The position numbers were made by a program, and so were the translations under genes. Shown in pieces: positions 1 to 64,000 of a stretch of 64,000 nt of DNA (its first letter is position 1; every line of letters begins with the position of its first letter). Under the pieces are notes generated by a model, which saw only the letters and a program-made list of their open reading frames with translations, had not been told where the DNA came from and did not search any database. The stretch is from Octopus sinensis (lineage: Eukaryota), in contig NC_043018.1 in assembly GCF_006345805.1 (NCBI RefSeq), positions 13,392,001 through 13,456,000 of the forward strand. Reading direction: 5' to 3'.

Positions 1-175
1 CACACACACACACACACACATACGTTAATATCGAACGATAAGAATGGCGGCCCAACACCGCATTGATGGATAAATATTATTTTCTATAGGTTAACGTCCC
101 AAAAGAAATGCTCGATAATTGTTGAGAGATTTCTGTCGGTGTGAAACCAATGACAGCCTTGTCAACCCACAAACA

Positions 176-316
176 AGTATACACACATACATACATACAT
201 ACATACATACACACATACATACATACATACATACACACACACATACATACATACATACATACACACACTCACACATACATACATACATACATACACACAT
301 ACATACATACACACAC

Positions 317-347
<31 letters not shown>

Positions 348-481
348 TACATACATAACATACATACATACATACATACAAACATACATAACATACATAC
401 ATACACATACATACATACACACATACATACACACAAATACATATATACAAACATACATACATACATACATACATACAAACA

Positions 482-516
<35 letters not shown>

Positions 517-531
517 GTATATATATATATA

Positions 532-572
<41 letters not shown>
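176..572. repeat. (TACA)n/(CA)n compound microsatellite followed by (TA)n
   Basis: Direct inspection. Confidence 0.95.
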
Positions 573-573
<1 letters not shown>

Positions 574-999
574 GTTTTATGGAAATATGTGAGTGGATCT
601 TCTTAGTTAATACCGCGGCCTTGATGTCGTTTTGGGGGTGCTGGATGTCTGCATGCATGTATGTGCAATCGGTTGGGTTTCTCTGTTTTTCCATGTGTAT
701 AGTTACGATTATACCTTTTATATTATTTATTTATGATTTGGCTGTGTATGTGGCTATGTACGTGTATGGGTGTATGTGTGTGTGTATACATATAATTATG
801 TATGTATGTGCGCTGGATCTGTGGATGTGCGTGTGCGTATGTGCATTTCTTGACTAACTAACCGTAAAATTTCCATTGTGATTCAAATTTAAAACTATAA
901 GCCAATCGAATCTATCTAGAATAATCAATATCAAGCGGACAGATGAATTAGACTTATTGATATGTAGATGTCCGCTTGCTGTACTTGGTACATTCATGG

Positions 1000-1034
<35 letters not shown>

Positions 1035-1351
1035 ATTAATATTAATTTTATTGACTTTTTGTAGGGTTATACATTTTAATGAACTGAACTGTTTTTTTAT
1101 ATATATATGTCTGCTTTAAATTTAAATGTGAGTGTTATGTATTTCCTTGATGTTAGTTATGGAACTAGGAGTCCAATATGGAAAATAACTGTGTTTGTTA
1201 ATGTATACTGATATATTTTGTTTTATATATTATTGTTTAATGTGTATATGTATGTATATAGATATGTATAGAATTATGAGTGTCTATGCACACATTTTTA
1301 TATTTTATATTTTTATATTTATATGTAAATTTTTTTCACACTTATATTAAT

Positions 1352-1462
1352 TCTCTGAAGAGGCCGTGGGACATCCTTGTTAATGTCTCATTTATACCTG
1401 CTTTATATGGCTAATAGGTTAAATGAGACATACTTGTCCTCACGGCCGAAACAGCTGTCAGA
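1352..1462 (+). ncRNA. Type I hammerhead ribozyme motif, PLE-type, long stem II
   Basis: TCT-CTGAAGA(1355-1361)-GGCCGTG...CACGGCC-GAAA(1448-1451)-CAGCTG-TC^AGA. Stem II also pairs GGACA/TGTCC and TGTCTCATTTA/TAAATGAGACA. Confidence 0.8.
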
Positions 1463-1637
1463 TATGATGTAATTGTATTTTATATTTCTACTTTTATGTC
1501 TAGTTATATTTACAATATATTATGTTTAATGTCTTTGCTGTTATGTAATGGTGTAATAAAGTATTGAATGGGTATTATCTGATGGTTGATGATTGATTGA
1601 TTTAAGTATGTTTCTCCATTTTCTAATTTTGTATATG

Positions 1638-1695
<58 letters not shown>

Positions 1696-2005
1696 TTATA
1701 ATATATATACTATATATATATATAATTAAGATTCAGTTGAATTAGGTACTTAAACTGAGGCACCTCATTTCGTCAGAATAAGACACACACACAACAATAT
1801 TATGTAAATATTTAAGTTGGTACATAAGTACCGGCCGAATGATATTCTTGCAGTGTATGTGAGCAATTAGACTCAGCTGAGTGAAGAAATCTGTTCTTCA
1901 GCTATTCCGGCATGTACGACATATGGTCTGTAATATTTATGAAGGATGGATTCTGAGACAGGTGAATAAAATATAAATGAGTAACAGTAGAGGTACAGGT
2001 GTCAA

Positions 2006-2090
2006 TCCATTACGGCCGTTTCTAACGACTCCTTTAATTGATTAATGAAAACATTGCAACATTGTATAGGAACCGTTTTCGTCAGATGAA
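2006..2090 (-). ncRNA. Type I hammerhead motif in the left arm of foldback 1982-2250
   Basis: Reverse-complement copy of 2142-2226 with the same core. Confidence 0.68.
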
Positions 2091-2141
2091 TTCATGAACT
2101 TCCAAATAAAGGACATTCAAAATGATTTTGAAGTTCATGAA

Positions 2142-2226
2142 TTCATCTGACGAAAACGGTTTCTTTACAATGTTGCAATGTTTTCATTAATCAATTAAAG
2201 GAGTCGTTAGAAACGGCCGTAATGGA
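2142..2226 (+). ncRNA. Type I hammerhead motif in the right arm of foldback 1982-2250
   Basis: TTCAT-CTGACGA-A-AACGGTTTCTTTA...TAAAGGAGTCGTT-A-GAAA-CGGCCG-TA^ATGGA. Confidence 0.7.
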
Positions 2227-2683
2227 TTGGCACCTGTACCTCTACTGTTATATATATATATATATATATATATAAAAGGAAATGAAGAAAATGCTGACAA
2301 ATAATTGAAGTAATTTAAGTAATTTAATTAGGTGAAAGTTCTTTTTACCGGTTGCGCATTTGTTATGCTTATCAAAATATAAAAGAGAGATTAGAGTTCC
2401 TTTCTTATAGAATATATATATATATAATGATAGATAGAGAAAAAGATAGACAAGTGCATTCATACATACGTACATACTACACACACACACACACACACAC
2501 ACACAATATTTATGAATATATAAACATATATTTATTTCTCGCTGGATAGAGTACTTGTTGATACGACTAATAATGAAACTATCTATATTCAATACAATTA
2601 GTTAATCTGAGCGAGAAGGAGCGAGGTCTGTGTAAGAAGCCTATAAATGTTTAAGTCTCACGAAACTGGATCAAACTGTTCGA

Positions 2684-2730
<47 letters not shown>

Positions 2731-2833
2731 CAACAACATATATATAAATACATGCGTTCATTCATATATACTTGTACATAGATGAAAAAAAAATATATAT
2801 TTATCAAAAGAAAAACAGGATGCAAAGGATTTA

Positions 2834-2920
2834 GCGGTACATATGTTTCTGACTTTATTGGATAATTTATATCAATGCATAATTGATGTAACATGTATGT
2901 CAATAGCCTTCCTCGGCCGC
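2834..2920 (-). ncRNA. Hammerhead family H1 copy with a core mutation (CCGAGGA)
   Basis: Inverted copy of 3151-3237 with a U4C change; probably impaired. Confidence 0.55.
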
Positions 2921-3150
2921 GTACAATTACCACACCAAAGACATGTATTACATTATAGCAGGTCTGAGAAGAAGTTTGGGAAAAAGACGAGTTTCGTTGG
3001 TGAAAAAACGGTATGGACGTCTTGTTTTGGTGTCTCGCTATGCCATATACGACTATGAGGATTTGCATTCCCAACGAAACTCGTCTTCTTCCCAAACGTC
3101 TTCTCAAACCTGCTATAATGTAATACATGTCTTTGGTGTGGTAATTGTAC

Positions 3151-3237
3151 GCGGCTGAGGAAGGCTATTGACATACATGTTACATCAATTATGCATTGAT
3201 ATAAATTGTCCAATAAAGCCAGAAACATATGTACCGC
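3151..3237 (+). ncRNA. Type I hammerhead motif, family H1
   Basis: GCGG-CTGAGGA-A-GGC-TATTG...CAATA-AA-GCC-A-GAAA-CATATG-TA^CCGC. Confidence 0.78.
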
Positions 3238-5460
3238 TAAATCCTTTGCATCCTGTTTTTCTTTTGATAAATATACCCTATCACCTACACCACTAACTGG
3301 CATATACAGGTGCTTACAGTTATCAAGAATTCACCCTGAATTTTTCTACCTAACTTATATATATATATATATATACTCTCTCTCTTTCTTTTACTCTTTT
3401 ACTCTTTTACTTGTTTCAGTCACTTGACTGCGGCCATGCTGGGGCACCGCCTTTAGTCGAGCAAATGGACCCCGGGACTTATTCTTTGTAAGCCCAGTAC
3501 TTATTCTATCGGTCTCTTTTGCCGAACCGCTAAGTGACGGGGACGTAAACACACCAGCATCGGTTGTCAAGCAATGCTAGGGGGACAAACACACACACAC
3601 AAACACACACATACACATACATATATATACATATATACAACAGGCTTCTTTCAGTTTCCGTCTACCAAATCCACTCACAAGGCATTGGTCGGCCCGGGGC
3701 TATAGCAGAAGACACTTGCCCAAGATGCCACGCAGTGGGACTGAACCCGGAACCATGTGGTTGGTTAGCAAGCTACTTACCACACACACACATTATATAT
3801 ATAGAGAGAGAATTTACGAAAGAAACAAAAGACGAAGACAGGTGATGTACAAAACAAACAGATGCATTAGTATAACGCTCAGGAATAGAAAAAGTCTTTT
3901 ACGTTTCGTGCCTATGCTCTTCCACAGAAAGGGACACAGAAAGAAACAAGGAGAGAAAAAAATGTGTGTAGTGGCTAACGATCTATCATGGCGAATATAT
4001 ATATATACACACACGCACACACAAATATATATTTATACATACATAAACACACGCACACACACACATACATATATAAGAGGTTGGGGTAATGTAAAAGAGG
4101 CACCGAATCTTGAAAAATGTCTTAGTTTCTGTCTGCTTTTCGTTTTAAGAAATGAAATCGGATTATTTTAGAGTTAATGTAACATTAAAAGCATTTTGTC
4201 CAGATATTTGTCCTCTAAATGGTCGATATTTCTTGTAACTGAAGTCAAAGAGGAAGTTTTCAAGCGGTACTTGATCTGCTAGAAATAGCAGTCAAATTAT
4301 CCCCAAGTCTCGTCGTACCGTCTTTACATGAAATATACACATTTGTTAATGTTGTGAGTAAGCCATCCACCACTATGAAGAAAATTGACAGTGTTGGTTA
4401 GGATCGAAATACCTTTGATTAGTTTGCTTGATCAGGATGACTGAGGTTAAATTACAACAAAAGCAACAACTTCAAAAATAGTCTACAGACATCTACAATA
4501 ACGACGTGTGTGTCGTTGTGTCTATTGCCGAAACGCCAAGTTACCTGGACGCAACTTGTCAAGCGGTAGAGGGGGGGGGGGGTAAATATATACAGTATCA
4601 GGCTTTAAAAAGTACTAGGGTCGAATTATTCGACGATAAATTCCTTAAAGCGGTGCCCCAACATGGCCACAGTCTAATGACTGAAACAAGTAGAAGAAAG
4701 AATAACAATAGCAGCAACAACAACAGGTTAGCAGTGTTAGTTTGAAACAAATCTATTGCCCCGGGCTCGTACGCGGAGCCAGATTTAGCAATGGTCGAAC
4801 CCCAAAAGAGAGAATTATGTAAGAGGTCATACTCTATTTAGCAATTGTTAACATGCTCCAGCATGGCCACAGTGTAACGACTGAAACAAGTTAAAAAATA
4901 AAAGAATACGAGGAAAATAAGGCAATCTTATTTCCATAAAAAAAAATAACGAAATCTGTTTAAAAAGAGGCAGTTTTCATTTGTTAACGTTAAATGTTAC
5001 CAAATTATGTTAATTAAAGAAAATATGAATCATTATTTAATTATAGATCATATGAAAGTTGTTACAAATAAAAAAGAAAATAATATGAGATTTTGAGCGG
5101 TGCCTTTCGTATAGTTGAAATCCCAAGTTGTAGCTTTTATTTAAATTCACGCAGGTCTTTAGATGTAGCTTATACCTAAATCCAATCTTTATGGCACGGT
5201 GAGAAACAATCTATTGTCACGAGAGAGACCAAAAGAAAATATAAGCTGGACATAGAAGTATGGAGAAAGGAAGCAAAATGAAAGATCTTACTTACTCTCT
5301 CTTTCGTTGTGAAATATAATGTATTGGTAAAGTTCAGATAAGTTGCAATAGCCAGGGATATGAAGCGATAAGAACAATAGGTGCGAAACGAGTAAGGTGG
5401 TGATAACCTAGAAATGAGATTAGCAACTTCTAGCATAGAGACAAGGACACCAAATAGAGG

Positions 5461-5533
<73 letters not shown>

Positions 5534-5684
5534 ATCGAATCGACTTTTCTCTCCACTCTTTGATTGGATGATAACCAGCCAATGTTTTGTTCTTATTCAG
5601 TTACTGATAAGTGAAATAACCCTCTCTGGAATTCTTAGTCAAGTCAACGTTATCAGGAACTCAAACTGGGTGCACACACACACA

Positions 5685-5725
<41 letters not shown>

Positions 5726-6583
5726 GCACACACACTCATTCACATACTCATACACACACACACATGCACACATGCACACACCTGTGTATGCAGATTTGTG
5801 TTTGATCATTATTTTACCAAATCGGAAACATTTTATAGCATTAACCTTTAAAGTTGTCTCACTTTAATTTTCTATGAATAGAAGCTATGTGACAGAAACG
5901 GATATCTTTGTTGCCATGGGCACGGTGAAGAGCAAAGTTTAAAGGAAGAGGTGTAAGTGCTCGATTTACATTATCAGTCCAAAGAGACTCCTTGTCAAAT
6001 ACGTATGAAAACTGATGTGGGACAGCTCTACGTTAAAGAAGAGCACGACCACGAAGATCCACTCCCAAATGCTTCGATCACTCAAAGTCATCGATTGGAA
6101 CGGAAGTAGGCCCGTGAGAGCCGGAGGCTTTTCACAATGAAGACGTCAGTTAAATGAGAATCATCAGCTGTTTGGACCCTGTAGAAGTACCTGTAGCTTC
6201 AGGTGTGTGTGAGCAGTCTTCTCTCGGACCCACTTTGCTCACCCTGCGTCGGAAAGGGCGTGGCAGGGTGCCTCAACTATTGCCTGACTTACTCCAAACT
6301 ATACCTGGATATTCTCTTTTACTCTTTTACTTGTTTCAGTCACTTGACTGTGGCCATGCTGGGGCACCGCCTTTAGTCGAGCAAATCGACCCCAGTACTT
6401 ATTCTTTGGATGCCTAGTGCTTATTCTATCGGTCTCTTTTGCCGAACCGCTAAGTTACGGGGACGTAAACACACCAGCATCGGTTGTCAAGCGATGTTGG
6501 TGGGGACAAACACAGACACACAAACATATACACACATACAAAGCTTAGTTCAAACGCTTTAATGACTGTTCCAGCGCGAAAAG

Positions 6584-6669
<86 letters not shown>

Positions 6670-6797
6670 ACGGATAAAAACTCATATACACACAGTTATA
6701 TATTTGTGTATTTGTAAATATAGACTATTACACAAATTCCACTGGAATTCATACACAAGTAACGAAAGAAGCAACACAAATTACAAACAACAACAAC

Positions 6798-6874
<77 letters not shown>

Positions 6875-8130
6875 GTGTGGTTTTGTAAAAAAAATTATTT
6901 TTAATAAATGAATATTGGAGTAACAATAGATTAAAGAAACACAGGTAATGCATAATATACACATATTGTACGCAAAGTGGATATATTCCTATTATATTAA
7001 TATGGTATACAAGAATAGTATATCCATATGCTGTACGCACACCGGTGGTACACAGAATAAAAGTGAAACTTTTAATACAATTCTAATAATAATTATTTGA
7101 AATTTTTGTCACAAGGGTTGCTTGGCGGAGGTGGGGATGAGCCGATTACATCGACCCCAGTGTTCAACTGGTACTTATTCCATAGACCCGAAAGGATGGA
7201 AGACAAAGTCGACCTCAGCAGAAATTGAACTCAGAACGTAGCGACGGGCGAAATACCTATTTCTTTACTACCCTCAAGGGGCTTCACACAGAAGGGACAA
7301 ACAAGGACAGACAAACGGATTAAGTCGATTATATCGACCCCACTGCGTAACTGGTACTTATTTAATCGACCCCGAAAGGATGAAAGGCAAAGTCGACCTC
7401 GTCGGAATTTGAACTCAGAACGTAACGGCAGACGAAATACTGCTAAGCATTTCGCCCGGCGTGCTAACGTTTCTACCAGCTCGCCGCCTTCACAATTCTA
7501 ATAATAATAATCTTTGATACAATAAGGAAAAGGCTTGAAATACTGGGGAAGGGGACCAGTTGATGACATCGATCCGAGTGCATAACTGGTACTTATTTTG
7601 GTTGTCAAGCGATGTTGGGGGGACAAACACAGACACACAAACATACACATACACACATATATATATACATAGATACGACGGGCTTCTTTCAGTTTCCGTC
7701 AACCAAATCCACTCACAAGGCTTTGGTCGGCCCGAGGCTATAGTAGAAGACACTTGCCCAAGGTTCCACGCAGTGGGACTGAACCCGGAACCATGCGGTT
7801 GGTAAGCAAGCTACTTACCACACAGCCACTCCTGCGCCTATACGTAATAGTGAAGAAAATTTATTAAGAGCTGCCAGAGTCTCAGCAAGGCAGGGAGCAA
7901 GCCTGCTCCAGGAGTTCCAGCAAATCCTGTGATAAAATGAAATAATAATAATAATAATCCTTTCTACTAAAGGCACAGAATCTGAAATTTGGGGGGAAAG
8001 GCACAAGTTGATTGCATCGAACCGAAAGGCAAAATCGACCTCTGCAAAATTTGAACTCAGAACGTGCCGACGGACTAAATGCCGCTAAGCATTTTCTCTG
8101 GCGTGATAACAATTCTGTTAGCTAGCCGCC

Positions 8131-8176
<46 letters not shown>

Positions 8177-8177
<1 letters not shown>

Positions 8178-8642
8178 CTCAATCGATATAAACGTATCTT
8201 CTCAATCGATATAAACGTATCTGTCAAGACCTACCAAAAACTGAGCAAATATAAAGATCTTGAAATAGAAATCAGCAAAATGTGGAACCTGAAGACTAAA
8301 ACAATACCTGTTGTCATAGGTGCCCTGGGAATGGCAGCAAAAGGGGCTGATTGCTACCTAACTCAGATACCAGGAAACCCCAAAATGGCAGAAATTCAAA
8401 AGGTTGTGCTCATGGGAACTGCTCATATCCTATGCAAAATACTTTCTATGTAATCTCAAGTATTAAAACAAGCATAATTTTCATATGTTTTTTTTAGACA
8501 TTCACTAGTACAACACTAAATACAAAACCAAATATATGGCACACTAGGCATAACAACAACATGAACTTCCAACCTGTTGTCTCTTGAGGTCTCTGGGTGA
8601 AACTTGGAGCCAACTTGTACAAATATAAAGCAAAAGTCAAAC

Positions 8643-8645
<3 letters not shown>
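8177..8645 (+). mobile_element. R4/Dong family B 3' fragment
   Basis: SIDINVSVKTYQKLSKYKDLEIE...ILSM plus 3' UTR, between two (TAA)n tracts; 23-bp tandem duplication at the 5' junction. Confidence 0.85.
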
Positions 8646-8685
<40 letters not shown>

Positions 8686-9044
8686 GATAACGATAACAAC
8701 AACAACAACAACAATAATAATAATAAATGCCCTGATCATGGCTTCTGATCTTAACTGATTGGAAGTGTTATCATGTGCATTGTTTTGTATTGGTATAAAA
8801 GATGGGCTACAGCAAATATTCTGCTCAATACCGTAGATTTGCTGGTCAGTTGTTTGACCTTAACCAGTTGAGCATGTCCCTTGGTGGCTGACAATATGTG
8901 CATTTCTGATCACGAGCAGAAGTAGTGGGGGAGCATCATAGCCGTGTGTTGAGAGGGATTCTTAGAGGTTTGGATAATTCACCTTTGGAAACATGGGTGT
9001 TTCGTTCAACGTCCCTAAACAATCCTTATTCAAGGACCTTTTGA

Positions 9045-9130
9045 GCGGTACATATGTTTCTGACTTTATTGGACAATTATATCAATGCATAATTGATGAA
9101 ACATGTATGTCAATAGCCTTCCTCAGCCGC
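9045..9130 (-). ncRNA. Hammerhead family H1 copy, intact core, in sense to CHS downstream of its stop
   Basis: Minus strand GCGG-CTGAGGA-AGGC...AATAAAGTCA-GAAA-CATATG-TA^CCGC; predicted cut between 9049 and 9048. Confidence 0.75.
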
Positions 9131-9325
9131 GTACAATTACACACAGGGCCCCACCTGCAGGGTCATGTGCTGTTTATCTTGATATGAGATCACCATGTCG
9201 CGCACATATGGTCGTGATGCATGTGCATGGTGTACCCTTATCAGACAGGTAGTCATGATGGGTATTTGGGGCTTCGTATATTTTACCCCAGTGTCACTTT
9301 GATGGCGTGCACTGCTCTCTCGCTC

Positions 9326-9377
<52 letters not shown>

Positions 9378-9644
9378 TAATAATAATTATTATTATTATT
9401 ATGTTTTTTCCTTCTTCAAATTTTCTTCCGTTTCTCGCCGAGTGTTTTCCATACACCGAGGGCAGAGAAGGGCATTGTATGCATTCCCAGATTACACACG
9501 CAAATTCACAGATAAAATATGTATTTAAAAATTAATAAATAAATAAATTCATGGATGGATGTTATTTTCACAGCGATATTGCTCTTCTCAGTACATGAGC
9601 TGTTCCAGTTAACACGATTTTTTGCACTTCCTGTAGGGATGGTA

Positions 9645-9690
<46 letters not shown>

Positions 9691-10071
9691 TGTAGCTGTA
9701 TTAATATTAGAGTTAATTGCACTTCACCGAAAACTATGTCTTAGGTTCAGTTGTGCCACAGAATCAGAAATGATAAGCATTAATTCTTCTCCATACCCTT
9801 GGACTGCATTTAGACCTGAAAAGTCAGATATTTTCAAATGCTAGAATATTTAAATGAAATTGCAAGAGACGTCAAAAGCTACAACCGAGATTCAACACTT
9901 TCCTAACACATACACACACACACACACGTGCGTGAGTGTGTATACATGTATATATATATATATATATATATGTAGGTTTGTGTTCGTTTGTACGTGTGTA
10001 TGTCTGTGTGTGTCAATTTTGATGCCTAAGTATCTAGTACATATTGATACAGATATTGGAAACGTTTTATG

Positions 10072-10112
<41 letters not shown>

Positions 10113-10519
10113 TATAATATATATATATAAATATATGTATATATAAAAGAACATAACTTAAGTACCTATTCAATTATATATATATATATATACGCACGTG
10201 CGTGTGTGTGTAGGAAGTGGTTGTAGGATAGTGAAAGTATTAAAGAATTCTAATTTGAAGAATCCATTAATTGAATACGTGTGCTTTTTTCACAGGTGTA
10301 AAAGATGTGGCACAAATAACATATCACTATCTGACTGGATTCTGCACATGCACCAGTTGATATCATGTCAGCGTCCCGTATGCCTGTTTCCTCAAGGGAG
10401 TCAATTAAACAGAAGCCAGGGAACTGCACCAGCCGATTGTATCGACTGTGCACGCTCCCCACTTTTTTCCTGTTCATAAGAGAGATATGTACCTGCTAAA
10501 ATAAAACCTTCAGTTACTT

Positions 10520-36157
<25,638 letters not shown>

Positions 36158-36873
36158 GTTTGTTTTGGTTAAATTATTCAACCTAAATCTGTAATAGAAA
36201 AACAGAGAAAGAAAAGATATAATAAAATATGGGTTCATTATTTTCATGATAAGGGTTATGCTGCTCTCATTGTGGTCGACTTGTTTTTAGAGTCTTGTTG
36301 ATATAGAAATAACAAACTTGTAACTAGAAGTAGATGACAATTTTTGGTGTACAAAGCGTTGCATTCAATAAGTAAAAAAAAAAAAATTTTGATGTAAATC
36401 ATTTTTGGTGTTAACATGGTCCGATTTGAATTTTATCTTCTACAGAATGAAGAGCAAGCCTTCTTCTATCATACTCTCAATTTTGGTCAACTTGCGCTGC
36501 AGGGTCTCGAAGGAGATAGTGTTAGTTGAAGGCTACCAAACCTGCCACACACAGACAACTTCAGCTTTATATATATAGATTCGCTACACACTACTTTCCA
36601 TCCTTAATAATGAAACTTGGGAGATCCAAAAGTTAAACACACAGACACACTCACAGATACACACAGACACACAAGTTGAGTTATATATATATATATATAT
36701 ATATATAGATTTCTCAACGGGGATTTCAGGGGAGAGTTTCAAGGAGTCGCTGGCGATGTATCGTGATGATCAAAAATCCGGCCTGCTAAAATTTGGTTAA
36801 AGTGATTCAAACTGCAGACTCAACGCAAAATGGTCACATTTAATTCAAAGCTGTATTGGTGTATATTTGTACG

Positions 36874-36923
<50 letters not shown>

Positions 36924-37154
36924 AGTGCATGTCTTCGTTGCCCACACGCTTGTACATATGTGTATGCAGAATAATAATGAAATAACTCTATATTAACTGG
37001 ATGATGTATGAATATATTGACTGTGATTGTAAAATTAATAAGCTTACATCTTTCATAAATATCTGTTTATATTATATCATAGTATATTCTATATTTTAAT
37101 TTCTTATGCTATGTATTGTGAAGTGAAGAATACACAGAATCTATTATTATTATT

Positions 37155-39983
37155 CACTAGTTTTATTTTTATAACGTGCTTTCACTTCACTACCGAGCGC
37201 AGCTCTGTGTGCCTTGGGTATGTGCTGTGATTTGTTGTGATGCTCTGATGGTTATTGTATGGAAAGTGTTCTGCGTAGGATGTATGCAGTGCCTAGTAGT
37301 GCAATTTTCTGTATGTTATATGTGTTTGTAAGTCCTGGTGTTTTTGTTATGTATTTGTCTGAATATTTTTTTATCATGCCTAATGCACCTACTATGATAG
37401 GAATTGTTTCTGTTTTTAGATTCCACATTCTGGTTACCTCCATTTCCAGGTCTTTGTATTTTGAAAGTTTCTCCATTTCTTTTGGAGAAACATTGTCATC
37501 TGCTGGTATTGATACATCAATTAGAAAGCATTTTCTTTTTCTTCATGATCTCTGACAACTATATTTGGTCTGTTGGCCTTAATTTCTCTATCTGTGTGTA
37601 TCGGCATATCCCAGAGTATGGTTGCTTTCTCGTTTTCTGTGACCTTTTCTGGTGTGTGCCTATACCATCTTTTTTCTGTTGTTATTCCATAATGTTGGCA
37701 TAACTTCCAGTGTATGTAGGTTCCAACTCTGTCATGTCTGTGAATATATTCCTTCTTAGCCAGGACTGGGCAGCCAGAGATAATATGATTTATTGTTTCT
37801 TGTCCATCTCCACATATTCTGCAGTTACTTGTTATATTTCTTTTCATTACATGATTTTGGTAATTTCTGGTGGGGAAGCTTTGGTCTTGTGCTGCAATTA
37901 AAAATCCCCCTGTCTCTGCTTTGAGTCCTGAGCTTCTCAACCATTGCTGGGATTTTTCTTTGTCTATTTCTTTTGCATTTAGTTTAGTCCAGAATTTACC
38001 GTGAAGGGGTTTTTCTTGCCATCGTTTTATCATGGTTCTTTGCTGTTCTAGTTTTAGTTTGGATTTCATTTGTTTTATAGCTTTTGTTGTTTCTTCTTCT
38101 TCTTCTTCTCTTCTTCTTTCTTCTTTTTCTTCTTCTTTCTTCTTCTCTTTTCTTCTTCTTCTTCTCTTCTTCTTCTTTCTTCTTCTTCTTCTTCTTCTTC
38201 TTCTCTTCTTCTTTTCTTTATATTTGTTAGGTGGTATGATTTCTTGTTTGTATTTGTCAGCTTCCTTAAATACTGAGAACAGTTTTGTTTTGCTCGTGTT
38301 TTGCCGCTATTTGTATCAGTTTCCTTCCTTCTGAAGTAGATATTTTTGCAGTCCTATGGTGGTTATTTTATAGTAGTTTTCCAGCTGTATAAGGCCTCTA
38401 CCACCTTCTATACGTTGTATATATAGTCTTTCTATGTCAGATTTTGGGTGATGCATCTAGACCCTGTCATTATTTTTCTATTTTGGTCAGTTCATTAGTG
38501 TCCAGTTAAGGATATTGTAGCTGTAACTTATAACTGGGACAGCTAAAGTGTTAATACCTATTATCTTTTTTTAGCATTGAGCTCTGTTTTTAGTATTGAT
38601 CTAACTCGTCTATAATATTCTTTTTTTATTTTTCATTTGTTTTTTGTGTGTAGTGTCTTATCTAGTTCATGGATTCCTAAGTATTTGTAAGTTTGGCTTT
38701 GGTCTAATTCTTTTATTTCATTGGTTTTATCTAGTGTGATGTTGCTACTCTTAACTAGTTTCCTCCTCTTTTCATGGTTACTTTGGCGCATTTTTCTAAT
38801 CAAAATTTCATATCTATTTCTTTGGTAAATCCATGAACTGTCTTTAATAGTGTTTCCAGCTGTTTGTCATTTGCAGCGTATAGTTTTAGGTCATCCATAT
38901 AAAAGGTGGCTGATCGTTTTGCCGGCCGTAACATTTATATCCGCATCCAGTTCTATTTAGCATATCAGATAGAGGTGACAGTGCCAAGCAGAAAAGGAGT
39001 GGAGAGAGCGTGTCTCCCTGGAATATTCCTCTTCTAATGTGGATGGCTTTGGTTTTCATGAGTCCCTCTTTTGTTTGGAGCTGTGTAGCATGTTTGCCAT
39101 TTATTCATAGAGTGCCCAATGAATTTTATAATTGTTGGTGCTACTTTGTTAATGGCTAGTGTTTCGAGGATCCATGTGTGGGGGATGCTATCAAACGCCT
39201 TTTTGTAGTCGATCCAGGCCATACTGAGGCCTTTCTTCTTTCTGTGGCTGTCTTCAGTTATGGCTTTATTGATCATTAGTTGATCTTTACAGCCGTATGA
39301 GCCTTTGCGGCATCCTTTCTGCTCTTCTGGAAACAGGTTGTTTTCCAGGTGCTTGTTCAACCTTTGCGATATCACTGCAGTAAATGCCTTGTACATCGTA
39401 GGGAGACAGGTTATTGGTCTGTAGTTTTCTGGTTTTGCTGTCTCATTTGATTGGGAATTAGATGGTTTTCCCCTTCGTGAGCCATTCATGCATTGTTTCT
39501 GGCTCTGCTAGTATGTTGTTAAAATTTTCAGCCAGCTTTTTGTGCATTCCTGTTAGATATTTCAACCAGAAGTTGGGGATCTTGTCATGCCCGGTGCCTT
39601 CCAGTTGCTTAGTCTTTGCAGTGCTGGGTTCCCTCTTCAGTTGTTATGGGGGTCCAAAGTTGCTCAGATGCTGAGTTTGTTATTTTAATACTCCTTTTTT
39701 TTGGTTGTTCGTTCCGACCATATTTCTCTCCAGAATTCTTCCACTTCTTCTGCCGTTGGTGCTGCAGTGATTTCTATTTATTTTTGCCAAGTTCTTGGTA
39801 GAACTTTTTGGGGTTGGAGTTGAACTTTTTGTTTTGTTCAAAGAAGCGCTGGCGTTTCTCGTACCGGCGGATCCTTTGTGCTTTGGCAAGGATATCTTGC
39901 TTTAGCTTTTCTTTTATCTCAGGTAAATTTTTTTGTGTGATGTTGTATTTGCGGAGTATTTTTGTTTTCTTTTTGTTGCTCAG
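37155..39983 (-). mobile_element. 5'-truncated R4/Dong-clade (RLE-type) non-LTR retrotransposon, family A, frameshifted
   Basis: Pre-RT KAQRIRRYEKR..QNKKF; RT PENYRPITCL..EEQKG..WIDYKKAFDS and YMDDLKL near 38900; CCHC CRICG..HIISGC; C-terminal KYKDL..GALG; flanked by (TAA)n. Confidence 0.88.
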
Positions 39984-40086
39984 TATTATTATTATTATCA
40001 TTATTATTATTATTATTATTATTGTTGTTGTTGTTGTTGTTGTTGTTGTTATTATTATCATCATCATTATTATTATTATTATTATT

Positions 40087-40939
40087 CTATGTTTGACTTT
40101 TGCTTTATGTCTGTACAAGTTGGCTCCAAGTCCCACCCAGAGACCTCAAGAGACAACAGGTTGGAAGTTCTGTGCCATATATTTGGGTTTTTTTTTTTTT
40201 TGGTGTTGTACTAGTGAATGTCTAATACATAAAAATAAAAAAAAAAAAATAAATTTTTAAAAAAATTAAAAAATAAAAAAAAAATTAAAATAAATAAACA
40301 AAAAAGTTTGTTTTAAACCTTGGAATTACATAGAGAGTATTTTGCGTAGGATAATACTTGGGATTACATAGAGAGTATTTTGCGTAGGATATGAGCAGTT
40401 CCCATGAGCACTATCTTTTGAATTTCTGCCATTTTGGGGTTTCCTGGTATCTGAGTTAGGTAGCAATCAGTCCCTTTCGCTATCATTCCCAGGGCACCTA
40501 TGACAACAGGTATTGTTTTAGTCTTCAGCTTCCACATTTTGCTGATTTCTATTTCAAGATCTTTATACTTGCTCAGTTTTTGGTAGGTCTTGACAGATAC
40601 GTTTATATCGATTGGGACAGTCATATCAATGAGGAGGCATGTTCTTTGTCTGAAGTCTTTCAATATAATGTCTGGCCTATTTGCATCTATCTTCCTGTCA
40701 GTTTGAATGGTGAAGTTCCAGAGGAGTGAGATGTGGTCATTTTCAAGCACAGGAGGTGGATTGTGTTCCCACCAGTTTTTTTCATGGGGTAAATCCAGGT
40801 TTTTGCAAATTACCCAGTGAATATATTGTGCAGCTCTATCATGCCTACTGAGGTACTCTGTAGGCGCTAGAAGACTGCATTTGGAGACAACATGGTCAAT
40901 GGTTTCATTTTGTTGTCGGCATACACGACATGTTGGGCT
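40087..40939 (-). mobile_element. R4/Dong-clade element 3' fragment, family B
   Basis: CRVC..H....C knuckle, RPDIILKD..LIDMTVP (PD..D nuclease), KYKDLEIE, 3' UTR; (TAA)n on both sides. Confidence 0.85.
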
Positions 40940-40962
40940 TATTATTATTATTATTATTATTA

Positions 40963-40999
<37 letters not shown>

Positions 41000-41000
<1 letters not shown>

Positions 41001-41256
41001 TATGTTTGACTTTTGCTTTATATTTGTACAAGTTGGTTCCAAGTCTCACCCAGAGACCTCAAGAGACAACAGGTTGGAAGTTCATGTTGTTATGCCTAGT
41101 GTGCCATATATTTGGGGGGGGGGTTTGGTGTTGTACTAATGAATGTCTAAAGAAAAATTTTTTTAACCGAAAATTATGTTTGTTTTAAACCTTGAGATTA
41201 CATAGAAAGTATTTTGCGTAGGATATGAGCAGTTCCCATGAGCACTATCTTTTGAA
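41000..41256 (-). mobile_element. R4/Dong family B, short 3' end
   Basis: Same last codons and 3' UTR as 40087-40939; (TAA)n on both sides. Confidence 0.8.
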
Positions 41257-41466
41257 TTATTATTATTATTATTATTATTGTTATTATTATTGTTATTATT
41301 ACTATTATTAATAATAATAGTAATAATTAAATATTATATGTGTACTCATGGATATGGATGTATATGTACGCTCCAGTATATATAATTAATTGTCTATATA
41401 CTTGTATGTATGTATAATTATGTCTATTTATATATTCATGTACACGCATATATGTATATATGTGTT

Positions 41467-41502
<36 letters not shown>

Positions 41503-41607
41503 GCGAGGATGATCCGGTTCTTGACTGAAGTTTGAAGGCTTCGAATGTCCCGTCCGTGTTTTTTGTATCGTCTTCTAAATGTTTTGCGTTCTTGTCCCAG
41601 TTTGTAT

Positions 41608-41661
<54 letters not shown>

Positions 41662-41681
41662 TAAATTGTGCGTGTATCTTG

Positions 41682-41767
<86 letters not shown>

Positions 41768-41807
41768 ATCAAATGAAATAAATGAAAAACAGGACACAAA
41801 GGATGTT

Positions 41808-41900
41808 GCGGTACATATGTTTCGGGCTTTATAGAACACCTTATTCTTACATCAATGCATAATCGACATAACAGATAGTTCAAAAGCCTTCTTCAGCCGC
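41808..41900 (-). ncRNA. Hammerhead family H1, diverged copy
   Basis: Minus strand GCGG-CTGAAGA-A-GGCTTT-T-GAAC...GTTC-TAT-AAAGCC-C-GAAA-CATATG-TA^CCGC. Confidence 0.75.
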
Positions 41901-42548
41901 GTGCAATTGCTACACCAAAGACTTGTATCACATTATAAAAGGTTTGAGAAAAAAACATTTGGTATTGTTCATAATGGTAGGTAAATCGAGTATCATTGGG
42001 AAAGTATGATTGTAAATCTTCATAGGCGTACATGGTATTATTAGACTCCAAAACAAATCGTCCATACCGTTTTTTCTATTTCGAGTGAAAATAAGTAAAT
42101 ATTTACTTATTTAAATGCTTTTTCCTGAATAATTTACCAGATATTCAGTAGTTTATGCTTTATTTATTTGTATATTTTCTCTCAGAAATTTGCTTTCCAT
42201 TTCATTGTAACCTCATCTACAATTCTTACCTCAAGAAAATTTCTTGTTATGTCTAAGGAATATTTGTTGGTATAAATGATAGTATTATAGCATCCTTCGG
42301 GGTGTGGAGCAGTTAAAAAAACAATATGGATTTTACATATAGAGAGAACTGGTCTCTGAGTTTTCTTGAATTTTTGTCCATTCCCAGTGAATTAAAAATT
42401 CTTGACAAAGCCGGTGTATATTAAAGCAATAACATCTCCATACAGGTTACTCTGTCGTCTGCTGAAAGCGACGCCATAAGACTAAACTCCTTATGAGCGA
42501 GAAACCCAGGGTAAGCCCATAAACAGGCCTACCCCAATATTATATATA

Positions 42549-42587
<39 letters not shown>

Positions 42588-42907
42588 TACACACACACAC
42601 ACACTTATGTACATACATACATACATATGCAAGTTGCTAATAGGGTCGTATAATTCGGTCTTTTTTACGGGGTTTGACTGTTTGTGGTCACCAGGATAAC
42701 AATAAAAAATGAGTGAAAATTTGGATGAGAGCGAACTCGTTGTTTTCGTTTCATCATACGAGTGTATTTTTAATTCATATCTGACACGACAGTCCGATAG
42801 GGAACTCCCAGAAAAAAAGTGGTAGAAAGTTCTTTTCATACAGTGATTTGCCTGTGGATAGGTTTCGTAGTTACTTACACGAGAAGGAGAGGAAGAGAGA
42901 GAGAGAG

Positions 42908-42991
<84 letters not shown>

Positions 42992-43997
42992 GGTGGTGGT
43001 GAAATGAGTGAATGAACATGATTGTTCTCTGCCATAATATAGTTTTTGAGTTGCTTCAGATCCCCTTTTATATTGCTTATCTCGTAGGCAAATCAAGATT
43101 TTGTATAAAGCCTGATATGAATGCATGAGGGAAACTGCTTCTTTCAGCTCTCCTCTCACCTCATTCAGAGGCTGGCTGATCGCCGTCATGCATAGATCTT
43201 TTAAAAGTACTTTCGTGGAATTTACTCGTCAGATTTTATGCTGACGTCATTCAGTGATTTCAAAAAAGAAAATAGTGGCCATTTTTTTAATGACGTTTCC
43301 AAAATTTTCCTGAACCTGCTTCCACATGCACACACACACATAGGTACATATGAATTTACAAGTAGCTCTCATAATTATAAATTTTCGTAAAGCATTTGAA
43401 AACATCGATTGGAACAAGATGATGGAATTCTAGAAGCACTGGAATGCTATCTAAACTTATATGGTCAATAGCGTACATGTATGATAATTGCACTGCAAAA
43501 ACAAAGTTTACAGTTGGCGACACAGAGATTTCGAGAAACTAGCCAGAGTTTTACAGGTGAGAGTTTTACAGGTGAGTTTTACAGGTGAGATACTGACTAT
43601 GCTATAAGTACTGCCGTCGAAGGATATGAAAATCTAGGAGTGTTTCTGAAATCAAAAACCTGTCGAAAATATTTAGTCATCACCATCACAGAATCAGACA
43701 ACATAGATCCGATGCACTTGGAAAAGCAACGACGCAAAATCACTGAATCGACAGAGTTGTCAATGAATGCGAGACACGCATTAATGAAAACCAAATTTAT
43801 GTTTTACAACACTCAAGTAGAATTGAAGATATTGAATAATGAAAAATTAATATATAAAAGCAAAATATGTTTTGCTTTTATATATTAATTTTTTTGCAAA
43901 TTCCACAACATCGAGTGGTAACTTTGAGGCTGTATTGGTATCTGTAATATTTTCGTTGGTTATCATGTTTTTTTTTTTATATCCATAGAGTACATAC

Positions 43998-44215
43998 TCA
44001 ATGAGTCCTTCTTCTGTTTCTGAGACTGTCAGCTGATTGTTTGAAACAGAATTCTCTAGTATGTCCCAACAAGTTCCCGAGAGTTCGTGCGCCGGTGTTT
44101 TCCGACGGCGTAAATAAAACTAAAACGGCTTCTGGTAATGATTGGTCTTGGTTGCACCACGAAACTGTCGGGGTTACTTAATAATAAATGCATACAATCA
44201 TTGAAATTAGGGTTA
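43998..44215 (-). promoter_or_regulatory. Possible non-coding first exon / promoter-proximal region of CHS
   Basis: Non-repetitive, relatively CpG-rich patch ending in a GA|GTATGT donor-like site at 43997. No other support. Confidence 0.2.
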
Positions 44216-44538
44216 GGAAAACAAACAAACAAAAACAATTACTTACTTTATAATTCTTGAGACTTATTCTTTCTCGAATTTGGTCAACAAAATCCTTTTA
44301 TCATAGTAAGTGTGTTCTTTATCCGAAAGAAAACCCTTTTTCTCTCTTCGAAACTTTGACAGTGTCCCAGCAGCCCTTTCTCCCCTTTCTCTTTCCCTTC
44401 TTCTCTTTCACTCTCCTTCTATCTCTTTCTCTCCCTTTCCCTTTCTTTCTCTTCCAATCCGTCATGCACCCACAACCTCTCTTACATGTTCTGCTCCTAC
44501 TTTGCCACTGAATACAAAATGTACTGTAAAGTTTCTTA

Positions 44539-44638
44539 NNNNNNNNNNNNNNNNNNNNNNNNNNNNNNNNNNNNNNNNNNNNNNNNNNNNNNNNNNNNNN
44601 NNNNNNNNNNNNNNNNNNNNNNNNNNNNNNNNNNNNNN
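44539..44638. other. Assembly gap (100 N)
   Basis: Run of exactly 100 N. Confidence 1.
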
Positions 44639-44879
44639 AAATTTAGCCCGAAGGCCCTGCATTTAGAATATTGTGCTGTGAAACTTGTACTTTTCCCATT
44701 TGCTATCTCTTGAGTGCTGCTCTATTCATTCAGCTGTTGTACGTAGGTGGAAATGCAATTGTTCGTCGTTCGTAAGAATGCATGAAAACCCATGCAATAT
44801 TAGTACGGCCATCTTGCACGATACATTCGTCTCATTAAATACTGTTATTCATCAATAACTCTTTGACAAACCTAATATA

Positions 44880-44906
44880 GCACAACACACAGACACTATA
44901 TATATA

Positions 44907-44963
<57 letters not shown>

Positions 44964-45350
44964 ATGTGTGTGTGTATGTGTGTGTGTATGTATGTGTGTG
45001 TTTGTTTGTGTGTGTGTTTGTGTGTGTATGTGTGTGTGCGTATGTGTGTGTTTGTGTGTGTATGTGTGTGTATGTGTGTGTGTGTGTGTATGTGTTTGTG
45101 TGTGTTTGTGTGTGTGTATGTGTGTGTGTATGTGTATGTGTGTGTTTGTGTGTGTGTGTATGTATGTGTGTGTATGTGTGTGTGTGTGTTTGTGTGTGTG
45201 TTTGTGTGTTTGCGTGTGTGTGTGTGTATGTGTGTGTGTTTGCGTGTGTGTGTGTGTATGTGTGTGTGTTTGTGTGTGTGTGTGTTTGTGTGCATGTGTG
45301 TGTGTTTGCGTGTGTGTGTGTGTATGTGTGTGTGTATGTGTGTGTGTGTG
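44880..45350. repeat. Degenerate (TG)n array
   Basis: Direct inspection. Confidence 0.95.
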
Positions 45351-46719
45351 CCTATAGAGAAACCAATCTTGCCCTTGATCATTTTCAGGTCCTTAAAAGT
45401 AAGTTGCTAAGTTATGGTAGTGTCTGTTCTATCGACAATCTGCTCTCAATAATCAAGTGTTACAAACATGAAATAATGGACGACAGGACAGAAGCCTTTT
45501 CTCGGGATGCAATCTCCCTGTTCGAAGTTATTAGTAACCTTTCTCAAGCTTATAAAGTGCGATTTTCTCAAGTGAAGCATGACTTCAACGCGCCTCGAAT
45601 CGAACCGAAGTCCATCTCGTCTCATCTCGGCCCGTCTCACTTCGCACCGCTTTCAGTTTGCCGTCTGAACCAAACAATACCGTAAGCTCACAATAGGCGT
45701 CCATACACACACTCATTACCGACTCGATACCGATTGTTCTACCCGACCAATGTCTGCCTTAATTACATCCGGAGCCGTCTATGCGACGTTAATGCAAATT
45801 AAAAAATCGTATAGACCGACTCCAACTACCCACTTCCATGTGTGCGTGCGTGTGTGTGTGTGTGTATGTGCGTGTGTTTGTGTATGTGTGTGTGTATGTA
45901 TGCATTTACGTATGCATATGTATGTGTAGAAATATGCATATATCTACATACACACACATACATACGCACACATATACACACACACACGTGAGTATTACAC
46001 ACACACGTGAGTATTACACACACACACACGTGAGTATTACACACACACACACACACGTGAGTATTACACATACACACACACACACAAAATATATATGCAT
46101 GTATGTATTAATTTCGCCTTGTTTTTCCATGGTCATTTCTTATCAAGAGAAATCGAGCGAAACGTATTCGGACGAAACATTATGTCATGAGACTTAGCAC
46201 GTCACAGATACGAAATCTTGCTTAAATATCTGATGCTCACCCAAGTGTTACTGGTGCTTTCTACAGAACTGTATTAAGGAAAAGATCCACTCCTTCTACA
46301 AAAGTAAGTATTATAGTTACCGTTGCTTATTATTCGGGTTATTATCGTTGCTTATTACTGATGGTTATTGTGGTCATTATTTTTTGCGCATTGTAAAGAA
46401 AAATTGTGAACTTCGACGCGTACGTTCTACAAGTACACACGCGCACAGACAGAGATTCATTCATACATATATAAATACATACACACATATATAGTTACAG
46501 CCGAAATTGCTAAGATGATCCGGTTCCGACTGAAGATTAGAGGCTTCGAGTGACCCGTCTGTTTTTTTTTTGCGTCGTCTCTTTGTGTGTTTTTGCGTTC
46601 TTACCCCACTTTGTAAATTATATTTTATATTTAATTTCTATACATATATTATTGCGGCGTAACGTACCCCTACCTCCTATGTATATATATATATATATAT
46701 ATACACACAAACATATATA

Positions 46720-46996
46720 CGTATATTCAGAAGTGGTTATTGGAGAATATATACGACGTCACTTGGCCCCAATTTCTGGCCTCCTAATTCTTCCGATTGC
46801 AATCTCCATGGTTACTATGTGGGTCACAGTTGAGAAAGACATTAACTGCTCTCTCTGCTGCACAAAGGCCAAGCTGGTGGCCAAAATCGAGGGCGTGGTC
46901 GAAAATGTTCCTCGGGAGACATTGAGGAACATACGCGTCAGAATCTGGAGCAGTCTTGAGGCCGCGATGGAAGCTGAGGGTGACAACGTTGAATAA
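46720..46996 (+). pseudogene. IS630-Tc1-mariner transposase C-terminal fragment
   Basis: FWPPNSSDCN..YYV..VEKD...KLVAKI...RLE-like C-terminus (WSSLEAAMEAEG.NVE*). Confidence 0.7.
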
Positions 46997-47413
46997 ACTA
47001 TTTTATCCCAACCATAATCTAGTTGAAGTGGAGGCGCAATGGCCCAATGGTTAGGGCAGCGGCCTCGATGTTTCGATTCCCAGATCGGGCGTTGTGAGTG
47101 TTTATTGACCGAAAACACCTGAAGCGCCACGAGGCTCCGCCAGGGTATATAATGGTGGATCTTGCTGTACTCTTTCATCCCAACTTTCTCTCACTCTTTC
47201 TTCCCGTTTCAGCTGTATCTGAATTTCAAAGGGCCAGCCTTGTCACAATCTGTGTCACGCTGAATCTTCCCGAGAACTACGTTAAGGGTACACGTGTCTG
47301 TAGAGTGCTCAGCCAATTGCACGTTAATTACACGAGCAGATCAACTGGAACCCTCGTCGTTGTATCCGACGGAATGCCACGACAATCTAGTTGATATTTT
47401 TTGATTTTTAAAA

Positions 47414-47983
47414 TATTGGGTTGTCCGGAAAGTTCGTGCTGATTTTTATAGGAAAGAAAAAGGTCAATAAATACTTGCCATTGCATTTTTAATCAACCAA
47501 ATATGAACCATTTTGTTGCACAATGCGTCGCCACTTTCCCTTTAACTTGAAAATACCTTCTTCCCAGAACTAAGGTGGTTTCATGGCAAAGAATTCATCA
47601 AGGTATCTCTTTACGTCATCTAAGGAATTGAAATTTTTACCATTAAGACTATTCTGCAGGGACCTGAATAAGTAAAAATCTCAAGGAGCAATATCTGGTG
47701 AATATGGAGAGTGGGGTAACACATCCCATCCGAGCTGCAGCAATTTTTGTCAGGTTCCCAAAGCATCAAGTGCCGGAAATGAACTTTCTCATCTTCCATT
47801 TTAAATGGTTACAGAATTAACACAGGTTATAGGAACATAAACCTTCTTCCACGGAAAGATAGCTTAAACTGTGCTCCAAATGGAGGTGTAGTCAAATCCT
47901 ATTTTATGGACTCAACCACGTTCTAAAATAAGTCGAAAGGTAAGCTACTATAAATCGGCACAAACTTTCTGGACAACCTAATA
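47414..47983 (-). mobile_element. Non-autonomous mariner deletion derivative with both TIRs and TA ends
   Basis: TA-TTGGGTTGTCCGGAAAGTTCGTGCTGATTT...AAATCGGCACAAACTTTCTGGACAACCTAA-TA; the interior matches 61553-62588 minus about 550 bp. Confidence 0.9.
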
Positions 47984-48344
47984 CATATATTTTTGGATAG
48001 GATATTGATTTCTTTTCCTCTTATGCCAATTGTCAAATTTCGACCGAACACTCAGTATGCGTACGTACGCACGTACGTACGTACATACATACATACAAAC
48101 ATACATACATACATACATACATACGACGGGCTTCTTTCAGTTTCCATCTACCAAATCCATTCACAAGGCTTTGGTTGGCCCGAGGCTATAGTAGAATACA
48201 CTTGCAAGCTACTTACCACGCAGCTATACATACATACATACATACACACATACATACACACATACATACACACACACACACATACATACATATATTCATA
48301 CATACATACATACATACATACATACATACATACATACATACATA

Positions 48345-48690
48345 AAGGGTAAAGACCCCCTTCGGTCATGAGTGACCATGGGTTTGCACCTAGAGAGTTA
48401 CCCTCTGAGGCACAAGTCTGGGCAAGGTTGTTTTATGGAAGACCAGTAGTCGCCCATGCATACCGGCCTCCCCTCTCCACGCCACCAGTGTTATCCAAGG
48501 GAAAGACAAAGGTCGATACAGCTTGGCACCTGTGACGTCGCAACCCATTTCTACAGCTGAGTGAACTCGAGCAACGTGAAATAAAGTGTCTTGCTCAAGA
48601 ACACAACACGCAGCCCGGTCCGGGATTCGAGCTCACAACCTCACAATCGTAAGCTCGACGCTCTAACCACTGAGCCATGCGCCTTCACAT
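48345..48690 (-). mobile_element. Meta-SINE-like element (also about 35080-35310)
   Basis: Minus-strand head GGCGCATGGCTCAGTGGTTAGAGCG...CGAATCCCGG followed by GTTGTGTTCTTGAGCAAGACACTT...CACTCAGCTG. Confidence 0.7.
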
Positions 48691-48895
48691 ACATACATAC
48701 ATACATACATACATACACACATATAGGCGTAGGCGTGGCTGTGTGGTAAAACATTTGCTTCTCAACCGCAATTTGCTTCGAGGTTCAGTTCCACAGTGTG
48801 GTACCGTGGGCAAATGTTTTCTCCCATGACCTCAAATCGACAAAAGCATTGCGAGTGGATTTTGCACGCGGGAACCCAAAGAAACCCGTCGTGTA

Positions 48896-49033
<138 letters not shown>

Positions 49034-49463
49034 CGCACGCATACATACGAGAGAGTACTGAAAGGTTCAGTTCTTGGCTTCAAGTGTGTTGTGAAAAGCT
49101 TGGTTGTAGGTTCAATGAGTGTGTGAATCAGAGAGGCGAATATGTTGAATAAATCATGATTAACCGATCTTCTTGTATTTTCTTTTACCCAGAGCTAGGA
49201 ACTTTTAGGCACACCCTCCTGTGTGTGTGTGTGTGTGTGTGTGTCACCTCGTGTGTACCCTTTTCAAAATGTGACCACGTGTGTATCGTTGGCGATTCCC
49301 CCCCCTTGTCTTCTTTTCTCTGGATCTTTCCTTCTATGTTTCCGACGAAGAGCTCCGCTCGAAACGTTAAGCCCTCCTTCTTTCCTTCTTTCCTGAGCGT
49401 CCAAATACTAATTTGTTCCACGTCCTCGCGGTGTTGTGTTTTTTTTTGCTTTCTTGTTTGGAT

Positions 49464-49512
<49 letters not shown>

Positions 49513-49619
49513 TATTATATATATATATGTATGTATGTATGTATGTATATACGAGCAACAAACGCCCCGCGTCCAATGGAAGGTGCTGAGTTGTCAAACA
49601 TTTAAACCAAATTTTCTCA

Positions 49620-49935
49620 AAACAACTTGTTCGACTGTCCCATAGGCCTCCCCTTTGAGAAACACTGATTTAACCTAAACTTCAGACACCAGCAAAAGAA
49701 GAAGTAAAGATAGACTTTTTTCTATTCTAAGAAAAACGATTTTACAAATGCACGTTCCCACGGCTTTATCGATCGCATTCTCACCTGAAATCGATTTTTG
49801 TAATTTTTTCAAGACTTATACACGCCCTGATACCGTCGGTATCTACATATCAAATTTGAGCGCAATCGGATGGCGGATGCCCGAGATCCTAGAAGACACA
49901 CAGACAGATAGACAAAACAGATTTTATATATATAT
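49620..49935 (+). mobile_element. Possible non-autonomous Helitron/Helentron-like element (similar end at about 36400-36580)
   Basis: CAAATTTGAGCGCAATCGG...ACAGACAGA...TTTTATATATA ending resembles rolling-circle MITE 3' ends; pattern recognition only. Confidence 0.35.
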
Positions 49936-49936
49936 A

Positions 49937-49976
<40 letters not shown>

Positions 49977-50206
49977 TATATATGAAATGAAACGCTACTG
50001 GTGATGAAAATAATATTCTTTTGTACTCTAAGCACAAGGCCCGAAAGTTTGGGGGAGGGGGTCCAGTCGATTAGATCGACCCCAGTACGCAACTGGTACT
50101 TAATTTATCGACCCCGAAAGGATGAAAGGCAAAGTCAACCCCGGCGGAATTTCAACTCAGATCGTAAAGACAGATGAAACGAGGAAAAGAACATTAAGAT
50201 TCAAAT

Positions 50207-50368
50207 ACAGGAGTGGCTCTGTGGTAAGTAGCTTGCTAACCAACCACATGGTTCCAGGTTCAGTCCCACTGCGTGGCATCTTGGGCAAGTGTCTTCTGCT
50301 ATGGTCCCGGGCCGACCAATGCCTTGTGAGTGGATTTGGTAGACGGAAACTGGAAGAAGCCTGTCGTA

Positions 50369-50409
<41 letters not shown>

Positions 50410-50620
50410 GTATGTGTGTCTGTGTTTGTCCCCCTAGCATTGCTTGATAACCGATGCTGGTGTGTTTACGTCCCCGTCACTTAGGGGTTCGGCAAAAGAG
50501 ACCGATAGAATAAGTACTGGGCTTACAAAGAATAAGTCCCGGGGTCGATTTGCTCGACTAAAGGCGGTGCTCCAGCATGGCCGCAGTCAAATGACTGAAA
50601 GAAGTAAAAGAGTAAAGAGT
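50207..50620 (+). mobile_element. tRNA-headed SINE family 1, full-length representative. Other copies or parts at about 3390-3785(-), 6315-6545(-), 7599-7840(-), 15770-16110(-), 23261-23670(+), 28440-28670(+), 29240-29400(-), 32900-33065(+), 48125-48225(-), 48725-48895(+), 52826-52985(+), 53510-53720(+), 55160-55525(+), 63300-63690(-)
   Basis: A box TGGCTxTGTGG, B box GGTTCAGTCCC, CORE-like CTTGGGCAAGTG, internal (AT)n/(GT)n, tail GACTGAAA..AGTAAAAG; more than 12 copies. Confidence 0.88.
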
Positions 50621-51843
50621 AAGTCGAACGTTGTAATTATTATAATAAAAATGTGTCAATATCAATTTAAAATTTTGTCACAAGGCCAACAATTTCGATG
50701 AGTAGAACTAACTCGATTCCATTGACTCCAGTGCTCAACTGGTACTTATTTTATCGACCCCTGAAGGATAAAAGGTAAAGTCAACCTCGGCAGAATTTTA
50801 ACTCAGAACATGAAGACGGACGAAATATTGCTTAAGCATTTTCATAATGTATTAATGTTTGAAAATGAAAGCTAAAAAGAATTTCACGGTGGAGACGCCT
50901 AGTGTGATAAGTCAGTGGGAATGAAGTCGGTGGATCACTGAGCAGTGGTGAAGGGTGGAAATGAATTTAAGTCCTGACAGGTGTAGGAATGTGGTAGGAT
51001 TTACCAAGTGGGATGGTCTCGGTGATCTAATTCATTTGCTATAACGAGAGAATTGTGTTTATCATTGTTCTTAGTATGTCAGATACCCTTCAGGTATTAC
51101 CTCCGTCATGCTGTTGGCATTCCTAATGAGTATTGCTATGCTGCTCTATGTTTATATAAAGGTGTGGCTGTGTGGTAAGATGGTTGCTTCCCAGGCGAGG
51201 AGCTGGCAGAAACGTTAGCACGCTGGGCGAAATGCTCACCGGTATTTCGTCTGCCACTACGTTCTGAGTTCAAATTCCGCCGAGGTCGACTTTGCCTTTC
51301 ATCCTTTCGGGGTCGATAAAGTAAGTACCAGTTACGCACTGGGGTCGATGTAATCGACTTAACACCTATGTCTGTCCTTGTTTGTCCCCTCTGTGTTTAG
51401 CTCCTTGTGGGTAATAAAGAAATAGGTATTTCGTCTGCCGCTACGTTCTGAGTTCTAACCCCGCCGAGGTCGACTTTGCCTTTCATCCTTTCGGGGTCGA
51501 TAAATTAAGCACCAGTTACGCACTGGGGTCGATATAATCGACTTAATCCGTTTGTCTGTCCTTGTTTGTCCTCTCTGTGTTTAGCCCCTTGTGGGTAGTA
51601 AAGAAATAGGTTGCTTCCCAACCACATGATTCTGTGTTCTGTCCCACCAAGTGGCATCTTGGTCTTAGGCAGGTGTCTTCGACAATAGCATCAAGCCGAC
51701 CAAAGCCGTGTGAGTGGATTTGGTTGACAGAAACTGAAAGGAACCCGTTGTATGTGTGAGCGTGTGTGTGTGTGTGTGTGCGTGTGTGTGATAAAAGATA
51801 AAAGATAGACACACACTCACACACACATAGATAATTGTGAATT

Positions 51844-51903
<60 letters not shown>

Positions 51904-52389
51904 GTAGATAGATATACACGACGGGTTTCTTTGGGTTCCCGAGTGTGAAATCCACTCACAAGGCTTTCGTGAATTTACTCAACCAGCTCTGTTGCTCTTA
52001 CGTGCCTCTCCCACCCTTATCTCTAATCAACCCTCACCTTCTGTCAACCGTCCTTGAACCTTTGTACCTGCGAAAATCATGTTAGGCACGTACAAGTTAA
52101 TCCTCAAGGAATCTGGAGCATATTATAAGTTTCCGTAGCATTTTTGGCCAACTTAACCCTGCCTTCCATTCTCCACTGCGTTTTGCAAACTAGTCAGATG
52201 TGGCGAGCCATGTTTAAGAAGGCTTTTTTCAAAGTGCTGTCACAGCCGTCTCCTTCAATCCGGAATAACAAAAGTTGGCAGATCAGCTTATGTGTTCGGT
52301 AATGGTATAAATCCTTAAAAATGTTTCAGCCCGAAAGCTGCGCCCATGCTGGGGCACCACTGTTGAATGAGCTACACTAGTATGTAAAA

Positions 52390-52690
52390 CCACGTCTTGT
52401 ACGTGGCACTTGGTCAGCAAGGGAGTTCGACGCCGCTGCCCGCATCTGTGTTTCCTGCCGAGATGTAGGTTCATCTGGAACCCCTGACAAGAAGAGATCC
52501 AGTTAAGTTTTAAAGAAACCCACAGCCACACCATGCAGGTTGTTCAGGCATTTAGGAAGGATATTGAAGAGCTGTGGTCCCCTGAAACCCAAGCTGTTGC
52601 AGTATCTGGTCCTGTATTTTGATGGTGATGTTGGGATCTTTGGTACCATGCAGTGACACCCCGTTCTGCTGTTGGGGGTAACTTTCAACA
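52390..52690 (-). mobile_element. CR1/L2-group LINE 3' end
   Basis: NSLGFRGPQLFNILPKCL.NL..V..GFFKT*LDLFLSGVPDEP is typical of CR1-group ORF2 C-termini. Confidence 0.7.
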
Positions 52691-52773
52691 GACATTATAA
52701 TAATCTCGGACAGTTATAAGCCTCAAAACTTCTGAAATTCGCCTCTTCGTGTGTGCCTGGTGTGGTGTGTGTG

Positions 52774-52819
<46 letters not shown>

Positions 52820-53725
52820 ATACGCAGGCGTGGCTGTGTGGTAACAAGTTTGCTTCCCAACCACGTAGTTCCGAGGTCAGTCCCACTGTGTGGCATCTTA
52901 GGCAAGTGTCTTCAGCTTTACCTCGGCCCGACCGAAGCCTTGTTAATAGTTTTGATAGGCGGAAACTGAAAGAAGCCCGTCACACACACATACACCTTAA
53001 TATAAATTTGAGTGATGTTTCTCTGTTCATTAACTCCTCCTAGACCGTTGGTGCAAAAATAACAAAACTCAAACCAGCAATTCCCCTAATCCCAAGGAAT
53101 GGAGGTGTATATTTTTAAGGGCTACCTAATTGAGATCCCACTGACACCCCTATTTTTACAGTATTTTAAACTAAATAGATGGCATTGGAAACCAAATCGA
53201 AGCAAAGACAATGAATTTCATACCATGAACTCCCAGGGAGTATCTTAAGGAGGCTCAATTTCTGAAGGGTCACTTAAATGGGGCTCCACTCACTCCCTTA
53301 TTTTTACTTCATTTACCTCGCTCCTACACTGATTGATTAAACTATGATCAGCATCAGTGCTTAGAACATTTGCAGGAATAAGCTTCATCACACAAGGGTA
53401 GAGGGCCGCAAAGCAACCCGATAGTGGGGCCGAAGACCCGAAAAGTGATATCCGCAGGAGTAAGCCTCAATGGTGGCTTCAAGGCTACACCTAGGTATGT
53501 ATATGTCTGTGTGTATGTGTCTTTGCGTCCGTGTCTGTCCTCCCACCACCAATCCACAGCCGGTGTTTACGTTCCTGTAACTTAGCAGTTCGGCAAAAGA
53601 ACCCGATAGAACAAGTACCAGGTTTAAAAAAAAAACAAATACCTCGGCTGATTCATTTGACTAAAAATTCTCAAGCCGGTGCCCCAACATGGGCATAGTC
53701 TAAGGACTGAAGCAAAAAGCAACAG

Positions 53726-53764
<39 letters not shown>

Positions 53765-54247
53765 CGTGTGTGTGTGTGTGTGTAATATTGCTTCATATAT
53801 TTTATATAATAGTCTGTCAGTGAGAGACCGTAACGAGAATGCAGACGATACAAAGATTGAGAGAGGAATTGATTCACGCTCCATAAAATTTCTAATGATG
53901 ATCGCCCGCAGCCAGTTTGATTTGTTAAATTTGTATAGCAGTCTCAGTTTGTGTAGAAACGATACAGTACAAGGCATAGGTGTTTCCACGATAAAAGTAC
54001 AAGGCATGTACCTGCATAGATTATCCCATTATTCAGTGTGCTACAAAATGATTGGAAAACCAATGTATTTACCTATCAAACCTTGAACTGGTGAATTAGA
54101 GTAAGAATACAGACGAACGTAGACACATAAGTGTTTGTTTGTGTGTGTGTGTGTACGTACACGCACACATACATCCACTCACGCACATATACTTATACAC
54201 ACACACACAGACATATAGTCCCATACATACACATGAATACATAGGCG

Positions 54248-54321
<74 letters not shown>

Positions 54322-54389
54322 GTACTTACTTACCTACCTACCTACTTACCTACCTACATACCTACCTACCTACCTACCTAAATATCTAC

Positions 54390-54440
<51 letters not shown>

Positions 54441-54457
54441 CCTATCTATCTATCTAA

Positions 54458-54505
<48 letters not shown>

Positions 54506-54553
54506 GTACTTACTTACCTACCTACCTACTTACCTACCTACCTAAATATCTAC

Positions 54554-54647
<94 letters not shown>

Positions 54648-54729
54648 GTCGAGCCAGTTGTCCATCCATCCATGCGTAGAACTATGGAAGGCCAGGAAGG
54701 CACACTAAACAGGTTTACCATAGCATAAT

Positions 54730-55000
54730 CAAATCTTGCGATTAAGAACGAAAGACTTGCTTTGGCGGAGACCTTTATGTCCACAGCTTGTCTTAGCTTT
54801 ACGTGCAAATCGTACACAAGCTGCCTGGATGAATTGCCCCAAGAGCATTGTGAATCTAACGATATAATAACTGACGAGCAGGCAAGTGGAAGAAAGGAGT
54901 GTTCGGGATGTGCCGAACCACTTTTGTTTATAAGCTGTTCTGTCAGAAGTGAAATACAACGCGGAAAACTTGTGACAGTACGGCTTAATTAGAGAAAGGC
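54730..55000 (+). mobile_element. Highly degenerate R2/R4-type RT fragment
   Basis: ACLSFTCKSYTSCL..LQEHC..NDIITDEQASG resembles the RT domain 1-2 motif (PITCL..YKLYTS...TxEQAG). Confidence 0.5.
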
Positions 55001-55332
55001 ATTCAAATCCGACCCACACCCAGAGGTACCGAAGTCTCTACAGCTGACAAAAAGAAAGTACCTGATGATTTATCTGCTGCCATGGAATGTTCGTGAAGGC
55101 ATTCGCTACCCTCAGGCACCAACGGAAAATAGAATGATTGATTTCATAAATATTTCAACAAGGAGTGGCTGTGTGGTAAGTAGCTTGCTTACCAACCACA
55201 TGGTTCCGGGTTCAGTCCCACCGCGTGGCACCTTGGGCAAGTGTCTTCTACTATAGCCTCGGGCCGACCAAAGCCTTGTGAGTGGATTTGATAAACGGAA
55301 ACTGAAAGAAGCCGTCGTATATATGTATATAT

Positions 55333-55380
<48 letters not shown>

Positions 55381-55847
55381 CATATGTTTGTCCCCCCAAC
55401 ATCGCCTTGACAACCGATGCTGGTGTGTTTACGTCCCCGTCACTTAGCGGTTCGGCAAGAGAACCGATAAAATAAGTACTAGGCTTACAAATAATAAGTC
55501 CGGGGTCGATATGCTCGACTAAAAGCTGAGGGTATATCAGCCGAAATGTTGTGTTAACAACAAACAGATGAGGACAAATATCCTCAAATGTAAATAATAC
55601 AAATATGTACATATTCCTCATCTCTCTCTTAAATATAGAACTCTACTTACTGATTGTAAACTACACACATACACACCAAATATATATACACACATAATGA
55701 AAACCCCACTGAATGGGAAAAGCGCTAATAATCCGAATGATATGATCTGAATGATATGATATAATATGTGTAAAATGTAATATATAAATAAATATCTATA
55801 AATATGAACCATCCGATCTGATTACCTCATTTCTTCTATATATATAC

Positions 55848-55880
<33 letters not shown>

Positions 55881-55978
55881 GGAAGGTTTGAGATGATGTA
55901 CAGGTATGATATATTAGAAGAAATGAGGTACTCAGAAAATCGGATGTTTATATTTAAAGATATTATTTGTATATTATA

Positions 55979-56009
<31 letters not shown>

Positions 56010-56168
56010 CTATATATATATATAATATATATATTATAATCTATATATATATATAATATATATTATATATAATATATATATATAGTGTAGGTCCCGGTTG
56101 ATTCGGGGTTAACCACAGTAAATAAGGTACCAATACATAGCAGAGTAAAATTAATTATATATAGAAGG

Positions 56169-56219
56169 AGCTTCTACAGGACTAGAACTGTTTCATTCAA
56201 GAGAAATCTTCAGGAAGCT
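56169..56219 (-). ncRNA. Compact type I hammerhead motif (inverted copy of 59191-59241)
   Basis: Reverse complement with the same core. Confidence 0.72.
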
Positions 56220-56365
56220 AGTTACAAGAATTGTATTGGCATTTATCCTTTAGGCAGGTTTAAAGGGGTGTTGGTGGGGGACTTTTTTGGGGGTAGGCAT
56301 AGCGCAAAAAATCATACTTGGGGGAGTGGTCAAGGGGTCAGTTTAAATTAGATAGGAGAAAAAAT

Positions 56366-56410
<45 letters not shown>

Positions 56411-56739
56411 TAAAAATAAAAAATATAAATATAAAAATAAAAAATAAAATAAAAATAAAAAATAGAAAATAAAAAATATAAAAACTATAAAAAATAAAAA
56501 ATAAAAATAAAAATAAAAAAATTTAAACAACTCCCAAATTGTATGCATAAGAAGTATGCGAACTACAAGAACTATAGACCTACCCGGCAACCATTGATGA
56601 ACCCCCCCACCCACAAACCCCCCCAATCCCACCACCGTCCCCCTAGCACCCCCGATTACCTTTTCTCCTAAGACCTTTCACATATTGTATGTGCACGCTT
56701 GTAGATGTGTATCGTATATATGTATAGAAATGTATGGGT

Positions 56740-57729
56740 AGATAGGATTATACGCATGTATTATGTGTGTGTGTGCGTGTATGTATGTAAAAAAATATAT
56801 ATGTGTGTATATATGTATGTGTGTTGTATATATATATATATATATTTGTGTGTATATGTATGTATATAATATATATATATATTATATGTATGTGCGTGTG
56901 TGTGTTGTGGTGTGGGTATAGTATGTATCTATGTATGTATGTATATATGTATATTTGTGTGTATGCATATGTATGTGTATATGTATGTGTGTATGTAATA
57001 TATGTGTGTAAGTGTGTGTATATATGTAAATGTAAGTGTGTGTGCTTGTATGAGAATGTATGTATGTTTGCCACACATGTATATATGTGTGTGTATGTGT
57101 GTGTGTATGTATATGTGTGGTAAATATATATAATATTAATATATATATATATATATGTATACATATATATATATATGTGTATAATATATGTGTATTATAT
57201 ATGTGTATGTGAGTGTGTGTGTATACATGTGTGTATGTGTATGTATGTATGTATATATATGCGTGTGCATGGGTATATGTATATGTACATATGCGCGTAC
57301 GCTCGTGTGTTTATGTATTTGTAGTACGTAGAGTTATCTATATTTATTGTACATGTGTAAGTATGTGTATATATATGTATGTATGTGTATGTATATGTAT
57401 GTGTATGGGTGTGTGTGTGGTATATATATATTATATATATATATATATATATGTATGTTGTGTATGTGTAATATGTAGGTGTATGGTGTGTATGTATATA
57501 TTTATATATATGTGTGTGTATGTATGTATGTGGTTATATAATATATCTATATATATATATATATATATCTATATATGTATATATATATATTATATATATC
57601 TATGTGTGTAAGTTTATTATATGTATGTATCCGTCTATATAATAGGTAACTGCACGTACATATACTTAATATTTATTTTTTAGTATGCATGTAAGTATGA
57701 ATATATATATGTTATATATGTTTATATAT

Positions 57730-57777
<48 letters not shown>

Positions 57778-57906
57778 ATGTATGTATATATGTACTTGTA
57801 TGTATTTGTATGTAGGTGTACATGTATGTATGTGTGTGTATTTATACTTATGGGGTATGTATAGACTAGCCTTCGAAGAGTGTAGACATGAATCTGTAGG
57901 TACGCG

Positions 57907-57966
<60 letters not shown>

Positions 57967-58867
57967 GTACATTATTATTTGTATGTAGGTGTACATGTAT
58001 TGTGTGTATTTATATTTATTGGTGTATATGTATAGACTAGCCTTCTAAGAGTGTAGACATGAATCTGTAGGTACGCGTACGTATGTGTATATACGTGAAT
58101 GTATGTAGATGTATGTATGTATGAATATAACGCGTGCGTGCGTGTATCGTATGAGTGTACGAATGAGTGAGTGTACGTGCAAAAGAGTGTGCGTGAGTGG
58201 AATGAGTAATTGTTTTCCAGTAGACGGATAATGGTCTGGCTGTCATAGCCAGATGTTTGTGACCAAGCGGCCAAAGATAACAAAAGTAATAAACGAAGAT
58301 AATAAAATTAAAATTAGGGAATGGGTCTGTATTTGTATATGTATATATATATATGTGTGTATGTGTAGGTATGCATGGGTACACATATGTATATATATGT
58401 GTATATATGTATATATATGTGTATATATGTATATATATGTGTATGTATATATATGTGTATATGTATGTGTATGTATGCATATATATGTGTATGTATGTGT
58501 ATGTGTGGGTGTATATATATGTGTGTATGTGTATATATGTGTATATAGGGACTAGTGTGCTGTGTGTGCATGTGTGTGTATGGACTTGTGTGTGTATGCG
58601 TGTATGTGAGTAGATGTGTGTGTATGTGTATATATATATTTTTCTGTGTGTATATGTATGTGTGGTCGTGTGTGTATATATACATGTGTGTATACGTTAT
58701 GCAAGTGAGTGTGTGTATGTATATACATATATATGTGTATGTGTAGATATGTATGTATGTGTGATTGTATATATATGTGTGTATGTGTAGAGGTATAAGT
58801 GAGAATCTCCTTATTTACCTAAAACTCTATTCCCCCCCTTTATATGTATAATATATTATATATAATA

Positions 58868-58880
<13 letters not shown>
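56740..58880. repeat. Low-complexity (TA)/(TG) region with a ~105-bp tandem duplication (57803-57909 and 57976-58079)
   Basis: Direct inspection; the sequence looks noisy. Confidence 0.85.
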
Positions 58881-58898
<18 letters not shown>

Positions 58899-59190
58899 TT
58901 TATTTTTTATTTTAAATTTTTTTATTTTTATTTTTTTATTTTTTTATTTTTTATATTTTTTATTTTCTATTTTTTATTTTTATTCTTTATTTTTTATATT
59001 TTATATTTTTTATTTTTTATTTTTTATTTTTTATTTTTTTTTTTTCTTCTCCTATCTAATTTAACACTGACCCCTTGACCACTCCCCCAAGTATGATTTT
59101 TTGCGCTATGCCTACCCCCAAAAAAGTCTCCCACCAACACCCCTTTAAACCTGCCTAAATGTATAAATGCCAATACAATTCTTGTTAACT

Positions 59191-59241
59191 AGCTTCCTGA
59201 AGATTTCTCTTGAATGAAACAGTTCTAGTCCTGTAGAAGCT
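59191..59241 (+). ncRNA. Compact type I hammerhead motif
   Basis: AGCTTC-CTGAAGA-T-TTC-TCTT-GAA-T-GAAA-CAG-TTCTAGTC-CTG-TA^GAAGCT: 6-bp stem I, 4-bp stem III, GUA triplet. Confidence 0.75.
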
Positions 59242-59348
59242 CCTTCTATAAATAAATATATATTATAATATAATATATATATATATATATAATATATATA
59301 TATATGTATATATATATAATATATATATATAATATATATATATAATAA

Positions 59349-59379
<31 letters not shown>

Positions 59380-61141
59380 GTATATATATATGTATATATA
59401 TATGTATATATATATATATGTATTACATACAACATGCCCACAGCCCTAGGGCTGAAAAATATAAAAATAAAAGAATGTGTAATGTATATATGTATGTGCA
59501 TATATAAATATGTATATATGCGTCTATATAGATATATACCTCCACGCACATACATATAGATATGTGCGTGTGTACATGCACGTGTGTCGGGGTTGGGTGA
59601 AGGTAAAAATCAATGGAGCGACAATATAGACCCACATTAAATTATAGTGGTGACGGTAAGTTGATAGAAATCACTTGAAGTCGGTGCTCCAGCATGGCAG
59701 GTGCTCATTGACTGGAAAGCAGTAATACAACAAAATAACATAATGTTATGTGATACACTGTGATAAAGTTATCAACAAAAGGACCAAAGAAATTGCTACA
59801 TGTGTGTGTGTGTGTGTGTGTGAGTGTGTATGCGTGTGTATGTGTGTGTGTATGTGTGAGTGTGTGTGTGTGCGTGTGTGTATGTGTGTGTATGTGTGTG
59901 TGTATGTGTGAGTGTCTGTGTGTATGTGTGTGTGTGTGTGTGTGTGCGTGTATTCACACACACACACATACACATGCACACGCGCATACACACACACACA
60001 CATCTGCCATGCTTTATTCTAAGTAGCTGTATTGATTAAGCAGCTTTCATCTTCATTCTCTACAAACATACACAAATTCCGGAAGTGAAAACATGAAGCG
60101 GCGGAAGTGGATTGACTAAGGAGCAAATGAAAGAAAGGGAGAAAAAAAAAGCTTAATTAAAACAATAAATAAATAAGTAAATAAATATACGTGGTTGACG
60201 AATAAAGGGCTTAATGGAGTCGGGTGGGGAATTTGTTTCTTAAGGTTGATGGTTACAGAACAGCAGCTTATTATATTAACGGGTAGGGCCTATCAACAGA
60301 AGAACACAGGTTGGGCGACCACAATGGAAGCTGGCTGCTCGTTTTAAAAGTATATATGTACCAAGCTGTACGTGCACTGAAAGTTAAACAAATCTATCTC
60401 TGTCTCCCTCTCTCTCTCACTCCCCCTCCTCTCTCTCACTCCCTCTCCTCTCTCTCTGTACGCACACATATACATATTTATGATTATATTAAATCATATA
60501 TATATATTTCTTTATTACCCACAAGGGGCTAAACATAGAGGGGACAAACAAGGACACACATGGGTATTAAGTCGATTACATCGACTTCAGTGCGTAACTG
60601 GTACTTAATTTATCGACCCCGAAAGGATGAAAGGCAAAGTCAACGTGGACCAGTAGTTAGGGCAGCGGTCTCGCGGTCATAGGATCGCAGTTTCGATTCC
60701 CAGACGGGGCATTGTGTTTATTGAGCGAAAACACCTAAAGCTCTACGAGGCTCTGGCAGGGGTGGGGTGGCGATCCCTGTTGTACTCTTTCGCCACAACT
60801 TTCTCTCATTCTTTTTTTCTGTTGGCTTGCTCCCTTCAGCCAGCGGGGTGGCTAAAACATTTGAAGGCCAAAACAAAGCGCTTCGCATTGTGACCAGCGA
60901 TGTGTAGCAACATCTGATAGCCTGGTCGGTCACGGTGATCACGGTGATATATATACATGTGATGAAAGTAGCATTGATTTTCGTAGGTCGTTCAATTTGC
61001 CTTAATTGATCAATATTGTTCAAATTGAGGAAGCCTATCAGTAATGTACCTATAATGACTACTGGAAACACCTGTAAGCCGAAATTTGCTCAAATAAGAG
61101 AATTATATGTAATGACCATTATTTTTATTTGCTTCTCATAC

Positions 61142-61172
<31 letters not shown>

Positions 61173-61230
61173 AACAAACACACACACAAAAAAACAAAAA
61201 CAAAAACACACACACACACACCACACACAT

Positions 61231-61296
<66 letters not shown>

Positions 61297-61552
61297 GTAA
61301 AAATAATTACAGACATGGACAGAACATGAAAACACCCACAGAGACGACACAAGAACACAGGACGGGACATTCGAAGCCCTCAGTCATCAGTCAAGAACCA
61401 GATCATCTTAGCAATTTCGGCTGAATACACATACATATTAGCAGGAAGACGGCCTTCTGGGCGGTTTTCTGTTAGCCACTTGATAATATTTTCCCATTTG
61501 ATTTCCAATTCTAATAATTCTTATAGTGTTTGCCGCCGTTGTGCCTTTGCTG

Positions 61553-62588
61553 CTAAATATGAACCATTTTGTTGCACAATGCATCTCCACCTTTCCTTTA
61601 ACTTGAAAAATACCCTCTTCCCAGAATTGAAGTGGTTTCATGGCAAAGAATTCATCAAGGTATCTTTTTACGTCATCCAAGGAATTGAAATTTTTACCAT
61701 TAAGACTATTCTGCAGAGACCTGAATAAGTGGAAATCCGAAGGAGCAATATCTGGTGAATACGGAGGGTGGGGTAACACATCCCAGCCAAGCTGCAGCAA
61801 TTTTTGTCAGGTTCCCAAAGAAACATGCGGTCTTGCATTATCTTGTTGGAAAACAACATCCTTCCTATTGGCCAATTCTGGACGTTTCTCTTGAATTGCT
61901 GCTTCTAACTCGTTCAGTTGTGTGCAGTATTTCTCAGAATTAATTGTCTGATTACTTGGGAGAAGCTCATAGTACAGAATTCCTTTCCAATCCCACCAGA
62001 TACAAAGCAAGACTTTTTAGGATGAAGACCTGCTTTTGGGGTGGCTAAGGGTGGCTCATGTCGCTTACTCCAGGATCGCTTTCCCTGAACATTTCGGATT
62101 TTGAACGACGGATTTTGATAGGTTGAGGCTTTCTATCAATTCTCGGGTTGTACAATGTGGGTTATTCTCAATTAATGACTTGATTTGGTCATCATCTGTA
62201 GTGGATGGTCTGCCTGATCGCTCTTTATCAATAAAGCTACAATCTCCAGCTCGGAACCTTGCGGACCACTTCCATACAGTTCTTTCGGGTAAAGAAACAT
62301 CACCGTAAACTGCACATATTTCTTTGGTTGCTTGTGAGGCATTTTTTCTCTTTTCAGATAAAGAAAAGCATCACGCACTGAAAATGAACTTTCTTATCTT
62401 CCATTTTAAAGGGTTAGAAAATGAACACAGGTTATAGGAACATAAACCTTCTTCCACGAAAAGATAGCTTAAACTGTGCTCTGAATGGAGGTGTAGTCAA
62501 ATCCTATTTTATGGACTCAACCGTGTTCTAAAATAAGTCGAAAGGTAAGCTCCTATAAATCGGCATGAACTTTCCGGACAACCCAATA
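61553..62588 (-). mobile_element. Mariner element (mellifera-subfamily-like), disrupted, one TIR
   Basis: ATG at 62404 MEDKKVHF; LCIWWDWKG, QQDNARPH, LGWDVLPHPPYSPDIAPSDFHLF; TIR ends at 62588. Confidence 0.9.
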
Positions 62589-63506
62589 TAATAAACTGAA
62601 ACTGTAATTAAAATTTTCAGAGAACGAAAGAATGAGAAGGGTTCGTGTTTACTATTTTTGTTGATTGATAGAGATATATCTATTACAACGCGTATGGACC
62701 CTCCTCAAAATGCATAACACATAGCGTTACGCTTAACATACAGCACATCAAAATTAGAAATACGAGCATATTTCACATATCGTTAAAACAGACGTGACAC
62801 ACACCACTCACCATAAAAGAAATCTACATGAGCGAATATAAACACATATTTCCATTATTTTTAGCAGATAATAAATCAGGTTTTGCCTGACTGCTCTTCG
62901 TGAGCGTTGTTAATTGAACCATAGCAAGTCCTGCAAATAGTTACTCAAGATATTAAAATTATGGTGGGAGAATGAATATTAGAAACTCCAATGTTGTACA
63001 AGCCATGAGAAAGAATGTAAGAAATTTTATGAGATATTGAGTTTGACAACTTCAGAGGGCGGATATCAGTGAAATGTTGTAAGGAAAATATGGAAGACTA
63101 GGTGCAACGTAGAAGTTATTACGACATCATAAAAGTTGAAATTAGATGAGAATAAAATGCGAATCATGAAAACATTGTAGAGATTTAATCAATTTGTAGC
63201 ACTTTTATTGTTCATAAATTATCTTCAAGAATGCTATCATGTAGTATGTATGTATGTATGTATGTATGTATGTGTGTGTGTAAGTATGTATGTATTCTTT
63301 TATACTTTCTTTTACTTGTTTCAGTCTTTTGACTGTGGCCATGCTGGAGCACCGCCTTTTAGTCGAGCAAATCGACTCCAGGACTTATTCTTTGCAAGTT
63401 TAGTACTTATTCTGTCGGTCTCTTTTGCCGAACTGCTAAGTTATTGGGGATGTAAACACACCAGCATCGATTGTCAAGCGATGTTGGGGGGGGGGGGGAC
63501 AAACAA

Positions 63507-63541
<35 letters not shown>

Positions 63542-64000
63542 CGATGAGCTTCTTTCAGTTTCCGTCTACCAAATCCTCTCACAAGGCTTTGATCGGCCCG
63601 AGGCTATAGTAGAAGACACTCACCCAAGGTGCCATGCAGTGGTACTGAACCCGGAACCATGTGGTTCGTAAAGCAAGCTACTTACCACATGTACGTGTGT
63701 GTGTGTGTAGTTGTGAATAATGTCGAATGTTGTCATTAATGAATGTGCTATAAGAAAGTTGTCGGGAAATGGTGTTTTGGAAGAAATATGTGTGGGGGGG
63801 GGGAGTTTAGATATAACGCAAATATAGGTCATACTAAAAATACCAGATAATAATCCACAGGTATCTGTATTAGGAGAGGGCGTTTGTCTTGAGAATAAGT
63901 GTGTTACTAAGGCGTAAACAGAACTAATAATTAATTTCTTAAATTGCACTATGTAACACATTTTTCCTATCTTCGCCGAGTAAGTGTTATTTCCTATTTT

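What the first reader, a model, noticed from the sequence alone, without database searches (positions are those of the whole stretch)
9045..9130. Sense-strand hammerhead downstream of CHS contains the first canonical poly(A) signal after the stop
Seen: I found no AATAAA or ATTAAA on the minus strand between the CHS stop (10520) and 9131. The first AATAAA is at 9070-9065, inside stem II of an intact H1 hammerhead, about 16 nt upstream of its predicted cut (9049/9048). Inference: the CHS 3' end may be formed within this element, with polyadenylation and self-cleavage competing at nearly the same position. This would resemble known 3' UTR hammerheads in mammalian genes. It may be coincidence, because the AATAAA is part of the H1 family sequence and variant signals could be used upstream.
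Basis: partly seen in the sequence, partly recalled or inferred. Interest (0 to 1): 0.72.

Follow-up and report, generated by a model that had tools for sequence, protein, structure and literature searches.

The report
Retroelement hammerhead fragment downstream of chitin synthase
About 1.45 kb downstream of an octopus chitin synthase gene lies a broken copy of a small mobile element that carries a hammerhead-ribozyme-like motif and, inside it, an AATAAA; the sequence facts are right, but nothing shows the gene uses it, so it is most likely an ordinary transposon remnant.

Summary
On the minus strand there is no AATAAA or ATTAAA between the chitin synthase (CHS) stop at 10520-10522 and 9131. 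The first AATAAA (9070-9065) lies in the 3' strand of helix II of a hammerhead-like motif (9130-9045), 16 nt before the predicted cut.

The motif belongs to a 104-nt copy (9041-9144) of a ~285-nt repeat, H1. This copy is 5'-truncated and lacks the 38-nt 3' tail. H1 shows the insertion pattern of Penelope-like-element (PLE) or retrozyme-type retroelements.

All core nucleotides are intact. However, positions 10.1/11.1 are an A-A mismatch, helix II is 59 nt long, and no Rfam hammerhead model matches. In this copy the hammerhead fold is 2.8 kcal/mol less stable than a competing fold.

The AATAAA is family sequence, present in 3 of 4 copies in the window. A stretch of at least 1450 nt without a canonical hexamer follows 30% of minus-strand positions, so the gap is unremarkable. 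Octopus 3' UTRs have a median of about 350-380 nt.

No transcript data could be reached, so use as a poly(A) site or as a ribozyme is untested. The copy is also present in the O. vulgaris reference genome. This is a new member of a known kind, of low to moderate interest.

The parts
9041..9144 (-). H1 copy 'c9041m': a 5'-truncated, tail-less fragment matching positions 137-241 of the ~285-nt H1 unit
   Evidence: BLAST and nhmmer against the other copies, 95% identity to the young copies; alignments A1 and A3
9045..9130 (-). Hammerhead-like motif (type I topology). Helix I is 9130-9127 paired with 9048-9045; core CUGAGGA is 9126-9120; helix II region is 9119-9061; GAAA is 9060-9057; helix III is C9056-G9051 with loop AUAU; U16.1 is 9050 and A17 is 9049; predicted cut is 9049/9048
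   Evidence: Sequence; descriptor scans; constrained folding
9065..9070 (-). AATAAA hexamer in the 3' strand of helix II; the first canonical poly(A) hexamer after the CHS stop
   Evidence: four of its six bases pair in the helix II fold of the young copy
9005..9043 (-). Non-H1 flank holding a CA dinucleotide (9043-9042, 22-23 nt after the hexamer), an AAUAAG variant (9030-9025) and a GU/U-rich stretch (GAUUGUUUAGGGACGUUG). It could serve as a downstream element if the hexamer is used
   Evidence: Sequence inspection only; function is inferred
10520..11839 (-). CHS terminal open frame, with its stop codon at 10520-10522
   Evidence: One search gives 31-38% identity to chitin synthases over the transmembrane part and 100% to O. 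vulgaris P0001
3001..3275 (+). Full-length H1 copy; its hammerhead-like motif is 3151-3237 and its 38-nt tail is 3238-3275
   Evidence: The free minimum-energy fold equals the hammerhead fold
2796..3000 (-). Inverted 5'-truncated H1 copy, head-to-head with the full copy. Its motif is 2834-2920 and its core is mutated to CCGAGGA (U4 to C)
   Evidence: 205-nt inverted repeat, 97% complementary; alignments
41780..42076 (-). Older solo full-length H1 copy (74-76% identity). Its motif is 41808-41900 with core CUGAAGA and TATAAA in place of AATAAA. It abuts (CA)n(TA)n
1971..2261 (.). Second family, H2: a head-to-head inverted pair with arms 1971-2107 and 2125-2261. Hammerhead-like motifs are at 2004-2092 (-) and 2140-2228 (+). 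ATTAAA ends 22 nt before the cut. The pair abuts (TA)n

Best explanation
The feature is a dead-end fragment of a small non-autonomous retroelement (H1, unit about 285 nt). The unit carries, near its 3' end, a hammerhead-ribozyme-like motif of the kind found in Penelope-like elements (PLEs) and metazoan non-LTR retrozymes.

In the element's own life cycle the motif presumably helps process or present the element RNA for the PLE-type reverse transcriptase. This step is inferred from the literature, not shown here.

The copy at 9041-9144 inserted in sense orientation about 1.4 kb downstream of the chitin synthase stop codon. It lost its 5' 136 nt and lacks the optional 38-nt tail.

Its AATAAA is simply part of the A/U-rich 3' strand of helix II that the family carries. 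At this locus the copy is most likely a passive transposon remnant. At best it offers a distal, alternative poly(A) signal for transcripts that read this far. Self-cleavage by this solo copy is probably negligible.
For: Repeat identity:
- There are four H1 copies in the window; c9041m is 95% identical to the young ones.

Retroelement signature of the PLE type:
- A full copy at 3001-3275 is joined head-to-head to an inverted 5'-truncated copy at 2796-3000.
- A solo single-arm copy at 41780-42076 shows that the unit is the arm, not the palindrome.
- 5' truncation is seen, and the 38-nt 3' tail is present in three copies and absent in c9041m.
- The flanks are (TA)n/(CA)n microsatellites.
- These are the features described for PLE insertions (PMC8557442; PMC11167929).

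Hammerhead-like motif:
- All core positions are intact in c9041m. N7 is the only core position that varies between copies (G or A), apart from a U4-to-C change in one copy.
- Helix I is 4 bp, and helix III is 2 bp plus a palindromic tetraloop, as in invertebrate and PLE hammerheads (PMC4209133; PMC7229834).
- The free minimum-energy fold equals the three-helix hammerhead fold in two copies.
- A second, unrelated family (H2) has the same architecture but entirely different helix I and II sequences.
- There are 5 descriptor hits against 0.003 expected.

Passive status at this locus:
- The hexamer is family sequence.
- The hexamer-free gap is unremarkable, P=0.30.
- The hammerhead fold of c9041m is -10.4 kcal/mol against -13.2 for a competing fold that sequesters the core.
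- Single PLE hammerheads were inactive in vitro.
Against: - No PLE reverse transcriptase or GIY-YIG gene was found or looked for in the window, so the link to PLEs rests on insertion anatomy and literature.
- No Rfam hammerhead model matches, the 10.1/11.1 pair is A-A, and helix II is 59 nt, so ribozyme activity of any family member is unproven.
- Only 4 H1 and 2 H2 copies were available, so covariation support is thin.
- The poly(A) context of the hexamer is reasonable: UGUA twice 60-75 nt upstream, CA 22-23 nt downstream, then a GU-rich stretch.
- The copy is retained, with the hexamer and core unchanged, in a second genome that differs by 1.5%. Use as a poly(A) site is therefore not excluded.
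- Some invertebrate retrozyme hammerheads with a 2-bp helix III do cleave well as monomers.
Confidence: 0.6

Rival explanations
1. TE-derived poly(A) signal. CHS transcripts run about 1.45 kb past the stop and are cleaved and polyadenylated 10-30 nt after the H1 AAUAAA, as the main or a distal alternative site. The hammerhead-like fold plays no catalytic role and at most modulates access to the hexamer.
For: - It is the first canonical hexamer after the stop in both genomes, at 1450 nt and 1528 nt.
- UGUA motifs lie upstream, with CA and a GU-rich stretch downstream.
- In the most stable fold of this copy the hexamer is unpaired.
- Retroelements are known to donate poly(A) signals to 3' UTRs (PMC2553571, PMC11699766).
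Against: - The hexamer-free gap has a 30% chance expectation.
- Many variant hexamers lie upstream.
- The median octopus 3' UTR is 350-380 nt.
- No transcript evidence was found.
Confidence: 0.2
2. The copy is both an active self-cleaving hammerhead and the CHS poly(A) signal, and the two reactions compete at nearly the same phosphodiester, tuning CHS mRNA output.
For: - The core is intact and the cut site lies 16 nt after the AAUAAA.
- Four of the six hexamer bases pair in helix II when the hammerhead fold forms, so the fold and hexamer recognition would be mutually exclusive.
- Both H1 and H2 carry a canonical hexamer 16-22 nt before the cut. The per-family chance is 0.077 and 0.048.
Against: - It requires two unproven activities at once.
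- This is a solo copy with an A-A at 10.1/11.1, a G-U-weakened helix II and a more stable competing fold.
- PLE-type hammerheads are weak or inactive as single motifs.
- All objections to poly(A) use also apply.
Confidence: 0.05
3. The hammerhead resemblance is fortuitous. H1 and H2 are foldback or MITE-like DNA elements whose long inverted repeats happen to contain CUGANGA and GAAA boxes.
For: - Two of the three loci are near-perfect palindromes.
- No Rfam hammerhead hit was found.
- A loose descriptor gives 0.73 hits per shuffled window.
Against: - The strict descriptor gives 0.003 expected against 5 observed.
- Two unrelated families share the whole architecture, with different helices.
- Solo single-arm and 5'-truncated copies exist.
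- One arm of the H1 palindrome is a 5'-truncated version of the other, which is the PLE pattern rather than symmetric terminal inverted repeats.
Confidence: 0.07
4. Terminator aid. The motif cleaves read-through CHS transcripts downstream of an upstream, non-canonical poly(A) site and gives an entry point for 5'-3' exonuclease, as was proposed for co-transcriptional cleavage elements.
For: Only position and orientation: it is in sense and downstream of the stop.
Against: The activity objections are the same as above, and there is no conservation evidence beyond two genomes that are 1.5% apart.
Confidence: 0.03

Closest known systems
Minimal hammerhead motifs of Penelope-like elements (Cervera & de la Pena 2014, PMC4209133)
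   Same: Type I topology; short helix I (4 bp); an unpaired base after A9; a helix II longer than canonical; a palindromic 15.2-16.2 pair plus loop 3; location near the 3' end of a repeat that inserts as 5'-truncated, tandem or inverted copies. Pairs of motifs on opposite strands 100-700 bp apart were reported there too.
   Different: The G10.1-C11.1 pair, described as highly conserved, is A-A here (A-C in the oldest copy). Helix II is about 59 nt with internal loops rather than 6-8 bp. No PLE ORF is linked in this window, and the carrier is a ~285-nt non-coding unit.
Metazoan non-LTR retrozymes with type I hammerheads (Cervera & de la Pena 2020, PMC7229834)
   Same: Unit size (170-400 nt), low GC and non-coding. 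Helix III is 2 bp plus a tetraloop, as in invertebrate motifs. A non-Watson-Crick pair at the base of helix II has a precedent (U-U in axolotl HHR_Amex2).
   Different: Retrozymes are head-to-tail tandem repeats expressed as circular RNAs. Here the copies are solo or head-to-head inverted. No loop 1/loop 2 tertiary contacts are recognisable, and expression is unknown.
Discontinuous hammerheads in mammalian Clec2 3' UTRs (Martick et al. 2008, as summarised in PMC2950038 and PMC6765202)
   Same: A sense-strand hammerhead motif downstream of a stop codon that could affect mRNA 3' end integrity.
   Different: In Clec2 the cut lies between the stop and the poly(A) signal, the two halves are hundreds of nt apart, the motif is conserved across mammals, and it lowers reporter expression by 80%. 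Here the AAUAAA is inside helix II and upstream of the cut, the motif is contiguous and transposon-borne, and nothing is known about its effect.
Transposon-donated poly(A) signals (Lee, Ji & Tian 2008, PMC2553571; dog SINEs, PMC11699766)
   Same: A sense-oriented retroelement brings a canonical AATAAA into the region downstream of a stop codon.
   Different: In those cases use is documented by transcript ends. Here there are none.

Membership tests
Hammerhead ribozyme (type I) | Conserved core: C3 U4 G5 A6 N7 G8 A9, G12 A13 A14, A15.1-U16.1, H17 | tested here: met
   CUGAGGA ... GAAA C AUAU G U A | C at 9126-9048. The same core is present in 3 of 4 H1 copies and both H2 copies; c2830m has U4 to C.
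Hammerhead ribozyme (type I) | Three helices around the core | tested here: met
   Helix I is GCGG/CCGC, helix III is A-U and C-G with loop AUAU, and helix II is GGC/GUC plus UAUUG/CAAUA and an inner hairpin. The free minimum-energy fold gives this three-way junction in c3136p and c41808m, but not in c9041m (-10.4 against -13.2 kcal/mol).
Hammerhead ribozyme (type I) | G10.1-C11.1 (Watson-Crick) pair closing helix II | tested here: not met
   A9119 opposite A9061. It is A-A in the young H1 copies and both H2 copies, and A-C in c41808m, where an alternative register gives G-C.
Hammerhead ribozyme (type I) | Match to curated covariance models (Rfam hammerhead families) | tested here: not met
   No hit at gathering score over the whole window. 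No hammerhead hit at E<=10 in 8500-11000 or 1900-3400.
Hammerhead ribozyme (type I) | Loop 1-loop 2 tertiary contacts and measurable self-cleavage | not testable with these tools
   This needs in vitro transcription with core mutants. Helix I is open and only 4 bp, so no loop 1 can be defined.
PLE-associated / retrozyme-type hammerhead element | Motif sits near the 3' end of a repeat that shows 5' truncation, an adjacent inverted 5'-truncated copy, an optional 30-40 nt tail and microsatellite targets | tested here: met
   compared with PMC8557442 and PMC11167929. The tail is 38 nt (3238-3275) and is absent from c9041m.
PLE-associated / retrozyme-type hammerhead element | Palindromic helix III/loop 3 that allows dimeric hammerheads | tested here: met
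   ACAUAUGU (H1) and ACGGCCGU (H2) are palindromes. The predicted 8-bp duplex is -9.0 kcal/mol.
PLE-associated / retrozyme-type hammerhead element | Linked or co-resident PLE reverse transcriptase/GIY-YIG gene, or head-to-tail tandem repeats | not tested
   No tandem H1/H2 copies occur in the window. The only RT examined, at 39037-39507 (-), matches the general Pfam reverse-transcriptase family RVT_1, which does not show whether it is of the PLE type. A genome-wide search was not possible.
mRNA 3' UTR hammerhead (Clec2 type) | Cut site lies between the stop codon and the poly(A) signal; discontinuous halves; conserved at orthologous loci across distant species | tested here: not met
   AAUAAA is upstream of the cut and inside helix II, and the motif is contiguous. 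Presence is shown only in a second genome that differs by 1.5%.
Transposon-derived poly(A) site | Transcript ends with untemplated poly(A) 10-30 nt downstream of the hexamer | not testable with these tools
   No transcript contigs could be reached. Public FLAM-seq and Iso-Seq data exist (PMC9699675, PMC10700109).

The most novel reading that the evidence does not exclude
Both octopus families place a canonical poly(A) hexamer in the 3' strand of helix II: AAUAAA in H1, ending 16 nt before the hammerhead cut, and AUUAAA in H2, ending 22 nt before it. The 3' module of these retroelements might therefore be a dual 3'-end-forming device in which ribozyme folding and CPSF recognition are mutually exclusive and act on the same site. 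Sense copies landing downstream of genes, such as this one behind CHS, would then import a switchable 3' end.
Probability: 0.06. Interest if true: 0.7.

Novelty: new member of a known kind. Interest (0 to 1): 0.25.

Why it matters
If the remnant reading is right, the finding is an ordinary transposon fragment. Its main value is as a pointer: octopus genomes carry at least two families of short retroelements with hammerhead-like motifs of a slightly unusual build (A-A at 10.1/11.1, helix II of about 56-66 nt). Two full-text searches of the held library, 'hammerhead ribozyme' with 'octopus' and 'cephalopod' within PMC7229834, found no description of octopus or cephalopod hammerheads.

If the hexamer were shown to be the CHS poly(A) signal, it would be one more case of a transposon donating a 3' end.

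Only the combined case would be of wider interest for RNA processing: an active ribozyme and a poly(A) site at the same position, recurrent across family copies.

Tried and rejected
1. Rfam scans, at gathering score over the whole window and at E<=10 over two sub-regions, gave no hammerhead match. The hits were microsatellite or palindrome-driven miRNA look-alikes.
2. To gather more H1 copies, I searched the protein database with the open antisense frame of H1. No candidates were found.
3. To find orthologous loci or transcripts, I searched with two CHS exon translations. Both returned only O. vulgaris reference proteins P0001 and P0008.
4. Exact-ORF look-ups for a 3' UTR ORF and for the ORF spanning the H1 copy found nothing on record.
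5. A scan of the metagenome collection with a 31-base H1 motif pattern gave 0 matches.
6. I considered the idea that H1/H2 are MITEs with terminal inverted repeats. I rejected it because one arm is a 5'-truncated copy of the other and because solo arms exist.
7. I first assumed that a 2-bp helix III makes any solo copy inactive. I softened this after reading that invertebrate retrozyme hammerheads of that build cleave well as monomers.
8. I first assumed L001 was the same sequence as the window. It is not: substitutions are 1.5% and there are many microsatellite indels. It therefore served as a second genome.
9. I did not build a covariance model, because only the window and L001 could have been searched, and BLAST, nhmmer and the descriptor scans had already exhausted them.

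Full report
**Observation.** The minus strand of 9300-8900 reads GCGG-CUGAGGA-A-GGC...GUC-A-GAAA-C-AUAU-G-U-A|CCGC between 9130 and 9045. The CHS terminal open frame is 10523-11839 (-), with its stop at 10520-10522. The gene is a chitin synthase. Pfam Chitin_synth_2 matches exon 16254-16796 (-), and ChitinSynthase_IV_N matches 30451-31476 (-). The transmembrane part of the last exon is 31-38% identical to annotated chitin synthases. A direct count finds no AATAAA or ATTAAA on the minus strand between 10520 and 9131. The first AATAAA is at 9070-9065, 16 nt before the predicted cut at 9049/9048.

**The motif is part of a repeat family.** Self-comparison of the window finds four copies:
- 9041-9144 (-);
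- 3136-3241 (+);
- 2830-2935 (-);
- 41808-41908 (-), an older copy at 76% identity.

The full unit is about 285 nt (3001-3275 +; 41780-42076 -). At 2796-3275, a full copy is joined head-to-head to an inverted, 5'-truncated copy. This forms a 205-nt inverted repeat that is 97% complementary. The older copy is a solo single arm next to (CA)n(TA)n. The copy downstream of CHS corresponds to unit positions 137-241. It lacks the 5' 136 nt and the 38-nt tail that follows the motif in the other three copies.

These features are the ones described for Penelope-like elements (PMC8557442; PMC11167929): 5' truncation, an adjacent inverted 5'-truncated copy, an optional 30-40 nt tail, and microsatellite targets. 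Hammerhead motifs near the 3' end of such repeats, sometimes as pairs on opposite strands 100-700 bp apart, were reported by Cervera and de la Pena (PMC4209133).

**Is it a hammerhead?** Evidence for:
- All core nucleotides are present in the CHS-proximal copy.
- Apart from a U4-to-C change in the inverted truncated copy, the only core position that varies between copies is N7, which is free to vary (G or A).
- Helix I is 4 bp.
- Helix III is A-U plus C-G closed by the palindromic loop AUAU, which is the invertebrate/PLE build.
- In two copies the unconstrained minimum-energy fold is exactly the three-helix junction.
- A second, unrelated family (H2) has the same layout with completely different helices. 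Its motifs are at 2004-2092 (-) and 2140-2228 (+), within inverted arms 1971-2107 and 2125-2261, next to (TA)n. It has core CUGACGA, a 7-bp helix I, a 12-bp helix II and loop GGCC.
- A strict descriptor finds 5 sites against 0.003 expected per shuffled window.

Evidence against:
- No Rfam hammerhead model matches, even at E<=10.
- The base of helix II is an A-A mismatch instead of the G10.1-C11.1 pair that the PLE study called highly conserved. A U-U mismatch at that place does exist in axolotl retrozyme hammerheads.
- Helix II is 59 nt with internal loops.
- Activity is unknown for every copy.

For the CHS-proximal copy specifically, a C-to-U change turns GGC/GCC into GGC/GUC. The hammerhead fold (-10.4 kcal/mol) then loses to a fold that sequesters the core (-13.2). 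The whole 116-nt region folds no better than shuffles (z = +1.05).

**The poly(A) argument.** The AATAAA is family sequence. It is present in the three young copies and is TATAAA in the old one. In the hammerhead fold, four of its six bases pair in helix II. In the more stable alternative fold of this copy it is unpaired. Its context is acceptable for a poly(A) site:
- UGUA occurs twice, 60-75 nt upstream.
- CA lies 22-23 nt downstream.
- A GU-rich stretch follows in the non-H1 flank.

However, the hexamer-free stretch is not informative. 30% of minus-strand positions in this window are at least 1450 nt from the next canonical hexamer. At least ten single-base variants of the hexamer lie between the stop and the element. 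FLAM-seq put the median O. vulgaris 3' UTR at 350-380 nt (PMC9699675).

**Ribozyme activity in the literature.**
- Single PLE hammerheads showed no detectable cleavage in vitro.
- The Anolis PLE hammerhead needed the element's protein and left no RNA-seq ends at its cut site.
- On the other hand, coral and mussel retrozyme hammerheads with a 2-bp helix III do cleave as monomers.

I therefore rate activity of this solo, weakened copy as unlikely but not excluded.

**A second genome.** The only related locus that could be fetched was L001, from O. vulgaris GCA_951406725.2. It is not identical to the window, showing 1.5% substitutions and many microsatellite indels. The H1 copy is present there at the same place, with the same core, hexamer and flanks. 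It differs only by a 10-nt duplication inside helix II. The absence of any canonical hexamer between the stop and the element also holds there, over 1528 nt. The insertion is thus older than the split between these two genomes. This says little about function at 1.5% divergence.

**Comparison with known systems.** The element works like, and most probably is, a PLE/retrozyme-type hammerhead-bearing non-autonomous retroelement. Two defining features fail: the G10.1-C11.1 pair and a match to curated models. Linkage to a PLE gene could not be tested. I therefore file it as a new member with an unusual helix II, not as a proven ribozyme.

The analogy with the Clec2 3' UTR hammerheads fails on anatomy. 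In Clec2 the cut lies between the stop and the poly(A) signal, the ribozyme is discontinuous, and it is conserved across mammals. Transposon-donated poly(A) signals are well documented, and that is the most plausible functional reading if any applies.

**One thing worth following.** H1 and H2 both carry a canonical hexamer ending 16-22 nt before the hammerhead cut. The per-family chance from shuffled helix II is 0.077 and 0.048. With two families and a post hoc test this is only a hint. A genome-wide comparison with FLAM-seq cleavage clusters would settle it.

**Verdict.** The most likely reading is a transposon remnant (0.6), followed by a transposon-donated distal poly(A) signal (0.2). The competition model is at about 0.05.

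Noticed in passing
window 1971-2261: A second hammerhead-like family (H2). It is a head-to-head inverted pair with 137-nt arms (94% complementary, 17 nt apart), next to (TA)n. Motifs are at 2004-2092 (-) and 2140-2228 (+), with core CUGACGA, a 7-bp helix I, a 12-bp helix II and loop GGCC. It has the same A...A flanks of helix II as H1.
   Followed up: partly
window 9070-9065 (H1) and 2194-2199 (H2, + strand): Both families carry a canonical poly(A) hexamer in the 3' strand of helix II, ending 16 nt (AAUAAA) and 22 nt (AUUAAA) before the predicted cut. Shuffled helix II gives this in 7.7% and 4.8% of trials.
   Followed up: partly
L001 12133-12250 versus window 9041-9144: The window is not the same sequence as the O. 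vulgaris reference GCA_951406725.2. It shows 1.5% substitutions and many microsatellite indels. The orthologous H1 copy there has a 10-nt duplication (ATTGATATAA) inside helix II.
   Followed up: yes
window 2834-2920 (-) and L001 18379-18484: The inverted 5'-truncated H1 copy has the core mutated to CCGAGGA (U4 to C) in both genomes, so the change predates their split.
   Followed up: yes
window 2055-2177: There are sub-threshold Rfam plant-miRNA look-alike hits (MIR7504 at 75.9 bits against gathering 83; MIR7993 at 75.8). They are caused by the long hairpin that the H2 inverted pair would form. The H1 pair gives weaker ones at 2955-3115. Such palindromes could yield hairpin RNAs if transcribed.
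   Followed up: no
window 12744-13059; L001 7460-8485: A 15-nt minisatellite (CATTTTACGCAGTGC, 21 copies) lies in the last CHS intron. The reference annotation calls a 341-residue protein on the opposite strand across it, which looks spurious.
   Followed up: no
window 10520-11209 and 14985-21209 (-): In the reference annotation the chitin synthase is split. The tail of the last exon is a separate 229-aa 'hypothetical protein' (P0001), and a 302-aa product (P0008) covers exons further upstream.
   Followed up: partly
window 37255-40999 (-) and 61441-62370 (-): Other transposon remnants are present: a reverse-transcriptase element (RVT_1, zf-RVT) just upstream of the CHS 5' exons, and a Mos1/mariner-like transposase fragment (HTH_48).
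   Followed up: partly
window 56190-56213 (-) and 59197-59220 (+): Two identical CTGAAGA...GAAAC strings lie on opposite strands, beside low-complexity inverted repeats (56343-56525 and 58882-59064). They matched only the loose core pattern, not the hammerhead descriptors.
   Followed up: no
window 44539-44638: A run of 100 N, which is an assembly gap.
   Followed up: no
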